A stretch of DNA of 64,000 nt from Sulfuricurvum sp. (GCA_024637295.1 JAGXFL010000001.1:126215-190214), one strand, 5' to 3'. Counted from the first letter of the stretch, positions 1 through 64,000 are shown. Made by a program: numbers and translations. The notes: a model not told the origin generated them from the letters alone.

Positions 1-2220
1 GCAACGCTGCTTGCGGCCCCTTTTATCCATTTTGACAGAATATCATCACGAAAGCTATTCGCAGCGCTAGGGGTATTAACGGCATTTTTCTATTTTGCTA
101 CTTTTATGGGTCTGTTCCCTGTAATGAATGTTGAAAATACAGGAATAACCATAACGAAAATCGTACTTGAATATGTTGTGATATTTGGGTCAATGGTTGC
201 GATGTTGATGTATAAATGGACACGTAGAAACTACCATCCCTTTATGTATCATACGATCATTGCAGCGCTTTTTTTTAATATCATGGCAGAAAGTTGTTTT
301 ACACTTTACGTAGATCTGTATGGTATTACGAATGTACTGGGGCATGTATTCAAATTTATAGCCTATTGGATGATTTTTAGAGGGGTTATAGTCACAGCAC
401 TTAAAGAGCCATTTAGTGTTATGTCCAAGAGTTCTACTGCCTATGATGCTATTCCTGTTCCTGTCGTTATCGTTGACAATAATGGTATTGTACGCCAGAT
501 TAATCGTATGGCAAATCAATATTCATCGGATCATGATGATGTTGTAGGCAAGAGTAATCATGAAGTATTTCATCCAAATGTCAATGTAGAGGTTTGCCCG
601 ATATGCCAAGCTATAGATAAAAAAACATTTCAAACATTAGAGGTTGAATGGAAAAATAAATATGAACAATATACTATCAATCCTATCATTGTAGATGGTG
701 TAGTGACAGGGACATTGCAAATTAATATTGATATGAGTGCTCAACGCATAGCAGAACATGAGGTGCTTAAAAATGCAGCATTATTAAAAACTATTATCAA
801 TACTATCCCAGTGCGGTTGTTTTGGAAAAATAAAGACTCTATGTACTTAGGCTGTAATAATCTTTTTGCTCTTGATGCCGGTCTCAATGATTCTGAGCAG
901 GTCATCGGAATGTACGACAAGCAGTTTTTTTGGAAAGATCAAGCCGATTCGTATTATCAAGATGATAAATATGTTATGGAAAACGGTAAGGGTAAAGTTG
1001 ACTTTGTCGAACCACAGGATAGGGATAATGGTGAAACTGCCTGGGTAAGTACATCAAAAGTACCTTTATATGATGAGAATAGTGACGTTATTGGTGTAGT
1101 TGGTGCCTATGTCGATATAACCGATGTTCGAGAGGCTCAGCTTAAATTAAAAGAGAGTGAAGAATTTTATCGAATGATTTTTTCTTCGGTCAATGAAGCA
1201 ATCATCGTTTTAAACTATTCTACTATCAGTGATTGCAATGATTTGGCACTATCCTTATTTGAAACGAACAGAAAATCGTTGATTGGAATGGATATCTATA
1301 GTGTCGCTTCGAAAATTGAATGCAATGGCGAAAACCTGAACTATCACCTAAAAATTGCAGTTCAAGGTCAAGACACACAAACACAATGCACAATGATATT
1401 GCCTAGCAATGTGACTAAAATAGTCGAAATAAGTATTTCTGGATCTAGTGACTTTTTAGATAATAGACTTATCATGGTAGCGCGGGATGTCACTAAGAAA
1501 ATTGAAAAAGAAAGATTATTTAAAATGCAAACAAGACAAGCGCAAATGGGGGAGATGATCTCTATGATTGCGCACCAATGGCGTCAACCGTTAGCCATCA
1601 TCAATGCGATCACTTCTCAGATGCGGCTAAAACAGTTGATGGATGGAGAAGAAGATTCTGTTGAACACCAAAATCTTGTAAAGATTGAAGAACAGTGTAC
1701 ACATCTATCCTATACTATTTCTGAATATCGTGATTTCTTTAAACCTGATAAACCAAAAGAGTATTTTGATTTTTCATTACTCATACGTCATGCGCTTAAT
1801 CTTCTTGATCATACTTTAAAAAATCATGGAATCATAATTGAGGAGGTTATTTTACAAGATCCAAAAATCTTTAGCTTTCGCAATGAAATTTTACAGGTAT
1901 TAACTGCTTTATTAAAAAACTCGTTGGATGCATTTGAAGATAATAATTGTGAAAATGGTAAGATTGTTCTAACATTAAACAGTGATGAGGATAACTCAAT
2001 TTTGAGTATACATGATAATGCTGGTGGCATCTCAGATGAGAATATGAATAAATTATTTATACCGTATTTTACGACTAAAAGTAAACATGGCGGGACCGGT
2101 TTAGGTCTTTATATGAGTAAAATGATTATACAAGAACATTGTGGGGGAGTTTTAGAAGTATACAGTCAAGATACCGAAACGATATTTACCATTAAAATCC
2201 CTCATGAGGTAAAAAAATGA
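1..2220 (+). CDS. Membrane sensor histidine kinase (MASE3-like TM region, PAS/PAC domains, HisKA-HATPase); 5' end lies before the window
   Basis: Frame is open from base 1 (ATLLAAPFIHFDRISSRK...), so the track start at 106 is internal. H-box MISMIAHQWRQPL, N-box LLKNSLDA, G-boxes DNAGGI and GTGLGLYMS. PAS/PAC motifs YLGCNNLFA and STSKVPLYDENSDVIGVVG. Confidence 0.9.
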   Translation, partial: ATLLAAPFIHFDRISSRKLFAALGVLTAFFYFATFMGLFPVMNVENTGITITKIVLEYVVIFGSMVAMLMYKWTRRNYHPFMYHTIIAALFFNIMAESCFTLYVDLYGITNVLGHVFKFIAYWMIFRGVIVTALKEPFSVMSKSSTAYDAIPVPVVIVDNNGIVRQINRMANQYSSDHDDVVGKSNHEVFHPNVNVEVCPICQAIDKKTFQTLEVEWKNKYEQYTINPIIVDGVVTGTLQINIDMSAQRIAEHEVLKNAALLKTIINTIPVRLFWKNKDSMYLGCNNLFALDAGLNDSEQVIGMYDKQFFWKDQADSYYQDDKYVMENGKGKVDFVEPQDRDNGETAWVSTSKVPLYDENSDVIGVVGAYVDITDVREAQLKLKESEEFYRMIFSSVNEAIIVLNYSTISDCNDLALSLFETNRKSLIGMDIYSVASKIECNGENLNYHLKIAVQGQDTQTQCTMILPSNVTKIVEISISGSSDFLDNRLIMVARDVTKKIEKERLFKMQTRQAQMGEMISMIAHQWRQPLAIINAITSQMRLKQLMDGEEDSVEHQNLVKIEEQCTHLSYTISEYRDFFKPDKPKEYFDFSLLIRHALNLLDHTLKNHGIIIEEVILQDPKIFSFRNEILQVLTALLKNSLDAFEDNNCENGKIVLTLNSDEDNSILSIHDNAGGISDENMNKLFIPYFTTKSKHGGTGLGLYMSKMIIQEHCGGVLEVYSQDTETIFTIKIPHEVKK

Positions 2221-3650
2221 GTATAAAAGAAAAATTAAACCATATCATCCAATGTTCAAAAGGGATGAGTATTTTATATGTAGAAGATGAACAATCAATA
2301 CGAGAAAATACGAAGCTTCTGTTGGAAACGATCTTTTCGAATGTTCAAACAGCTGGTAATGGTCTAGAAGGGCTTAATTTATATAAAGAGTCACTATTTG
2401 ATATTGTTATAACGGATATATTGATGCCCGAGATGAATGGTGTCAATATGGTCAAAAAAATAAAAGAGATCAATCCAAATCAATCTATTATCATTACATC
2501 AGCATGTGAAGACAGTAACTATTTATTAGAACTTATCAATCTAGCTGTGGCTCAATTTATACTAAAACCTATTCAAACAGAACAGTTAATAAATATTTTG
2601 GATGAAGTGGTCACACATCTTTATAATCAGCGTAAGGTAAATGAATTTACGGCGCAGCTCAAACAAGATTTGATTCACCAAACAACACTATTAGAGCAAT
2701 ATAAAGAGGTTGTCGATTTTGCAACTATTGTCTCCAAGACAGACTTAAACGGAAAAATAATCTATGTCAACGAACAGTTTATCCATACAAGTGGGTACAG
2801 TTATGATGAAATTATTGAAAAAGGGCATAAACTTCTTCGACATCCGGATATGAGTCATGAATTTTATAAAAACCTTTGGGAAACGATATTAAGCAAACGA
2901 ATATGGAAAGGTACTATTAAAAATATCAACAAAAATGGTGAACGGTATATTACCGAGACGACCATCAAACCTGTTTTAGATGAGTTTGGCGATATTATCG
3001 AGTTCATCAGCATCAGTTATAATATTACGCAATTGTATGATCTTAATGAAGAGATATGGCAAACACAGCATGAGATGTTGTCACTTTTGGGAGAAGTGGG
3101 CGAGACACGTTCACAAGAAACCGGAAATCATGTACGACGTGTGGCGAAATACTCAAAACTTTTGGGAGAACTAGTAGGGTTGGATGATGAAGATATTCGA
3201 TTGATCTACAGTGCCGCTCCGATGCACGATATTGGAAAAATCGGCATTGCCGATTCTATTTTGTTAAAACCGGGTAAACTCGACCCTGACGAGTACACTA
3301 TTATGAAAACGCACAGTAGTATTGGTTATGATATTTTGAAACATTCAAATCGACCACTACTCCAAGCTGCCGCGATTATTGCAAATGAACACCATGAAAA
3401 ATGGGATGGAACAGGTTACCCAAATGCTCTCAGCGGTGAAGATATCCATATTTATGGACGTATCATCGCATTGGCAGATGTATTTGATGCATTGAGCTGT
3501 GAACGTGTTTATAAAAAAGCGTGGCCGATCGAAAAGATCATTGATTTTATTTTTAGTGAGCGTGGTCGCCATTTTGATCCAAATCTGGTTAATCTATTCA
3601 TGGACAATATTGATCAGTTTACAAAGATTTCACATGAGTTTGCTGATTAA
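2217..3650 (+). CDS. Response regulator REC-PAS-HD-GYP (c-di-GMP phosphodiesterase)
   Basis: REC (LYVEDE, VITDILMPEMNG), PAS (VSKTDLNGKIIYVN), HD motif MHDIGK, HHEKWDGTGYP. Overlaps the kinase stop (ATGA). Confidence 0.92.
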   Translation: MSIKEKLNHIIQCSKGMSILYVEDEQSIRENTKLLLETIFSNVQTAGNGLEGLNLYKESLFDIVITDILMPEMNGVNMVKKIKEINPNQSIIITSACEDSNYLLELINLAVAQFILKPIQTEQLINILDEVVTHLYNQRKVNEFTAQLKQDLIHQTTLLEQYKEVVDFATIVSKTDLNGKIIYVNEQFIHTSGYSYDEIIEKGHKLLRHPDMSHEFYKNLWETILSKRIWKGTIKNINKNGERYITETTIKPVLDEFGDIIEFISISYNITQLYDLNEEIWQTQHEMLSLLGEVGETRSQETGNHVRRVAKYSKLLGELVGLDDEDIRLIYSAAPMHDIGKIGIADSILLKPGKLDPDEYTIMKTHSSIGYDILKHSNRPLLQAAAIIANEHHEKWDGTGYPNALSGEDIHIYGRIIALADVFDALSCERVYKKAWPIEKIIDFIFSERGRHFDPNLVNLFMDNIDQFTKISHEFAD

Positions 3651-3665
3651 ATAAGAGAGGTCTAA

Positions 3666-4355
3666 ATGGCTAAGTTTAATGAATTTGTTGAGTTTAAAAG
3701 TCTGTCGCTGCTATATGCTGAAGATAATGAAATATTGCGTGAGATCACCGAAAAGACTCTTAAGCTAGTCGTAGGAAAGGTATTTTCTGTAACAAATGGT
3801 GAAGAGGCACTTGATGTTTATAAAAATAACTCCATTAACATTGTCATACTAGACATTCACATGGGTAGCATCAGCGGTATCGATGTTGCAAAACAAATAC
3901 GAGAGTATAATGCTAATATTCCTATCGTCATTGTTTCAGGATCTATTGCTACGGAAGATCTCTTAGCTGCATGCAAGCTCAACTTGATTGATTATATTCA
4001 CAAACCTATAGAATTCAATGTTTTGATAAAACTACTTTATCTTGCGGTAGATCGATTGAAATCCCATGGGATGCTCCAAGCAAAAATCAATGATACCTTA
4101 TCGTATGATTATTTTGGAAAAGCATTTGTTCATGAGAATGGTGAAAAAATCATATTGACAAAAAATGAGATTCTAGCGATTGAACTACTGTTGTCCCAAC
4201 GTGGGAAAATTGTCACCTATGAGACTTTTGCACAAATACTGGATGAAGAGATGTCCGATGGTGCACTTAAAAATCTAATCCTCCGTATGCGTAAAAAAAT
4301 GGGAGATGACAGTAATCTTCAAAACTTAGCTAAAATCGGGTACACTTTTATCTGA
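3666..4355 (+). CDS. OmpR-family response regulator (REC + winged helix)
   Basis: LLYAEDN, ILDIHM, YIHKP. C-terminal LTKNE...LKNLILRMRKKMG...KIGY. Confidence 0.88.
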   Translation: MAKFNEFVEFKSLSLLYAEDNEILREITEKTLKLVVGKVFSVTNGEEALDVYKNNSINIVILDIHMGSISGIDVAKQIREYNANIPIVIVSGSIATEDLLAACKLNLIDYIHKPIEFNVLIKLLYLAVDRLKSHGMLQAKINDTLSYDYFGKAFVHENGEKIILTKNEILAIELLLSQRGKIVTYETFAQILDEEMSDGALKNLILRMRKKMGDDSNLQNLAKIGYTFI

Positions 4356-4387
4356 TATTTGAGTATAATTTAATTCTATTTTATTTT

Positions 4388-5203
4388 ATGATAAAAGAAC
4401 AAGGTGGGATTGATTTGAATATTAAGTATCTTAAATCTATTGAATCATTCCCCCCGCTGCGAGAATCCATTAATCAAATCAATATGATTTGTAATAATGA
4501 GCATGTAGATTATAAAGCGCTTGCTAAAGTTATTGAAGCTGATCCTATCTTGTATACAGATATCCTCCGTTATGCTAATTCTCCTCACCATGGATGCAGT
4601 CAGACTATCATTTCAATCACTCAAGTGATCTCACTTTTTGGTGTGGATGCAATACGTGGAATGGCCCTGACAGCTGCATTAAAAGCGCATCCATTTAATG
4701 ACCTTTGTGCATATGGGACAACTGTGGACAAGTGGTTTAAGACGATGGAGTTACAACAGCGCTTTTTAGACCTTTGGCTGTTTAAAACACATCGTCCGAT
4801 ATTACAATCACTTGGCGGGCTTACTTTTATTCTTGAAATAGGGCGCTTAGTTACTTCATATGTACTGATGTCTCGTGATATGTCACATGTCTTTACCGCT
4901 AAAACTCCTTATGAACTTTCATTGGAAGAGGCAAATCTATTTGGTCTTTGCGGAGATGAATTGGCAGCTAAATTATTCAAACTGTGGTATTTTGATGATT
5001 TTATGATTGATTCACTATGCTATTCTATGAGACCGGAATATGGATTGAAACCGGAAACATGCGCAATGTTAAAATGTGCTAGAACTTTGTTTAGTTTAGA
5101 TGGAATCGCCTCTTTTAAAGAGATTGAACCTATTTTGCAAGAGTATGATTTTCCTATTACTGAAGCATTGATTGCCTATGAAAATATACTGAAAGAAGTC
5201 TAA
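4388..5203 (+). CDS. HDOD domain protein
   Basis: SFPPL, LAKVIEADPILYTDILRYANS, ISITQVISLFG, GDELAAKLFKLWYF pattern. Confidence 0.85.
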   Translation: MIKEQGGIDLNIKYLKSIESFPPLRESINQINMICNNEHVDYKALAKVIEADPILYTDILRYANSPHHGCSQTIISITQVISLFGVDAIRGMALTAALKAHPFNDLCAYGTTVDKWFKTMELQQRFLDLWLFKTHRPILQSLGGLTFILEIGRLVTSYVLMSRDMSHVFTAKTPYELSLEEANLFGLCGDELAAKLFKLWYFDDFMIDSLCYSMRPEYGLKPETCAMLKCARTLFSLDGIASFKEIEPILQEYDFPITEALIAYENILKEV

Positions 5204-5273
5204 TTCTTCATTATTCTTGTGATTGTTTTATGACTATATGACACTATGATAAGATTATACTAAATCAATAGAA

Positions 5274-8147
5274 ATGTGGACAATGGCTAAAAAAATTAGA
5301 TGGCATCAATTTAGCAAGAAATTTGATTTTATTAATATACGTCATCTCACTCTTGTGTTACTTGCCTCAACCGTTATTGCTACTATAGTATGGTCCTTTT
5401 CTAAAGCTTACTTTGAAGATCGTGCACTAAAACTATTTAATAGTAAGGTCGATACAAACATTGATCATATTGATAAACGGATAAATAGATATGAGCAAGT
5501 CTTACGCAGTGGTGTTGCTTTTTTCCAGGGCAGTGACCATGTAAGTGCTCAAGAATGGCATCAATTCATCAAATCACTTGAAATCGATAAAAATTATCCT
5601 GGTATGCAGGGTATGGGGTTTTCATTGATGATAGCGCCTTTAGAGGTTGCCCGAGTTGAGCAAGATATGCGGATGAATGGTTATCCAAGCTTTACGATAA
5701 ATCCTAAAAGTAAACGCGATGAATACAGTACAATACTTTATCTAGAGCCGCATGATGAACGAAATCTAAAAGCTATCGGTTATGATATGTATTCAAATCC
5801 AAAGCGTCAAGAAGCCATGAAACAAGCACGAGACACAGGTATTGTGAGCGCTTCAGCACCCGTAAAACTGGTTCAAGAGATTGATACGGATGTTCAGCCT
5901 GGGATTTTGTTATATCTTCCATTGTATAAAACAGGAAACAAGACGGAGACGATTGAAGAAAAGCGTCAATCATTGATTGGATTTGTCTACAGCCCGTTTC
6001 GGATGAGTGACTTATTAAATACCATTGTACTTAAAGATGAGACATTGGATTTTGAAGTATACGATGGTAATGAAAAATCTGAGGAAAACTTTCTTTATAG
6101 TACATTTTCACATAAGAGCTATATCTCTAAATATCAGGTACAAAAAACGCTTTTAGTAGGTGGTCGTAAATGGGATATCTATTTTTACAGCACACCGGAG
6201 TTTGATACATCAACAGAGAATAAATATCCACTTTTATTGACTTTTTTTGGTGTATTTGTCAATTTAGTCCTTTTTATGATCATAGCTTCACTCATACAAA
6301 GTCAAAAAATAATCCGCCTAAAAACATTTCAACTGGAAAAAAATCGATTCTGGCTTAATTCATTGTTAAAATCTGCCGCTGATGGAGTTCATATTCTAGA
6401 TGCTAATGGAAATCTCATCGACTACAGTGCCTCGTTTATTCACTCACTTGGATACACCGATGACGAAGCGAAAGATTTGACTCTCTTTGATTTTGAAGCT
6501 CAGATAGCAAAAGAGGCTCTAATTGTAATGATGGATTCTGTAAGTGAATATCCTGTTACATTTGAAACACGCCATCGCCGTAAAGATGGTAGTATCCTAG
6601 ATGTTGAGGTTACATCTCGTGAGATTGTATTGGATGGTAAGCGATATCTGTATTGCTCTTCACGCAATATTTCTGATAGAAAAAATGTTGAAAAAGCACT
6701 TTTGCATGAAAAAGAGACAGCCCAAAATTATTTGGATATTGTTGATGTTATGATTGTTGTCATCGGTATGGATAATAAAGTCAAACTGATCAATCGAAGA
6801 GGATGCGAGATCATCGGTTATACAGCCAATGAAGTGATCGGTAAGAATTGGTTTGAAAACTTCATTCCGGATCGAATAAAGCCTGAGATAAACAAGCTCG
6901 CGGATAAATTTCAGGAGATGGGGGAAACTCCAAAGTATTACGAAAATCCGGTATTGACAAAAAATGGAGATGAGCGTCTGATCGCATGGACAAATAAACC
7001 ACTCAATGACTCTAATGGTGTTCTAATAGGATTTTTGAGTTCCGGTGAAGACATAACGAACATACGTATTGCAGAAAAAAAACTTTACGAAAACAAAGTG
7101 TTCTATGAAACTATTTTTGCTTCAGCACATGAAGCTATCTTGATTTTAGATAAAAATACGATTGTTGATTGTAATGATATGGCTGTGCAATTATTTGCAT
7201 CGCACAAAGAGAACCTTATTGGAGCAAATGTGCTCGATACTGTGTGGAAGATAGAATGCGATGATACCGCTTTTAATAGTCATCTGGATACTGCTTGTTC
7301 TGGGAAACCTGTATTGGCTCGTTGTTCACTTATCATGGATGGCGTCAATAAAGAGATAAAAAATATTGAGATAACGTTTTCAAAATTTGGGAATGATGAG
7401 GGTAAATTGATTTGGATCGCGCGTGATATAACGCAACAGCTAGAAGAAGAGAAATTATTTAGAATGCAGACACGTCAGGCACAAATGGGAGAAATGGTTT
7501 CAATGATTGCACATCAATGGCGACAGCCTCTTTCAATAATCAATGCTATTACAGCTCAACTGCGTATTCAAGAGGAAATTAAAGATGAGCCAGATATGTT
7601 GCTATCTCAAAAACTAATGAAAATCGAGCAGCAGAGTAATCATCTTTCACAAACGATCTCAGATTATCGAGATTTTTTCCGTCCTGACAAGCCCAAAGAG
7701 TTTGTAACACTATCTTCAATACTGAATAATTCACTCGATCTTATCGATTTTTCCTTAAAAAGTAATGGAATCAAAATAATAAAACTGATTCAAAACGATT
7801 CAAATGTCTTTACTTATCGTAATGAGTTACTCCAAGTTTTAATTGCACTTATGAAGAACTCTATGGATGCATTTATTGAAAATACTATTCATGATGGGAA
7901 CATCATACTTACTGTCGATAAAGATGACAAATATACGATTATTACAATATTGGATAATGCAGGTGGAATTAGTGATGAAGTGATCAGTAGACTTTTCACT
8001 CCCTATTTTACAACCAAAAATAATAATCTTGGTACCGGTCTTGGACTTTATATGAGTAAAACAATTATTGAAGATCATTGCGAAGGCATCCTGAGTGTCT
8101 CTAGCGAAGGGGATGAAACGACCTTCACCATAAAACTGCCATTATAA
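5274..8147 (+). CDS. CHASE-domain sensor histidine kinase with three PAS domains
   Basis: CHASE motifs (YPGMQGMGF, NLKAIGYDMYSNPKRQEAMKQARDTG, GFVYSPFRMSDL) between two TM helices. PAS (FETRHRRKDGS, LIAWTNKPL). H-box MIAHQWRQPL and G-boxes. Confidence 0.92.
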   Translation: MWTMAKKIRWHQFSKKFDFINIRHLTLVLLASTVIATIVWSFSKAYFEDRALKLFNSKVDTNIDHIDKRINRYEQVLRSGVAFFQGSDHVSAQEWHQFIKSLEIDKNYPGMQGMGFSLMIAPLEVARVEQDMRMNGYPSFTINPKSKRDEYSTILYLEPHDERNLKAIGYDMYSNPKRQEAMKQARDTGIVSASAPVKLVQEIDTDVQPGILLYLPLYKTGNKTETIEEKRQSLIGFVYSPFRMSDLLNTIVLKDETLDFEVYDGNEKSEENFLYSTFSHKSYISKYQVQKTLLVGGRKWDIYFYSTPEFDTSTENKYPLLLTFFGVFVNLVLFMIIASLIQSQKIIRLKTFQLEKNRFWLNSLLKSAADGVHILDANGNLIDYSASFIHSLGYTDDEAKDLTLFDFEAQIAKEALIVMMDSVSEYPVTFETRHRRKDGSILDVEVTSREIVLDGKRYLYCSSRNISDRKNVEKALLHEKETAQNYLDIVDVMIVVIGMDNKVKLINRRGCEIIGYTANEVIGKNWFENFIPDRIKPEINKLADKFQEMGETPKYYENPVLTKNGDERLIAWTNKPLNDSNGVLIGFLSSGEDITNIRIAEKKLYENKVFYETIFASAHEAILILDKNTIVDCNDMAVQLFASHKENLIGANVLDTVWKIECDDTAFNSHLDTACSGKPVLARCSLIMDGVNKEIKNIEITFSKFGNDEGKLIWIARDITQQLEEEKLFRMQTRQAQMGEMVSMIAHQWRQPLSIINAITAQLRIQEEIKDEPDMLLSQKLMKIEQQSNHLSQTISDYRDFFRPDKPKEFVTLSSILNNSLDLIDFSLKSNGIKIIKLIQNDSNVFTYRNELLQVLIALMKNSMDAFIENTIHDGNIILTVDKDDKYTIITILDNAGGISDEVISRLFTPYFTTKNNNLGTGLGLYMSKTIIEDHCEGILSVSSEGDETTFTIKLPL

Positions 8148-8266
8148 GCCAGAACAGTTAAGATATATATCTATTGATTATGATAAAATAAAGTCATTTA
8201 AAAATGGTTAATAGCTAAACGCCTTAGTTATTAAGTATTTATATATTTGCTAAAGGTGTTTTTACT

Positions 8267-9352
8267 GTGCCTATAAAGTCCATTTTAACGATTGCCGATA
8301 ATGAAACTTCTACGGATAATGAAAAAATCGCGCACAGTTTTTTAATTTATCTAGGGACCTTTATGTCGATTGGCGGGATAGTATGGGGTAGTATATCTCT
8401 CCTGTCGGGTTTGATTTATCAAGCGCTTATCCCATTTAGTTATGCACTTATCACAGCCTTGAATTTCACGTATTTGTATTATTCCAAAAACTTTAATATT
8501 GCACAAAACCTACAAGTTTTTATCAGTCTCATGACCCCTTTCGCATTGCAAATAGCGTTAGGAGGATTTATCCCCAGCGGTGGGGTTGTTTTATGGTCCG
8601 TTTTAGCGATTTTAGGTGGTTTGACTTTTCTGGAAAAGTCGGTGACGGTACGATGGTTTATAGCCTATATTCTGTTGGTTGCCGTGAGTGGTTTAGTTGA
8701 CCAAGAGATCGTCACTTTTGGTATTGACATTCATAATGTCCCTATAGAGATCAGTATTTTATTTTTTACGCTCAATATTATTTTGATCTCTACCGTTATA
8801 TTTGGGCTTTTTTATTATTTTGTTCATAGTAAAGAAATCGTTCAAAACAAGCTTCTATCTCTAGCTAATACCGATCCCCTTACAGGTCTACCAAACCGTC
8901 GCTCGTTTTTCAATCAATCTGAAATGGAGTTTTTGCGTGCTAAACGATACCTGGGCTTATTTTCATTAATCATGATTGATATTGATTGGTTTAAAAAGAT
9001 CAATGATACGTACGGGCATGATATTGGAGATGAAGTACTGAAAAAGTTTTCAGAACTTTTACATGAGCATGTCCGAGAAGTTGATGTTTTAGGGCGATAT
9101 GGAGGCGAAGAGTTTGTAGTTTTGCTTCCTAACACATCCATTAGTGATGCTCAAATTTTCGTAAGCAGGATTATTAATAGCACGCAGAACATTATCATGT
9201 ATACTGGAAAAGGGACGTTAAAGTTCACCATAAGTGCAGGTGTCACGCAATTGCAAGATGATGATGAAAATTTATCGGAAATTCTTAAACGTGCTGATAG
9301 TGCTTTGTATAAAGCAAAAGAGAGTGGTCGAAACCAATTTCAAGAAGGATAA
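8267..9352 (+). CDS. Membrane-anchored diguanylate cyclase (GGDEF)
   Basis: About 6 hydrophobic helices, then TDPLTGLPNRR, DIDWFKKINDTYGHDIGD, and an RxxD I-site five residues before GGEEF (REVDVLGRYGGEEF). Confidence 0.92.
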   Translation: MPIKSILTIADNETSTDNEKIAHSFLIYLGTFMSIGGIVWGSISLLSGLIYQALIPFSYALITALNFTYLYYSKNFNIAQNLQVFISLMTPFALQIALGGFIPSGGVVLWSVLAILGGLTFLEKSVTVRWFIAYILLVAVSGLVDQEIVTFGIDIHNVPIEISILFFTLNIILISTVIFGLFYYFVHSKEIVQNKLLSLANTDPLTGLPNRRSFFNQSEMEFLRAKRYLGLFSLIMIDIDWFKKINDTYGHDIGDEVLKKFSELLHEHVREVDVLGRYGGEEFVVLLPNTSISDAQIFVSRIINSTQNIIMYTGKGTLKFTISAGVTQLQDDDENLSEILKRADSALYKAKESGRNQFQEG

Positions 9353-9370
9353 AAAAAGCTGTATCCAATT

Positions 9371-11773
9371 TTATTTTTTTCCTTCAAAATCAAAATTTAG
9401 GATTACTTCGTCAATATATTCTGCTGAAAGTGTCTCTTGTGCATAGCGCAAGTACAGCCCACTTTCGTACATGAAGCGTATGATATCCATATCGATGTCC
9501 CCGTCTTTTGCCATAAAGAAAAGGATTTTCATGACTTCTGAGAGTTTTTTCCCTTTTTTATAAGGGCGATCAGATGCGCTAAGTGCTTCAAATATATCGG
9601 CAATCGCAAGGATGCGTGCTTCAAAACTCAACTCGTCACCTTTGAGTCCTAGAGGGTAGCCGCCGCCGTTGATCTTTTCATGATGGCCACACGCAATTTC
9701 AGCGACACGATCAAGCTTGCGTGGGAATGGAAGCTGTTCTAGCATCCTTAGGGTTACTTGGGCATGATTATTGATAATCATACGTTGATCATACGTAAGA
9801 GTCCCTTTTTGCACTGTCAGATTAGCGACTTCATCTTCACTCAAAATAGGCTCAACAATACCGTTTAGACGAATTGTCCTTTGTGCGATGAGATGTATTT
9901 TTTGGATGTTCTCATCGCTAAAAAATTCACCTCCGACATTGGCTGATTTGAGAAAATCAATCTCTGCATCTAACTCTTTGATGGCTTCATTGTATTTTGT
10001 TTCAATCTCTTGCAGCAGCACTGAATCATTAATGGCATTTTTTTGCTCTAAATATTGTATATAGGCATCCCGTTTTAGGATCTCAAAGCGCGACTCGACG
10101 GTATGAATTCGATCGTATATTGTCTCGAGTTTGGTTGATTTGTCGATGACGTATTCGGGGGTCGTGATTTTTCCGATATCGTGCATCAATGCCGCAAACT
10201 TGATCTCTTTGAGTTGGTCCTCATCAAAATGGATGTGTTCGAATTGACCCGTATCTTCGTTGATTTCACGAGCGATCATCACAGAGAGATCGACCATCTT
10301 ATGAATATGCCCTGCAGTATAAGGGGATTTTTCTTCAATGGCAACGTTGATCGTCTTTAAAAACGATTCGAGTAATATTTCCAAATCATTGATGAGTTTT
10401 TGTTTGGTCAGGACCACTGCGGCTTGGGAAGCTAATGAGGATGCAATTTCCTCATCCGAGTGATCAAAAGGGATGATGGTATCATCAACATCCTGTTTGT
10501 TGATGAGTTGCAATACTCCGATAAGGTTGTCTTCGTGGTCTTTCATAGGGAGGACTAATATGGATCTGGTTTTATACCCTGTACGTGCATCAAAATCAAT
10601 GGTACCGCCAAAGTCGTAATCCGTGGATTCGTAGACATTTGGGATATTGACAACAACTTGGTTAAGGGCACATAATGCTGCTGCCATATGACGGTTTTCA
10701 TTTTTTTCATTATCATAAAGTTCCAGTGGCTGCCACTGTATGTTGCCATGCGTTCCACCCATGTGGATATTCATGGTGTCGTTTTGAACGACTTTGAATT
10801 CCAGTTGAGCGGTTGCGGGATTATAGAGATATAAGGTACCGGCATCTGCATTACTGAATTGGCGTGCATACTGGAGGATCATTTCCAGTAAGACTTCGAT
10901 ATTTCGTTCAGAAGACAAAGCGGTCCCAATCGAAGTGATTTTAGAGATCATCGTATGATAGGTCTCTCGCTTGCTGGTTTCAACGATGCTGGCGGGATCA
11001 TAAGTGAGACATTCGTAATTTTCTAAAATGTGTCCGCCTCTATCAAAAATTCCCAAATCTTGTAACTCATTTTTGATGGTTGTTTCAAACATATGTTTAA
11101 GATGCATGGGAAAAACTTTAAAATCTTGACGCTTACATTCGGCAAGTTCCTGGGCAAGAATCGCAGGGGTCATATGTTTGCTATCTTGTGCCAATTTCGC
11201 GTAGGAAGAGGGGAAGGATACATCGACAACAAGTGAATGTATATGAGGGTGATTTTCCAATAGGTCCCATATTCTTTTACAGCGATAGGTATCTGATGTA
11301 AACAAGATTCCATTACCATTTTGCTCGATCACATACCCACAGCTTCCATCGGTATGGTTGGTCTTAAACGGGGTGAGAACAATACCGTCAACTTCGTAGG
11401 GTTGATCTGTGAAGATCTCGATGAGTTCAAGAGTCTTTGCATCATGTTGTATCAGATTTATCTCTTCAAAATTAGGCCAGATTTGGTGATTGAAAATAAA
11501 ATTGCGCAGGTTTTGCAAAGTCTCTTTTAATCCATAGATTTTCAGAGGAGATTTTTTTTGAGTCACAAACAGATCTGCCATGAATGCGATATCAACAATA
11601 TGATCCAAATGGGAGTGAGTTAAGAAAATATGCTCAATTAAATAAAGACTCTGCCCCATCCCTTCAATCAAATTTCCGGCATCAATGACACATGTTTTAG
11701 AAACCCTTAGACATGTCGTCCCCTCAGATGCGGTCTTACTGCCACTTGTTCCTAAAAACTCTATATAATTCAT
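9371..11773 (-). CDS. Metallo-beta-lactamase-fold (cyclic-nucleotide PDE-like) + GAF + HD-GYP fusion
   Basis: MBL motifs FLGTSGS, THSHLDHI, NHTDGSCGY, DVSFP. GAF (ADAGTLYL, TGYKTRSILVLPM, GVLQLIN). HD-GYP (MHDIGK, HHEKINGGGYP, IADIFEAL). Confidence 0.88.
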   Translation of the reverse strand: MNYIEFLGTSGSKTASEGTTCLRVSKTCVIDAGNLIEGMGQSLYLIEHIFLTHSHLDHIVDIAFMADLFVTQKKSPLKIYGLKETLQNLRNFIFNHQIWPNFEEINLIQHDAKTLELIEIFTDQPYEVDGIVLTPFKTNHTDGSCGYVIEQNGNGILFTSDTYRCKRIWDLLENHPHIHSLVVDVSFPSSYAKLAQDSKHMTPAILAQELAECKRQDFKVFPMHLKHMFETTIKNELQDLGIFDRGGHILENYECLTYDPASIVETSKRETYHTMISKITSIGTALSSERNIEVLLEMILQYARQFSNADAGTLYLYNPATAQLEFKVVQNDTMNIHMGGTHGNIQWQPLELYDNEKNENRHMAAALCALNQVVVNIPNVYESTDYDFGGTIDFDARTGYKTRSILVLPMKDHEDNLIGVLQLINKQDVDDTIIPFDHSDEEIASSLASQAAVVLTKQKLINDLEILLESFLKTINVAIEEKSPYTAGHIHKMVDLSVMIAREINEDTGQFEHIHFDEDQLKEIKFAALMHDIGKITTPEYVIDKSTKLETIYDRIHTVESRFEILKRDAYIQYLEQKNAINDSVLLQEIETKYNEAIKELDAEIDFLKSANVGGEFFSDENIQKIHLIAQRTIRLNGIVEPILSEDEVANLTVQKGTLTYDQRMIINNHAQVTLRMLEQLPFPRKLDRVAEIACGHHEKINGGGYPLGLKGDELSFEARILAIADIFEALSASDRPYKKGKKLSEVMKILFFMAKDGDIDMDIIRFMYESGLYLRYAQETLSAEYIDEVILNFDFEGKK

Positions 11774-11954
11774 GATGCTTTACTCCTAAATCCATATTAA
11801 AGTCCATTGGAATAGTATTGGATTGTGATTATTCGCACTTACTTTAGATAGGAAAAAAGTGATATGCAAAGTTGGTATTAAATATATACATATAATGCCA
11901 TAGATTTTTATTGTTTTTATAATGGAATTAATTATTTCTAAATCTTTTTTATTC

Positions 11955-14486
11955 TTAGATAAGTTTTTTTCTCTTTTTTAAACTCCACTCTAGCCATTTA
12001 TAGCTTTCTATTAAGACAAATATTATCGCAGTAGCACTGCCAATATAAGTCAACATGATTACGTCTGGAGAAATCGCATGAAACCAATGCGGTACAACAT
12101 ACAAAGCGATGAGCTGAAGTGATATACCAATACCTAAGCCGATCCAAATCGCAGGGTTGATAGTGAGGCTGCGGCGAATGTTGTAGAAGAAAGGTTCTTC
12201 TTCTTTTTGTGCAAGAAGACCGTTGACCCATTGAGATGTAACGATGATGCAAAACGACACTGTCAGGGCTGCTTCATAGCTATGTCCATTGTTAAGTAGA
12301 TGAATAAAAAAGAGCAGGGTGATCGATGCATTGACGACTGAAACCCAGCCAATACGTCCTATTTGCCAACGGTCAAAAAACTGTGCATTAAGTCGGCGTG
12401 GAGGTTTTTGCATAACATTTCCCTCTTCACGGCACATGGGAAAAGTCTTATCGACAACCCCATCGGTGACGATATTGATCCATAGTATCTGTGTTGGGTG
12501 AACCGGTAGTGGTAAACCCATTATTATGGCGGTACTGATGAGAAGTATTTCATCAAAACAGGTAGCTAGAAGATAAAAGATGACCTTTCGTAAGTTTGCT
12601 GTGATAATTCTCCCTTGTCGAATCGCATCAACGATGACGCCCAAATTATTGTCAGTAATTACCATTTTTGCAGTTGATTTTGCAGCTTCACTTCCATTCC
12701 CCATAGCAATGCCCAAATCGGCTGCTTTGAGTGCAGGAACGTCATTGACACCATCGCCTGTGACCGCTACAATTTCACCCTTTGCTTGGAGAAGCTTGAC
12801 GATTCGGTATTTATGTTCTGGAAGTGCTCGTGCGGCTACGGTACACTTTAGTAGAGCAAGCTGAAGATCTTCATCTCCCATGGTTTCGATTTCGTGACCA
12901 TTGAGTACGCTATCGCCCTCTCGCCATATTCCGACCTCTTGTGCGATGACTTGTGCCGTGATAGGATTGTCACCTGTAACCATGATAACGCGTATTCCTG
13001 CTTCTTTTGCCTGATGAACGGCATCTGCTGAACCGCTTTTTGCGGCATCTGAAAAACCGATCAGACCGACAAGACGGATACTCCACTGTGCAGGAACTTC
13101 CCAATCATCATCACTGATTCCAAAAGCCAAAACACGTAATCCTTGCTGAGCCATTGCATCATGAGCATTATGTAATCTCTCTAAATCTTCGGAGTTATTA
13201 TGGGCTATCTCTCTGAGTGCTTCGTAGGCTCCTTTGATATAGAGACGTTTTGTCTTTCCATTTTGATTAACAGTTGCCATCAGTCTGGCTTTTGGATCAA
13301 AGGGATGATAAATGACACGGGGATTATTATTTCGAATTGTGGCGTACTCATCTGCAACCCATCGGGTCAGCGCCATATCTAGTGAATCGCCGCGCTCCAT
13401 TGTAGCATCGTTGCACAATGCAGCACACATTTTTAGCTCTTTGTCCTCCAGTGCTTCTATTTTAGAGACGGATAAAAATCCTTCGGTAATGGTGCCTGTT
13501 TTATCCGTAGCAATCACCGAAGCGCTTCCTAGGGATTCTACGCTAGGGAGGTGGCGTACAAGCACTTTATGACGGCTAAGTCGGTAAGCACCTAATGCTA
13601 GGATGAGAGTAACTACGATGGGAAGTCCCTCAGGTACTGCTGAAACGAGTTCCGCAAGTAAAATTGAAGCCATATCCTCACTATTTCGTCCCTGTAAAAG
13701 ACCGATAACCCCAACAAGAATCAAAATGCCGATTAAAATAATAATGAGACGTTTGGAAAAAATAGCCAATGATCGCGTGAGAGGTGAGTGGGGAGATTTT
13801 TCTTGTGCACTTTTGGCTATAGAGGCTAAATAAGTGTGTTCTCCCGTTGCGGTGACTATCCCTTTTGCCGTACCTTTGAGAATATGGGTTCCTGAAAAAA
13901 GAGTATTGCTTTGTTCATAAGGCAAAGTGTTTAGGGAAAGTAATTGATCGGATTGTTTGGAAGATGGGAGGGATTCTCCTGTGAGCGTTGCTTCATCTGC
14001 CTGTAAGCCGTACGATTCAATCAAACGAATGTCAGCTGGAATAAGATCACCTTCAGCAAGTAGAACAATATCTCCTGGAACAAGATCATCAGAGGGGACA
14101 AGCGCTTCTATACCCATACGCATGACACGTACATGGGTTTCTGTCAGCTTTTTAAGAGCATGAATAGAGGTCTCTGCCCGATACTCCTGAACAAAACCTA
14201 ATAGACTGTTGATGATCAGTATCCCCATGATGATGAAGCCGTCGTTTGGGTTTCCCATCGCATAGGATAATATTGCTGCTGCGATCAAGATAAGGACAAT
14301 AGGACTTTTGAATTGGCTGATAAGTATGCTTATTACCGAACGTTTTTCTTCTATAAGAAGATTACGTCCATAAAGATGTTGGCGCTGTAATACTGAAGAA
14401 GCTTCGATTCCCAGAGGGGAACTTTGAAGTAAGTCATAGAGTTCTTCAGGTGTTTTGGAATGTGGAGCTTCTACCCATGATAACAT
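11955..14486 (-). CDS. Cation-transporting P-type ATPase (type II-like)
   Basis: LTGES, VPEGLP, DKTGT phosphorylation motif, MVTGDN, TGDGVNDVPAL. Confidence 0.93.
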   Translation of the reverse strand: MLSWVEAPHSKTPEELYDLLQSSPLGIEASSVLQRQHLYGRNLLIEEKRSVISILISQFKSPIVLILIAAAILSYAMGNPNDGFIIMGILIINSLLGFVQEYRAETSIHALKKLTETHVRVMRMGIEALVPSDDLVPGDIVLLAEGDLIPADIRLIESYGLQADEATLTGESLPSSKQSDQLLSLNTLPYEQSNTLFSGTHILKGTAKGIVTATGEHTYLASIAKSAQEKSPHSPLTRSLAIFSKRLIIILIGILILVGVIGLLQGRNSEDMASILLAELVSAVPEGLPIVVTLILALGAYRLSRHKVLVRHLPSVESLGSASVIATDKTGTITEGFLSVSKIEALEDKELKMCAALCNDATMERGDSLDMALTRWVADEYATIRNNNPRVIYHPFDPKARLMATVNQNGKTKRLYIKGAYEALREIAHNNSEDLERLHNAHDAMAQQGLRVLAFGISDDDWEVPAQWSIRLVGLIGFSDAAKSGSADAVHQAKEAGIRVIMVTGDNPITAQVIAQEVGIWREGDSVLNGHEIETMGDEDLQLALLKCTVAARALPEHKYRIVKLLQAKGEIVAVTGDGVNDVPALKAADLGIAMGNGSEAAKSTAKMVITDNNLGVIVDAIRQGRIITANLRKVIFYLLATCFDEILLISTAIIMGLPLPVHPTQILWINIVTDGVVDKTFPMCREEGNVMQKPPRRLNAQFFDRWQIGRIGWVSVVNASITLLFFIHLLNNGHSYEAALTVSFCIIVTSQWVNGLLAQKEEEPFFYNIRRSLTINPAIWIGLGIGISLQLIALYVVPHWFHAISPDVIMLTYIGSATAIIFVLIESYKWLEWSLKKRKKLI

Positions 14487-14510
14487 TATGTATATTCTCC
14501 ATTTAGTAGA

Positions 14511-15875
14511 TTACCGGACGATAAGTTTGACATTGTCCGATTTTGTTCTCATCTTTAACCATGTTTCTATTTTTCTTTTTTCATTTTCGGTAAGCCGTTT
14601 TTTAGCATTAGCATTAAGTACTAGGCGATTGACACTGAGGTTATGATCAACCGCGGTTGGATCAAAGCTTCGAGAAAGAAGGACGTCATTTACTTTTGGG
14701 AAAAGGGTTTCAAGTTCTTTGGGGACGGCTGTATAGTATTCACGGTCGCCTGAGAGGAGGCGGATCTGTTCTTTAAGTTTATCTACTTCTTTTGCTTTTG
14801 CTTCCAAATCCGCTTTGGTATTTTGATACACATCGGCAATAATATCGGCTTTTAATGTGGTGACATCCACATCTTCACGTTCACCGTTTTGGTAAACTTT
14901 TAGTTTTGCATTGTCTAATCCAGACTTGGTTAACCCAATACTGAGCTGATCTAATTTTTCTTGAGGAACGTGATCCCCAATTAAAAAGACTTTGATCATA
15001 TGGGTCTTAGTATCTATTTTTACTTGAGCGACATCGGTATTTTTAAAGCGCATATTTTCATTTATAAATGTATTTGCTTTGGCTTTGAATACTTCATTTC
15101 CGACAAGCTGGTAGGCTAAATAAGAGCTTGGAAGAACGGTCAAGATTACAACGATAGCAATGTATCGTTGGGCTTTTTTGGCAATTGCAGGATCAACGTA
15201 TTTTTTTTCACTTAAATCGAATACACGGACGATCATAAAGGATGCCACAGCAATAAAAACAAAATTGATAGTATAAAGATAAAAAGCTCCAAAGAAGTAA
15301 CTCCAATGTCCCGTTGCCAATCCAAACCCTGCGGTACATAGTGGTGGCATGAGGGCTGTCGCGATAGCAACACCCGGGATAACATTGGTCTTTTCTTTGC
15401 GCGTAAGGGCCACAATCCCAGCCAATCCGCCAAAAAGTCCAATCATTACATCCCATACGGTTGGCGTGGTGCGGGATAACAGTTCTGATTGTGCTACATC
15501 AAGAGGTGAGATTAAAAAATACAGCGTCGAGGTAAGCAGTGCAATAAGGGTGGCAATGGCAAGATTTTTAAATCCGCTTCGAATCAAAGAAAAATCGTTA
15601 ATCCCAGCACCGTATCCGATCCCCATAATCGGCCCCATGAGAGGAGAGATCAACATGGCCCCGATTATCACGGCAGTTGAGTTAACATTTAGACCGATGG
15701 ATGCGACGAGAATGGCGAACATCAAAATCCATAGATTGGCCCCTTTCATAGAGACATCTCCTCGGATTCTCTCGTCAATCACATCATCATCAGCTTTATC
15801 ATCCGTAAGGCTTAAACGCTCACGAAAGAGCTCTTTTGCATTGATCCAAAAGCGGTGTTCTTCTACATTTGTCAT
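14511..15875 (-). CDS. DUF389/TIGR00341-family membrane protein
   Basis: ASIGLNVNSTAVIIGAMLISPLMGPI, ELLSRTTPT, IPGVAIATALMPPLCTAG. Confidence 0.85.
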   Translation of the reverse strand: MTNVEEHRFWINAKELFRERLSLTDDKADDDVIDERIRGDVSMKGANLWILMFAILVASIGLNVNSTAVIIGAMLISPLMGPIMGIGYGAGINDFSLIRSGFKNLAIATLIALLTSTLYFLISPLDVAQSELLSRTTPTVWDVMIGLFGGLAGIVALTRKEKTNVIPGVAIATALMPPLCTAGFGLATGHWSYFFGAFYLYTINFVFIAVASFMIVRVFDLSEKKYVDPAIAKKAQRYIAIVVILTVLPSSYLAYQLVGNEVFKAKANTFINENMRFKNTDVAQVKIDTKTHMIKVFLIGDHVPQEKLDQLSIGLTKSGLDNAKLKVYQNGEREDVDVTTLKADIIADVYQNTKADLEAKAKEVDKLKEQIRLLSGDREYYTAVPKELETLFPKVNDVLLSRSFDPTAVDHNLSVNRLVLNANAKKRLTENEKRKIETWLKMRTKSDNVKLIVR

Positions 15876-16042
15876 CTATTTGATCCTATAAAAAAACTCT
15901 ACTTGCTACATTTTACCCTCTCTTTCAAAAATTTGGCTTATACCTGTTATAAAAGAGATTTGGGAGTTTATGTTTACTTTTGTGTACTATACTAGGGGGG
16001 GGAACTGTAATAAGTTTCTTTTCCAAAAAAGGGGGAAAATGG

Positions 16043-17368
16043 ATGACTACAATCATGGAATTAGACGGTATTGATTTATCAACGCATCCTTTTGGATGGA
16101 TGTTGCTGCTTATTTTCATCGTCGGATACTATTTTATCGCGCGAGAAGACAAATATCATCTGGACAAATCGAAACCTGCTTTATTCATCGGAACATTTAT
16201 GTATATACTCATCGGAGGATACTATGCATTCTATGGTCTTAATTTCGTCCCTTTTAAAAGGGAGATCACCCATCTGGTCTACGAAATAGCTGAAATTTTC
16301 TTTTTCTTATTTGTTGCTATGACGTTTGTCGAAGCATTGATCGAGAGGGGAGTGTTTAATGCCCTTAAGGGAAAACTGATTGCCAAAGGGTACAGTTATC
16401 GTGAACTCTTTTGGATTACCGGATTTTTGGCGTTTTTTATCTCGCCTATTGCTGATAATCTGACAACCGCACTTATCCTATCCACTGTTTTAGTGACCAT
16501 TGAGCGAAATGATAAAGCTTTTTTGGTTCCCAGTGCGATCAATGTTGTTGTTGCGGCCAATGCGGGAGGTGTTTGGAGCCCATTTGGAGATATTACGACG
16601 CTTATGGCATGGACAGCTCAAAAAGGGCAGTTTACTGATTTTCTGTATCTTTTTCCTGCCGCATTTATCGGCTGGATCGTAACGGCTTTTTTACTGGTAC
16701 GATATGTACCAGATTTAGACCCGAATAAAGAGGGTGATCAGGAAGCTGCTGAAAAGATTGAGATTCTCAAAGGTGGAAAAGTTATTATCGGCATCGGCAT
16801 AGCCACTATTGCTATGTCGGTTATCGCGAAACAGGTCATGCAGTTACCGCCGATGTGGGGGATGTTGTTTGGACTCTCTGTCTTACAGTTGTACACCTAC
16901 AGCTTGAAACGACGACATAAGCAAGATGTCAATATCTTTAAAACCATTAGTAAAATCGAGAACAATACTCTCCTCTTTTTCTTTGGTATTTTAGCGGCGG
17001 TTGGTGCCCTTTATTTTGCCGGATTTTTGAACTATGTTTCGAAGCTGTATGATGCCTATGATCCAATGTATGTCAATATTGGTGTGGGATTTGTTTCCGC
17101 AATTATTGATAACGTTCCGGTGATGTCCGCTGTACTCAAAGCAAATCCTGCTATTGATCATGCGCAATGGATGTTGTTGACTTTGACGGCAGGGGTCGGT
17201 GGATCGCTGATCAGTTTCGGTAGTGCTGCAGGGGTTGGTGTAATGGGTCGAATGCATGGTATCTATACATTTTCTGCTCATATGAAGTTAGGTTGGACTG
17301 TTTTGGTAGGCTATGGTGTCTCTCTCGTTGTTTGGTATATCCAGTTTATGGTTTTGGGACTGTATTAA
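16043..17368 (+). CDS. nhaD: Na+/H+ antiporter NhaD family
   Basis: SPIADNLTTAL, AANAGGVWSPFGDITTL, SAIIDNVP, GGSLISFGSAAGV. Start placed at ATG 16043 after GGGGGA rather than the track's 15980. Confidence 0.88.
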   Translation: MTTIMELDGIDLSTHPFGWMLLLIFIVGYYFIAREDKYHLDKSKPALFIGTFMYILIGGYYAFYGLNFVPFKREITHLVYEIAEIFFFLFVAMTFVEALIERGVFNALKGKLIAKGYSYRELFWITGFLAFFISPIADNLTTALILSTVLVTIERNDKAFLVPSAINVVVAANAGGVWSPFGDITTLMAWTAQKGQFTDFLYLFPAAFIGWIVTAFLLVRYVPDLDPNKEGDQEAAEKIEILKGGKVIIGIGIATIAMSVIAKQVMQLPPMWGMLFGLSVLQLYTYSLKRRHKQDVNIFKTISKIENNTLLFFFGILAAVGALYFAGFLNYVSKLYDAYDPMYVNIGVGFVSAIIDNVPVMSAVLKANPAIDHAQWMLLTLTAGVGGSLISFGSAAGVGVMGRMHGIYTFSAHMKLGWTVLVGYGVSLVVWYIQFMVLGLY

Positions 17369-17391
17369 AAAATAAAACTTAGAGGAGAAAT

Positions 17392-18156
17392 ATGAAACGT
17401 ATTGTAATAAAAGTAGGCACTGCCGTCTTGACAGATAATAATAATATAGCCAAAGAACGGATGATGAATCTCGTGACATTGATCGCAAATCTTAAAAAAA
17501 CGTATGATGTCATCTTGGTCACATCAGGTGCAGTTGCCGCAGGGTACTCGACATTGAAACTCGATAAAAGCAAACAGATTGGGAGAAAAGCATTGGCAGC
17601 AGCGGGACAGCCTATTTTGATGTCAAGCTACAAGCGAAAATTTGGTATTTATGATATTGATACGGCGCAGATACTGTTGACAGAGGATGATTTTGATTCA
17701 CGTAAACGTACGATTATGTTTCAAGAGATCATTAATACGCATCTGAACTATGATATCTTGCCAATTGTCAACGAAAACGATATCACATCGACTCCGGAGC
17801 AAACGTTTGGAGACAATGATCAGCTTTCCGCTCATGTTGCCTATGCTACGAATGCAGATCTATTGGTTATTCTTAGTGATATTGACGGGTATTATGATAA
17901 AAATCCGAGAGACTTTAAAGATGCGAAGATCATTCAGATAATCACAGAAATACCTGCCAGTGCACTTGCCGATGATTCATCGGCCAATAATGCCTTTGCG
18001 ACGGGCGGGATCGTAACCAAGCTCAAAGCTGCCGATTTTTTGATGAAACGCGGAAAAAAGATGTTTTTGTGTAATGGTTTTGATCTTAGAGGTGCAGAAG
18101 ATTATTTGTTTAAAGGTGAACATAACCTTGGGACTCTGTTTAAACCAAAAAAATAA
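17392..18156 (+). CDS. proB: Glutamate 5-kinase (no PUA domain)
   Basis: RIVIKVGT, VTSGAVAAG, AAAGQ, IVNEND, FGDNDQLSA, TGGIVTKLKAA. AGAGGAG RBS upstream. Confidence 0.95.
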   Translation: MKRIVIKVGTAVLTDNNNIAKERMMNLVTLIANLKKTYDVILVTSGAVAAGYSTLKLDKSKQIGRKALAAAGQPILMSSYKRKFGIYDIDTAQILLTEDDFDSRKRTIMFQEIINTHLNYDILPIVNENDITSTPEQTFGDNDQLSAHVAYATNADLLVILSDIDGYYDKNPRDFKDAKIIQIITEIPASALADDSSANNAFATGGIVTKLKAADFLMKRGKKMFLCNGFDLRGAEDYLFKGEHNLGTLFKPKK

Positions 18157-18160
18157 AAAA

Positions 18161-18194
18161 GATGGATAGACAAAATCGATAGATTTTCTACATC
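18161..18194 (+). terminator. Imperfect hairpin after proB
   Basis: gatg..tag..aaaatc / gatttt.cta.catc pairing immediately after the stop; no clean U-tract. Confidence 0.3.
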
Positions 18195-18255
18195 ATCCTA
18201 AACGAAACCTTGTCCATATCAACATCCTCACAAAAAGGGGACAGGCTACTTTATT

Positions 18256-18342
18256 TATCTCTGCCCCGTGTGTCAAAGCATTGATATTCAAGTCGTTTAT
18301 GGCGAAGATAGGATGTTGATGAGTTTGGAGATGGAAGAATAG
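18256..18342 (+). pseudogene. hypA: 3' remnant of hydrogenase nickel-insertion protein HypA
   Basis: Translates to YLCPVCQSIDIQVVYGEDRMLMSLEMEE*, matching the second CxxC and the G-x-E/D...LxSLEME C-terminus of HypA. In-frame stop at 18199 and no start codon for an N-terminal half. Confidence 0.65.
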
Positions 18343-19310
18343 GTGTAGGGTTCACCTGACCCCTTTATTTTGATTTGTTAGCCTTTTTTCATTAAGCTTG
18401 ATAGTGCTTTTGTAAGTTCAGCTTCATCTTTCAAAGCTTGCGAAAGTCTTTCAGACAATTCTCCTAGTACAACTCGCACACTACTTGCCATTTCAAGACA
18501 TTGTTCGTCAGTCAAAGCATGAACACCTTCACTTAAGGCACTATGTAAAAGTTTGATTGGACTGTGACCATTTATGAGTAAACTCTCAGGAATGGCACCT
18601 TTTGCCATATCTAATGCTGTAGTAAACTGTATTTCTTCTATAGCTTTTTGTAATATTTCTATATTTGATTTTGAAGTACCAATTTTATCCGCAACCTTTA
18701 TAATTTCGCCCAGAATCCTATTTTTCTGGTTTTCTACAACTCTTCGGTAATATATAAAAGCTCCTACTCCTAAACCTTGATTTTCACAGCGTCTACCTTT
18801 GAGAAACTCATCCCTGTCTGGCCCAATTAGTTTCATAAGTTTAGAAGGAATTGGAGGGCCATAAGTTGGTAATTCACCAAATTTATAGCATTCACCTTTT
18901 GCTTTCCCTTCCTCCGTAACTTTAGCAGAAAGTGAAAATGTCTTCTCTATTTTTTGGCAATTTGAGCAACGATAAGTTAGATAGAAAAAGCGATAGCCTG
19001 TCATACTTAGTCCTACAGAATCAGCTGTTACGCATCTGAAAAAACGTATACCATTGCAACGTTCATCTTCACAATGTAACTGAATTTCAGGTTTGTTTAT
19101 TTCATATTCGTAATAATGAGCTCGATTAAATGATGCTTTGACTAAATTAGAAATATGAATAAGTTGATTAGGTGGAGTGCTTTCTAAAAAATCTGAAAAC
19201 GATTGATACTCAATTTCTTTTTTTACTTCTTCTTTTGTGTTTGACAAATCTTCCTCCTTATATGTTGTAGGCTAACGTTGAAAGAAAAGGAGGCAGGTGA
19301 ACCCTGTACC
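18342..19310. mobile_element. Single-gene cassette bounded by ~41-bp imperfect inverted repeats with integron-like GTTAGCC cores
   Basis: Left (18342-18383, +): GGTGTAGGGTTCACCTG-ACCCCTTTATTTTGATTT-GTTAGCC. Right (19310-19270, -): GGTACAGGGTTCACCTG-CCTCCTTTTCTTTCAAC-GTTAGCC. One ORF fills the interior and its TAA lies inside the left core. Confidence 0.6.
18378..19247 (-). CDS. Hypothetical protein: Cys-rich N-terminal half + helical DUF4145/HEPN-like C-terminal half
   Basis: 289-aa ORF with AAGGAGG RBS and TTG start. Motifs C-x4-C...C and CSNC, then GRRCENQGLGVGAFIYYRRVVE and LHSALSEGVH. The fold call is from recollection only. Confidence 0.6.
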   Translation of the reverse strand: MSNTKEEVKKEIEYQSFSDFLESTPPNQLIHISNLVKASFNRAHYYEYEINKPEIQLHCEDERCNGIRFFRCVTADSVGLSMTGYRFFYLTYRCSNCQKIEKTFSLSAKVTEEGKAKGECYKFGELPTYGPPIPSKLMKLIGPDRDEFLKGRRCENQGLGVGAFIYYRRVVENQKNRILGEIIKVADKIGTSKSNIEILQKAIEEIQFTTALDMAKGAIPESLLINGHSPIKLLHSALSEGVHALTDEQCLEMASSVRVVLGELSERLSQALKDEAELTKALSSLMKKG

Positions 19311-19367
19311 CTCCATCTTTTTTTGATTTTACGCTAGTGTATCATAAATAGGTATAGGGTTCAGCTG
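19294..19367. repeat. Inverted pair of the 17-bp motif forming a potential hairpin (40-nt spacer)
   Basis: caggtgaaccctgtacc (19294-19310) and ggtatagggttcagctg (19351-19367) are reverse complements with 2 mismatches. Confidence 0.7.
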
Positions 19368-19490
19368 GCTACTTTATGCTCAAAGACGAACTTTATTTCG
19401 TTTTTCACACCACACCGCCGTCATAACACTCTTCTTCAATATAGATTGAGCCATATACTATGATACAATCATGTAAACATAGGGTATAAA

Positions 19491-19913
19491 ATGCTACAAA
19501 TTTCACACACAGTATCTATTCCTGATTCAGAGATCGAGATCACGGCCATCCGCTCCCAAGGAGCAGGGGGGCAAAATGTCAACAAAGTCTCCACCGCGAT
19601 CCACCTGCGCTTTGACATCAACACCTCGACACTTCCCGAACTCTACAAAGAACGGCTATTAGCGCTCACGGATCACCGCATTACCAAAGAGGGAATCGTC
19701 AACATCAAATCCCAAGAATCGCGAAGTCAAGAAGAGAACAAAGAGGCGGCGTTACAGCGGCTCAAAGAACTGATTAAAAATGTCATGGTGATTCAGAAAA
19801 AACGCACAGCGACCAAACCAACCCGTAATTCACAAAAACGACGGATGGACAGTAAAACGAAGCACGGGAATATTAAGAAGATGCGGGGAAAAGTTAATAA
19901 AGGGGAAGGTTAA
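19491..19913 (+). CDS. arfB: Alternative ribosome rescue peptidyl-tRNA hydrolase ArfB
   Basis: IRSQGAGGQNVNKVSTA, SQESRSQEENKEAALQRL, basic tail RTATKPTRNSQKRRMDSK. Confidence 0.93.
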   Translation: MLQISHTVSIPDSEIEITAIRSQGAGGQNVNKVSTAIHLRFDINTSTLPELYKERLLALTDHRITKEGIVNIKSQESRSQEENKEAALQRLKELIKNVMVIQKKRTATKPTRNSQKRRMDSKTKHGNIKKMRGKVNKGEG

Positions 19914-20419
19914 GAAACCTTGAGTTCTTTATGCTTCTTAGGATAATCAAATGACACAAATCGGGCTGAATCTTTTCCAATACTGTTCCAATCATCCTCT
20001 TTTAGTTTTACACTGATAATTCCGCAGGTTGGAATGTTTTCGATAGTGTGTCCGCTGATGTATTCGGCGAATTCTGTCAGTCCTGGGTTGTGTCCTATTA
20101 GAAAGAGAGTTTGGCAGGTTGATGGGATAGATGCGACAACATCTCTAATCGCATCACAATTCGCCGCATACAAAGCCTCGTTATAAATAATCAGATCGCT
20201 TTCATAACTGATTTGTTTTGCAATCTCCACGGCTGTCATAAGCGCACGAACAGCTGGACTTGAGAGGATGAGGTCGGGAAAAATATCTGCTTTGGCTAAA
20301 CTATTTCCCATCAATGGAGCATCTCGTTTCCCCCGTTTATTAAGCGGACGGTCAAAATCATTCAAGAGAGGATCGCTCCAGTCTGATTTGGCATGACGAA
20401 TAAGATACAGTGTTTTCAT
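19910..20419 (-). CDS. sixA: SixA-type histidine phosphatase
   Basis: LYLIRHAKS, DFDRPLNKRG, SSPAVRA, IGHNPGL. Confidence 0.88.
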   Translation of the reverse strand: MKTLYLIRHAKSDWSDPLLNDFDRPLNKRGKRDAPLMGNSLAKADIFPDLILSSPAVRALMTAVEIAKQISYESDLIIYNEALYAANCDAIRDVVASIPSTCQTLFLIGHNPGLTEFAEYISGHTIENIPTCGIISVKLKEDDWNSIGKDSARFVSFDYPKKHKELKVS

Positions 20420-21192
20420 TATCCAATCCTAAAAGAAACTTTTTTAAGATCAACAGGCTTATTGTTTTGTATATCATAGATCCCTTCAAATGAATAGGGG
20501 AATTGACCGTTAAACATTCCTATATGTGCTCCTGCAGCGGTTGTTTCGGCATAATAATATTTTTTTCCTTCAATCGTGAGAGAAGCACGTAAAAAGGGAA
20601 GGGATGTTTCATCATCGACATGGACGACGACAAAGACATGATGGGGTACATAAACAAAGCGGTAGTCAAAGCCTTTTTCATTTAGCAGCGAGGCCAAAAG
20701 ATTGGACTTATCATCGCAGTCTCCCCAGTTGGTTTGTAGTACTTGTTTGGGACTTCGGCTGGTGTGGTCGGTGTGATATGGGATGTGGGTGACATAATCA
20801 AACATGTTTTGGACTTCACACGCATCATTGCCATTGCATTTTTGGGTTAACGTCGTTGCAAGAGCAGAGAACTCTCCGACATTGGCAATGTTTGTTTTGA
20901 TATATTGGCCGTTAAGCTCGATCACCCCCTTGTCATAAATACTGATAAATTCAGGTGAGTTTGGAGTGTGATAAGGCTTCAGATCTCTTGTCTCAATATT
21001 GGTGATTGACATTCCGACATAGACAAACAATCCGACACATAGTCCTATTATCAAAAAGCTTGCAATCCCGGCTTTTTCTTTTGACACAGAGGCTAATTGT
21101 ATTGTGCTGTTAAGTGCAGCCGATCGCAGTATCTCTCGATATACAAGTAAGGCAAAGACAACAATAACGGCGAGCTTGAGCCATATATCCAT
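20419..21192 (-). CDS. Membrane-anchored transglutaminase-like protein
   Basis: Two N-terminal TM segments. SPKQVLQTNWGDCDDKSNLLASLL and PHHVFV give the Cys-His catalytic pattern. Confidence 0.75.
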   Translation of the reverse strand: MDIWLKLAVIVVFALLVYREILRSAALNSTIQLASVSKEKAGIASFLIIGLCVGLFVYVGMSITNIETRDLKPYHTPNSPEFISIYDKGVIELNGQYIKTNIANVGEFSALATTLTQKCNGNDACEVQNMFDYVTHIPYHTDHTSRSPKQVLQTNWGDCDDKSNLLASLLNEKGFDYRFVYVPHHVFVVVHVDDETSLPFLRASLTIEGKKYYYAETTAAGAHIGMFNGQFPYSFEGIYDIQNNKPVDLKKVSFRIG

Positions 21193-21230
21193 GTGTTGTT
21201 TTTCTTTTTAGAAGAGGTTATGTAAACGTT

Positions 21231-21252
21231 AGCAGACCTTAAAAGGTCTGCT
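21231..21252. terminator. Perfect 10-bp hairpin downstream of the yjfB-like gene
   Basis: agcagacctt-aa-aaggtctgct. Confidence 0.55.
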
Positions 21253-21254
21253 GA

Positions 21255-21440
21255 TTAGGCACGAAGATCGAGATTTTGACCAATTCCTGTAAGTGAGGAA
21301 GCCAACGTCGAGTTTGATGATTCAACAGGTGCTTGCGCACTGTCTAAAAGTTTCATCAAGCCCTGACCTTGTACTTCCATGGCTTTTTTCATGGCATAGA
21401 TCTGAGGCTGAGTCATTGTATTGGAATTAATTGGATCCAT
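21255..21440 (-). CDS. YjfB-like putative motility protein
   Basis: AMKKAMEVQGQGLMKLLDS...GIGQNLDLRA. GGGGGA RBS. Confidence 0.75.
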   Translation of the reverse strand: MDPINSNTMTQPQIYAMKKAMEVQGQGLMKLLDSAQAPVESSNSTLASSLTGIGQNLDLRA

Positions 21441-21468
21441 ATTTCCCCCTTTTTGGAGTTACTTATAC

Positions 21469-21493
21469 ATCGGCAAAATATGGATTTTATTAA
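21469..21493 (-). promoter_or_regulatory. Candidate sigma-28 (FliA) promoter
   Basis: Minus strand TTAA-N15-GCCGAT about 30 nt upstream of the yjfB-like start. Confidence 0.45.
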
Positions 21494-21903
21494 AATTCGG
21501 TAACGGCTAATCCTTGAGCTTTCCATGCTGTGATACCGCCTGTCACATTAAGAGGGACAAATCCGTTTTCTACCAAGATACGTGAAGCCGCAACACTGCG
21601 GGTGCCGCTGTGGCAATAGACAATGATTTTGGTGTCTTTGACATCAGAAAGTTTGGAAATATTGTGACTCAGTTCATCTACGGGGATCAGAGTCGCTCCC
21701 GAAATATGCCCTTTTGAAAACTCATCGGGTGTTCGGACATCCAAAAGGGTGACATTGGTGTCATTTTGTAATAGCTCGTAGGCGGATTTAGGGTTAATTG
21801 ATTCAAAATCTGAAAATATCCAACCTTTTACATAGGCAAAATAAATAGCCAATCCCGCGATCGCAAGAGTGTAGAAAATATTCATCATTTGTTTGTTTGT
21901 CAT
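21490..21903 (-). CDS. Rhodanese-like protein with N-terminal membrane anchor
   Basis: LLDVRTPDEF, GHISGA, IVYCHSGTRS, NVTGGITAW. Start reassigned from 22002 to MTNKQ after GAGG. Confidence 0.85.
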   Translation of the reverse strand: MTNKQMMNIFYTLAIAGLAIYFAYVKGWIFSDFESINPKSAYELLQNDTNVTLLDVRTPDEFSKGHISGATLIPVDELSHNISKLSDVKDTKIIVYCHSGTRSVAASRILVENGFVPLNVTGGITAWKAQGLAVTEF

Positions 21904-22018
21904 CTGAAAACCTCGAATCACTTTATAGATGCCATAATAGTGGGTCTTGGCTTTAATAGACGTGAATAAATTTGTGAGTTTTATGTCATAATGATAGATC
22001 ACTCAAAAAGGGGATGTC

Positions 22019-24445
22019 GTGCGTGTTGTGATTGTTGGGGGCGGAATATCTGCGGTATACCTTGCCAATACCATACTTCAAAAATCTCCTGCATCCGAGG
22101 TCCTTATCGTATCGGATGAGACACATCCTCCCTATGATCGTATTCATCTGTGTGCTCTTGTAGACAAAAGCCAATGCGTTGAATCCATTACACTTGATCT
22201 TCATCCAAAAGTGCGTCTGGAACTTAATCAGACTGTAACGGCTATCGATACTTCAACAAAACGTATCTTGAGTGAACATGCCGTATTTTCCTATGACAAA
22301 CTGATAATCGCAACCGGATCAATTCCAAAAACTCTGTTTGATATCGAGAATATCAGCAATGCTTCAACGTTTCGCAGTGAACAAGACAGTGAAAAAATAG
22401 CAGATGGGATAGTGGGAAAAAATGTTGTTATTGTTGGAGTAGGACCGATTGGTCTGGAATTACTGGATACCTTGATGCAAAGCCCATCGGCCAAATCAAT
22501 CACGTTGCTGGCACGAAAAGAGTACTTTTACTCACAAGACCTAAGCAAAGAAGGTATTGGCTTATTACAGGGAATATTCCAGCAGGACCCTCGCATACGT
22601 ATCGATTTTAATGATGAGATCATTGATAAGAGTATCTCTAATAATACCATTACGAGTTTGCAGACACGTCATAGAATCATCGAAGATCCTTTTTTGATAT
22701 TTGGAATAGGTATTGATCCCCATATTGATTTTGCGCGTCAAGTTCTTGAGTGCGATAAAGGTATTTTGGTAGATGACACTATGTGTACGTCCAATCCTGA
22801 TATCTATTGTGTGGGAGAGGCGGCACAGCTTCGCAGCAGCGGTTTTATCGCAGGACGTGTCAAAGAGTGTACATTGCAAGCGGATGTTGCGATTGTCACC
22901 ATGTTGGAATTAGAGACTAAAAGGTTTGTGCAAGAAGTCTCCATTGACGGGTTAAAAGTCGGATCTTTTCTTTTCGCAGATGTCAGTTCTCCAAGCTATG
23001 CTCCCAAAGACCCAGATAATGAGACTATTTTGATCACGCATGAGAATCGGGTCGATCAATACATCGTCAATCATGACAGGCTCAAACGCTTTATCGGGAT
23101 CAATACCAATATTGATTTAATGCATTTAAAGCGTTTGATCCAAAATGATGAACCTATTGATGCGGCTTATTTGTATTCAAATCGACTCAACAGTGGAAAA
23201 GGACGGTTGGTCTGCAGTTGTGAAAGTGTCTATGAAGATGAGTTGATCGATATGATCAGACTCAATGCCGTTACTACTTTTGCAGAGTTAAAGCCGTATA
23301 CCCAAGCAGGGCGGGTATGCGGACGATGTAAACAAGATATTACTGGCTTGATTTCCAAAACACCCGTTGATCCAATAGAGGCCAAACGGTTAAAAGCTCA
23401 GAGAGAAGAACAGATAAAAGAGGCCGAGTTGACATTGGTGCGTGCACGGATAGAAAAATACAATGCAATCCATCCCAAAAATCAGCTTAGCTTTGAGAAC
23501 CTTGAGGGGGCAATGGAATCCTTCGATATGGGTCAGGAATTTAACAAATGGGTATCGATGATCACGGCAACGATGAACTTGCATCCCGGATTTGAGGATG
23601 TGGTCAAAGAGGGGGTGACACAGCTCAATAGGATTCCGATCATATGGCTGGAACTTGCCGATTGCAGTGGAAACTCCGAAGGATTTATCAAATCGTCCCA
23701 TCCAAAGATCGATGATCTAATCCTCAAATATATATCGTTGGATTACCATGAACTATTGATGGCAGGGTCAGGTGATCAATCAGAAACGGTATTGGATGAT
23801 ATCGTAAAACAAGACTCTGGGAAATACGTTCTTATTGTTGAGGGAGCAGTACCTCTTGGGCTTGATGGGAAGTTTTTGCGTATCGGTGCGAAGGGAGAGA
23901 CGGGACATGCGCTACTTCAGCGTGTCGCGCAAAACGCTGCAGCTGTCATCGCCGTAGGATCGTGTGCCTATGATGGAGGCGTTGTAGCAGCAGCCCCTAA
24001 TCCTACGGGGGCTGTGGGGGTTGCAGAGGCACTGGGGAGTACCGATATCATAAATCTACCGGGATGTCCTGTCAATCCCATCAATATCGTTGGGACGCTT
24101 TTGCATTTTATGATGTTTGAAGAGTTTCCTAAACTTGATGAAAAAAATCGCCCAGATTGGGCGTATGGGGCTAGGGTACATGACAACTGTGAGCGACGAG
24201 GTCATTTTGATATGGGTGAATTTGTCTTGGAATGGGGAGATGAAGGGGCTAAAAATGGATGGTGTTTGTTTATGATGGGATGCAAAGGACCGTATGCGCA
24301 GATGAATTGCTCACAGATGAAGTTTAATGAAGGGACCAGTTGGCCTGTCCAAGCAGGTCACGGATGTTTTGCCTGTGGTGCGGGTAAAATAGCATTTGAT
24401 CAATACGCGAATCATCGACCGCTCCCAAAGGAAGTTCATGAGTAA
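22019..24445 (+). CDS. FAD/NAD(P)H oxidoreductase (NirB N-terminus-like) + BFD [2Fe-2S] + [NiFe]-hydrogenase small subunit fusion
   Basis: VVIVGGGISA, PPYDRIHL, IIATGS, VVIVGVGPIGLE, TSNPDIYCVGEAA. BFD LVCSC...AGRVCGRC. Small-subunit motifs IIWLELADCSGNSE, LIVEGAVP, AVGSCAYDGG, INLPGCP, HDNCERRG, CLFMMGCKGP...NC, AGHGCFAC. No Tat leader. Confidence 0.9.
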   Translation: MRVVIVGGGISAVYLANTILQKSPASEVLIVSDETHPPYDRIHLCALVDKSQCVESITLDLHPKVRLELNQTVTAIDTSTKRILSEHAVFSYDKLIIATGSIPKTLFDIENISNASTFRSEQDSEKIADGIVGKNVVIVGVGPIGLELLDTLMQSPSAKSITLLARKEYFYSQDLSKEGIGLLQGIFQQDPRIRIDFNDEIIDKSISNNTITSLQTRHRIIEDPFLIFGIGIDPHIDFARQVLECDKGILVDDTMCTSNPDIYCVGEAAQLRSSGFIAGRVKECTLQADVAIVTMLELETKRFVQEVSIDGLKVGSFLFADVSSPSYAPKDPDNETILITHENRVDQYIVNHDRLKRFIGINTNIDLMHLKRLIQNDEPIDAAYLYSNRLNSGKGRLVCSCESVYEDELIDMIRLNAVTTFAELKPYTQAGRVCGRCKQDITGLISKTPVDPIEAKRLKAQREEQIKEAELTLVRARIEKYNAIHPKNQLSFENLEGAMESFDMGQEFNKWVSMITATMNLHPGFEDVVKEGVTQLNRIPIIWLELADCSGNSEGFIKSSHPKIDDLILKYISLDYHELLMAGSGDQSETVLDDIVKQDSGKYVLIVEGAVPLGLDGKFLRIGAKGETGHALLQRVAQNAAAVIAVGSCAYDGGVVAAAPNPTGAVGVAEALGSTDIINLPGCPVNPINIVGTLLHFMMFEEFPKLDEKNRPDWAYGARVHDNCERRGHFDMGEFVLEWGDEGAKNGWCLFMMGCKGPYAQMNCSQMKFNEGTSWPVQAGHGCFACGAGKIAFDQYANHRPLPKEVHE

Positions 24446-26132
24446 GAAAAAAATAGTCATCGATCCTGTAACTCGTATAGAGGGGCACCTTCGTATCGAA
24501 GTAGAGGTGGATGAGAACAATGTCGTCACCGAAGCATGGGCTTCAGGACAGCTGTTTCGTGGAATCGAGACCATATTAAAAGGGCGTGATCCCAGAGATG
24601 TAGGATTGATCGCACAGCGTATATGCGGAGTGTGTACCAATGTCCATTACAGAGCATCGATAAGCGCAGTCGAGGACGCATATTCCATCACTATTCCAAA
24701 AAATGCAGAGATCATCCGAAATCTCGTCTCATTAGCCCTCTTTGTACAAGACCATGTTGTCCATTATTATCATCTCCATTCTCTTGATTTTGTCGATATC
24801 ACGAGTGCGCTACAAGCCGATTGTGCCAAAGCCGTCAAGATGGCTCAACACTATCACGAGAATCCGTACCGTAACTCTGAGGGACATTTGGAGAGTGTCA
24901 AAGAGAAGCTTGGCAGTTTTATCAAAGCAGGAAGATTGGGACTGTTTTCAAACGGATATTGGGGGCATGAGACCTATCAGCTGAATCCTGAAGAAAACTT
25001 GGTACACATGAACCATTATCTCGAAGCACTGCGGATACAACACGATATTTCTAAAGCGATCGCTATATTTGCCGGTAAGACACCCCATCCGCAAAATTTG
25101 GTCGTAGGCGGTGTGACGAGTGTCGCGGATATGCTCAATCCCCAACGGCTCAATGATTTCATGTTTATTATCAAAGAGGTACGTGAATTTTTGGAACGTG
25201 CCTATATCCCAGATATTAAAATGGTCGTCAAAGCGTATGGCGAATCTATAGCACGCGGTGAGGGACGCGGTAGCGGAAACTTTTTGTGTTGTGGTGGGTA
25301 TCGTTTGCACAACAAAGAGCAGTTGTTCGAGGGGGGTGTCATCACGGGGCATGACTTTGATGCCATACAAGCGTTTGACCCTGCCAAGATTACGGAAGAA
25401 GCTTCACGGTCGTGGTATGAGAACAATGCAGCGACTTCTCCATACGATCAAGACAGCACACCGTTTTATACCGATTTAAATGATGATGGAACGCTTAGAA
25501 GTGAAGGAAAATACAGCTGGGTCAAAGCACCGCGTTATGAGGGAAAAGTGATGGAAGTGGGTCCCGTTGCCCGTATGATCGTGGGAACAGTCAAAAACTC
25601 TCCCGTAATCAAACCTTATATGGACCGTTTTATGAATGAAACAGGGATGAAACTGATTGATTTTTCTACCAGTGTCGGACGTAATGCGGCTCGTGCTGTT
25701 GAAGCGCAGATTTGCTGCGATTATCTTTTTGATTTCATGAGTGAGTTGATCGAAAACATCAAATACTACGATGAGACCACATGGACGAAATATGTTTTTG
25801 AAGAGTTGCCAACCACCTCTAAGGGTCATGGAATATTTGAAGTACCCAGAGGGATTTTAAGCCATTTTGTTAGAATCCAAGAGGGCAAGGTCGCCAATTA
25901 TCAAGTGGTCGCACCCACAACCTGGAATGCATCACCCAAAGATGCGTCGGGCGTGAGGGGACCGTATGAAGAGGCACTTATAGGAGTTAAACTCTCTGAT
26001 CCCACCCGCCCGTTGGAAGTATTGCGGGTTGTCCATTCGTTTGATCCTTGTCTGGCATGTGCGGTTCATGTGATCGATACAAAGGGGCGTGAACTTTCAC
26101 AGTACAAAATACAGACTGTTTGCCCCGTATAA
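24438..26132 (+). CDS. [NiFe]-hydrogenase large subunit
   Basis: IDPVTRIEGHL, L1 QRICGVC, L2 SFDPCLACAVH followed by a cleavable C-terminal extension. Start MSKKK at 24438 overlaps the upstream gene. Confidence 0.95.
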   Translation: MSKKKIVIDPVTRIEGHLRIEVEVDENNVVTEAWASGQLFRGIETILKGRDPRDVGLIAQRICGVCTNVHYRASISAVEDAYSITIPKNAEIIRNLVSLALFVQDHVVHYYHLHSLDFVDITSALQADCAKAVKMAQHYHENPYRNSEGHLESVKEKLGSFIKAGRLGLFSNGYWGHETYQLNPEENLVHMNHYLEALRIQHDISKAIAIFAGKTPHPQNLVVGGVTSVADMLNPQRLNDFMFIIKEVREFLERAYIPDIKMVVKAYGESIARGEGRGSGNFLCCGGYRLHNKEQLFEGGVITGHDFDAIQAFDPAKITEEASRSWYENNAATSPYDQDSTPFYTDLNDDGTLRSEGKYSWVKAPRYEGKVMEVGPVARMIVGTVKNSPVIKPYMDRFMNETGMKLIDFSTSVGRNAARAVEAQICCDYLFDFMSELIENIKYYDETTWTKYVFEELPTTSKGHGIFEVPRGILSHFVRIQEGKVANYQVVAPTTWNASPKDASGVRGPYEEALIGVKLSDPTRPLEVLRVVHSFDPCLACAVHVIDTKGRELSQYKIQTVCPV

Positions 26133-26138
26133 ACAATC

Positions 26139-26678
26139 ATGAACAGCATCGCAATCATCGGAGTGGGTAATATCCTGTTTACAGATGATGGAATAGGGGT
26201 TTATGCAGCCAAATATCTGGAAAAAAACTACCGCTTTGAACCCGAAGTTGATATTATTGACGGTGGGACGCTGGGATTTAATCTCATGCGCTATTTTACC
26301 CATTACGATCAGGTCATACTGCTGGATACTCTGTCGATCGATGAGACGGTGGGATCGACCTATCATCTCCCCTCAGATGCTCTTCTGGGGTTTGGAGATA
26401 CGCGCAAGACGGTACATGAGGTCGAAGTGACACAAATGGTCGAGTTGGCATCCATGATGGATGCCAAGGCTCATATAAGTGTTCTTGGAATCATCCCCTC
26501 AGATATCCAAACAGTTGGCATGGATTTGAGTCCCGCAGTCAAAGAGAGCTTTGGAACATTAATACAAACTCTCTTGAAAATATTAGAAGAAGCAGGAATC
26601 ACCGTAACGGTAAATGATCATTTGGTTACACCCACTGAGATCATAGAATCGTATCGTGATCCAAAGGTCGGTAGATGA
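26139..26678 (+). CDS. Hydrogenase maturation endopeptidase (HyaD/HybD family)
   Basis: IIGVGNILFTDDGIGV, IDGGTLG, TVHEVEV. Confidence 0.93.
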   Translation: MNSIAIIGVGNILFTDDGIGVYAAKYLEKNYRFEPEVDIIDGGTLGFNLMRYFTHYDQVILLDTLSIDETVGSTYHLPSDALLGFGDTRKTVHEVEVTQMVELASMMDAKAHISVLGIIPSDIQTVGMDLSPAVKESFGTLIQTLLKILEEAGITVTVNDHLVTPTEIIESYRDPKVGR

Positions 26679-26686
26679 GGGGAAAG

Positions 26687-27238
26687 CTATTGGTTCATCA
26701 ATTCTTCACGTAATTTGAGTAATTCTTCACGATACCGTTTTCCATCCCCATAGGGGATGAATTTTGTATAATGTAGGTGGTGAGTTCGAAGTTTTCGTGC
26801 ATGACGAATCGGACACCAAAACTGCTCTGTTCGTGCTACTATTTCAGTCGCATAACCCAAAAGACCGTTAAAATAAGAGCAATAAAAGCAGTTTATCTTT
26901 TCGACAATATTTAAAAATTCCAAACTCGCACGGTCATAAACAAAATAGTTTTGGCGTGCAAGCGGAGCGATTTTGTAAACACGAAAATTGATCATTTGAT
27001 AGAGATACAAAAAAACTTCCAAAATAAAGGCAGGGATAATACCCGCATAGATGATAGGAGCAGTTAGTATATGAAGAAGCGGAGTGCGTGCAAAATAGTG
27101 AAGCAGACCCTCTTTGAATTTTTTTTGAGCAGTCAGTAAATCAGAGGAAAGCTTCTCTTCTTCTTGTTCGAACTCTTTTTTTAGGTTCTCTTCGAGAACA
27201 CGAATCGCGTCAAAGATTTCGTCGATTTTTGAGTTCAT
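26687..27238 (-). CDS. Conserved-looking hypothetical membrane protein with Cys/His motifs
   Basis: 183-aa ORF with one hydrophobic segment, KINCFYCSYFNG and EQFWCPIRH. Confidence 0.65.
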   Translation of the reverse strand: MNSKIDEIFDAIRVLEENLKKEFEQEEEKLSSDLLTAQKKFKEGLLHYFARTPLLHILTAPIIYAGIIPAFILEVFLYLYQMINFRVYKIAPLARQNYFVYDRASLEFLNIVEKINCFYCSYFNGLLGYATEIVARTEQFWCPIRHARKLRTHHLHYTKFIPYGDGKRYREELLKLREELMNQ

Positions 27239-27296
27239 GCAGCATCTTTGTGTAAGGGATGCATTATAGTATCTAGCTAACCTTCACATTACCAAA

Positions 27297-28322
27297 TTAT
27301 TGCCAAATCCCATGAAGTTTATAACCGCATGAAGGGCAACTGTTTTTATTGCGTAAATGATTGGTCACATATTGCCCGATATGTCCATGGCGATCTATTG
27401 CCAATGTATTACACTGGGGGCAATAGGTAGACTCTCTCGCTTCGTCATCAATATTTCCAACGTAGACGTATTTCAATCCGACTTCTTTTCCAATCTCATA
27501 GGCACGACGCAGTGTTTGGGGTGGAGTCCTAGCTACATCCAACATTTTATACATCGGGTGAAAGGCACTGATATGCCACGGCATGGCAGGGTCAAGATCT
27601 GCTTGAAACTGTGCGATGGCGCGCAATTCTTCATCTGAATCGTTGTATCCTGGAATAATGAGTGTCGTCGTCTCTATCCATATCCCCCTTTTATGGGCAT
27701 AGTCGATGGTGTCCAGCACCGGCTTGAGCGATCCTCCGCAGATGTTTTTGTAAAAGGACTGACTGTATCCTTTGATGTCAATATTCATCCCGTCCAAATA
27801 AGGGGCTATCGTATCGATGGCTTTGTGTGTCTCATAGCCGCTAGTGACGTAAATGTTTTTGAGACCTGCTTCATGGGCAAGTTTGGCAGTGTCATAGGTG
27901 TATTCAAAAAAGACGACAGGTTCATTGTAGGTGTATGCGATGCTTTGGCATCCATGCTCAAGAGCCAATTCAACAGCTCTTTGCGGTGGAAGCGGTTGGC
28001 CTGTTATTGCATGGTGATGTTCTTGGGGATATTGGGAGATATCGGCATTTTGACAAAACTTGCAGCTGAAATTACATCCGACAGTACCGAATGAAAAGAC
28101 TTTTGATCCCGGTAAAAAATGAAACATCGGTTTTTTTTCGACAGGATCGACATTAACAGCTGCGGCAAGTCCATACGTAAGTAAAAGAAGTTGACCATTT
28201 TCAACTTTACGAATACCACAGATACCGTATTCACCTTCATCCAGTTTGCAATGCTGATTGCATGCTTCGCATGCGATTCTTCCGTCTTCGAGCGTATGGG
28301 ATAGCCATGCTAAATGTGACAT
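27297..28322 (-). CDS. amrS: AmmeMemoRadiSam system radical SAM enzyme
   Basis: CEACNQHC...CGIR, VDPVEKKPMFHF, radical SAM GCNFSCKFCQN, AYTYNEP, PWHISAFHP, YVYVGN, CPQC...CPSC. Confidence 0.92.
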   Translation of the reverse strand: MSHLAWLSHTLEDGRIACEACNQHCKLDEGEYGICGIRKVENGQLLLLTYGLAAAVNVDPVEKKPMFHFLPGSKVFSFGTVGCNFSCKFCQNADISQYPQEHHHAITGQPLPPQRAVELALEHGCQSIAYTYNEPVVFFEYTYDTAKLAHEAGLKNIYVTSGYETHKAIDTIAPYLDGMNIDIKGYSQSFYKNICGGSLKPVLDTIDYAHKRGIWIETTTLIIPGYNDSDEELRAIAQFQADLDPAMPWHISAFHPMYKMLDVARTPPQTLRRAYEIGKEVGLKYVYVGNIDDEARESTYCPQCNTLAIDRHGHIGQYVTNHLRNKNSCPSCGYKLHGIWQ

Positions 28323-28348
28323 CGTAGTCCTTTATTATGCAGTTTGTT

Positions 28349-29149
28349 TCAATAAAACAACGCACTCATATATCCCACAACACGGGAGGTATCTCCGCTG
28401 GTATCGGCGCTCGTACGATAGTCCAAAACGGTACTATTAAGACCTTTGTCTTTTGCTACGTGTAACATCGCTTTGACACCTATCATTCCGCATGCCTCAC
28501 ATCCTTGGTCCAATGTATCGGTGTTTTCATCACGAACGGCTTCCAGGCAGATTGCATCAAGCCTATTTGCGTCTTCGAGTGAATGGTAGTGACTCAAATC
28601 GGTACTGATGACGACGGCGGTGTTCGGGAGGGTCAAGGCGTATTCGATGATGGGCTCTAAAGTCGATGGCTTGGCATATGCATAGACCAGTTCGATGACC
28701 TGTACTTCAGGGAGATAATGTTTGATAAACGGCATTTGAACTTCGGTACTGTGCTCATGGTGTGCTTGCTCAAAATAGGGGATTAAAAAACGGTGTTTCA
28801 AATCTTTGACTAAATCGAAATTAATTGCTAAATCACCCAAAGGTGTCTGATAATACTGCTTCTCAGCAATACTTGCTCCTTCAAAACCGACACGATGGGA
28901 TGGACCGATGACGATAACTGTTTTTGGTTTTGATTTGGCAAGAATCCTAAAGGCAATATTCGCCGTAAATCCAGAATAGATCCATCCGGCATGGGGGACG
29001 ATGACCACATTCCCGGACAACGCATCAAAGTGTTTGAGTACATCGGGATGAGAGTGTAAAATCGTATTATAATGATCGATCATCTCATGGATCTCATTGG
29101 CATCTGCGGGATAAAAGCTCCCCGCTACACTCATACTTCGATGGTTCAT
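28349..29149 (-). CDS. amrB: AmmeMemoRadiSam system protein B (MEMO1 family)
   Basis: VAGSFYP, VPHAGWIYSG, IGPSH, EHSTEVQMPF, STDLSHY, CEACG, VVGY. Start MNHR after AGGAGG. Confidence 0.92.
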   Translation of the reverse strand: MNHRSMSVAGSFYPADANEIHEMIDHYNTILHSHPDVLKHFDALSGNVVIVPHAGWIYSGFTANIAFRILAKSKPKTVIVIGPSHRVGFEGASIAEKQYYQTPLGDLAINFDLVKDLKHRFLIPYFEQAHHEHSTEVQMPFIKHYLPEVQVIELVYAYAKPSTLEPIIEYALTLPNTAVVISTDLSHYHSLEDANRLDAICLEAVRDENTDTLDQGCEACGMIGVKAMLHVAKDKGLNSTVLDYRTSADTSGDTSRVVGYMSALFY

Positions 29150-29234
29150 TGTGTCCTCCTGATAAGGGCTAGTCAACTCAATACTATGTAAAGTATATTA
29201 TTATACATCAATACTATCTCATCAAAGGAAGTTC

Positions 29235-29783
29235 ATGATGACCGATATACCCTATCTTGATATCGCAAGAGATGCTATTAGCTCTCAATTCAATGGGTCT
29301 GTAATGGACAAAGATGCCTATATAAATCACTACTCTGGATTGGAAGGTAAGAAAGCAACCTTTGTGACACTGACGTTACATGGACAATTACGAGGATGTA
29401 TCGGTTCACTGATCGCACATCGTCCACTTATTGATGATTTGATATCCAATGCACAGTCTGCGGCATTTCATGACCCGCGTTTCCCTCCATTAACACCTGC
29501 AGAATTTCAAAATATAACGATAGAGGTCTCATTATTGAGTGACCCTATTTTACTGGAGTACAGTGATAAAGCGGAGTTAGAATCTAAAATCCATGTTAAT
29601 GAAGACGGAGTTATCCTAAGACATGGCAACAATCAGGCAACCTTTTTACCGCAAGTCTGGGAAGAACTGACTGATTTTGAAAGTTTTTTTGCCCATTTAG
29701 GGATGAAAGCAGGGCTTGGTAACGACCCATTACACTATCATCCACAAATCTACACCTACCATGTTGAAAAAATAAAAAGTTGA
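29235..29783 (+). CDS. amrA: AmmeMemoRadiSam system protein A (AMMECR1 family)
   Basis: ATFVTL, LRGCIGS, AAFHDPRFPPL, IEVSLLS, ATFLPQVW. Confidence 0.93.
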   Translation: MMTDIPYLDIARDAISSQFNGSVMDKDAYINHYSGLEGKKATFVTLTLHGQLRGCIGSLIAHRPLIDDLISNAQSAAFHDPRFPPLTPAEFQNITIEVSLLSDPILLEYSDKAELESKIHVNEDGVILRHGNNQATFLPQVWEELTDFESFFAHLGMKAGLGNDPLHYHPQIYTYHVEKIKS

Positions 29784-29848
29784 ATCTGTTTTAATGCCTC
29801 TGATTTTTGACATCATAATATCGATTTAGGTACACTAAACAACTTTTT

Positions 29849-30733
29849 ATGTTGGATGTACAAATGAAACAAATGATGCAGATCTACCGAGCTAATAGAG
29901 AAGCGGTAGAGGGATTTTTATTAACGACGATCAGTGACCATCCACAGCAAAATATTGATGATGTACAGGCTCGGAATTTTTTCAAACGCCTTCCCTGTCT
30001 GAGTGATCTTTATGTTATCAATGCGCAAGGGGAACAAATTACTCCAACATGGCGGCGTAGCAGCGATGATGAATCGATGAGAGGGACAGATCGAGCCTAT
30101 TTTATAAACCGAATTCAGTTTGATGATCACGGAAACTATATTTCAAATCCATATATTTGCGCTAACAGTGGTCAACCAAAAGTTTCGATTGCTCATAAAT
30201 ATCAGGATGGAAAAATCGCCGTATTTGATCTTGATCTTGTTGCTGTATTGACTAAAATGCATCTGATTGACAGTGACCGGCTTATATCCAAACTTTCTGT
30301 CTGGGTTTACGCTTTATTAGGCAGCGGACTGGTTCTTTTGGCTTTGTTCTTGGGTGTCTACGGGTTGGTCGGGTTTGTAAAAGCAATCCTATCTTTTGGA
30401 GATGAGACACTTCATTATGTATTTAAATCGATCATTGGGATCACGCTGGCCATTGCGATTTATGATTTGGCAAAAACAGTACTGGAGCAGGAAGTGTTTT
30501 ATCGATCATTAACACTGGAAGAGGGGAATGAATATAAAACATTGACCAAGTTTCTGACTTCTATTATTATCGCTCTCTCAATCGAGTCTCTGATGGTGGT
30601 ATTTAAAGTAGCGATAAACGATATTCGCGAAATGAATTACGCTTTTTATCTTATCAGCGGAGTTGGTATCTTGATCCTTTCAATGGCAATACTCACTTTT
30701 GTAAGCCGCAAAAAACGTGAAGGTAAAGAGTGA
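29849..30733 (+). CDS. Cache/PDC-like sensor domain fused to a PsiE-like multi-TM domain
   Basis: DRAYFINR, ISNPYI, VFDLDL, then four TM helices with LAIAIYDLAKTVLEQEV and FLTSIIIALSIESLMVVFK. Confidence 0.65.
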   Translation: MLDVQMKQMMQIYRANREAVEGFLLTTISDHPQQNIDDVQARNFFKRLPCLSDLYVINAQGEQITPTWRRSSDDESMRGTDRAYFINRIQFDDHGNYISNPYICANSGQPKVSIAHKYQDGKIAVFDLDLVAVLTKMHLIDSDRLISKLSVWVYALLGSGLVLLALFLGVYGLVGFVKAILSFGDETLHYVFKSIIGITLAIAIYDLAKTVLEQEVFYRSLTLEEGNEYKTLTKFLTSIIIALSIESLMVVFKVAINDIREMNYAFYLISGVGILILSMAILTFVSRKKREGKE

Positions 30734-30770
30734 TTTGCTATTACACAACTTTGATCCTGCAGGAAACATT

Positions 30771-32819
30771 TTGACGAGTAGTTCTTTAATTCCTATTCTA
30801 TTGATAGCCTGTATGAGTATCACAGATATACATGCCGAAGAGATTATTTCACTAGAAAAGATTCAAGTCGAAGATCATATCAACATACTGGAAGAACGAC
30901 GTGATAATTCGATTGCCAAGCGGATTATCGGCGGTACTGAATTGACACAATACGGTGATCTCAATGCTCTGGAAATTCTCAAGCGTACTCCAGGGGTGAA
31001 CATCTCAGAGGGGAAAGGTAAAAAAGGGTCACCTGGTAAGGGATATACGGTGGTCATGATTGATGGAGAAGAGGCATCCACGGGGTCAAAAAGACGTGGA
31101 AATCCGTTGGAGCAAATAGCATCTGATATGATTGAGCGTATCGAGGTGATGAGCAACGGTTCAGCAGAATATACGGCAGAGTCTATGGGTGGTATTGTCA
31201 ATATAATCCTCAAAAAACCTAAAGCCAAAGGGCTGACAACAGCGAAGTTCACAGGCGGAATGTATGGCGGTGACGTACCTATGGAAACTGTTTTCCTACA
31301 GCGGGAGGGGAAATCGGGGAATGTGGCGTATCTTATCAATCTAAACGCAATGGACAATCGGCAAAAAGATACGTCGTCAACATTGAAAGTAGGTATTAGT
31401 AATGAATTACGGGAAGAGACTACACGTAATCAATCTTTGGGTGTAACGACAAAATTGATCTACACCACCTCATCCAAAGATAAATATACCTATGACGGCT
31501 CCATCACCAAGAATAATAGCAGTGCTAATACGGATTCAAGAGACTCTAATCGTTCCTTGACGAATTATGACAGATCCAAAGGGACGATGCTATGGTCTTC
31601 TATCAAAGGGGAACATCATCTCTCAGGAACCGAGCTAGTAGATTGGAAAATCAAGTTTCATGAAAACAGTGACACGGGGGATAGCGGTTCGCTGCAATTG
31701 CTTCCGACAGCGAATATGAGTCATCAAAATGATAAAAGTCTTTTTCGTGTGATGGGGGTTGAAGGAAGTTATTCGGTAGCCAAAGGGGACCATTTTATCA
31801 AAATGGGTGCGGAACTCAAAGGTCTGGATCAGCGTGATGAGGTGCATCGTGATGTGAATGGGACAGACGTTACAACGGTTACGGACAATGTTTCGATGCA
31901 CCAAACCAAAACTGCCGTGTATGTGCAAGATGAGATCACTATTGGAGAGTCCTTTATTGTGACTCCAGGGATACGATATGAAGCGGTTAAGCGAAACTAT
32001 GGATCAACGGGTCATATTGATTATCTGGCACCTTCACTGCATATGCTGGCACGTTTGACGCCAAATGATAATCTCAGAGCCAGTGTTGCTAAAACCGTCA
32101 AGCTCCCTCGTTTGGATGAACTCTCAACAAGTGTTGACAGCACTTTTGATCGTAATGATATTCATCATCCTGATTTGACAGGGAATGCTAATTTGACAGA
32201 AGAAAAGGCGCTCAGTTATGAGCTGCGTTTGGAACATTTCTTTGAGGATAAAGGGATAATCAGTCTTGGAAGTTTTTACCGCAGCATAGATGATAAGATC
32301 GAAAAGATGACGGTATTAGAAAGTGGACGTTATGTAATGCGTCCTTACAATTCGGGGCAGGGAAGTTTATGGGGCATTGAACTGGAACTCAAAAAATCGT
32401 TAAGTTCTTTTGTAGACGGTCTGGGAACTTTTGCCAATGCCACCATTCAAGACTCATCGATCACGAATACCGCAACAGGACTCAAGCGACCGATCAAGCA
32501 AACGAGTAACTATCTCTACAACATCGGAGTCGATCATACGTTACCATCGTATAAACTCACATATGGAACGGCTTATCGCTATGTCGGAGGATACGATGAT
32601 CCAACCGATGAAAATGGAATTGCTCAGAAGCAAAAGGGGTATGGAACGCTTGATATGTATGCCAATAAACGGCTTAATGATACGTTTAAATTACAGTTAA
32701 ACTGGAAAAATATCACCCATTCAACGATTGAGACGACGTCGTCTACATCCACGCAGACACAGATAAATCGTGACAACTCACATTCCTCCGTGCTGTTGAC
32801 GCTAGAGGGACGATGGTAG
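30771..32819 (+). CDS. TonB-dependent outer-membrane receptor
   Basis: Signal-like N-terminus. Plug motifs ILKRTPGV, VMIDG, IERIEVM...GGIVNIILK. Barrel motifs YVQDEI, TPGIRYE, NLTEEKA, aromatic C-terminal W. Probable TTG start at 30771 after AGGA (track start 30717). Confidence 0.85.
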   Translation: MTSSSLIPILLIACMSITDIHAEEIISLEKIQVEDHINILEERRDNSIAKRIIGGTELTQYGDLNALEILKRTPGVNISEGKGKKGSPGKGYTVVMIDGEEASTGSKRRGNPLEQIASDMIERIEVMSNGSAEYTAESMGGIVNIILKKPKAKGLTTAKFTGGMYGGDVPMETVFLQREGKSGNVAYLINLNAMDNRQKDTSSTLKVGISNELREETTRNQSLGVTTKLIYTTSSKDKYTYDGSITKNNSSANTDSRDSNRSLTNYDRSKGTMLWSSIKGEHHLSGTELVDWKIKFHENSDTGDSGSLQLLPTANMSHQNDKSLFRVMGVEGSYSVAKGDHFIKMGAELKGLDQRDEVHRDVNGTDVTTVTDNVSMHQTKTAVYVQDEITIGESFIVTPGIRYEAVKRNYGSTGHIDYLAPSLHMLARLTPNDNLRASVAKTVKLPRLDELSTSVDSTFDRNDIHHPDLTGNANLTEEKALSYELRLEHFFEDKGIISLGSFYRSIDDKIEKMTVLESGRYVMRPYNSGQGSLWGIELELKKSLSSFVDGLGTFANATIQDSSITNTATGLKRPIKQTSNYLYNIGVDHTLPSYKLTYGTAYRYVGGYDDPTDENGIAQKQKGYGTLDMYANKRLNDTFKLQLNWKNITHSTIETTSSTSTQTQINRDNSHSSVLLTLEGRW

Positions 32820-32821
32820 AT

Positions 32822-34060
32822 TTAGCGATTTGATTTTGCCGCTTGCTCTCGTAGCTTGTCCTTTTTACTTTTACCTTTTCCTTTTACGGGTTCGGGCCCT
32901 TTGACTTTGGCAGGAGTATTGCCTGTCAGTTCAAACCCCTCAATCTGCTCTCTGGGAAGTTTTATTTGTGAGCGTTTTTCGATGAGCTTAAAATGGTCCA
33001 TGTCTTCATGATCGATAAAAGAGACTGCAACCCCTGATTTTCCTGCTCTTCCCGTACGTCCTATGCGGTGTATGTAATCGGCAGGGGATCGTGGAAGGTC
33101 AAAATTGATGATACAGGTGATGTTGTCGATGTCCAGACCGCGTGCAGCGATATCGGTGGCGAAAAGAACACGGATTTTTTTAGCTTTGAAGGCATCGAGG
33201 GTATAGTTACGATCCTCTTGTACCAAATCCCCATGAAACGATTCGGCTAAGAAACCGTATTTTTTAAACTTCGCGGCGATATTGTCAGTGGCTCTCTTAT
33301 TGGCCATAAAGACGAGTACCTGTTCCCATTTTTCGGATTCTAAGAGATGTCGTAACAGAGGACCGCGATTGGCATGGTTCACTTCGATAACACGCTGATG
33401 GATTGTTTGAACCGTTGGTACATCAGACTCTATGGTCACTTGGATGGGATTTTGGGTGATTCGAGAAGCTATGGCTTCCATCTTTGGCGGATACGTTGCG
33501 GAAAACAAGAGATTTTGGCGCTTGTTGGGGATCTCTTTTAAAATCAGTTCGAGCTCTTCGGCAAAACCGAGATCGAGCATCTTGTCCGCTTCATCGAGGA
33601 CAAAAAATTCCAGATGAGATAAATTCATCTGTTTTTTGTTCAGCACATCGATCAGTCTTCCTGAAGTCGCCACAACAACATCGCACCCTTTTTGGATAGC
33701 AAAGAGCTGATCACCGATACTCTCTCCCCCGATGATGCTGACGACTTTTGGTTTTCTAGATAAAAAAGCGCCCATAGTTTCAAACGTCTGGGCTACTTGT
33801 AACGTCAGTTCTCGCGTTGGTGTCAGAACCAATGTTTTTATTTTGGATTTGCCTTCGCCCGTATTTTTAGACCAAAGTTCCAAAATCGGTAAAACAAAGC
33901 TCGCACTTTTACCGCTTCCGGTTTGTGCTCTTGCTATGAGGTCATGATGGGAGAGTACGAGGGGAATCACTTTGTTTTGAATTGGAGTTGGTTCTTTATA
34001 GCCACTTTTATGCAGTGCGCTAATTATTGGTATTGAGAGACCGAGTACTGAAAAGGACAT
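32822..34060 (-). CDS. DEAD-box RNA helicase
   Basis: AQTGSGKS, PTREL, LDEAD, SAT, TDIAARGLD, HRIGRTGRAG. Confidence 0.95.
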   Translation of the reverse strand: MSFSVLGLSIPIISALHKSGYKEPTPIQNKVIPLVLSHHDLIARAQTGSGKSASFVLPILELWSKNTGEGKSKIKTLVLTPTRELTLQVAQTFETMGAFLSRKPKVVSIIGGESIGDQLFAIQKGCDVVVATSGRLIDVLNKKQMNLSHLEFFVLDEADKMLDLGFAEELELILKEIPNKRQNLLFSATYPPKMEAIASRITQNPIQVTIESDVPTVQTIHQRVIEVNHANRGPLLRHLLESEKWEQVLVFMANKRATDNIAAKFKKYGFLAESFHGDLVQEDRNYTLDAFKAKKIRVLFATDIAARGLDIDNITCIINFDLPRSPADYIHRIGRTGRAGKSGVAVSFIDHEDMDHFKLIEKRSQIKLPREQIEGFELTGNTPAKVKGPEPVKGKGKSKKDKLREQAAKSNR

Positions 34061-34128
34061 AGTATATTTCCTCGAATTGATAAAAGTATTTTAGGATATT
34101 TGGGCTTTAGTAGAGGTCTGTATGTATA

Positions 34129-35505
34129 TTATTGTTCGTCTTCATCAAGAATACGCGTGAGTGTTTCTAGATACAAATGATTACTGCCTTGAAGCGGAAG
34201 AAGATATCTAATATTTATTTTTTTAACTTGTTCTAAAAAGCTAGCGCTGGCATTTTCAACCACGAGAACTATATTGGTATTTTGGATGATTCCGCTTATT
34301 CTGAGAGTTTTTAGTAATAGTTTTAAATCCGAGAGTTCATGATCTATAAAAATAAAATCTGGGATTTTCTTCATGACGGATTCGACTGCTTTATCATAAT
34401 GGAGTGTTGTCTCGATCTCGATATATTTATCAAGTGAACTCGCAATCGATTTTAGGCGTAAAGCATTTTCCACTTCCGCACTAAAATAGAGAAGAGATCG
34501 GCGATGTAGTGTTTCCAGATAGGGTACAAGTTCAGTTAATTCACGCTGATCGTCTGATAGTTTATCGTTGCTAAGCGACTGGAGGTAATACTTCAAATAG
34601 GTTAAACTCGAAAGTTTGCCTTTGACTGTAGATTCACGAAAATGTTCTTTAATAGGCTTGGAATCACGAGCTATTTTCCATAGTGAAGCGTCAAAAGTGT
34701 ATGCAACTTTGTTAAGTAAATCGGTTATTTTTTGATTATAAATTTTTGCTTGTGGAATATATTTTTGTGTAAAACTCTCTTCATTTTCATTGATGATCAT
34801 GTCAATGAACTGGACTAGCTGTTTATTTTCTTCTTCAAGTTCCCTCTTGCGATGGATCTCATCAGAGGCAATGCTTCTACCTTTTTTTATTCTCTGTTGG
34901 ATAATTGGGTAATTTGCTGATGTAGGAGGTGTAGTAGCCTCAAGATTTTTTAATTTTTCGATGGAAGTCTCTGCAATTTGTATATTACTGTTGTGTTTGG
35001 TAATTGCGAGCTTATTGGATTCGAGTTGCTTTTGTGCTTTTGTAAAGTCGTCATGACGGCTTAAAAAAAGATCATAAAATGCACGCTTGCTTTGTTTAGA
35101 GGTTTGTCGAAAAGAATCATAAACATCACTTAAGTCATTAATGTCTTTTAAAACATCACGTATGCGGGTTTTTTTAAGATCGAGATCCAGATCAACAAGT
35201 GTATTGTATGTCGTCATTAGAAAACGGCGTAATTTTACATAATCAATATTGCGTGAAACAGCATTATAATGCGAAAATTTTTGCAGTACATCATTGATAG
35301 AACTGAAATATTCATGGATGACACTTTCTGTCGTCATTAAAATATCGATAGAGTCTTCGTAGAGGTCATGAGACGGGGTATCTGTCGCTTCTTCATCACT
35401 CTCAATGACAATATCATAGGTGGTATCTGCACATTGAGAATCTGACGAATCAGTTTTATCTATACTGACTTGGTATGTAGCTTCATCTTCGTTGATTGCA
35501 GTCAT
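34129..35505 (-). CDS. Hypothetical coiled-coil protein with C-terminal receiver-like domain
   Basis: Acidic N-terminus, long helical middle, and a C-terminal ~120 aa with PDFIFIDHE and IVLVVEN in a REC-like pattern. Confidence 0.6.
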   Translation of the reverse strand: MTAINEDEATYQVSIDKTDSSDSQCADTTYDIVIESDEEATDTPSHDLYEDSIDILMTTESVIHEYFSSINDVLQKFSHYNAVSRNIDYVKLRRFLMTTYNTLVDLDLDLKKTRIRDVLKDINDLSDVYDSFRQTSKQSKRAFYDLFLSRHDDFTKAQKQLESNKLAITKHNSNIQIAETSIEKLKNLEATTPPTSANYPIIQQRIKKGRSIASDEIHRKRELEEENKQLVQFIDMIINENEESFTQKYIPQAKIYNQKITDLLNKVAYTFDASLWKIARDSKPIKEHFRESTVKGKLSSLTYLKYYLQSLSNDKLSDDQRELTELVPYLETLHRRSLLYFSAEVENALRLKSIASSLDKYIEIETTLHYDKAVESVMKKIPDFIFIDHELSDLKLLLKTLRISGIIQNTNIVLVVENASASFLEQVKKINIRYLLPLQGSNHLYLETLTRILDEDEQ

Positions 35506-35692
35506 TTTCGTCCAAAAAAATACTAATAGTTTAAGATATTTTAGCGAGATTAGTTTAAAAGTAACATTAGTTAACGATTGATCGGAATTGGTAACATCAG
35601 CGAAATTGAGATAAAAGAAGTTATTGGATACATCTCACATGTTGTACAATTTCTTCACAATCTGATTTTAGTATTGTAAAAAAGGATTTAAG

Positions 35693-36418
35693 ATGTATAA
35701 AATTATCTACATTGTATTACTGCTGTTTACACAAATTGCCAGTGCTAAAGTTTTAAGTGCGACGTATGAAGTCTCTTATGGAATCTTTCAAACGATGGGA
35801 GTTGCACAAACCGAGTTTCAACAAAATGATGATGACACCTATCGGATCTATGTCAGCGCAAAGACAACAGGCATCGCAAAGTTCCTTTCCAGTAATCGAG
35901 TAGAGATATATGAGAGTCGTGGAATTGTCAAAGACGGTAAACTCATCCCTGCTGTTTTTGTGAAAACTCGCCAGACGAATTCCAATAAAAGAGTGAAAAC
36001 CTATACCTTTGATCATGCAAATAAGGTGGTGTCAACACAGACGATAGAGACAAAAAAAGGGCAGTCTCATACGGAAAACGGTCAAAATGACTATTATGCG
36101 CAAGAAGACTTTTTGAGCTTGTTCTTTAATCTTAAAAATTATACAAAACAGTCAAACTATACGTTTTATGCAATTGGCGGGAATAAAAAAGATGGGCGTA
36201 TTGATGCACTATACCCTAAAAACAAAGAGTTAGATAAGATCAAAAAAGCGCTGAATATGGTAGAGGGAACTTTTTTAAAAGTGATTTTAAATGACCGTAT
36301 TTTTGCAAGTCGTAACGGAGAACTACTGATCAATCTAGACGCGGAGGGGTTATGTGAAAAAGCAGTACTCGAGGATGTACTTTTATTTGGAGACATTGTT
36401 GGCAAACGGGTGAAATAA
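35693..36418 (+). CDS. DUF3108-like exported protein
   Basis: Signal peptide, ATYEVSYGIF, AKTTGIAKFLS, YESRG, QEDFLSLFF. Confidence 0.6.
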   Translation: MYKIIYIVLLLFTQIASAKVLSATYEVSYGIFQTMGVAQTEFQQNDDDTYRIYVSAKTTGIAKFLSSNRVEIYESRGIVKDGKLIPAVFVKTRQTNSNKRVKTYTFDHANKVVSTQTIETKKGQSHTENGQNDYYAQEDFLSLFFNLKNYTKQSNYTFYAIGGNKKDGRIDALYPKNKELDKIKKALNMVEGTFLKVILNDRIFASRNGELLINLDAEGLCEKAVLEDVLLFGDIVGKRVK

Positions 36419-36498
36419 AAATTGAAGATTGATTTATAATTATCAGTCATACAATATCTGCAAGAGACTACAATTCGTTCTTTTGTGGAGATTGATGA

Positions 36499-37110
36499 AT
36501 GAATGCACCTGATTTTTTTGATGATGTTACCTCTATAGTGATGCATGATCCTCTAGCAGAGGTACTTGGAGCTGCTAAAAACGGGATGATAGAGTATACC
36601 TATAAGGATGTGGTAAAACTGGCTGGTCATGCGTGTCCGACGGTTGCGGGTGCTTTTTTGATGATGGAAAAAGGACTTCATTCCCTTTATGAAAATGACA
36701 CCCCTGTGCGTGGTGAGATAAAGGTCTTTGTCAAAGGCAACTTGGGAGAGGGTGTGGTAGGGGTCATTGCCAATGTCGCATCAATGATTACTGGGGCAAC
36801 GACCATAGGTGGATTTCATGGTTTGGCCGGTAATTTTGATAGACGGGAGCTATTATTTTATACACCTGACATAAAAACAGATTTAGAACTCGAGCGCACA
36901 GACACCGGTATGCGTGTAGCGGTGAGTTATGATCCCTCTTTTGTCAGCGCTGATGAACGTATGGGGGAGATTCTTTTACGGATTGCATCGGGTAGTGCAG
37001 ATAGCGAAGATAAAAAGCTTTTTGGGATATTGTGGCAAGATCGTGTCAGACGTATTTTAATAGAGTTTAAACATGATCCACGATTAGTAAAATGTGAGGT
37101 GTTAGTATGA
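36499..37110 (+). CDS. FmdE-family metal-binding protein
   Basis: VVKLAGHACPTVAGA, ITGAT, RRELL. Confidence 0.65.
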   Translation: MNAPDFFDDVTSIVMHDPLAEVLGAAKNGMIEYTYKDVVKLAGHACPTVAGAFLMMEKGLHSLYENDTPVRGEIKVFVKGNLGEGVVGVIANVASMITGATTIGGFHGLAGNFDRRELLFYTPDIKTDLELERTDTGMRVAVSYDPSFVSADERMGEILLRIASGSADSEDKKLFGILWQDRVRRILIEFKHDPRLVKCEVLV

Positions 37111-37919
37111 AAACTCCACCTCTTATATACGGTACTGCATGGAAAAAGGAGCGGACAGCGGATCTGGTGGTTCAAGCGGTAATGAGCGGATTTCGCGGAA
37201 TTGACACGGCCTGTCAACCAAAGCACTACAATGAACCCGCAGTGGGTGAAGCGATCGCACGACTTAGTAGTCATGGGATAGCCCGAGAAGATCTCTTTAT
37301 TCAAACTAAATTCACACCGCTGGCGGGGCAAGATCCTCAACGCATACCGTATGATCCCAATGCTGCGTTGGATGTACAAGTCGCACAATCTTTTAAAGCA
37401 TCACAACGTAATTTACAAACACACTATATCGATTCACTTGTCCTGCATTCGCCTCTATTTCCTTACTCGAATTTAAAAACTGTTTGGTCTGCTATGGAAG
37501 AGATCTTTGACAGTGGTACAGCACGCCAGATCGGAATCAGCAACTATTATGATCTGGATATATTAAAACGTTTGCATGCAGATGCCAAGGTCAAGCCATC
37601 CGTCGTGCAAAATCGCTTCTACAGTGATAGTGGTTATGACACGGATATTAGGCAATGGTGTAATGATCAAGGGATCATATATCAAAGTTTCTGGAGTCTG
37701 ACGGCTAACCCGCATATATTGGGGGATAAAATCGTTGTAGATATGGCGCTTAAGTACGGTCGAACACCGGCTCAAATATTCTATCGCTATTTAAGCCATA
37801 TGAACATTGTCCCTTTGATAGGATCGACTTCCCAAGAACATATGCTTCAGGACATGGAAATTTTCGAATTTGAACTTTCTGCGTCGGAAATCGCTAATAT
37901 TACTGAACTTCTAACGTAG
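37107..37919 (+). CDS. Aldo/keto reductase
   Basis: YGTAW, GFRGIDTA...Y, FIQTKF, IDSLVLHSP, IGISN, QNRF, TPAQI. ATGA overlap with the upstream gene. Confidence 0.9.
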   Translation: MKTPPLIYGTAWKKERTADLVVQAVMSGFRGIDTACQPKHYNEPAVGEAIARLSSHGIAREDLFIQTKFTPLAGQDPQRIPYDPNAALDVQVAQSFKASQRNLQTHYIDSLVLHSPLFPYSNLKTVWSAMEEIFDSGTARQIGISNYYDLDILKRLHADAKVKPSVVQNRFYSDSGYDTDIRQWCNDQGIIYQSFWSLTANPHILGDKIVVDMALKYGRTPAQIFYRYLSHMNIVPLIGSTSQEHMLQDMEIFEFELSASEIANITELLT

Positions 37920-38804
37920 TTTCTCAAGTAATGTTACTTGTAAATTGCCGGACTGCTCAAGAGCCTCTTGCGCACGTTTGATAATGGTGGTGATCTCTTC
38001 TCTCTCATTTTGTACGGTCGCTCCCATACGCATACTAATCGCGTTCAAGCGCTCAAATGGCTCTTGACGCATTACAAGCAAGAGCTTTTCGCTAAATGCT
38101 TTTACATCTGCTGACGTATTGGCGAGGTAAGCGAGGAGGAAAATCTTTTTCTCCCAACGCACAAGCATATCGCTTTGGCGTATACTGCTTTTGATACTGG
38201 CTGTAAAATCACGTAAAAATTGTTCTGCCTCAAGATCGGTTGACGTCAATTCAATCATGGTGATACCGATAGATTTTTCATTAAACTCCGCAGCATCATT
38301 AAAACTTTTGGAGGTATGAATAAAGTATTCTTTATCGTAAGCACCGCTTTCTTTATCGATACTGACATCGTTTTCGATCATGATACGTTTGATAAAGTCT
38401 TGCGAAATATCGGTAAAGGTGATGATCTCGTAATCCGCTACACTGTTATCGACATCTACAGAAAACGCATACGGTTCGGTTCGAGAGTTAAACATACTGA
38501 CGATACGGTCATGTTCAGGAAGTGCCATTAGGGCGATTGTCCACTCTTCTGGGCTGTTTGTTTTACCGCTGTGAAAATAGGAATTATGAGGGACAAAACG
38601 GTCATGAAGAGGACCAAACTCACGCAAAAATTCTTTGACCGAGGAGATGCCCGCAAATTGCTGGAATGCTTTATTAAAAAGGATGGGGTTGTTTTGATAC
38701 ATCAAAACAACCAGATCCTTTTGGGTATTGATGGCACACGAAAAAAGTTGACTCCACTGATTATTGTTAATGTCAGAGATCATCTCATCTGTAGAAAGGC
38801 TCAT
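37911..38804 (-). CDS. PAS-like + degenerate GGDEF domain protein
   Basis: DKESGAYDK and SIRQSDMLVRWEKKIFLL, where the GG(D/E)EF position is replaced. Ends IIKRAQEAL. Confidence 0.6.
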   Translation of the reverse strand: MSLSTDEMISDINNNQWSQLFSCAINTQKDLVVLMYQNNPILFNKAFQQFAGISSVKEFLREFGPLHDRFVPHNSYFHSGKTNSPEEWTIALMALPEHDRIVSMFNSRTEPYAFSVDVDNSVADYEIITFTDISQDFIKRIMIENDVSIDKESGAYDKEYFIHTSKSFNDAAEFNEKSIGITMIELTSTDLEAEQFLRDFTASIKSSIRQSDMLVRWEKKIFLLAYLANTSADVKAFSEKLLLVMRQEPFERLNAISMRMGATVQNEREEITTIIKRAQEALEQSGNLQVTLLEKLR

Positions 38805-38833
38805 TTATAGCTCCAAGCACGTGTATGGTGTAA

Positions 38834-39112
38834 TCATAACATATTGCACGCAGAATCTAACACTAATGTCTCTTTTTTGGCTTTTGACATCTTTTTGATG
38901 GCGATTTCCCGTTTTAATGCTTCACTTTTAGTGTTGAATTGCTCATGGTACACCATGACGCAAGGGCGTCTGCTTCGAGTATATTTTGCCCCTTTATCGC
39001 TGCTGTTATGTTCGAGAATACGCCGCTTGATGTCGACCGTTATACCGGTATACAGCGTTGAGTCATTGCATCGTAGAAGATAGAGGGTATAAGGAGTGGG
39101 TATGATGTCCAT
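38834..39112 (-). CDS. Small GIY-YIG nuclease family protein (UPF0213-like)
   Basis: YLLRCNDSTLYTGIT, RILEHN, GAKYTRSRRP, ALKREIAIK. Confidence 0.9.
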   Translation of the reverse strand: MDIIPTPYTLYLLRCNDSTLYTGITVDIKRRILEHNSSDKGAKYTRSRRPCVMVYHEQFNTKSEALKREIAIKKMSKAKKETLVLDSACNML

Positions 39113-39121
39113 AGGTCTGTT

Positions 39122-39496
39122 TTAGGTTGACACAGATGGATGATTTGGTTTCCAATGCATATACAGACTTCTAAGTCTGCTGATCTCTTCTGAAAGGGTA
39201 AAGATAGCGGTAGCATAATCAAATGGTTCGTTTGTCTTTGCATGCTCCTCGATTCTCTGAGCAAGATGGCTAATGGATAAATGATGCAAGGAGGCAGAAC
39301 TGCCTTTAATAGTATGCGAATGTAAGATCAGCTGTTCCGTGTCTTTTTGCAAGAATGCGATTCTTAGTAACTCTATTTGCTGGGATGCGATATCAAAAAA
39401 TGCATCATTAAGTTCAAAAAATATCGCATCAGGGAGTGTAAACATTGTTTTCATCTCTGCAAAACAGTGATCGTAGTAGGAAAGCTCTTTTTTCAT
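39122..39496 (-). CDS. Stand-alone Hpt domain protein
   Basis: HSHTIKGSSASL, HLAQRIE. Confidence 0.8.
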   Translation of the reverse strand: MKKELSYYDHCFAEMKTMFTLPDAIFFELNDAFFDIASQQIELLRIAFLQKDTEQLILHSHTIKGSSASLHHLSISHLAQRIEEHAKTNEPFDYATAIFTLSEEISRLRSLYMHWKPNHPSVST

Positions 39497-39501
39497 CAGT
39501 A

Positions 39502-39963
39502 CTACTGCATCGCTAAATCAGATTTCATTTCGATGAGGTGGTCTTCTAAATCGATATCATCGGTTTCGAGAATGGGCTTAAGTGCATGCAGACTATAGGG
39601 TCTTACACTCTCTTTTGATTCGCTTATGAGTGGATGCCATGATGGCAAGGGGAGATTATGGTGCCGCAAACGATAAGCACAGGTAGGAGGAAGCCAATCA
39701 AACTCGGCAGCTCTACTGACGGTTAGCGCGGTACACCCAGGTACTTTGATGTGACGGTTTTCATAATCACTGCATTGGCTTGCCTTGATGTCATAACAGC
39801 GACAGACGACACGCGTCATCAATACAGGGGCGTTATCATCATCTTCGTCTTGCAGTTTGTGTAAACAGCATAATCCGCATCCATCACACAACGCTTCCCA
39901 CTCATCGTGGGAAAGTTCATGCAGTTGTTTCGTTTCCCAAAAGTGTGTATTATTCTTTTTCAT
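39502..39963 (-). CDS. YcgN family CxxCxxCC protein
   Basis: WEALCDGCGLCCLHKL, CSDYENR, WLPPTCAYR, WHPLIS. Confidence 0.9.
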   Translation of the reverse strand: MKKNNTHFWETKQLHELSHDEWEALCDGCGLCCLHKLQDEDDDNAPVLMTRVVCRCYDIKASQCSDYENRHIKVPGCTALTVSRAAEFDWLPPTCAYRLRHHNLPLPSWHPLISESKESVRPYSLHALKPILETDDIDLEDHLIEMKSDLAMQ

Positions 39964-40060
39964 GATGAAAGTGTATCATGAAGTTGCTTTTTATGCTCGA
40001 TAAATGCTACATTTTTATGACACGTATACATTAAATTTTTTAGATACTGAGGATACTTGC

Positions 40061-40342
40061 ATGAAAGCTTTTATATATATTATGATTTTGGCAGTAGTAG
40101 CCATGTTGTACAAAACATTTTATTGGGATTATCAGAAAAAAGAGATTCCGACTGAAGTGAATACTTCCGTTGAAGCTTCCCAAATAAGTGAGTCAGAACC
40201 TGTTAAAGCAGTGGAAGCGGCAAAAACCAATAGTTCCGATGATGAGAATCGAACAGGATGGCAAAGTAGAGAAGGGATGCCGATTGAAAGACTAGGGGAC
40301 AGTATCGGCGAATCTTTAAAAGATAAAATAAAAGTCAAATAG
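40061..40342 (+). CDS. Small membrane-anchored hypothetical protein
   Basis: GAGGA RBS then MKAFIYIMILAVVAMLY and a polar tail; start reassigned from 40004. Confidence 0.6.
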   Translation: MKAFIYIMILAVVAMLYKTFYWDYQKKEIPTEVNTSVEASQISESEPVKAVEAAKTNSSDDENRTGWQSREGMPIERLGDSIGESLKDKIKVK

Positions 40343-40344
40343 GA

Positions 40345-41223
40345 TTATTTCTCTCTCGAGAGAATGATCCCACTGATAACAATCAAGACGGCTCCCGCTA
40401 TAACGGCAGGGCTGGGAAGAATGTCTCCTAATACAATACCAAACAGTGATGCGAATAAAACCACACTGTAGCTAATAGTACTGATCAAGCCCGCTTTTGC
40501 GTAAAAATAAGCCCGTGTCATAAACAGCTGTCCGTATGCTGCAGCAAGTCCCATCAAACCGATCCACAACCAGTCAGTATCCTGAGGCATTGTAAAAGGG
40601 CTAAGGGCAAAGGCAAAAAGCTGCGAGGTATAAAATTCAGCCACCACCATCAACAAAGCAGGGATGACAACCCCAAAAAACATAAAAGACAAAACAACAG
40701 TACGAGGATCATAGTGGGCTTTGAGACTTCGCACACTGGTATAGGCCAGTGCGGAGAGAAAACCGGTCAATATCCCCATGATATGAAGGTAATTAAAATC
40801 CAAACCGCTTAAAATACCGACGCCTGCAAATCCGATAAAAACAGCAAAAAAAGCATGAACTTTTAGTTTTTCATTCAATAAGAAAAAGGCGAGCAAAGCG
40901 GTAAAAATAGGTTCAGTTTTCGCATATACAATAGCATTGGAGAGGGATGTGATACTGATCGTATAAAAAAATGTCAGCAGCGCTATTGTACCGATGACAC
41001 CGCGAAATATCAAAGTAAGGGGACGACCGCCAGTGTTACGAATGGGTTTACGTAATATCAATGAACCTAAAACCAATAAGCCAATTGCGTTGCGCCAAAA
41101 GGTCACTTCGACAGATCCCATAGCGTGTGAGAGAAGTTTGGCAAACAGCATCGTCAGTGCAAATAAAAAGGATGCCGCAAGCATCAGCAGTATCCCGCGG
41201 CGGGTATCGGTAGCGTTTTGCAT
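40345..41223 (-). CDS. DMT/EamA family transporter
   Basis: About ten TM helices, EVTFWRN, PIFTALLAFFLLNEK, GQLFMTRAY, GAVLIVISG. Confidence 0.9.
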   Translation of the reverse strand: MQNATDTRRGILLMLAASFLFALTMLFAKLLSHAMGSVEVTFWRNAIGLLVLGSLILRKPIRNTGGRPLTLIFRGVIGTIALLTFFYTISITSLSNAIVYAKTEPIFTALLAFFLLNEKLKVHAFFAVFIGFAGVGILSGLDFNYLHIMGILTGFLSALAYTSVRSLKAHYDPRTVVLSFMFFGVVIPALLMVVAEFYTSQLFAFALSPFTMPQDTDWLWIGLMGLAAAYGQLFMTRAYFYAKAGLISTISYSVVLFASLFGIVLGDILPSPAVIAGAVLIVISGIILSREK

Positions 41224-41876
41224 TATTCGAATAATGATTGGTGAACGGGTTGCTTTTTGGGTACAGGTGTTTTTTTGACGATTTTCAAAATATTCAAGTA
41301 GGTTATCAGTATAGCGATATTGGAATGATAGGTCTCTTCATCACGCGCAGCCTTTGCGATGGAGAGTGATCCTTCAATGGATGCGATGATGAAATAGGCA
41401 AGTTGTTGGACATTGACATCAGCGCGGATGATATTGGCATCAATACCTCGTTGTAATGCATCCGTTATTGCTTCGTGCCATCTCTCCATGATGGATACCA
41501 GTAGTGTGGCAAAATCCTCATCTGTACCACTAAGTTCGTGAATAAGATTATTGAGTGGGCATCCGTATCGAATGTCAAAGGGGACATTGTCAATGAGTGT
41601 CACATGGGGAAGTTCTTTTAACAAAGATTCAAAAGTAGCAATAGGATCGTTATGGTTTTGTAACCCGTTTTTCCAAAAACGTTCGATAAATTCTCCTAAG
41701 ATACTTTGAATCGACTCGAGTGCCAGTTCTTTTTTAGAACCGAAATAGTGATACAGTCCCCCTTTGGAAGATCCCGCTCGACTCAAAAGATCATTAAGGT
41801 TACAGGCATGATACCCCTCATGATAGAGGGAAGTAAACATCGTATGGATTAATTGATCGCGTACATTATTTTTCAT
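41223..41876 (-). CDS. TetR/AcrR family regulator
   Basis: EGYHACNLNDLLSRAGSSKGGLYHYFGSKKEL, GCPLNNL. Confidence 0.9.
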   Translation of the reverse strand: MKNNVRDQLIHTMFTSLYHEGYHACNLNDLLSRAGSSKGGLYHYFGSKKELALESIQSILGEFIERFWKNGLQNHNDPIATFESLLKELPHVTLIDNVPFDIRYGCPLNNLIHELSGTDEDFATLLVSIMERWHEAITDALQRGIDANIIRADVNVQQLAYFIIASIEGSLSIAKAARDEETYHSNIAILITYLNILKIVKKTPVPKKQPVHQSLFE

Positions 41877-41988
41877 GGCTATATTCTACATCAGACTGCT
41901 TGGTTTATCAATTAAGTAATTGAAAGTATTAATTTTATTATGATGTGGATGAGGGCACTATATGTTCATTATAGTACAAAGGATTCAT

Positions 41989-42156
41989 ATGAAAAAATAC
42001 GAATGCGATCGATGCGGATACATCTATGATCCACAAAATGGAGATCCTGAAAATGGGATAGCTCCGGGAACAGCCTTTGAAGATTTACCCCAAGATTGGG
42101 AATGTCCCGATTGTGGTGCACCCAAAGAGGAGTTCTCGCAACTCGAAGAAGTCTGA
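41989..42156 (+). CDS. Rubredoxin
   Basis: [15 protein letters not shown]...[28 protein letters not shown]. Confidence 0.95.
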
Positions 42157-42157
42157 G

Positions 42158-42871
42158 ATGAACTATACGATTCATAGAGCCAATGAGCGCGGAATTGCTG
42201 AACACGGCTGGTTGCACAGTCGGTTTAGTTTTAGTTTTTCCGAATATCACAATTGCGATAGGATGGGATTTGGAGTACTGCGCGTCATTAATGATGATGT
42301 TGTCGAACCGCAAAGCGGATTTGGGATGCACCCTCATCGCGATATGGAGATCGTAACCATAGTGCTAAAAGGCTCTATAGAACATACCGATTCGTTAGGT
42401 CATCATGGATTTACGAATGCAGGTGAGATACAGATGATGTCGGCAGGTATGGGGATTGAGCATTCTGAGCGTAACCCGTCTGCGGATGAGCCCTTGGAAT
42501 TATTTCAAATTTGGATTTTCCCTAATGTTCATAATCTCCCCCCACATTATGAACAGAAAGATTTTCGTGATGTTTCGATGTTAGGCGTATGGGGATTGCT
42601 CGTTAGCGGTGATGGACGTGATGGATCGATGAAGATTGCTCAGGATGCAAATATCAAAATGACCCGTTTGAGCGCAGGCATGGAGATTGGATGTGGTGAG
42701 ATTGCCTCCGGATACGGAAGACTTTTGCTGGTGATTGAGGGAGAAGTTCAGATAGGTGAAGCAATACTGTCACGACGGGATGAACTGCAAACTCTGGATA
42801 CAGATAACTTCGTTATTCATGCGCTTATTGAATCACATATCATCCTTTTTGAAGTACCGATGACGCGATAA
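42158..42871 (+). CDS. Pirin family protein
   Basis: GWLHSRFSFSF, LRVINDD, GFGMHPHRDMEI, QMMSAGMGIEHSE, FQIWI. Start MNYTI at 42158. Confidence 0.92.
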   Translation: MNYTIHRANERGIAEHGWLHSRFSFSFSEYHNCDRMGFGVLRVINDDVVEPQSGFGMHPHRDMEIVTIVLKGSIEHTDSLGHHGFTNAGEIQMMSAGMGIEHSERNPSADEPLELFQIWIFPNVHNLPPHYEQKDFRDVSMLGVWGLLVSGDGRDGSMKIAQDANIKMTRLSAGMEIGCGEIASGYGRLLLVIEGEVQIGEAILSRRDELQTLDTDNFVIHALIESHIILFEVPMTR

Positions 42872-42877
42872 AAAATC

Positions 42878-43765
42878 TTACAAAAAACTCTGCATCGCAT
42901 AGGAAATCATCGGAAGGGTGATCAAGCAGATCATAATCCCGTATCCCACCATCGCCGCACTCAAAGCAGGGGCAAATCCAGAAGCGATTGCCAATGCTCC
43001 CGCCGTAATCATAGAGGGCATCCCTGATTCCAAAACAGAGACCTGCATAGCGATGGGATCGACTCCCAGTTTAAACAAAATTCCAAATGCGATGAGCGGC
43101 ATCACGATGAGTTTGAGCACCAATGCTTTTGAGAGGAGAGGATAATCGATCTCTCCGCTAAAACGCAGTGAATAGCCCACAGAGACCAATGCTAAGGGAA
43201 CAAGGGTCGCAGCGAGTATTTCCAAATACGGAGAAATGGATACAGGCATCTTTCCAAAAAACAGAGCAAACAGGAGGAAAAAAAACGGTGGGAACATAAA
43301 CAGCTTTTTGAGAATAAGACGTTTGTGTATCTTGCCGATCTCATAATACGAGATGACAGCGCTTCCATACAACGCCAGCATTAAAAAGGTTCCGAATTGA
43401 TCGTACATAAGAACATAGCCTATGGCATCTGCTCCAAGGAGCGTCTTGATGATGGGTATTCCCACAAACGACGTATTGCCTAAAGGGATGACAAGAAGCA
43501 GAGCCGCTCTCACATCTGTAGCATAATTTTTGGTCATTAAAATAACGAGGTAGAACATAATGGGCAGTAAGAGCCATGGGATGAGAATGGTAGAGAGTGC
43601 AGACATATTTAAGGCGATTTTGGGCACTTGAATCAAAACCGTTGCAGGAAGAGAAACATAGATGACAAAAAAATTGAGGCTTTTGGAAAAATCAGCAGGA
43701 GCATCCGCTTTTTGAAGCACCATCCCTATCAATAGCAGTGCGATGATAAAAATAAATTGTTCCAT
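42878..43765 (-). CDS. AEC family (auxin efflux carrier-like) transporter
   Basis: FVIYVSLPA, GNTSFVGIP, YDQFG, VPLALVSVG, LESGMPS. Confidence 0.85.
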   Translation of the reverse strand: MEQFIFIIALLLIGMVLQKADAPADFSKSLNFFVIYVSLPATVLIQVPKIALNMSALSTILIPWLLLPIMFYLVILMTKNYATDVRAALLLVIPLGNTSFVGIPIIKTLLGADAIGYVLMYDQFGTFLMLALYGSAVISYYEIGKIHKRLILKKLFMFPPFFFLLFALFFGKMPVSISPYLEILAATLVPLALVSVGYSLRFSGEIDYPLLSKALVLKLIVMPLIAFGILFKLGVDPIAMQVSVLESGMPSMITAGALAIASGFAPALSAAMVGYGIMICLITLPMISYAMQSFL

Positions 43766-43837
43766 ATCCTCTCCCTATTTTGATTGTGCGCAATGGTAAT
43801 CATAGTATACTTTGGAGAGTTTTAAAGGGAGAAATAG

Positions 43838-43925
43838 ATGCGAAAATTTTTACTTACGATCTGTTTTTAGTATCGTTGATCATAGGGACAGACAGGCCAA
43901 TGATTTGGTGCATACGCTTGATTTG
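43838..43925 (+). pseudogene. Possible frameshifted remnant of a secreted-protein N-terminus
   Basis: AAAGGGAG RBS, then MRKFLLTICF* . A single-base insertion would give MRKFLLTILFLVSLIIG, a signal-peptide-like start. Confidence 0.25.
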
Positions 43926-44006
43926 AATGACAAATATATAAACTCGTATAAAGTTTTTTATTGTGATATAATTGTTACAATTATATTACAAGTGGCGGGG
44001 TTGTAG

Positions 44007-45137
44007 ATGTCAGAAAAAGAGTATTTGCATCGAAGTGATTTTGCGATAACGATTATCGACCGCTTGAAAAGTATGGTCGCTGTCATCGATGTTGTGAGTT
44101 TTGAGTTGCAAGATTTAAACAAGTATGCGCTTGATTTTTACCAAAAGCGAAATTTTGCCCATTTCAAAGAAGAGTTCAACTGTATTTGCGATACATTTGA
44201 ATATTCACCCTCACAGGAATACATCACTAACGCAGATATCGGCAGTAAATGGGTCTTGAAGATTTTGGATGAGACTGCAATCTTTAAAGCACTTGTACGG
44301 GGAAAAGTGTTTCGTGTTCAGGGCTATATGATCGATGAACGCAATGCGATTGTTACTCTGGATGATATAACACAAATTGAGCAGCAAACGAAGCTTCTCG
44401 AAGCGTATAATGATTTGATCGATCATACCGCACTGGTTAGCAAAAGTGACAGTAATGGTTTTTTAATCTATGCTAATCCTGCATTTTGTACGATAATGGA
44501 ATATACGCAAGATGAATTAATAGGGCGCTCTTTTGAGATGTTAATAGCACCTACGGCCAAGCAAGATACACTTTTGGATATTCAACACCATCTGCAAACG
44601 CTCCAAGTATGGCATGGGATACTTGAAAATAAGACTAAAAGTGAAAAGAGCCTCTTTCTTCAAACAACAATAACTCCTATCCTCTCCAAGGGTAAGAATG
44701 GACAAGAATTCTTGGTTATTTATGATGATATAACCAATTTACATAACGAACAGCTGGATGAACTTTACGATGGCATTGAAAAAGCCTTGGATATTAATTT
44801 TAAAATCATTGTAGATTCGATTCCTATACCATCGGTCATTGTCGATAGAGAATCACGTTTGGTATCTTCTAATGCTTCATTTAATGAACTCTTTTGTAGT
44901 TTTAATTGCTCGTTAGAGTACATTCATGAGCTTTTTATCAATGAACACGGTTTTGTGTGTGTCGATCCTATTTTTGATTGGAAAGATATAGCGATTGATC
45001 TGTCGCTAAGCGATATCCCTCGTGTATTAATTGATCTTAACGGCGTGCGAACGACTTATAACCTTTTTATTCAACGGTATGAGGGTAGTGATTATTATGT
45101 ACTTTGTTTTGTACCTACATGTGCAAGCGGAATATAA
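44007..45137 (+). CDS. PAS-domain protein with no recognisable output domain
   Basis: Central PAS LVSKSDSNGFLIYANPAFC...WHGILENKTK, flanked by degenerate PAS-like segments. Confidence 0.7.
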   Translation: MSEKEYLHRSDFAITIIDRLKSMVAVIDVVSFELQDLNKYALDFYQKRNFAHFKEEFNCICDTFEYSPSQEYITNADIGSKWVLKILDETAIFKALVRGKVFRVQGYMIDERNAIVTLDDITQIEQQTKLLEAYNDLIDHTALVSKSDSNGFLIYANPAFCTIMEYTQDELIGRSFEMLIAPTAKQDTLLDIQHHLQTLQVWHGILENKTKSEKSLFLQTTITPILSKGKNGQEFLVIYDDITNLHNEQLDELYDGIEKALDINFKIIVDSIPIPSVIVDRESRLVSSNASFNELFCSFNCSLEYIHELFINEHGFVCVDPIFDWKDIAIDLSLSDIPRVLIDLNGVRTTYNLFIQRYEGSDYYVLCFVPTCASGI

Positions 45138-45143
45138 AACTTA

Positions 45144-47270
45144 ATGCTTACGATCACTAAAACATTGCGAGTCGGTTCGTCTGTTGTAGCTGTAAATGGG
45201 AATGAGCAATGGATGATGATGCTTGACAGCAATCATAATCTGTATGTACTCGACAAAACCTCCTTTAATATTGTTAAAAAAATTCCGATTACCGGTCAAT
45301 ATTCAAATCGTCATCCATACGATCGTGCATTTAGTATTTCATCCAAGCTGGATTTGGTGATCTCGTCCCCAAGTGATGGCAGAAGTTTTTTAATGCGTTT
45401 TAGCAATAAACTCGAAGCCGTTGTAACATTGGATTATAATGATAGAACGGTATCTTGCAGCGCATTTAGCAATGACGGTCATCTTCTGACAATTGGTGGA
45501 CAAGATGGCAAAACATTTTTATACGATGTAGAAAAGCAACAGCTTACCGGAGCTCTTAAAACGGTTCCAGATCATATATCGGCAATTGCGTACTCTCAAA
45601 ATAAGCGTTTTGTAGCAATAAGTTCATTTGATAAGAGTACCGTTATTTTTAATTTAGATTGCAATGTTGTTGTCCGGCGTTTTAAACTGGAAGATTTTGC
45701 GATTGAGCAAGCCATCTTTGTTGATGATGACACAAAACTAATAGGTTTGACACGCCATAAAACATTGGTTCTGTACGATATCGAGACACGTGCTGTCAGT
45801 ACAAGTACCTTTGAGATTCCAAACTGGCCTACTCATGTTATTACCATGGGGCCAAGTCATATAGTGATTGCTACGAAGGGGGATTATCTCTATTTAATCA
45901 ATCACCACACCAATAAAATCACCAAATCCATTCTTTTAAATAATAGCGGTATCACATCAATGGTACTTCAAGACAATTATCTGTATCTTTGTTTTGTGGA
46001 TGGACAAATCGATATAATTGATACGTATCTTCATGTCAAAGAACTTATATTACATCTTCGTATCAATGAGTTCAAAGAGGCTACCGCTCTTATTGAAAAG
46101 AATCCGTTTTTGCTAACACAAGAGATGGTGAGTAAATACGATAAGTTATGGCCTTTGACATTGGATAAAGTGAAGCAGTTGCTGTTTGAGGGAAAAGTTG
46201 AGGAAGCATTGGAAATGGCCAAGCCATTTTTCCTCGATCCTCGTAAAGAAGAAGAGTATCTTTTTTGCTTAGGACATGCAGATGTTTTTGAAAAATTAGA
46301 TGAACTCATCAATAAAAAAATGTATGTGGATGCACATAAGCTGTGTGATGACTACCCTTTCTTGAAAAATGCGAGAATCTATGAACTGTTGGATAAACAG
46401 TGGGTCAGACTATTTCAAGCATGTAAGGTGTTATTTATAAAAAACGATACGGAATCACATGCCAGTGCCAAAGCAACGTTAAAACCGTATATGAGCATAG
46501 GTAGTAAAAAAGTTTTGATAGAGAATCTAGAATCTGAGTATAAGACTTTTATGAGAGCAGATGAGTTGATTCGAGAACGAAACTTCAAAGCCTATTTTGA
46601 TCTTGTAGGATATAGCTCATTTTTAAAACAAGAAGAGATGTATACTCGCGTAGTGCAAATAGGGCAGCAGACCTATGAAAAACTCAAAATCTTAGAGGCA
46701 GAAAATCGTTATGATGACGCTTTAAAAGTGGCTGTATATCTGAGAGATTTCACACCATTACGTGATAAAATCACCGTTACTATAGAGATGTTAAACATCA
46801 AAAAGCAATTGATAATCTGGATTGAAAACAATCAAATTCTTAAAGTATATGAATGTATTGATAAATACAAAGAGTTAGAGTTTTTTGATCCTTTTGTGGC
46901 GTTTCACCAACATTTTATTGATCTGCAAACCAAGGGTTGGGAACTGGCAAAACTAGGCAGATCCGCATGGATTGCCAAAACTTTTTCTCCATATGTGAGA
47001 GCCGAATATACCATGCATACGGTAGGGCAAATTATCAAAAAATCGTATTTGCAAGAACTCAAATTTTCGTGTGACACGGAGCGATCCAATATTGATTTTG
47101 AACGAACCATCAAACAGTATATTAATTTATTTGGTGTGGATAATGAGTTGTTCTATCTTGCTCGAACCGAAAGATTTGAGGAACAATTAAGACTCGATGA
47201 TAAAAGCGGCAATGATCGCGGTTATGAAACCAAAGAATATCCGCACTCAATTATCGTACGGAAGTCTTAA
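45144..47270 (+). CDS. WD40-like beta-propeller protein with helical C-terminal region
   Basis: VSCSAFSNDGHLLTIGGQDGKTFLYD, ISAIAYSQNKRFVAISSFDKSTVIFN, then a long helical tail. Confidence 0.75.
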   Translation: MLTITKTLRVGSSVVAVNGNEQWMMMLDSNHNLYVLDKTSFNIVKKIPITGQYSNRHPYDRAFSISSKLDLVISSPSDGRSFLMRFSNKLEAVVTLDYNDRTVSCSAFSNDGHLLTIGGQDGKTFLYDVEKQQLTGALKTVPDHISAIAYSQNKRFVAISSFDKSTVIFNLDCNVVVRRFKLEDFAIEQAIFVDDDTKLIGLTRHKTLVLYDIETRAVSTSTFEIPNWPTHVITMGPSHIVIATKGDYLYLINHHTNKITKSILLNNSGITSMVLQDNYLYLCFVDGQIDIIDTYLHVKELILHLRINEFKEATALIEKNPFLLTQEMVSKYDKLWPLTLDKVKQLLFEGKVEEALEMAKPFFLDPRKEEEYLFCLGHADVFEKLDELINKKMYVDAHKLCDDYPFLKNARIYELLDKQWVRLFQACKVLFIKNDTESHASAKATLKPYMSIGSKKVLIENLESEYKTFMRADELIRERNFKAYFDLVGYSSFLKQEEMYTRVVQIGQQTYEKLKILEAENRYDDALKVAVYLRDFTPLRDKITVTIEMLNIKKQLIIWIENNQILKVYECIDKYKELEFFDPFVAFHQHFIDLQTKGWELAKLGRSAWIAKTFSPYVRAEYTMHTVGQIIKKSYLQELKFSCDTERSNIDFERTIKQYINLFGVDNELFYLARTERFEEQLRLDDKSGNDRGYETKEYPHSIIVRKS

Positions 47271-47282
47271 CACTTTTCTTTT

Positions 47283-47540
47283 TTATGCTTTAATATCCAA
47301 TAATCTAGTTGGTTTGTCGGATTTTTCAAGATCAGTTGCACGCATAAAACCAATATTTATGATTTCTTTTGCCCCTTCATAGTTTTGGGTGTACATCATA
47401 GAGTTATAAAGACGTTTTTCGGATGCAGTAAGCTGAGGAGCAACGGTAAGGAAATCATCTTTTAGTTGGTCTTGCAGAGGATCAGACTCTGTTTCGTAAG
47501 GGTTTAAATAGGGAGATGAACTGTTTGTTTGGACTTGCAC
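47283..47540 (-). CDS. Small hypothetical protein
   Basis: 85-aa ORF with GAGGAG RBS and GTG start. Confidence 0.55.
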   Translation of the reverse strand: MQVQTNSSSPYLNPYETESDPLQDQLKDDFLTVAPQLTASEKRLYNSMMYTQNYEGAKEIINIGFMRATDLEKSDKPTRLLDIKA

Positions 47541-47591
47541 CTGTACTCCTCATACGGTATGTATGAAAAGTTAGAGCAAAAAACAGTCCAA

Positions 47592-47843
47592 TTATTTTTG
47601 ACGCGTAATGTCGTACAAAAATCGAAATACTTCGGCAACGGCGATATAGAGTTTTTCGGGTATCTCTTTATCGAGTTCGACTTTACTCAAGAGTTCAACG
47701 AGGTCAGCATCTTCTTGGATAGGTAGATTATGCAGTTGGGCGATTTTGATGATATTTTCTGCCGTTTCTCCTTTTCCTGTTGCGATGACACGGGGAGAGT
47801 TGTCTTTGGCTTGATCGTATCGAAGGGCGACCGCTTTTTTCAT
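47592..47843 (-). CDS. FlhB C-terminal-like (EscU/YscU/HrcU switch) small protein
   Basis: KAVALRYD...PRVIATGKG..AENII, LDKEIPEKLYIAVAEV. Confidence 0.88.
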   Translation of the reverse strand: MKKAVALRYDQAKDNSPRVIATGKGETAENIIKIAQLHNLPIQEDADLVELLSKVELDKEIPEKLYIAVAEVFRFLYDITRQK

Positions 47844-49096
47844 ACTTTAACCTCAAAGCCCGATTGAAAATCTGTATCCTCTGGCGTATAAGCACTTGTG
47901 GATGGCGCTATAGACTCTGTGGCGTCGTATACCCGAATAGCTCTGGGATTAATCCCAGCTTGTGTCAGCAGCGCTCTGAGAGTGCTTAGGTGATCTTGTA
48001 TGAGTTTTTTCAATTCTGTTTTTTCAGTATGTGCTTGGATCTCAAGTTGATTTCCCTCATACAGAGCCATCATAAAATCAATTTTTCCATACTCGGTGAG
48101 TTGAAGGTTGACTTCACAATAAAACTTTTTTCCTTCGCGCTTTTTAAAAGAGAGAGAGCCTTCTTCCAGTTTATCCCATGAAAATGGAAAATACAGAGCG
48201 TTTGAACCTTCTAAATGGGAAAGAAGCTGATGATAATCGATATTGGTGATCAGTTGATCGAGCTTGGTTTGTGTTTCATTCGAAACTGGGGTGGAGAATG
48301 TTTTGATCTCATCAGCTAGTTTCATGAGCTGGGATTTAACATCATTGCCTAAATGTTCATTGAGTTGACTTTGTATCAAAAGATGTTCAGGTTTCGTAAG
48401 TAATGCCAGCTGTTTATGCGTTGTATGGATTTGTTCGACCGCTTTTGCCTCATTTGGTGTAAGCGGATCGATTTTTGGCAAGATACGTTCAATCGTATCG
48501 CTAAGGGTTTGAAGCGTTTTGATAAGTGTACGTGCAGAAGCAATATCCTCCGCCGCTTTTTCTAAAAGGGGATGTTGTAAAAATTCCTTTACATCGAGTG
48601 CAAGATTTTTGGCTTCACTCTGAGGTGTTTGGGTCAACGCCTGTTGGAGTGTTTGAAGGGTTTCACGCAGGAGTTTCATGGGTGCAGTTGCGGATGCGAT
48701 TTTGGACTCCATAAAGACGCCGGAGTTGGATATCTGTCCTTTTAAGGTAGGAAGATCCAGCTTCTCTATGGATTTTAAAGATACTTCGAGTTTAGCAAGT
48801 GTGGAGGCTATTTCAGGTGTTGTTTTAAGTGTCGTGATTAAGTTTTTTAGTTCATTTGTAAAATTTCCAAATTGTTTAAATTGCGTATTGTTTTTAAGTA
48901 TATCAAGGAGTACTTGATCGGATTTAGTATTGGTAGTTTTAGATTGAAGCAAAAAGTTCATTACAGAGGTTAAATCTTTACTCTCTTTTAATTGCTCCAT
49001 CTGTGCAGGTGTGGCAAGCTGCATAGCCATATTCAATGCTTTATTGTGATGGGGCATCATGATAGTGATTTTTGCGTCGGGTTTAAAAGTTATCAT
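47840..49096 (-). CDS. FliK-like flagellar hook-length control protein
   Basis: SGVFMESK, and a C-terminal FliK-like region (CEVNLQLTEYGKI...L..LRALLTQAGI). Overlaps the FlhB-like gene. Confidence 0.7.
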   Translation of the reverse strand: MITFKPDAKITIMMPHHNKALNMAMQLATPAQMEQLKESKDLTSVMNFLLQSKTTNTKSDQVLLDILKNNTQFKQFGNFTNELKNLITTLKTTPEIASTLAKLEVSLKSIEKLDLPTLKGQISNSGVFMESKIASATAPMKLLRETLQTLQQALTQTPQSEAKNLALDVKEFLQHPLLEKAAEDIASARTLIKTLQTLSDTIERILPKIDPLTPNEAKAVEQIHTTHKQLALLTKPEHLLIQSQLNEHLGNDVKSQLMKLADEIKTFSTPVSNETQTKLDQLITNIDYHQLLSHLEGSNALYFPFSWDKLEEGSLSFKKREGKKFYCEVNLQLTEYGKIDFMMALYEGNQLEIQAHTEKTELKKLIQDHLSTLRALLTQAGINPRAIRVYDATESIAPSTSAYTPEDTDFQSGFEVKV

Positions 49097-49225
49097 GGTT
49101 AGTAGTCTAGCATATTTAAAAGTTAACTGATGTCTCGCAACTATAACTAACTGATTACATTAAAAATTAATTTTAGATATGCGTTGTATAGTTTATGACT
49201 TTTTTTTCAATGCAAGGAGTTTGAA

Positions 49226-49390
49226 ATGTTGTGTAAAAAACATGTTCCCCTGTGCTTAATGTGTGTAGGTGGTTGTCTCTCTTATTCTGCAGTTCTTTAT
49301 GTTACATTGGTTGTTATCACGATGTTAAGGGTAAGCACCCCGGAATTATCGGATACGATACAAAACAACGGGCATTTTGTTCTCCGCTAG
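49226..49390 (+). CDS. Candidate 54-aa Cys-rich membrane peptide (below the ORF-track cutoff)
   Basis: AAGGAG at 49214-49219, ATG at 49226. Translation [54 protein letters not shown]. Confidence 0.4.
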
Positions 49391-50148
49391 ATTCCTCGCT
49401 GTTTTTTGATCATTTCGTATGCCGCATTAATTTCCTGCACTTTGGCCGTTGCGGCTTGGATATAGTCTTCATTAGCCCCTTGCGCTTTGACAATATCAGG
49501 ATGGTATTGTTTGACAAGCGCTCTATACGCACGTTTAAGTTCATCATTTGAAGCATCTTTGGTAATACCTAAAAGAGTATAAGCTTGGTCAATGGAACTC
49601 TCTTTGACGCTCTTGTGATGAAAGGAGCCAAATTGTTCTAGCATCGCAGTAAGTTCATTGGTATTGAAATGTAAAAACGCTGCAATTTTGGTGAGCATCG
49701 ATTCTTCGCTATGGCTGAGCGTTCCATCGATGTAAGCGAGATTGACTAAGAACTGCATCATCTGAATACGCTTGTGAGAATCGTTGCGTATGATCTCATA
49801 TAGGGCAAGCGCAACGTTATCAAGATTGTGCGGTACTTGTTTTTCGATGTCAAAAATCTCTTTGAGAAGCTCTTTCGCAGTTTTTGGATCAGGAAAAAGA
49901 GAGCTGATGTCATTGAACATATTTCCGACCAACTCGGCTTCGAGTTCATCGACTCTCCCATCGGCTTTGGCTACTTTTGCCGTAAGTGCGACGAAAAGTC
50001 CCAGTTCACTTTTGGCAAGCGATTCTCTGGTGAGAACAAATCCTCTAAACTGTTTTTGCGAGTATTCGCTTCCCTCATATTTTGAGTATCCTTTGGATAT
50101 CCAGTAAAAGATCGCTGCTAAAAAAGCCAATAAAAATATTTGTGTCAT
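49387..50148 (-). CDS. djlA: TerB + J-domain co-chaperone (DjlA-like)
   Basis: N-terminal [23 protein letters not shown]-domain [12 protein letters not shown]...INAAY. Start MTQIF after GAGGA. Confidence 0.8.
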
Positions 50149-50217
50149 AGTGTCCTCATAAAAATTCAAAAGATAAACGGCATAGTAGCAATAAATGGAT
50201 AATGAAAGAGCATGGGG

Positions 50218-51528
50218 TCAAAGAGTATTTTTAAAATATTTTAATGCTTTTTGGGAACTCTCTTTATGATTGACAATGGGGATGGGGGTGTAATCGCATG
50301 GTAGATGAAGCTTTCTATAGACTTCCGATTTGTCAAATTTTTTACTTTGAGTATAGGGATTAAAAATCCGAAAATAAGGTTGTGGATCGACACCTGTCCC
50401 TGCACTCCATTGCCATGAGAGGACATTACTGGCCGCATCGTAGTCCATCAAATGCTGTGCAAAAAAAGCTTCACCCCATTGCCATGGCAACAGCAGGTTT
50501 TTGGTGAAAAACGAGGCGCAAATCATCCGCACACGATTGTGCATCTCTCCGGTTTCCAACAGTTCTCGAACACCGGCATCGACAATCGGGACGCCTGTGC
50601 GTGCGGTGCAAAAGGCTTTGAAATAGTCGTCATTGGGTATTCCCTCAAAGTGGTAGCGAAAATTTTGAGTAGCCAGATGAGGGAAGTGGTACAACAGCAT
50701 GGCGTAAAAATCACGAAAGATGAGTTGCCGAAAAAAGGGTTCGGTATCAATGCCTTTTATTTTTTGTTTATCAATCCATCGTAAAACGGCTCTAATAGAG
50801 ATAGTGCCAAAACGAAGATCAACGCTAAGAGAAGAGGTAGCATCTAAAGCCATATAATCACGATCATGAGTGTAATTGGCAAGTTTTGAGGCAAAGGAAT
50901 GTAGTTTTTCATAGGGAGACATCATTTGATGAACACTAAGCTTTTGCATTTGGAAGTGGATGGATTCAATCGAGATAGGAAGTATTGTATATTTGTTGCC
51001 ATCAAGACGATGGATATGTATGTAATCAAAATCGATTAATCGCTGATGTACTGGAAGATACTCATAGGTGTGTTCGGAGTTAAATCGTGTTTTAGCGCAG
51101 TTATAAAACGGAGTAAATACTTGGTAGGAGGTTTTGTCTTTTTTGAGCACTTCATCGGGTTTAAAGATATAGGTGTCGTGCACATAGGTAAACTCAATGA
51201 GATGAGAAATCTCACAGTCACGCTCCAGAGCATACGCATCATAATCACCCGAGGCACATACGTCATGATAGGAACTGTTTTTTAACAGCCAACCAAAGAC
51301 ATCGGCAGGTTTACCGTAAAAAATGGCCAGATCAAGAGCTCGCGCACGCAAGGCGGATTTGAGATGCACAAGCGCATTAAAGATAAAGGTGACACGCCGA
51401 TCATTTTTGCTCAAGGGCTCTAAGATGGCAGGATCAAAGATGAAAATAGGGAGAACGTCACCCTCTTGGCACAGCAGAGGGTTATCGTCTACTCTTAAAT
51501 CTCTCCGAAACCATAGAATGCGACGCAC
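50218..51528 (-). CDS. phrB: Deoxyribodipyrimidine photolyase (cryptochrome/photolyase family)
   Basis: LWFRRDLRVDDN, YQVFTPF, TSSLSVDLRFG, TGVPIVDAG, MHNRVRM, WQWSAGTG, RIFNP. Confidence 0.9.
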   Translation of the reverse strand: MRRILWFRRDLRVDDNPLLCQEGDVLPIFIFDPAILEPLSKNDRRVTFIFNALVHLKSALRARALDLAIFYGKPADVFGWLLKNSSYHDVCASGDYDAYALERDCEISHLIEFTYVHDTYIFKPDEVLKKDKTSYQVFTPFYNCAKTRFNSEHTYEYLPVHQRLIDFDYIHIHRLDGNKYTILPISIESIHFQMQKLSVHQMMSPYEKLHSFASKLANYTHDRDYMALDATSSLSVDLRFGTISIRAVLRWIDKQKIKGIDTEPFFRQLIFRDFYAMLLYHFPHLATQNFRYHFEGIPNDDYFKAFCTARTGVPIVDAGVRELLETGEMHNRVRMICASFFTKNLLLPWQWGEAFFAQHLMDYDAASNVLSWQWSAGTGVDPQPYFRIFNPYTQSKKFDKSEVYRKLHLPCDYTPIPIVNHKESSQKALKYFKNTL

Positions 51529-51530
51529 GA

Positions 51531-52478
51531 TTATTTTCCGCTTTTGACATTAGAACGCAATGCGAGTGTTTTAGGATAAGGCTCTAAAAAAGTTTGTTCC
51601 AATAAATATTTTGTATCGTATTTTCGGGCATAAAGTTGTATTGTCGACAGAGGAACGATGAGGGGGATGATCTTATTCGCATAATCGCTTATTTGATCGT
51701 GGAGAGACTTTTTTTCACTTTTCGTAAGCTCTTTTTTGAAAAAGCCTGCCAAATGATCGAGGACATTTCGGGTATGTTTGATGGAACTTTTACGGCTAAT
51801 AGCGGTTTTGAATCCCAGTTCGTATTGCCCTAGCAATGCTTCAAACGATAATCCGCTTCGATTGGCAACGATGTTGCCCAATTCCCGATAAAGCTGTTCG
51901 TCTTTGGCTTGGAGCAAAAACTTATGTGCCGTATGAAATTGAACTAGATCGTTTAGGGTAGGGATGGCTGCTTTGAGTTTCTCAAACCGATCATATGCAA
52001 ACACTTGCATCACAAAATTTTCTCGCAGCCATGGGTCTTCGAGCCGTCCTTCTTCTTCCATCGGTAAGAGGGGATAACGCTCACGGCACATGCTTGCGAA
52101 AACACCATCCTCTTTTCCCTCACAAAAGCCGTTCTCAAGATAGATTTTTGCACTTTTGAGTCCGCAGCTGGGTGATTTGGATTTGAAAATAATGCCGCAA
52201 AGAGGTTCCTCCTCAAGGTGTGAAAGTTCCTCGGCACTTTTCTGTATCAACGCTTCGGTGAGATCATTGCCATTTTTATTGGAGTGTACTTGGAGCGTTT
52301 CCTCATTTTTGACCAGTCGTATGGAGGGACGAGGTGTTCCGTAAGCGAGATGTTCAGGGCAAAAAGAGACAAATTCTGCAAATTCTCCCAGCTCATCGGT
52401 AATGAAGTGGTCGTGTTTATGCCCTGCGTCAAAGCGAACTTTGGCACCTAACAGGCATGCTGATACGGCGATTTTCAC
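51531..52478 (-). CDS. DUF523-DUF1722 (YbgA family) protein
   Basis: KIAVSACLLG..VRFDAGH, CPE, KSKSPSCG, EEEGRL, ENF, FHTAHK, HLAGFFK. GTG start at 52478 overlaps the upstream stop. Confidence 0.9.
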   Translation of the reverse strand: MKIAVSACLLGAKVRFDAGHKHDHFITDELGEFAEFVSFCPEHLAYGTPRPSIRLVKNEETLQVHSNKNGNDLTEALIQKSAEELSHLEEEPLCGIIFKSKSPSCGLKSAKIYLENGFCEGKEDGVFASMCRERYPLLPMEEEGRLEDPWLRENFVMQVFAYDRFEKLKAAIPTLNDLVQFHTAHKFLLQAKDEQLYRELGNIVANRSGLSFEALLGQYELGFKTAISRKSSIKHTRNVLDHLAGFFKKELTKSEKKSLHDQISDYANKIIPLIVPLSTIQLYARKYDTKYLLEQTFLEPYPKTLALRSNVKSGK

Positions 52479-52936
52479 TGTACTTCCTTGGAAAAATAGT
52501 TTTGCGTTGCGCGATGGCGATAGGCAAACATGGTGTCCATGTCTTTTTTGATAAACGGTGCGATGAGATTTCCAAGCCACCCTAATGGGAGGCAAAAGGA
52601 GAGTTCTTCATCCATACGGGTTTCATCTTTTGACAGGGCTATGAATCGGCGTTCGTGTCGAAAAAAGGTAAAGGGCCCAGAAACCATTAGATCGATGACG
52701 CTATCGGGGCAGGAAAGCTTTTCTATTTTCATATTCCATCGGGTAGTCAAACCATAGCGTTTGATGTCTAAAATAACGTGTGAGTTTTCAACCATGGGTG
52801 TATCCATTTGCACGATCGTAACATCGATCCATGGAGGAGTGATGAGGGGGAGGTTGTGGGTGTCGGTATGGAAGTTACATACTTTGGATATATTTGAAGA
52901 TATTCTGCACTCATAATGTAATGTATGTATTTTCAT
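52475..52936 (-). CDS. SRPBCC family protein
   Basis: FHTDTHNLPLITPPW, GPFTFFRHER, MFAYRH. Confidence 0.82.
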   Translation of the reverse strand: MKIHTLHYECRISSNISKVCNFHTDTHNLPLITPPWIDVTIVQMDTPMVENSHVILDIKRYGLTTRWNMKIEKLSCPDSVIDLMVSGPFTFFRHERRFIALSKDETRMDEELSFCLPLGWLGNLIAPFIKKDMDTMFAYRHRATQNYFSKEVQ

Positions 52937-53112
52937 GAATTATATTTTTTTGACAAGGTAAGAGGAAATACACCTAATTCTTTTAACAAGAGTATTTGAC
53001 ATTTAATGTAGCTCATCGATGACCTTTGATGACATAGAATTAATATACTGGGATATTCTACGCTTAAAAGATATAATAAGACTTATAGTAAAAATAATTT
53101 TTAGCGGAGTCT

Positions 53113-53523
53113 TTGATAATGAAGCAAATAATTTATGCTAGTACAGCTACTGAGAGCGTTGATTATGATGTTATTAAGGATTTGTTAACTCAATGTGTCG
53201 CAAAAAACGATGAGTTCGGTATTACTGGAATGTTAGTTTTTGATGGGAAACAGTTTTTACAGTGTTTTGAAGGCAATGAAGCTTCGGTCATGCAACTCAA
53301 AGAGAATATTTTTAAGGATATTCGACATCATAGTGTTAATTTGATAGGAGAAAAAGAAATTACAAAACGGCTATTTAGCCAATGGTGTATGGGGTATATA
53401 AATAACGAACGATCTATAAAGCAAGTATTTTTAGATGTCAATGGAAGTGAAGAATATGCTCTTCAAAATTTACGCTATGAAAAAGCAAAATTAATTTTGT
53501 TGAAACTATCGTTTATGATTTAA
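53113..53523 (+). CDS. Stand-alone BLUF blue-light sensor
   Basis: IIYAS, ITGMLV, FLQCFEG, DIRH, RLFSQWCMG; the conserved Tyr, Gln and Met are present. Start at TTG 53113 or ATG 53119. Confidence 0.9.
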   Translation: MIMKQIIYASTATESVDYDVIKDLLTQCVAKNDEFGITGMLVFDGKQFLQCFEGNEASVMQLKENIFKDIRHHSVNLIGEKEITKRLFSQWCMGYINNERSIKQVFLDVNGSEEYALQNLRYEKAKLILLKLSFMI

Positions 53524-53556
53524 AACAATATACTGATAAAATAAAATAGATTTATT

Positions 53557-54975
53557 TTATTGAGTTGCTTGTCTGGTTCGTTTCATCAAATTTTTTGCCA
53601 TTTGGCCAAAGATGAAAAGATGAAATGGAAACATGATATACCAATAAACCCTTCCCAATAGACCATGGGGATAAAAATAGGCCGTTTGATACAAAGCGCC
53701 ATCCTTTATCAAGAACTCTAGCCATGCTTTTCCTGGAAGCTTCATTTGTGCATAGAGCAAAAGCCTTGCATTCTCTTGCAAATCAACCACTTTCCAAAAA
53801 TCAACACTGTCACCGATACGGAGATTTATAGGGTCGCGCCGACCTCTGGAGAGCCCGTATCCACCAAAAAGCTTATCAACAAAACCGCGAATTTTCCAAA
53901 GCAGATCAAATCCAAACCAACCATTGAAACCTCCGATTGTGCATATCGTATCAAAAAGATCTTTGGGATTGATGCTATCAAGCGGGATGATTTGTCTGTC
54001 TACAAAGACTGCATTTGCTAAAATAGAGTGATCTACCTCCCATGCCTCACCCGAGGCATCCGACCAACGACTGATAACTTGTGTATTTTTAATTTCCTCA
54101 ATTGCAGCCTTAACCGCTTGATCATAGCTGATAGGTTTAATCATCGGAAAAAGTCGTGCGGCATTGTTGTTTTTAACGATCACTTCGCTTTTTAACCCTT
54201 CTATAAGAGCCGATGCTACGGAGTAGGGGACGGGTGTCATGAGCGTTAGCCAATAGGAGGAAAGTTTTGGTGAGAAAAATGGTACCGGAATCAAGATACG
54301 TTCCAATCCAACGGCACGTGCATAGCCAAGTAGAAGTTCTTTATAACTCATCTGCTCGCTTCCAATGTCGATGACAGTACTTTCACTCTCTTCTAGCGTC
54401 GCAGCTTGGGCTAAATATTCGATGACATCACATTGGGCACTGGGTTGACATAGGGTATTGACCCATTTTGGAGTGATCATAAAGGGGAGTTTTTCAACCA
54501 GATTACGAATGATCTCAAAACTCGCTGATCCGGAGCCGATGATTACTCCGGCACGAAACCACAAGGCTTGGATTTTATCAGGCTGTGAGCTTAGTATTTC
54601 TCCGGTTTCAATGCGGCTTAAGAGGTGCTCACTGGCACTCTCTTTTTCCCCAAGCCCTCCCAAATAGATAATTCGTTTTACCCCTTGTTTGATACAAGCA
54701 TCCAAAAAGTTTTGTGCACTTTTTCGATCCAACTCACGGTAATTTTTGGACTCCATGGAATGTATCAAGTAATAAGCGGTATCGATACCCTCAAGTGCAG
54801 CTTCAAGACTTTTAATATCAAACGTATTACCTTGTGCGATCTGAATATTGGATTGTTGTTTAACCATTCGTACTTGTTTCATAAAAAGTCGAAGAGTGAT
54901 ATTTTTTTCCAATAAAAGACGCTGTTTAAGCCGTCCTCCGATGTATCCACTTGCGCCGGTGAGTAATATCTTCAT
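53557..54975 (-). CDS. SDR-like NAD(P)-binding protein with DUF2867 (YbjT-like)
   Basis: ILLTGASGYIG, YYLIHSM, IIYLGGL, IIGSGSASFE, GDSVDFWKV, MKLPGKAWLEF. Confidence 0.9.
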   Translation of the reverse strand: MKILLTGASGYIGGRLKQRLLLEKNITLRLFMKQVRMVKQQSNIQIAQGNTFDIKSLEAALEGIDTAYYLIHSMESKNYRELDRKSAQNFLDACIKQGVKRIIYLGGLGEKESASEHLLSRIETGEILSSQPDKIQALWFRAGVIIGSGSASFEIIRNLVEKLPFMITPKWVNTLCQPSAQCDVIEYLAQAATLEESESTVIDIGSEQMSYKELLLGYARAVGLERILIPVPFFSPKLSSYWLTLMTPVPYSVASALIEGLKSEVIVKNNNAARLFPMIKPISYDQAVKAAIEEIKNTQVISRWSDASGEAWEVDHSILANAVFVDRQIIPLDSINPKDLFDTICTIGGFNGWFGFDLLWKIRGFVDKLFGGYGLSRGRRDPINLRIGDSVDFWKVVDLQENARLLLYAQMKLPGKAWLEFLIKDGALYQTAYFYPHGLLGRVYWYIMFPFHLFIFGQMAKNLMKRTRQATQ

Positions 54976-55503
54976 TTAGAGTAACTTCTCTATATCAGTA
55001 GCAATAGCTTCAGGTGTTGTTGAAGGGGCATATCGTTCAACGATCTTTCCATTTTTGTCTATAAGAAATTTGGTAAAGTTCCATTTTATTGCTTCGCTAC
55101 CAAGGATACCGGGTGCTTGTTTCTTGAGGTATCGATAGAGTGGATGAGTATTGGCGCCGTTAACATTTATTTTGCTAAACATGGGAAAGGTCACACCATA
55201 GTTGATGCGGCAAAAATTTTCAATCCCCGCTTCATTGAGAGGTTCTTGTCCGGCAAACTGATCGCACGGGAATCCTAAAACGACAAATCCCCTGGAGCCA
55301 TATGTTTTATAGAGTTTTTCCAAGCCCTCAAATTGAGGCGTAAAACCGCAACCACTTGCAGTATTCACGACAAGTATTACTTTAGCTTTGTATGAGGCTA
55401 ACGTTGCTTTTTCATTGTGAATGGTTAGTACATTGAAATCATAGACAGTGGGCGCAGACATAAGGATACTCCATAGAGTAGAAAAGATAATGAAAAATTT
55501 CAT
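54976..55503 (-). CDS. Glutathione peroxidase family protein with N-terminal signal-like segment
   Basis: VNTASGCGFTPQ, LGFPCDQF.QEP, WNFTKFL. Start MKFFII at 55503. Confidence 0.92.
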   Translation of the reverse strand: MKFFIIFSTLWSILMSAPTVYDFNVLTIHNEKATLASYKAKVILVVNTASGCGFTPQFEGLEKLYKTYGSRGFVVLGFPCDQFAGQEPLNEAGIENFCRINYGVTFPMFSKINVNGANTHPLYRYLKKQAPGILGSEAIKWNFTKFLIDKNGKIVERYAPSTTPEAIATDIEKLL

Positions 55504-55513
55504 TTTACGGGTT

Positions 55514-55708
55514 TTATTTATCTGGAGGGGGACGCTGTTGCCCCTCTTTGATTCCTTTGGATATTTTTTCCAAGGTATGTTTAGCCTGTATGGTTTTATT
55601 GACGGAGTTATCTTTGAGCGGTAGGACAAAAGCCAGCAAAATAAAAATCAGACTAAAGACCAATCCTCCAAGTGCTGCGAGTATCAGTTTTAGCTTATCG
55701 TCATCCAT
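55514..55708 (-). CDS. Small single-TM hypothetical protein
   Basis: AAGGG RBS, one hydrophobic helix, basic tail. Confidence 0.55.
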   Translation of the reverse strand: MDDDKLKLILAALGGLVFSLIFILLAFVLPLKDNSVNKTIQAKHTLEKISKGIKEGQQRPPPDK

Positions 55709-55767
55709 GCATAGCCCTTCCTAATCGTATTAGGAATATTATAGCTTATTTTGATGAGAGTTAAAAA

Positions 55768-56307
55768 TTAGGAGAGTTTTCCAGCAGAGATAAGGCGGTC
55801 GACAATAGCCATATTCTTCACTACTCTATTGTAGTATGGATGGTTGTTCATGCCGCCGTTGTATCCACTGACTGCATGAAATGAGTTACTGCGTTGTTCA
55901 TGTAAGAGTACAATATAATGAGTTGCAATTCTAGCCGAAAGACGAATATCGCCTAATAAACGAGCGGCGATTTGGATATCACTTAGTTTACTGATCCAGT
56001 TAAGCTTTTTGACATATTGTGATACGTGTCGTGCTGTTTGAACACGAATCTGCATCGCACCAAGAGATGCTTTGGTGATTGACTTCTTGTGGTGATAGTC
56101 ACCTACTAAATTGTCGCCGGCATCGCTCTCTGTGATACAAATAGCGCTTACGGTATTTTCATAAGTAGTCCCATGTTTATCAGGTATACTTTTAGCAATG
56201 TCACGAACGGTTTGTAAAACGTGGAGTTGTTTAGATGACATTTTATTGCTGGTATTGTTTGCAAAGAGACTTAGGGTTAGCAGTATTATCAACGAAATGA
56301 ATTTCAA
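55768..56307 (-). CDS. Exported lytic transglycosylase (SLT-like)
   Basis: Signal peptide, AICITES, SLGAMQI, YNGG motifs. Confidence 0.75.
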   Translation of the reverse strand: MKFISLIILLTLSLFANNTSNKMSSKQLHVLQTVRDIAKSIPDKHGTTYENTVSAICITESDAGDNLVGDYHHKKSITKASLGAMQIRVQTARHVSQYVKKLNWISKLSDIQIAARLLGDIRLSARIATHYIVLLHEQRSNSFHAVSGYNGGMNNHPYYNRVVKNMAIVDRLISAGKLS

Positions 56308-56568
56308 AATTAATAGCTCCTTATTTTGGTAGTGAAAGTTTAAACCATGCAGTGACCTCCAAGCAGTGTGTGCGGGTGGTAACTGTTTGAGTTAAGATAA
56401 AGTTATGAATATCATAGGTTTGCCCCTATCCATAGGGAAAACGAATATTAAGTTTCGACAAATATACAGGTATATATTGTTTTTTTATGTTACTTATGTG
56501 CGTGTTACTTTAAGTTTTGGTATAAAATTAAGCTATATTTAAGCTAAAAATGAAGGAAAAAAAGTTCA

Positions 56569-57084
56569 ATGTGTAAAAAAGAAACACGATTTTGCCTTTG
56601 TGTTGTATTTATTTGTTTTTCAATATCATTAAACGCCAAAATTATGCTAGGTCAAATGAAAAGCATCGAAAATAACTCCGCCATGACTCTTTTGGATAAT
56701 AATATACCGATAAAATGTGAACCTTTTGGAATCAAAACCTTAGAATGGATGATACGTGATGCTGCAACACCTGCAGAATGCCAAAAAAGTGTGGAGCTAT
56801 TTTACAGAGCACATCCGCATGAAAGATTGTACGCTCAGGAGCACTTACATCTCTATATGAGGTACCATTATGAGAAAAGTGAGCAAGGGTGTGTTTTATA
56901 TGCAAATGGGCTTGAGAGCTATAGCGAGATGCTTCTAAATGAAGGTTTGGCAACCGTAAATGAAAAATACGATAATACTGAATGGAATGCGAAGTTGAAA
57001 AAAGCTCTTTTGCGTGGGCAAAAGAAAAAAGAGAGCATTCACGAAAGTGATATTCTACAAAAGTGCATTGAAAAAAAACGGTGA
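56569..57084 (+). CDS. Exported hypothetical protein, possibly thermonuclease (SNase)-like
   Basis: Signal-like N-terminus, CEPFGI and YSEMLLNEGLATV resembling the SNase C-terminal helix. Confidence 0.5.
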   Translation: MCKKETRFCLCVVFICFSISLNAKIMLGQMKSIENNSAMTLLDNNIPIKCEPFGIKTLEWMIRDAATPAECQKSVELFYRAHPHERLYAQEHLHLYMRYHYEKSEQGCVLYANGLESYSEMLLNEGLATVNEKYDNTEWNAKLKKALLRGQKKKESIHESDILQKCIEKKR

Positions 57085-57094
57085 AGACTTTGAA

Positions 57095-57382
57095 CTATTT
57101 ACTGGTTAAATAGATCCAAAAATCTTTATGACTCTTTCCTGCATTGAGAAAATAAAATTGCAAAATAGCTACGCGGTAAAGGGTGATAACCATTTTCGCA
57201 AATGGGATGATAAGGGTTAAGAACATCCACCACGGTTGTTCCTGATCCCCTTTGGAGAGGACCATCTCTTCTACCCCGATATTCTTGCTGAGATAAATCC
57301 CAAGTGCCATTGAAAAAACAAAATTAAGAATTACACCGAAAATAGTATACGAATAAAATTCCGGTGAAGTAAAATCAATCAT
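57095..57382 (-). CDS. Small membrane hypothetical protein
   Basis: 95 aa with two hydrophobic helices. Confidence 0.6.
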   Translation of the reverse strand: MIDFTSPEFYSYTIFGVILNFVFSMALGIYLSKNIGVEEMVLSKGDQEQPWWMFLTLIIPFAKMVITLYRVAILQFYFLNAGKSHKDFWIYLTSK

Positions 57383-57390
57383 GGTTCTAT

Positions 57391-57912
57391 TTACTCTTTA
57401 TAGTTATTAATTGCGTCTTGCAAAATCTTAGTCGCGTGAGCCTTGTCTTCAAAACCTTTTACTTTTACCCATTTGTTAGGTTCTAACATCTTATACGTCT
57501 CAAAGAAGTTTTTGATCTTTGCCAATGTATGTTTTGGTATATCGCCAAGATCTTGGATTTCTTCAAAGGTAGGATCAATTTTTGAGGTTGGAACCGCAAG
57601 CAATTTTTCATCGATGCCGCTTTCGTCTTCCATGATCAAAACACCGACCAAACGACAGTTCGTTACACACCCCTCAACCATTGGGTACTCAGTAAGGATC
57701 AATATGTCAGCCGGATCACCATCTTGTGAAAGAGTCTTGTTAACGAACCCATAGTTTGCAGGATAATACATCGCTGAATGCATTACACGGTCAAGTACCA
57801 AAGCACCGCTCTCTTTTTCAACTTCATATTTGATGTTTGAACCGCACGCAATTTCAATAATCGCTTTAACTTTGTCAGGATTTTCGCCGTATCCGATTTT
57901 ATTAAGATCCAT
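57391..57912 (-). CDS. ppa: Inorganic pyrophosphatase (family I)
   Basis: KYEVEKE, YPANYGF, DGDPADIL, DESGIDEKL, FFETYK. Confidence 0.96.
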   Translation of the reverse strand: MDLNKIGYGENPDKVKAIIEIACGSNIKYEVEKESGALVLDRVMHSAMYYPANYGFVNKTLSQDGDPADILILTEYPMVEGCVTNCRLVGVLIMEDESGIDEKLLAVPTSKIDPTFEEIQDLGDIPKHTLAKIKNFFETYKMLEPNKWVKVKGFEDKAHATKILQDAINNYKE

Positions 57913-58073
57913 AAGGGTACCTCTTTTATTAAGTTATGTATAATTGGCGCGGATTGTAACGAAATATTCTTATAGGTTCATTGAAACTCAAAGAGTAAAA
58001 CTTTTTTAATGAACTTTATACTAGAATCACGACAACGTATTACGCGTGCAAATTATACAAGGGACAGTGGGAC

Positions 58074-58397
58074 GTGGAGTTACTAACCAAAGTAATGAAA
58101 TATTTAAACGTATTTCAAGCCAAAAATCTCTCAGACTTACAAGTGTGTTCAGGCAGTAATCCTGATGCTCGATGTGATTCAACCTTGAGTGATCGCTCAG
58201 AAGGTGCAAAAGTTGCGGCAATCGCTGCGGCACTTCACCATCATGAGACTGTTGAAAATGATGTACGAGCCCGCGTGGCTGCTATTGCCGTTGCGCTTCA
58301 TCATCATGAACTCGAAACAGCATCTCAAAATAACGGTGCATGGGGGCTTGCTGCTTTGGTAGCTGCGATTCATCACCATAAAAACACCAAGAAGTAG
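58074..58397 (+). CDS. OadG-like protein with three AAIAxA(L/I)HHH motifs and no TM helix
   Basis: AAIAAALHHH, AAIAVALHHH, AALVAAIHHH; lies directly upstream of the carboxyltransferase gene. Confidence 0.6.
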   Translation: MELLTKVMKYLNVFQAKNLSDLQVCSGSNPDARCDSTLSDRSEGAKVAAIAAALHHHETVENDVRARVAAIAVALHHHELETASQNNGAWGLAALVAAIHHHKNTKK

Positions 58398-58409
58398 GGA
58401 AGCTGATAA

Positions 58410-60233
58410 ATGGCAAAAAAATACATTGACGTAATGGACACTACGTTCCGTGACGGGTTTCAATCCGTTTTCGGCGGACGGGTGTTGATGAATGATTTCT
58501 TTCCGGCTGTAGAAGCTGCGAAAGAAGCAGGGATCACCCATTTTGAATTCGGCGGTGGAGCACGTTTTCAAAGTCTTTTTTTCTATCTAAATGAAAATGC
58601 ATTTGAGATGATGGATAAATTTCGTGCCATTGTTGGACCGGATGCAAATCTTCAGACACTTGCTCGTGGTGTTAACACAGTAATGCTTGATACGGGCAGC
58701 CGTGAGATGGTTGACTTGCATGCTAAGATGTTTAAAAAGCATGGAACAACGACAATCCGTAACTTTGATGCACTTAATGATATCGAAAACCTTAAATACT
58801 CCGGTGAGCGAATTGTTCATCACGGGTTGAAGCATGAAGCGGTTGTCACCTTGATGGATCTTCCTCCTGGATGTGAAGGTGCTCATGATGTGCCGTTTTA
58901 TGAAAAGACGCTTCGCACCCTTTTGGATTCAGGAATTCCTTATCACTCGATTTGTTTTAAAGATGCGAGTGGAACATCCAGTCCTCAGAAAGTTTATGAG
59001 ACGATTAAAATGGCACGTAAGCTTGTACCTGAGGGAACGCACTTGCGCCTACATACCCATGAGACCGCAGGTGTAAGCGTTGCGTGTTATCTCGCGGCAT
59101 TGGATGCAGGTATCGATGGTATTGATATGGCAGCATGTCCAGTAAGTGGTGGTACTTCTCAGCCGGATATATTGACAATGTTGCATGCGGTTAAGGGCAA
59201 AAATTTCGATCTCGGCAGTTTAGAGCTTGAAAAGATTCTTCAGTATGAAGATGTTTTGGGTGATTGTCTGAAAGATTACTTCATGCCGCCGGAAGCGACG
59301 CAGGTTTCACCTCTTATTCCATTCTCACCAATGCCGGGCGGTGCATTGACGGCGAATACTCAGATGATGCGTGACAACAACATGTTGGACCGTTACCCTG
59401 AAGTCATTCGTGCAATGCGCGAAGTGGTTGAAAAAGGGGGATACGGTACATCAGTTACTCCGGTATCTCAATTCTATTTTCAACAAGCGCTTAACAATGC
59501 CTTGATGGGACCATGGAAAAAGATTGCACCGGGTTACGGTAAGATGGTATTGGGATACTTTGGTAATACGCCAACAGCACCGGATGCCGAGGTCGTTCGT
59601 ATTGCTTCCCAGCAGTTGAAACTAGAACCAACGACTGAGAAAGCTATCGATATTGCTGATCGTGATGAAAAAAAATCGATCGCCTATTGGACTAAGGCTT
59701 TAGAAGAAGAAGGCATTGAAGCAACCGATGAAAATATTTTTATTGCGGCTTCATGCGATGTCAAAGGGATTGCATTTCTTAAAGGAGAAGCAACCGTAAA
59801 TGTACGTAAAAATGGCCCGAAAGTGCCAGAATCACTTCAAACAACACTACAGGAGAATTTTAATATGGCAAATGGCACTTACACAGTAATCGTAGACGGA
59901 CAACAATACAATGTGCAAATCATTAATGGAAATGCAAATGTTCAATCAGTAGCACCTGTAGCAGCAGTAGCAGCGCCAGTTGCGGCACCAGTAGTACCAG
60001 TAGCAGCACCAACTGCAAATACAAATGCAATCTGTGCAGAACTTCCAGGTTCTGTATTTAAAATTGTTGCCTCTGTTGGCGACAGCGTTAATGCAGGTGA
60101 CAAGCTTATGATTTTGGAAGCGATGAAAATGGAAATTGACGTTCTTGCACCACGTGCTGGAAAAGTAACAGCCATCAATGTTAAGCCAAATGATAAAATC
60201 GAAGCGGGTCAAGCGCTTGCTGTTGTAGAATAA
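58410..60233 (+). CDS. pycB: Pyruvate/oxaloacetate carboxyltransferase + biotin carrier (PycB/OadA)
   Basis: DTTFRDGFQS, FKDASG, LHTHET, MPGG, VTPVSQ, biotinyl motif LEAMKME. Confidence 0.9.
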   Translation: MAKKYIDVMDTTFRDGFQSVFGGRVLMNDFFPAVEAAKEAGITHFEFGGGARFQSLFFYLNENAFEMMDKFRAIVGPDANLQTLARGVNTVMLDTGSREMVDLHAKMFKKHGTTTIRNFDALNDIENLKYSGERIVHHGLKHEAVVTLMDLPPGCEGAHDVPFYEKTLRTLLDSGIPYHSICFKDASGTSSPQKVYETIKMARKLVPEGTHLRLHTHETAGVSVACYLAALDAGIDGIDMAACPVSGGTSQPDILTMLHAVKGKNFDLGSLELEKILQYEDVLGDCLKDYFMPPEATQVSPLIPFSPMPGGALTANTQMMRDNNMLDRYPEVIRAMREVVEKGGYGTSVTPVSQFYFQQALNNALMGPWKKIAPGYGKMVLGYFGNTPTAPDAEVVRIASQQLKLEPTTEKAIDIADRDEKKSIAYWTKALEEEGIEATDENIFIAASCDVKGIAFLKGEATVNVRKNGPKVPESLQTTLQENFNMANGTYTVIVDGQQYNVQIINGNANVQSVAPVAAVAAPVAAPVVPVAAPTANTNAICAELPGSVFKIVASVGDSVNAGDKLMILEAMKMEIDVLAPRAGKVTAINVKPNDKIEAGQALAVVE

Positions 60234-60254
60234 CGCACTTCGAACTTACACCTA

Positions 60255-60269
60255 TTCCCCTTTGGGGAA
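60255..60269. terminator. Hairpin between convergent pycB and cheV
   Basis: ttcccc-ttt-ggggaa. Confidence 0.45.
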
Positions 60270-60307
60270 ACTTCTTATCCTTACACTTTTTATGTTATCA
60301 ATAGATT

Positions 60308-61258
60308 TTAAGAGCACTCTTCCATTTTGGCAATGATCAGTGGAATGATGTCATGACTTTTTGTTTTATTAATAAATCCATTTGCTCCTAGAGCGGCAGC
60401 TTCACGCTTATTATTATCACCTGTCATAGAACTGTTTACAATGATAGGGATATTTTTGGTATCCGGATTTGCTTTTAATTTTTTAACAACGGTGAACCCT
60501 GACATTTCTGGCATCTCAATGTCGGTAATGATCGCCGGTATGGAAGCAGGATTTGGATGAACACTGATGTAGTCCATTAGTTCTTTACCATTGTTAAATA
60601 TTTGATAAGAGAGATGAGCATTAGCGAAGATTTGTCGTAAATGGCGCTGAGCTGTTTTAGAATCTTCGGCAATAAGGACGGTCCCATTGCGTAGTTTGTC
60701 GGGTATGACTAGATTTTGAATATTTTCAGGAGATTCCTGTATGTTTACCATAGCTTGAGGGATTACATCTGCCAAAAGTTTTTCATAATCAAGAACCAAG
60801 CAAAGACTTCCGTCATCAAGACGCGTATCGTTGATCACAAGACCCTCTTCTCCCATACGATAGCTATCAGGTGCGTGCATTTCATTCCAGTTTTTCTTGA
60901 TAACACGATGTGCAAACATAATACGAATACCAATAATGATACCGTTGAAATCACAGATAAGAAGATTGGATGCCTTTTTTTCCTCAGGAGTAAGATCAGC
61001 TTGAAGCCATTTTGGTAGATTCAAAATCGGAATCTGCAGACCTCGTAAGACTATGGTACCTTCAAGAAGAGGGTGAGCAGCGGGAATCATCGTAAGGTGA
61101 TGGTGTTTTGATTCAACGACTTCACGTGTTTTAAAAACATTGATCGCATAGTATGGGGATGTTGGAGCAACATCGATTTTAAATATTAGAAGTTGTACTT
61201 CATTGTTTTTCGCCAGGTTAGTGGACGCATCTACGTGTTCTAAAAGAGACATTCTCAA
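60308..61258 (-). CDS. cheV: Chemotaxis protein CheV (CheW + REC)
   Basis: YYAINVFKTREV, LRGLQIPIL, VLIAEDS, ITDIEMPEMSG, NSSM. Confidence 0.93.
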   Translation of the reverse strand: MRMSLLEHVDASTNLAKNNEVQLLIFKIDVAPTSPYYAINVFKTREVVESKHHHLTMIPAAHPLLEGTIVLRGLQIPILNLPKWLQADLTPEEKKASNLLICDFNGIIIGIRIMFAHRVIKKNWNEMHAPDSYRMGEEGLVINDTRLDDGSLCLVLDYEKLLADVIPQAMVNIQESPENIQNLVIPDKLRNGTVLIAEDSKTAQRHLRQIFANAHLSYQIFNNGKELMDYISVHPNPASIPAIITDIEMPEMSGFTVVKKLKANPDTKNIPIIVNSSMTGDNNKREAAALGANGFINKTKSHDIIPLIIAKMEECS

Positions 61259-61377
61259 CCTCTGCTAAATAATTGTATTAATGATAGCACAAATAAGGGC
61301 TTTTTTTTACTAAAAAGTAAAGCCATTGCACTGTAAAATATAGGAAAATCGTAATCTAAAAGCAGAGTTTAGCTAAA

Positions 61378-63117
61378 ATGAGTCAAACAACTACGTGTCC
61401 ATTGGATTGCTATGATGCATGTGCAATCGTTATCGATACAAACGGCAAGTTAAAAGGGGATGACAATCATCCGGTTACCCAAGGATTTTTGTGCCCCCAT
61501 CTAAACCATTATGATGAATTTGAGAGAATCTTAGAACCACGTTTTAAGGGTAAAGCTGTTTCCATGCCTGAAGCAATGGAAATATTATGCGATAGTTTGC
61601 AAAATAGTAATCCTGACAAAACCTTGTTTTATCGTGGAAGTGGAAATATTGCTTTGATGCAGCGAAGCTGTGACCATTTTTTTGCTAGTATGGGTGCTGT
61701 TGGAACACGAGGCTCATTATGCGATGGTGCGGGTGAAGCAGGTATTTTAGAAGGAAGAGGGATTAATTATGCACTTCCTTCATCGATTGTTGAGGAAGCA
61801 GATGTTGTCATCGTTTGGGGTCGAAATCCTCATGTGACCCATTCGCATCTTTTAGGGGCACTAAAAAAGAAATCAGTGGTTGTGATCGATCCGGTTCAAA
61901 CCGCATTAGCAAAAACAGCAGATATATTTATTCAGATCAAGCCTCATTGCGATTTGCAGTTGGCGTTGTTGTTGTCACGTTTTGCGATTATCGAAGGGTC
62001 ACAGGATGAGGTCTTTTTGGAGGAATACGGGAGTGGCTATCAGGATTTCTATGAATTGACACAGTCGCTTCGCATTAAAGCAACGCTGGAAAACATTGAT
62101 GTGACGCTAGGGCAGATTGGATCACTTCTAGGGCTGATTCGCGGTAAAAAGACTGTTATTTTAGTAGGAGCAGGTGTTCAGAAATATCGAAATGGTGCTG
62201 ATGTATTGCGTGCGATAGATGGGTTTGGAGCGATTTTGGGACTATTTGGCAAAGCGGGATGCGGTGTTGGATTTTTAGGATCATCGACACATGGATTAGA
62301 ACTACCGTTTAGGAGGTTGCAAAAAACTGTTCCTAAGCCTACTCTTGATTTTTCAGCCTTTGAAACAGTGTTTGTGCAAGGGGGGAATCCTTTGGGACAA
62401 ATGCCCAATAGTCAAAAAGTTAGGGATGATTTTATGAAGGTAGGGGTTAAGATCTATTTTGGTCTGTATGAAAATGAAACCTCAAAAGAGTGCGATCTGA
62501 TACTTCCGGCAAAAACATTTTTGGAAAAAGAGGATGTTCGAAGTTCGTATGGTGATTTCACATTTCAAAAAATGTCAAAACTTCGAGAGTGTGAGATTGG
62601 GATTGGCGAATACGATTTGGCATCTCAACTGTGTGCTCATTTTAATCTAAGCATCCCCTCACAGCAAGAGTGTTTGGAGACGTTTTATGATCAGATGGTA
62701 AGCAAAAATGGAGTAGACTACCGCAAGAATATGCCAAACATTCCTTATGAAAACGGATTCGAAACGGACAGTGGCGAATTTGAATTTTTGGACGAGCTGG
62801 ATTTAGGTTCAAATGATGAAGAGGGATTTTCTCTATTGTCTCCTAAAGCGGCCCGATCGCTTAATTCACAGTTTCATCGTTCAAGCGGGATACATCTGCA
62901 TCCCAAGTGTGGTTTTGATGCTGGAGAGCTTGTCATGGTCAGCAGTAAAAATGGATCGATCCAGTTGTCAGTAGTGCATGATGATCGCTTACGTAGTGAT
63001 TGTGCGATCATCTATGCTGGTACGCCAGGGGTCAATAATCTGACACCAACCCTTTTAAGCTATGAGGGTGAAAGTGCTGTTTATCAAGAAAATAAAATAA
63101 AGGTAGAAAAATGTTAA
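61378..63117 (+). CDS. Molybdopterin-dependent oxidoreductase, cytoplasmic
   Basis: TTTCPLDCYDAC...GFLC (4Fe-4S), VWGRNP, VVIDP, GGNP, DLILPAKTFLEKED, RSLNSQF. No Tat leader. Confidence 0.85.
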   Translation: MSQTTTCPLDCYDACAIVIDTNGKLKGDDNHPVTQGFLCPHLNHYDEFERILEPRFKGKAVSMPEAMEILCDSLQNSNPDKTLFYRGSGNIALMQRSCDHFFASMGAVGTRGSLCDGAGEAGILEGRGINYALPSSIVEEADVVIVWGRNPHVTHSHLLGALKKKSVVVIDPVQTALAKTADIFIQIKPHCDLQLALLLSRFAIIEGSQDEVFLEEYGSGYQDFYELTQSLRIKATLENIDVTLGQIGSLLGLIRGKKTVILVGAGVQKYRNGADVLRAIDGFGAILGLFGKAGCGVGFLGSSTHGLELPFRRLQKTVPKPTLDFSAFETVFVQGGNPLGQMPNSQKVRDDFMKVGVKIYFGLYENETSKECDLILPAKTFLEKEDVRSSYGDFTFQKMSKLRECEIGIGEYDLASQLCAHFNLSIPSQQECLETFYDQMVSKNGVDYRKNMPNIPYENGFETDSGEFEFLDELDLGSNDEEGFSLLSPKAARSLNSQFHRSSGIHLHPKCGFDAGELVMVSSKNGSIQLSVVHDDRLRSDCAIIYAGTPGVNNLTPTLLSYEGESAVYQENKIKVEKC

Positions 63118-64000
63118 CTCAAAATTTTGATCAATTTGTCCTTGGGACGTATGCGCGCCAGCCTCTATCGTTTGTAGAGGGAAAAAATGCCCGCTTAACC
63201 GACAGTGAGGGAAAAGAATACATCGATTTTGCAGCAGGGATCGCCGTGTGTAGTGTGGGGCATGCCAATGACCGTTTGACTAAAGCTATTTGCAATCAAG
63301 TCTCCAAGGTGACTCACGTTTCAAATCTTTATTATATCGAGCCTCAGGGTGAATGTGCACGTCGTATTGTTCAACAAAGCGGTTATGATATGAAATGTTT
63401 TTTTGGCAATAGCGGTGCTGAAGCCAACGAGGGGGCGATTAAGATTGCCCGTAAATTTGGAGAAGTAGACGGAGAGCCAAAGCGTTATAAAATCATTACG
63501 TTAGAGCACTCTTTTCACGGACGTACAATCACGGCACTCAAAGCGACAGGTCAAGAGTCGATGCACAACTATTTTGGCCCTTTTCCCGATGGATTTGTCT
63601 ACGCTAAAAATATCGATGAGATCGAGTCACTGTTGGATGAGCATACGGTTGCCGTCATGATCGAATTGGTACAAGGGGAGGGCGGAGTGCAACCGCTGGA
63701 TCGTGATAAAGTACAAGCGCTAGCAACGTTGCTCAAATCACGTAATATCTTGCTCATGGTAGATGAGGTACAAACGGGTATCTATCGTACGGGTGAGTTT
63801 TTGGCCTCGAATCTGTATGAGATCCAACCCGATGTCATTACCCTTGCAAAGGGTCTAGGAGGAGGAGTTCCTATCGGTGTGGTTATGACCAATCGTTTGG
63901 ATATTTTTGCCGCAGGGGATCACGGATCAACGTTTGGGGGGAACTATCTTTCCACGGCGGCCGCCAATGAAGTATTGGACATTCTCGAAGAGCTTAAAAT
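63111..64000 (+). CDS. argD: Acetylornithine aminotransferase (class III PLP), truncated by the window end
   Basis: Translated by hand: MLTQNFDQFVLGTYAR, YIDFAAGIAVCSVGH, NSGAEANEGAIK, SFHGRT, ELVQGEGG, DEVQTG, LAKGLGGG, HGSTFGGN. Confidence 0.93.
   Translation, partial: MLTQNFDQFVLGTYARQPLSFVEGKNARLTDSEGKEYIDFAAGIAVCSVGHANDRLTKAICNQVSKVTHVSNLYYIEPQGECARRIVQQSGYDMKCFFGNSGAEANEGAIKIARKFGEVDGEPKRYKIITLEHSFHGRTITALKATGQESMHNYFGPFPDGFVYAKNIDEIESLLDEHTVAVMIELVQGEGGVQPLDRDKVQALATLLKSRNILLMVDEVQTGIYRTGEFLASNLYEIQPDVITLAKGLGGGVPIGVVMTNRLDIFAAGDHGSTFGGNYLSTAAANEVLDILEELK

Follow-up and report, generated by a model that had tools for sequence, protein, structure and literature searches.

The window, the whole 64,000-nucleotide stretch of Sulfuricurvum sp. 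DNA analysed here (GCA_024637295.1, JAGXFL010000001.1:126215-190214), contains a lone open reading frame of 289 aa on the minus strand (18378..19247), placed between an amino-acid-kinase gene (17392-18156) and arfB (19491-19913, plus strand). The frame opens with a conserved TTG start 5 nt past an AAGGAGG ribosome-binding site, and its TAA stop lies inside the heptamer GGCTAAC. The TTG codon (19245-19247) is kept in every homologue inspected (ATTTGTCA, ATTTGCCA, AGTTGACA). Read on the plus strand, the heptamers appear as GTTAGCC at 18377-18383 and as its complement GGCTAAC at 19270-19276. Outside them lie two copies of a 17-mer, copy 1 (GGTGTAGGGTTCACCTG, 18342-18358, plus strand) and copy 2 (GGTACAGGGTTCACCTG, 19294-19310, minus strand). 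The inverted repeat formed by these copies reaches 30 nt with 80% complementarity (18342-18371 / 19281-19310) and runs on imperfectly up to the heptamers, in agreement with the imperfect inverted repeats of ~41 bp described in an earlier note on this DNA. The 17-mers, the heptamer pair, the AAGGAGG site and the TAA inside GGCTAAC, all reported there, were likewise located in the sequence. We found a third copy that the earlier note lacks (GGTATAGGGTTCAGCTG, 19351-19367, plus strand), 40 nt from copy 2. Copies 2 and 3 together give a hairpin with 25-nt arms, and copies 1 and 3 form a co-oriented direct repeat of 31 nt (84%) that brackets a 1009-bp unit.

The 17-mer pattern matches three times in the window versus 0.00 expected, with no match in 100 dinucleotide-preserving shuffles. 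The 2.17-Mb genome as a whole has no copies beyond these three at the cassette locus, and the 250 other genomes of the order contain just two matches with one mismatch, both within coding regions and due to chance. Across 185k species genomes almost all matches to the 17-mer were single and due to chance, and an extended motif was common to only three Campylobacterota contigs.

The boundaries of the gene point to an integron. The same 5′ boundary (G|TTAGCC) and the same GGCTAAC over the stop codon are found in homologues at loci L006, L007, L009-11, L170-172 and L265-268, whose cassette arrays come from several unrelated contexts. In a Sulfurimonas MAG (L006), an 88%-identical copy is part of a one-directional array that also holds toxin-antitoxin cassettes, and the divergent recombinase beside this array is IntI (TIGR02249, 319 bits versus the NCBIfam cut-off of 265 bits). 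Since array homologues have the same boundaries, the heptamers are the R′ and R″ cores of a working cassette. The cassette 5′ end (19248..19280, minus strand) reads CAAC|GTTAGCC (R′ core, crossover at G|TT), then TACAACATAT and the AAGGAGG site; GTTAGCC lies 20 nt upstream of the ribosome-binding site and is one position off the GTTRRRY consensus, the deviation that the earlier note had remarked on. The leader GTTAGCC-(A/T)ACAACATA-AAGGAG recurs in L007, L170-172 and L265-268, and the DNA upstream of G|TTAGCC differs among homologues, being either the 3′ end of an attC or the attI-like TTGAATAAATA. Judged by these boundaries, shared with bona fide arrays of which one lies beside an above-threshold IntI, the lone gene is a true integron gene cassette, as the first of two origins proposed in the earlier note would have it, here stranded outside any integron.

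Homologues at 86-88% amino-acid identity carry an intact attC of ~66 nt that opens with the stop-containing GGCTAAC and reads GGCTAACAAATCAG.GGAGCCAATAAATT...GGCTCATTTTAAAC|GTTA (also given as GGCTAACAAATCAG...AAACGTTA). The window departs from this attC after nt 13: the cassette's own attC remnant (18371..18383, minus strand, GGCTAACAAATCA) consists of the R″ core plus 6 nt. On the upstream side, only CAAC (~4 nt) and the R′ core are left of the neighbouring attC. A crude attC finder, which recovers the known attCs in L006, L007 and L009, returned no site at the window's cassette ends and no intact attC; the truncation to 13 nt and this result bear out the remark in the earlier note that the gene is followed by no canonical attC hairpin. 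Comparison with the homologues thus indicates that both attC hairpins that once flanked the cassette are lost.

The identity of the 17-mers emerged from metagenomes, where nine contigs carry the extended motif and where, in Campylobacterota contigs, it flanks a gene for a 255-aa product. This product matches PF01797 (Y1_Tnp, IS200-like, 58.8 bits), has a C-terminal helix-turn-helix, and belongs to a family of ~1900 homologues, several of which are named RayT by JGI. The element context is seen in L238, L240, L243 and L244, and in L240 and L245 the Y1 gene is intact between perfect 22-bp inverted repeats (GGGGGTCAGGTGAACCCTATAC / GTATAGGGTTCACCTGACCCCC). On its coding strand the intact element consists of the left repeat GGGGGTCAGGTGAACCCTATACC, 41 nt of promoter and 5′UTR, the ATG, and the ORF, which ends ...AGAGTATAG and is followed directly from the stop by the right repeat GGTTCACCTGACCCCCC, overlapping the stop codon. 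The G-rich side GGGGGTCAGG is outermost, the outer end being CCTGACCCC(T)n, and there are no R boxes at either end. On this sequence evidence, the 17-mers form the inverted repeats at the two ends of a Y1 (IS200-like, RAYT/REPtron-type) transposase element and are not parts of attC sites. The lead towards Y1/REP-associated transposases in the earlier note was therefore correct in part, namely as to the end repeats. The genome itself has no Y1 homologue (best tblastn E 0.04).

The segment upstream of the gene, 19281..19377 on the minus strand, is an ORF-less copy of this element. It is made up of copy 2 as the right end (19281-19310, outer side toward the cassette), 40 nt left over from the promoter/5′UTR that include a vestige of the start codon, CAT (19311-19350), and copy 3 as the left end (19351-19377). 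Aligned to L245, window 19286-19377 is identical at 45 of 49 nt over the left end and promoter; the ATG remnant is then followed directly by the right repeat, ~790 bp of ORF being gone, and the right end aligns to the stop-codon-overlapping repeat of L245. By this alignment the segment is a MITE/REPIN-like internal-deletion derivative in which both ends are kept and the transposase ORF is absent.

On the other side of the gene, copy 1 (18342..18371, plus strand) is a single, isolated end of the Y1 (RAYT-type) element. Its outer side (ACCCCTTTATTTT) lies to the right, toward the cassette, and its end sequence GGTRTAGGGTTCACCTGACCCC(T)n is common to L047 and L238-L245. The inner side, to the left, abuts a 3′ fragment of hypA (18256..18341, plus strand) that has no start codon and whose stop (..CPVCQSIDIQVVYGEDRMLMSLEMEE*) adjoins copy 1. 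As this fragment is only 59% identical over 27 aa (tblastn, E 1.6e-7) to the C-terminus of the genome's own HypA (C5:202110-202190), it is of foreign origin and did not arise by local duplication. Further left, the sequence AAAGGGGACAGGCTACTTTAT (18234..18254, unstranded) matches 18355-18366 in inverted and 19365-19379 in direct orientation, and the outer flank of copy 3 is found again in its right half, GGCTACTTTAT; we infer that it represents two outer-end halves of the Y1 repeat fused without an interior, i.e. a ‘collapsed’ element. Elsewhere in the genome, the 16-mer AAGGGGACAGGCTA is present at C11:19058 and C5:223724, one of these copies being located just upstream of a Phd/YoeB-like pair. 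A divergent end with promoter remnant lies at C2:64900-64975, after a 4-oxalocrotonate-tautomerase-like gene. Copy 1 together with its T-run (18348-18372, plus strand) scores as an intrinsic-terminator-like hairpin, and in the intact Y1 element the equivalent structure comes after the transposase stop codon.

The hairpins could alternatively be viewed as unusual, long attC sites, which would make the locus either a CALIN with two attC sites or a cassette that an integrase placed at a genomic GTT (attG/SALIN). In its favour, 10 nt separate a 12-bp stem (AAAGGGGTCAGG/CCTGTCCCCTTT) from GGCTAAC on one flank and from GTTGATA on the opposite flank, the chromosomal DNA to the left is joined at G|TT, and lone cassettes inserted at GWT sites of genomes have been described (bioRxiv 10.1101/2022.09.11.507474). 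However, the upstream ‘attC’ has no R″ box and is 92% identical to the Y1 end plus promoter, the ‘loop’ of the downstream site would be the hypA fragment, the ends of the intact Y1 element are free of R boxes, and the true attC, known from homologues, is present in truncated form. We consider this view very unlikely. The candidate of two unusual attC sites was dropped, given that the repeats flank a Y1 gene in metagenomes and that the closest homologues reveal the true attC.

Comparison with the related genome G019 (locus L178) shows that 18225-20418 (2.19 kb) is extra in the window. In G019 the proB paralogue is followed directly by a convergent 257-aa gene, constituting an empty site of the kind that the earlier note had suggested looking for downstream of proB. 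The insertion point of the extra stretch is the 3′ end of the 257-aa gene, and imperfect direct repeats of 36 nt flank it. In the G019 alignment, 18189..18224 (minus strand) corresponds to the last 11 codons and stop (VDMDKVSFRMM*) of the 257-aa gene, a remnant that duplicates the functional gene end (20419-20455) in diverged form and is nearer to G019 than the functional copy. A sliding-identity comparison with G019 gave no signal for a breakpoint within the 257-aa gene. The 2.19 kb missing from G019 includes arfB and a SixA-like phosphohistidine phosphatase gene (19910-20419, minus strand), which are host-like in GC (41-45%), whereas the cassette block has 34-36% GC versus 40-44% in the flanks; the low-GC patchwork takes up ~1.15 kb inside the stretch. 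The order 257-aa gene then sixA is also found in G036. The proB paralogue gave an empty site in G019 only (in G004 guaA comes next instead), and the arfB neighbours, different in every relative, gave none that was informative.

The window gene annotated as ‘proB’ is an accessory amino-acid-kinase paralogue present in ~8 of the 41 genomes of the genus; it is 54% identical to the genus-wide proB copy, which lies on another contig (C3:118429-119187). In turn, arfB is missing from 14 of the 41 genomes, and its upstream neighbour varies by species (loci L021-L046), being a helicase-like C-terminus in several, a DUF86/HepT-like gene in two and a nucleotidyltransferase in one.

These data also bear on a simpler account, according to which the repeats are ordinary REP or terminator hairpins of the host and the gene is an old resident between them. 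Copy 1 with its T-run does score as terminator-like and REPs are commonly found just past stop codons, but the repeat occurs only three times in the genome and not at all in 250 relatives, the gene is missing from 60 relatives save one weak partial match, the GC content of the block is low, and the site in G019 is empty. We regard this account as highly improbable. The earlier note held that its own reading would fail if the motif occurred only here and the gene were syntenic between proB and arfB in relatives lacking the repeats: the motif is indeed confined to this locus, but the gene is not syntenic in relatives.

The polarity of the repeats constrains what could have moved. The outer side of copy 1 (..CACCTGACCCCTTTATTTT|GATTTGTTAGCC) and that of copy 2 (GGCTAACGTTG|AAAGAAAAGGAGGCAGGTG..) both face the cassette, so the cassette lies between two elements and not inside one. 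No integron integrase was found in the genome (best match to the IntI model 60.7 bits versus a cut-off of 265 bits), which, together with the tblastn result for Y1, extends to the whole genome, for an integron integrase and for a transposase of this Y1 family, the statement of the earlier note that neither integrase nor transposase is present. Given the lack of IntI and of a Y1 transposase of this family and the orientation of the outer ends toward the cassette, we judge that the unit is probably immobile today, a relic.

One could still propose that the cassette and its inverted repeats form a non-autonomous, MITE-like cargo transposon mobilised by a Y1/RAYT enzyme in trans, close to the mobilisation by inverted repeats put forward in the earlier note. 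The repeats really are Y1-transposase end repeats; copies 1 and 3, as co-oriented 31-nt repeats, delimit a 1009-bp unit that an HUH nuclease could in principle excise; and near-identical Y1 elements have different DNA past one outer end (L238/L243/L244, L245/L248, L255/L256). For a transposon bounded by copies 1 and 2, however, the polarity is wrong, with the outer ends inward, and the genome has three copies only and no Y1 gene. Moreover, the closest cassette homologues (86-88%) all have an ordinary attC and all lack the 17-mer repeats, and none of ~130 loci carrying the motif has other cargo between such repeat pairs. A cargo transposon is in our view quite unlikely. The search for pairs enclosing different cargo, which the earlier note had recommended, gave none in the genome or relatives, and its other proposal, a distinct repeat-mediated cassette system, found no backing either: a second repeat-cargo-repeat unit was found neither in the genome nor in 250 relatives nor among the closest cassette homologues.

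Overall, we suggest as the probable explanation that an integron cassette became stranded between Y1-element relics that replaced both of its attC hairpins. The starting points are the observed cassette identity, the truncated attC, the identity and polarity of the repeats, the missing enzymes and the empty site; the order of events is conjectural. The cassette would owe its formation and first movement to an integron integrase that used G|TTAGCC and the attC beginning with GGCTAAC. A Y1 element may then have hit attC sites in a donor cassette array, leaving upstream of the gene a complete ORF-deleted copy (repeat, promoter remnant, repeat) in place of the attC, and downstream a lone end fused to the foreign hypA fragment, followed by the collapsed repeat pair. 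The resulting patchwork could have entered the chromosome by illegitimate or homology-assisted recombination. The junctions between repeat and attC are at near mirror positions, R″ plus 6 nt and R′ minus 4 nt, and random decay is no explanation for such near-symmetrical offsets. The promoter remnant of the element may now drive the promoterless cassette; a sigma-70 scan, with a model not fitted to Campylobacterota promoters, found no consensus promoter in the remnant. For the entry of the block, homology-assisted illegitimate recombination and an event mediated by the Y1 ends are both possible. Since the left junction (..GTGAGGAT|GTTGATATG) falls on GTT, integrase-mediated insertion at a genomic site would fit too, and is a possible third route.

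Known systems resemble the locus in part. CALINs are cassettes without integrase defined by detectable attC sites (Cury et al. 2016, PMC4889954), and SALIN/attG cases are cassette insertions at genomic sites with a detectable attC (Loot et al., bioRxiv 10.1101/2022.09.11.507474); by the IntegronFinder model the former have at least two attC sites and the latter at least one, with no integrase nearby. The window cassette is like both in being a promoterless single ORF with a G|TTRRRY start and RYYYAAC over the stop, in a genome without integrase, and in having homologues in real arrays. It differs from both in that its attC is cut to 13 nt and that of the upstream neighbour to ~4 nt plus the core, which suggests that an integrase would no longer recombine it.

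Similarly, a Y1 HUH gene flanked by inverted hairpin repeats, as in L240 and L245 but not in the window genome, is the hallmark of REPtron, RAYT-REP and REPIN systems (Nunvar 2010; Bertels & Rainey 2011, PMC3116915; Ton-Hoang/Corneloup, PMC8266576). The ORF-less doublet at 19281-19377 has REPIN anatomy, and the window repeats, like REPs, come directly after stop codons and are terminator-like. Yet REPIN populations usually number tens to hundreds with one vertically inherited RAYT, whereas here there are three copies without a resident RAYT; the repeat is not dispersed genome-wide, being limited to three copies at one locus plus one divergent relic at C2:64968. The repeat tag is ATAG, ACAG or GTAG instead of the fixed GTAG of REPs. 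The doublet, unlike a REPIN, also keeps the transposase promoter, and is therefore an internal-deletion derivative of MITE-like type.

Mobile elements are known to interrupt integron attC sites and freeze cassettes in place, as do the IS1111-attC group and group IIC-attC introns. These use DDE transposases or retrohoming, insert at defined positions and leave the attC halves intact. The window likewise has a mobile element at the attC sites of a cassette, but the element is Y1-type and the hairpin core of the attC is gone. The locus thus illustrates how an integron cassette can settle as a permanent gene of the chromosome once another hairpin-based element, unrelated to integrons, has destroyed its recombination hairpins, and it is a documented Campylobacterota case of RAYT-type repeats at the borders of an accessory-gene cassette.

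A more far-reaching possibility, unlikely in our estimate, is that Y1/RAYT-type hairpin nucleases and integrons interact mechanistically. In L238, L239, L243 and L244, the same Y1 element as in the window lies ~50-150 nt away from an attC of the same type, the association of this element with cassette arrays amounting to ~3 independent contexts. The DNA beyond the outer ends of the element varies, as described above, which makes these ends places of DNA exchange. Under an interaction, hairpins at the Y1 ends would cut and join at the base of folded attC hairpins, replacing the attC core (R″+6, R′-4), and cassettes could be lifted from arrays and planted in chromosomes without integrase. One transferable module of this kind would be the 1009-bp stretch delimited by copies 1 and 3, and the same activity would have left its traces in the variable outer-end DNA of L238/L243/L244, L245/L248 and L255-L258. 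If true, such an interaction would represent a new gene-capture route.

Several loci of this set show further variation. One flank is common and the DNA past the other outer end is unrelated when L245 is compared with L248-252, and likewise among L238, L243 and L244 and among L255-L258. L243 resembles L244 with a 180-nt deletion adjoining the element end, and L255, L257 and L258 have 2, 3 and 4 copies, respectively, of the 9-nt repeat CTGTTTTCT at the outer end. L255-L264 contain a 58%-identical member of the Y1 family in the same place in many samples, after a gene for a 2024-aa TPS/filamentous-haemagglutinin (CdiA-like) protein and a 156-aa gene; the downstream genes vary by sample. In L006, neighbouring attC sites (2925-2975 and 3927-3977) each carry the same GC-rich insert of ~48 nt (TCCGCTCGCTACGCGACCGGATAACGGGGGCGCG.GCTGAACACCCGC) inside the R′ box, arranged as GTTA|insert|TAGCC or TAGTC with an apparent duplication of TA. 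This insert looks like a second small element targeting attC core sites.

The 289-aa cassette protein has 3280 homologues in several phyla, with 70-88% identity among the matches listed, which come from Sulfurimonas, Aliarcobacter, Thiodiazotropha and Desulfomicrobium. No Pfam, PADLOC or NCBIfam family was matched; a Pfam search with 39 family members gave sub-threshold zinc-finger matches only and no DUF4145/HEPN, a sequence search of the PDB gave no match, and Foldseek of the AlphaFold2 model versus PDB and BFVD returned nothing below E 0.001. This model (39 sequences, pLDDT 71) predicts a confident, beta-rich N-terminal domain of beta/zinc-ribbon type that carries both Cys pairs, and a helical C-terminal domain. 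Because the cassette is so widespread, a putative anti-phage or addiction role is a reasonable guess. We flag the protein as a very widespread and highly conserved cassette product, found across several phyla and in phages. It matches phrog_25239 over its full length (E 3e-87). The zinc-ribbon part (aa 57-131) has a weak match in the C-terminal extensions of two phage ‘portal protein’ PHROGs (phrog_2271, E 3.9e-5; phrog_1289, E 0.0075).

Follow-up and report, generated by a model that had tools for sequence, protein, structure and literature searches.

Organisation of the locus

The window analysed here is a 64,000-nucleotide stretch of a Sulfuricurvum sp. genome (GCA_024637295.1, JAGXFL010000001.1:126215-190214), and all positions are counted from its first letter. 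On its plus strand lie three consecutive genes, coding for a fused [NiFe]-hydrogenase small subunit (22019..24445; GTG start, 808 aa), a large subunit of group 1, 1b-like (24438..26132; 564 aa), and a HyaD/HybD-type maturation endopeptidase (26139..26678; 179 aa; PF01750 E = 3e-24, TIGR00072 126.7 bits against a cut-off of 47.45). The fused reading frame is uninterrupted, with an AAAGGGG ribosome-binding site 5 nt upstream of the GTG and an in-frame stop 21 nt upstream of its start. The large subunit most likely starts at the ATG at 24438, which has the ribosome-binding site AAAGGAAG and overlaps the stop codon of the small-subunit gene (ATGAGTAA). None of the ORFs neighbouring this operon in the window codes for a cytochrome b, and a scan of the locus for promoters and terminators gave nothing exceeding shuffled expectation.

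The fused protein consists, in this order, of a FAD/NAD(P)H domain of the ferredoxin-reductase (NirB N-terminal) type (22019..23170, about residues 1-385), a BFD-like [2Fe-2S] domain (23207..23356, residues 397-446), a helical linker (23372..23638, residues 452-540) and a [NiFe] small-subunit core (23639..24442, residues 541-808). The Pfam series is Pyr_redox_2 (2-269), Fer2_BFD (397-446), Oxidored_q6 (549-696) and NiFe_hyd_SSU_C (716-788), each of the four exceeding its gathering score. The initial annotation had read here a single 808-aa ORF with these domains, followed by a large subunit and a protease only, and both the ORF with its Pfam series and the neighbouring ORFs agree with this reading.

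The flavoprotein and BFD module

The first domain carries a FAD motif (VVIVGGGISAVY) at residues 3-14 and a NAD(P) motif (VGVGPIGLELL) at residues 139-149, and matches Pyr_redox_2 (PF07992) with E = 1.4e-32; the BFD domain scores 42.3 bits with PF04324 (cut-off 26) and has the ligands C399, C401, C434 and C437. Positions 1-471 of the NirB profile TIGR02374 match residues 3-451 of the fused protein, and the order FAD, NAD(P)H, BFD [2Fe-2S] is that of NirB/NasB. However, the fusion has no sirohaem and no match to the NIR_SIR (sirohaem/[4Fe-4S] nitrite-sulfite reductase) domain, carries a hydrogenase small subunit instead, and reaches as a whole protein 127.9 bits with TIGR02374, against a cut-off of 578. 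The fold of the flavoprotein domain is that of putidaredoxin reductase and BphA4: Foldseek with residues 1-400 gave TM scores of 0.79-0.85 to putidaredoxin, BphA4 and rubredoxin reductases. In an AF2 prediction of the fused subunit alone, made from a 23-sequence alignment, pLDDT is about 90 over this domain.

The FAD and NAD(P) glycine motifs are invariant across aligned fusions down to 53-61% identity, as are the four BFD cysteines in 23 diverse fusions. The residue that follows beta-strand 2 (x-R-x; Arg166 in the window) is an arginine in 79 of 80 fusions, taken as the best 80 of 247 relatives, and is acidic in none, and in the alignment the ARK triplet of the fusion stands opposite ARG in the BphA4 mutant E175A/T176R/Q177G. 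The coenzyme site thus looks NADP-type and, because this arginine is conserved, NADP+ is by the sequence rule the more likely coenzyme.

One may ask whether the flavoprotein hands the electrons from H2 not to a pyridine nucleotide but to another acceptor (O2 or peroxide, rubredoxin, a disulfide or polysulfide), which would make of the enzyme an H2-dependent detoxifying or sulfur reductase. The closest PDB sequence matches do include the P. furiosus "NADH oxidase/nitrite reductase" 1xhc and the NirB-family flavoprotein 3klj, with CoA-disulfide and persulfide reductases at lower scores, and a rhodanese gene lies divergently upstream of the fusion in the window. We nevertheless find this reading quite unlikely: the conservation of the second Rossmann motif GxGPIxLE and of Arg166 in practically all fusions speaks for a functional nucleotide site, a rhodanese gene adjoins only 6 of the 80 loci, and Cys45 of the fusion lies in the ferredoxin-reductase motif "PYDRxxLS/C", a setting which we take to differ from the CoADR/Nox active-site context.

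The hydrogenase core and the lost Tat leader

The small-subunit core matches PF01058 and PF14720, and TIGR00391 with 366 bits (cut-off 179.5). The proximal ligands are C549, N552, C649 and C683, the distal ones H721, C724, C749 and C755, and the medial ones the three cysteines C764, C783 and C786, a set that points to a high-potential [3Fe-4S] medial cluster. All eleven ligands are invariant across aligned fusions down to 53-61% identity. The CxxN proximal motif occurs in 79 of the 80 fusions (best 80 of 247) and also in the main Tat-HydA type of Campylobacterota; judged by this comparison, the Asn in place of the second Cys goes with the lineage, ordinary Campylobacterota HydA having it too, and is no oddity of the fusion.

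The large subunit (PF00374, E = 6e-200) has the motifs QRICGVCTNVH and SFDPCLACAVH, and its best PDB matches are of group 1b (1h2a, 489 bits, versus 189 bits for Huc), while the group 3 profiles give 104 bits (NF040828, ShyA; cut-off 700) and 60 bits (NF040832; cut-off 880). A group 1 type of 564 aa with QRICGVC and SFDPCLACAVH, as first proposed, is therefore what the translation, the PDB matches and the phylogeny (below) return. The subunit keeps its cleavable C-terminal tail and has a dedicated protease gene; regulatory hydrogenases are not known to have either.

This catalytic core is homologous to that of the Tat-exported HydABC enzymes of Campylobacterota, which are linked to cytochrome b (group 1b, Wolinella succinogenes type): the window subunits are 46% identical to the HydB and the HydA core of the same genome, and have in common with HydABC the CxxN proximal, three-Cys medial and His-ligated distal motifs, the C-terminal tail and the protease. 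In contrast to HydABC, the window enzyme lacks the twin arginines, the membrane helix at the C-terminus and a cytochrome b, has gained a flavoprotein and a [2Fe-2S] domain, and is predicted to be cytoplasmic with an acceptor that is not quinone. By the motifs, PDB matches and tree position of its large subunit the enzyme is of the group 1b type, but the Tat export and the membrane anchor with cytochrome b/c3 of that group are absent from it.

What became of the export signal can be read from the linker. In BLASTP, residues 454-802 of the fusion align with residues 15-360 of the genome's own HydA (46% identity), so that the linker corresponds by homology to the long leader at the N-terminus of Tat-HydA in Campylobacterota; ordinary HydA leaders from other genomes match it as well. 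A vestigial twin-arginine signal (23525..23593, residues 503-525, DMGQEFNKWVSMITATMNLHPGF) aligns with IDRREFMKWASATTAMLMLPPMF of that HydA, the RR pair being lost. The 80 fusions (best 80 of 247 relatives) all lack RR.F.K and retain a residual consensus x-[RKHQ]-E-[FY]-N-x-W-[VI]-S-M. From these alignments we conclude that the linker contains the degenerate remains of a Tat leader. The AF2 model has a helix at 452-484 and is confident for residues 1-480, with pLDDT below 50 beyond 480 and a pTM of 0.56.

In the window protein itself RRxFxK is absent, the sole "RR" lying within the distal-cluster motif HDNCERR, and no segment is hydrophobic enough for a membrane helix. After the medial CxxC there are 22 residues, versus about 65 including the anchor in the genome's own Tat-exported HydA, and across the 80 fusions 17-34 residues follow the last cluster motif. 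These motif and hydrophobicity checks uphold the earlier observation that neither an RRxFLK leader nor a C-terminal anchor is present, and the enzyme is predicted to be cytoplasmic.

Distribution, origin and previous descriptions

Relatives were confirmed in 247 stretches of species-representative genomes, and the fusion is encoded at full length at all of the best 80 loci. Its length and Pfam series recur in over 100 protein clusters at 65-100% identity, and the fusion is carried by 15 of 151 sampled Campylobacterales genomes (~10%). The hypothesis that assembly or annotation has artificially joined two genes is refuted for all practical purposes: the same frame (807-814 aa) is found in complete isolate genomes, e.g. 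Sulfurovum sp. CS9 and H. crunogenus, the 80 loci and the 15 Campylobacterales genomes agree, the junction sequence is conserved among fusions, and we found nothing in favour of an artefact. In-frame stops that seemed to interrupt the large subunits of two relatives turned out to be their natural stop codons.

A search through 1.84 billion representative proteins gave one match at full length (53% identity) and fragments besides; among the best 150 there was no further match to both halves, such as an independent fusion would give. In the tree, the fusion-linked large subunits, Hydrogenovibrio and Thiomicrorhabdus sequences included, form a single clade (SH-aLRT 100) in which the gammaproteobacterial copies nest; this clade stands beside or within the sampled Campylobacterota HydB, and the window sequence falls on the side of the Campylobacterota HydB, apart from the 1c and 1d sequences of E. 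coli, which agrees with the group 1 affiliation. The fusion has a single origin.

The only universal neighbours at the 80 loci are the fused small subunit and the large subunit. The genes that flank them in the window (rhodanese, a 183-aa ORF, AmmeMemoRadiSam genes) are not conserved partners there, and an Ech-type group 4 hydrogenase adjoins about a quarter of the loci, where it precedes the fusion. In three sampled genomes the fusion-linked large subunit is the sole one of the PF00374 type, i.e. the sole group 1/2 hydrogenase, and must therefore work alone there.

The window fusion is 61% identical, end to end over 811 aa, to Tcr_2038 (UniRef100_Q31DZ5) of Hydrogenovibrio (formerly Thiomicrospira) crunogenus XCL-2, a deep-sea vent bacterium, and is its orthologue. 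In the description of Tcr_2038 by Scott et al. 2006, a hydrogenase small-subunit domain is joined to a domain of the pyridine nucleotide-disulphide oxidoreductase kind that has sites for FAD and NADH; the enzyme was suggested to reside in the cytoplasm and to couple H2 directly to NAD(H) (PMC1635747). Hansen & Perner 2016 found the two-domain small subunit also in Sulfuricurvum kujiense and others, and placed the enzyme in group 1b (PMC4744846). The suggestion of the initial annotation that this might be a new architecture has thus to be abandoned, because the orthologue was described in 2006; on sequence grounds the locus is a new member of the known XCL-2 type (Tcr_2038/Tcr_2037), published as group 1b. 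To the question, also raised there, of whether the enzyme falls in an already characterised subgroup, the answer is divided: a subgroup with the fusion architecture has been described, but its biochemistry is lacking. Keyword searches of the openly accessible literature found, twenty years after the design was first published, neither a demonstration of H2:NAD(P)+ activity nor a biochemical characterisation for an XCL-2-type member.

"Cluster I" of XCL-2 and SP-41 (Tcr_2038, 813 aa, and Tcr_2037) resembles the window locus in domain order, in the lack of Tat leader, anchor and cytochrome b, and in the CxxN motif, and its large subunit belongs to the same clade. The hosts differ, the window coming from a Campylobacterota with the rTCA cycle and XCL-2 and SP-41 being Gammaproteobacteria, and so do the operons. 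In XCL-2, Tcr_2035-2043 were described as one operon with assembly genes (PMC1635747), and in Hydrogenovibrio sp. 3SP14C1 and Thiomicrorhabdus the structural genes lie within a complete hupE-hypBCDEA...hypF operon, whereas in the window the structural genes are followed by the protease alone, with the hyp genes elsewhere in the genome. The points not found in the earlier papers are the BFD domain, the vestigial Tat leader, the NADP-type signature, the placement of the fusion-linked clade, the conservation of the Fe-S ligands, and a host genome without NuoF.

Possible function

We think that H2:NAD(P)+ oxidoreduction is the likeliest function, and on the sequence evidence a fairly probable one: a path from H2 over Fe-S clusters and BFD to FAD and NAD(P)+ is consistent with all features examined, and agrees with the H2-NAD(H) coupling proposed for XCL-2 (PMC1635747). 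The ancestor of such an enzyme would have belonged to a lineage within or sister to the HydAB of Campylobacterota, which are exported by Tat and linked to cytochrome b; its small subunit would have lost the twin arginines and the membrane anchor, kept the remaining leader as a helical linker, and gained at its N-terminus a module of the NirB type, with FAD, a site for NAD(P)H and a BFD [2Fe-2S]. H2 would be split at the Ni-Fe site, and the electrons would travel over the small-subunit clusters, first the proximal, then the medial and the distal, to the [2Fe-2S] in cis and on to FAD, which would reduce NAD(P)+, more probably NADP+, by hydride transfer; order, coenzyme and direction are our inference. 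The flavoprotein module would then normally run in the FAD-reducing direction, unlike NirB/NasB and the ferredoxin reductases, and the reaction should be reversible in principle.

The predicted reaction and the cytoplasmic location are those of group 3 enzymes (3d HoxFUYH; 3b sulfhydrogenase), but these have HoxF/NuoF (FMN) or GltD-like modules on separate polypeptides and group 3 large subunits, unrelated to the modules of the window. A medial cluster that is probably of the [3Fe-4S] type and a proximal Asn are also unlike the known NAD-linked (group 3) enzymes, and this counts against our proposal. The group 2d enzymes (Hua, Aquifex hydrogenase III type) of Campylobacterota and Aquificota are likewise cytoplasmic, without Tat leader and present in the same organisms as the fusion, and have been proposed to supply reductant for the rTCA cycle (PMC5401914, PMC4584964). 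We considered this assignment for the window enzyme and rejected it: at another locus, adjoining hydABC on its upstream side, the genome encodes a group-2-like pair of 305 aa and 431 aa without C-terminal tail, and the large subunit of this pair is only 23% identical to that of the window enzyme.

The physiological data are divided. In Hydrogenovibrio SP-41, expression of the orthologous cluster is highest with H2 as sole electron donor (PMC6501319), and yet no activity was found in the soluble fraction of this strain (PMC6501319); XCL-2, which has only this hydrogenase, consumed no H2 and showed no activity in soluble or membrane fractions (PMC4744846, PMC6501319). For Sulfurimonas autotrophica, reported to carry the fusion, growth on H2 was not shown and extracts had no uptake activity (PMC4584964). 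The result for XCL-2 could mean that the enzyme is not competent alone, being a sensor or regulator, a decaying paralogue, or in need of a partner, e.g. the cytochrome b of another cluster, for access to membrane and quinone. Hansen & Perner judged the Fe-S motifs atypical (PMC4744846), Gonnella et al. 2019 suggested anchoring through the cytochrome b of the second cluster (PMC6501319), and the Sulfurovum sp. CS9 locus does have a PF01292 cytochrome b gene directly upstream of the fusion. This is, however, one locus, and cytochrome b is not among the neighbour families common to at least 6 of the 80 loci; moreover, all cluster ligands are invariant, the sole deviation being the Cys to Asn shared with the main Campylobacterota Tat-HydA type, the fusion is intact at 80 of the 80 best loci of 247 relatives, the C-terminal tail and the protease are present, and the enzyme is the only group 1/2 hydrogenase of three genomes. 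We regard incompetence as very unlikely.

The absence of H2 uptake in strains with this enzyme alone would also be accounted for if the same chemistry ran in reverse, as a redox valve that oxidises NAD(P)H and evolves H2 when acceptors are scarce, consuming cytoplasmic protons. Scott et al. mentioned as an alternative for XCL-2 a "reductant sink" under scarcity of sulfur and oxygen (PMC1635747), and with E0' of -414 mV for H2 and -320 mV for NAD(P)H the reaction is near-reversible at low H2. We consider this unlikely, since the formation of H2 at the expense of NAD(P)H is uphill except at very low H2, and the catalytic cores of group 1b as a rule favour uptake. That the orthologous cluster of SP-41 is expressed most highly on H2 as sole donor (PMC6501319) speaks against a valve too.

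Returning to the H2:NAD(P)+ reading, the window genome, which is 100% complete, has no match to PF01512 (NuoF/HoxF-type) and encodes ATP-citrate lyase, and a NuoF-less autotroph would by this route obtain reduced pyridine nucleotide from H2 without reverse electron transport. The initial annotation saw the role of the enzyme in supplying reductant for the rTCA cycle or in serving as a redox valve. The rTCA link cannot be general, because the same enzyme is present in Hydrogenovibrio and Thiomicrorhabdus, which fix carbon by the CBB cycle. We would tentatively go further, in a proposal that we hold to be somewhat less probable than its opposite: the family may be the missing direct link from H2 to NADPH in NuoF-less chemolithoautotrophs, a group 1b enzyme drawn into the cytoplasm with its Tat leader reused as a linker and a built-in NirB-type diaphorase unrelated to HoxFU, which, together with the Ech-type group 4 hydrogenase of about a quarter of the loci, would generate from H2 both NADPH and reduced ferredoxin, with no need for reverse electron transport.

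If this is true, reduction of a pyridine nucleotide would for the first time be shown for a hydrogenase of group 1, and a diaphorase design would have evolved independently of group 3, with a possible use in H2-driven cofactor regeneration. A widespread enzyme, with hosts in aquifers, sulfidic caves and hydrothermal vents, would then make NAD(P)H straight from H2 in sulfur- and hydrogen-oxidising autotrophs, and estimates of the energy yield of these organisms would change. The Ech-type neighbour, for its part, could serve an enzyme working in either direction.

The fused gene and its operon

The small-subunit gene (22019-24445, forward strand) is one uninterrupted ORF with a GTG start, encoding 808 aa; the start is preceded by an AAAGGGG ribosome-binding site (5 nt upstream) and by an in-frame stop (21 nt upstream). 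Four Pfam domains, all scoring above their gathering cut-offs, follow one another in the product: Pyr_redox_2 (residues 2-269), Fer2_BFD (397-446), Oxidored_q6 (549-696) and NiFe_hyd_SSU_C (716-788). In NCBIfam, residues 3-451 match positions 1-471 of NirB, and residues 506-788 match the hydrogenase small-subunit family with 366 bits (cut-off 179.5). A scan of the fusion revealed neither an RRxFxK motif nor a hydrophobic helix, and no cytochrome b gene was found among the ORFs neighbouring the operon. The initial annotation, which had described a continuous fused ORF lacking a Tat leader, an anchor and a nearby cytochrome b, was right in every detail. It had also placed a large subunit and a protease next in the operon, and start-site analysis and family matches bear this out: the large-subunit gene (564 aa) most likely starts at the ATG at 24438, overlapping the small-subunit stop (ATGAGTAA), and is followed 3' by a HyaD/HybD-type endopeptidase gene (26139-26678).

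Distribution of the fusion

Could the fusion be an artefact of assembly? This possibility, raised in the initial annotation as one that would undo it, was addressed by a survey across genomes and is ruled out, since the full-length fusion recurs in every survey. Over 100 protein clusters, at 65-100% identity, agree with the window protein in both length and Pfam series. Of 151 Campylobacterales genomes evenly sampled from the order, 15, from seven families, gave a full-length match to a 200-residue query across the junction, the frames being 809-871 aa long; the remaining genomes gave matches solely to ordinary small subunits of about 400 aa. Among species-representative genomes, 247 stretches were confirmed as relatives, and the best 80 of these 247 are all full length (60-89% identity). 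The nearest relatives are Sulfuricurvum MAGs; among the best 80 are also loci from Sulfurovum sp. CS9, whose genome is complete, and from two isolates of Gammaproteobacteria, Hydrogenovibrio sp. 3SP14C1 and Thiomicrorhabdus sp. ZW0627. The family is compact, since a search of 1.84 billion representative proteins returned a single full-length representative (53% identity) plus fragments, and no independent second fusion event was seen among the best 150 matches. The feature is thus real and well conserved.

Three observations concern individual loci or proteins. A contig labelled as a Candidatus Izemoplasmatales MAG (L069) carries a fused hydrogenase and HydB nearly identical to those of Sulfuricurvum sp. 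MLSB; its HydB groups with Sulfuricurvum HydB in the tree, and it is probably a mis-binned Sulfuricurvum contig. In the Sulfuricurvum sp. PC08-66 MAG (L077, 7962-12965), four small unrelated ORFs follow the fused gene and the large subunit is absent there, which may reflect an insertion or rearrangement. Several further hydrogenase small subunits of unusual length (545-808 aa, among P0141-P0168) carry their domain close to the N-terminus and are followed by long extensions at the C-terminus; P0165, for example, has 808 aa with the small-subunit domain at 130-387, an architecture different from that of the window fusion.

Origin from an exported enzyme

The same genome encodes three [NiFe] large subunits. 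On a second contig (C5, L006 5856-17845) a TetR-like gene is followed by group-2-like small and large subunits (305 and 431 aa, without C-terminal tail), hydABC, hypF-like genes and two proteases. HydA (8775-10013; 412 aa) has a Tat leader with DRREFMKW, HydB has 591 aa and the cytochrome b 236 aa. The two HypF-like proteins of this island have 640 and 754 aa, the shorter apparently without the N-terminal acylphosphatase part.

The window large subunit is 46% identical to HydB, cleavable C-terminal tail included, and 23% to the group-2-like large subunit. Its top PDB matches are group 1b enzymes (1h2a, 489 bits), as against 189 bits for group 2a Huc and 144 bits for group 1h. We considered the known cytosolic group 2d enzyme and rejected it, given that the genome has a separate group-2-like pair, whose large subunit has just 23% identity to that of the window.

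In BLASTP, residues 15-360 of HydA align with residues 454-802 of the fusion at 46% identity. The linker is part of this alignment, with IDRREFMKWASATTAMLMLPPMF in the HydA leader matching DMGQEFNKWVSMITATMNLHPGF of the fusion. The helical linker is thus the extended N-terminal leader known from Campylobacterota HydA, from which the twin arginines have disappeared. The twin-arginine motif is absent from all of the best 80 of the 247 relatives, in which no more than 17-34 residues remain after the last cluster motif.

The proximal-cluster motif of the fusion (window 23639-23700) is C-x-G-N, with Asn in place of the second Cys; all 79 of the best 80 of 247 relatives caught by the motif search have CxxN. 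Comparison of loci L098-L114 distinguishes two ordinary Tat-HydA types in Campylobacterota, with WIELQDCAGNSE (CxxN) versus WLHMAECTGCSE (CxxC). The former is the main type in many Campylobacterales families and partners the main HydB clade, whereas the latter, with the canonical CTGCSE, pairs with a separate HydB clade. HydA of the present genome has CAGNSE. Being shared with the main exported type, the Asn was inherited from an ordinary exported enzyme; it is a lineage trait and points neither to a chimera nor to a faulty cluster site.

In a maximum-likelihood tree of 71 large subunits (outgroup E. coli Hyd-1 and Hyd-2), all 39 fusion-linked sequences form one clade (SH-aLRT 100); the fusion has a single origin. 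This clade joins the two ordinary HydB clades in a three-way polytomy. Three gammaproteobacterial large subunits nest within the Campylobacterota fusion clade, which indicates horizontal transfer to Gammaproteobacteria. The gammaproteobacterial relatives differ in having the structural genes embedded in a full hyp operon.

An enzyme type already described

The proposal that this is a new architecture fails. UniRef100_Q31DZ5 (Tcr_2038 of H. crunogenus XCL-2) shares a 90%-identity cluster with the small subunit of Hydrogenovibrio sp. 3SP14C1, and the window fusion is 61% identical to its orthologue Tcr_2038 over 811 residues. In the XCL-2 small subunit, Scott et al. 2006 (PMC1635747) recognised two domains, of which one is a pyridine nucleotide-disulphide oxidoreductase carrying FAD and NADH sites, and they suggested a cytoplasmic enzyme that couples H2 directly to NAD(H). 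Hansen & Perner 2016 (PMC4744846) put the enzyme, of 813 aa, in group 1b and detected hydrogenase activity in no XCL-2 fraction. Gonnella et al. 2019 (PMC6501319) showed an XCL-2-type cluster in strain SP-41 as well, alongside a second hydrogenase, Tat-dependent and of group 1d, that could explain the strain's membrane-bound activity. No later biochemical work on the XCL-2-type fused hydrogenase was found in the literature searched. The window enzyme belongs to this described type, and our additions are modest: the fossil Tat leader within the linker, the BFD domain as predicted bridge from the small-subunit clusters to FAD, an NADP-type signature, intact cluster ligands, the single origin with transfer to Gammaproteobacteria, the frequent Ech-type neighbour, and the absence of NuoF from this genome.

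Cofactor sites, coenzyme and mechanism

Across 23 fusions down to 61% identity, plus the 53%-identity representative, the following are invariant: the FAD motif GGGIxAVY and the NAD(P) motif GxGPIxLE, the BFD ligands (C399, C401, C434, C437), and the proximal (C549, N552, C649, C683), distal (H721, C724, C749, C755) and medial (C764, C783, C786) ligands. In the AF2 model, confidence is high over residues 1-450 (pLDDT about 90) but not in the small-subunit half; the N-terminal part of the model has TM 0.79-0.85 to putidaredoxin, BphA4, toluene-dioxygenase and rubredoxin reductases, enzymes in which electrons move between NAD(P)H/FAD and small iron-sulfur proteins.

The position following the second Rossmann beta-strand is occupied by Arg in 79 of the best 80 of 247 relatives and by an acidic residue in none. 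In the alignment, the triplet ARK of the fusion stands opposite ARG in the BphA4 mutant E175A/T176R/Q177G, reportedly built to move preference from NADH to NADPH, and from these two features we tentatively infer a preference for NADP(H).

The mechanism we consider most likely, with moderate confidence, is reduction of NAD(P)+ by H2. H2 would be oxidised at the Ni-Fe site; the three clusters of the small subunit would relay the electrons to the [2Fe-2S] cluster in cis, from which they would reach FAD, the reductant of NAD(P)+. An acceptor other than a nucleotide might be used at the flavin, which has to be set beside the invariant NAD(P) motif. In the cell the enzyme might also run in the opposite direction, as a redox valve: a reductant sink is the alternative role proposed by Scott et al. 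2006 (PMC1635747). Against this direction, the SP-41 fused-enzyme gene is most strongly expressed with H2 as the only donor (PMC6501319). We hold our confidence in H2-dependent NAD(P)+ reduction at this level because activity measurements on XCL-2 and S. autotrophica were negative, beside which a partner-dependent enzyme, or a regulatory role, has to be weighed. In three sampled genomes, however, the fusion-linked large subunit is the sole one of PF00374 type, and the fused enzyme must therefore have a stand-alone role.

Genomic context

The genome, estimated to be 100% complete, has ATP-citrate lyase and no NuoF/HoxF-type domain, and the organism is therefore an autotroph that uses the rTCA cycle and lacks the customary NAD(H)-binding module. 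The only universal neighbours across the best 80 of 247 loci are the two structural genes themselves. In 20-23 of these 80, the fused operon is directly preceded, on the same strand, by a six-gene operon for an Ech/Hyc-type group 4 hydrogenase (for example L045, 435-5451: NuoL-like, NuoH-like, NuoB-like, NuoC-like, group 4 large subunit and a 2x[4Fe-4S] protein). Its presence in about a quarter of loci suggests a functional pairing, yielding reduced ferredoxin and NAD(P)H from H2. A Tat-HydA lies downstream of the fused operon in 22 of the 80.

In Sulfurovum sp. CS9, a gene for a 193-aa cytochrome b561 (L054, 7398-7979; PF01292, E = 3e-26) lies directly upstream of the fused gene; it falls outside the neighbour families common to at least 6 of the 80 loci, and could mean membrane association in some lineages. 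Convergent with the window protease gene is a 183-aa ORF (26687-27238, reverse strand) with no Pfam match and with Cys-/His-rich stretches (CFYCSYF..., FWCPIRHARKLRTHHLHY), which adjoins the operon in only 2 of the best 80 of 247 relatives. Genes for radical-SAM (341 aa), Memo-like (275 aa) and AMMECR1-like (182 aa) proteins lie together at 27297-29783, a trio apparently resembling the AmmeMemoRadiSam system and, judged by neighbourhood conservation, unrelated to the hydrogenase.
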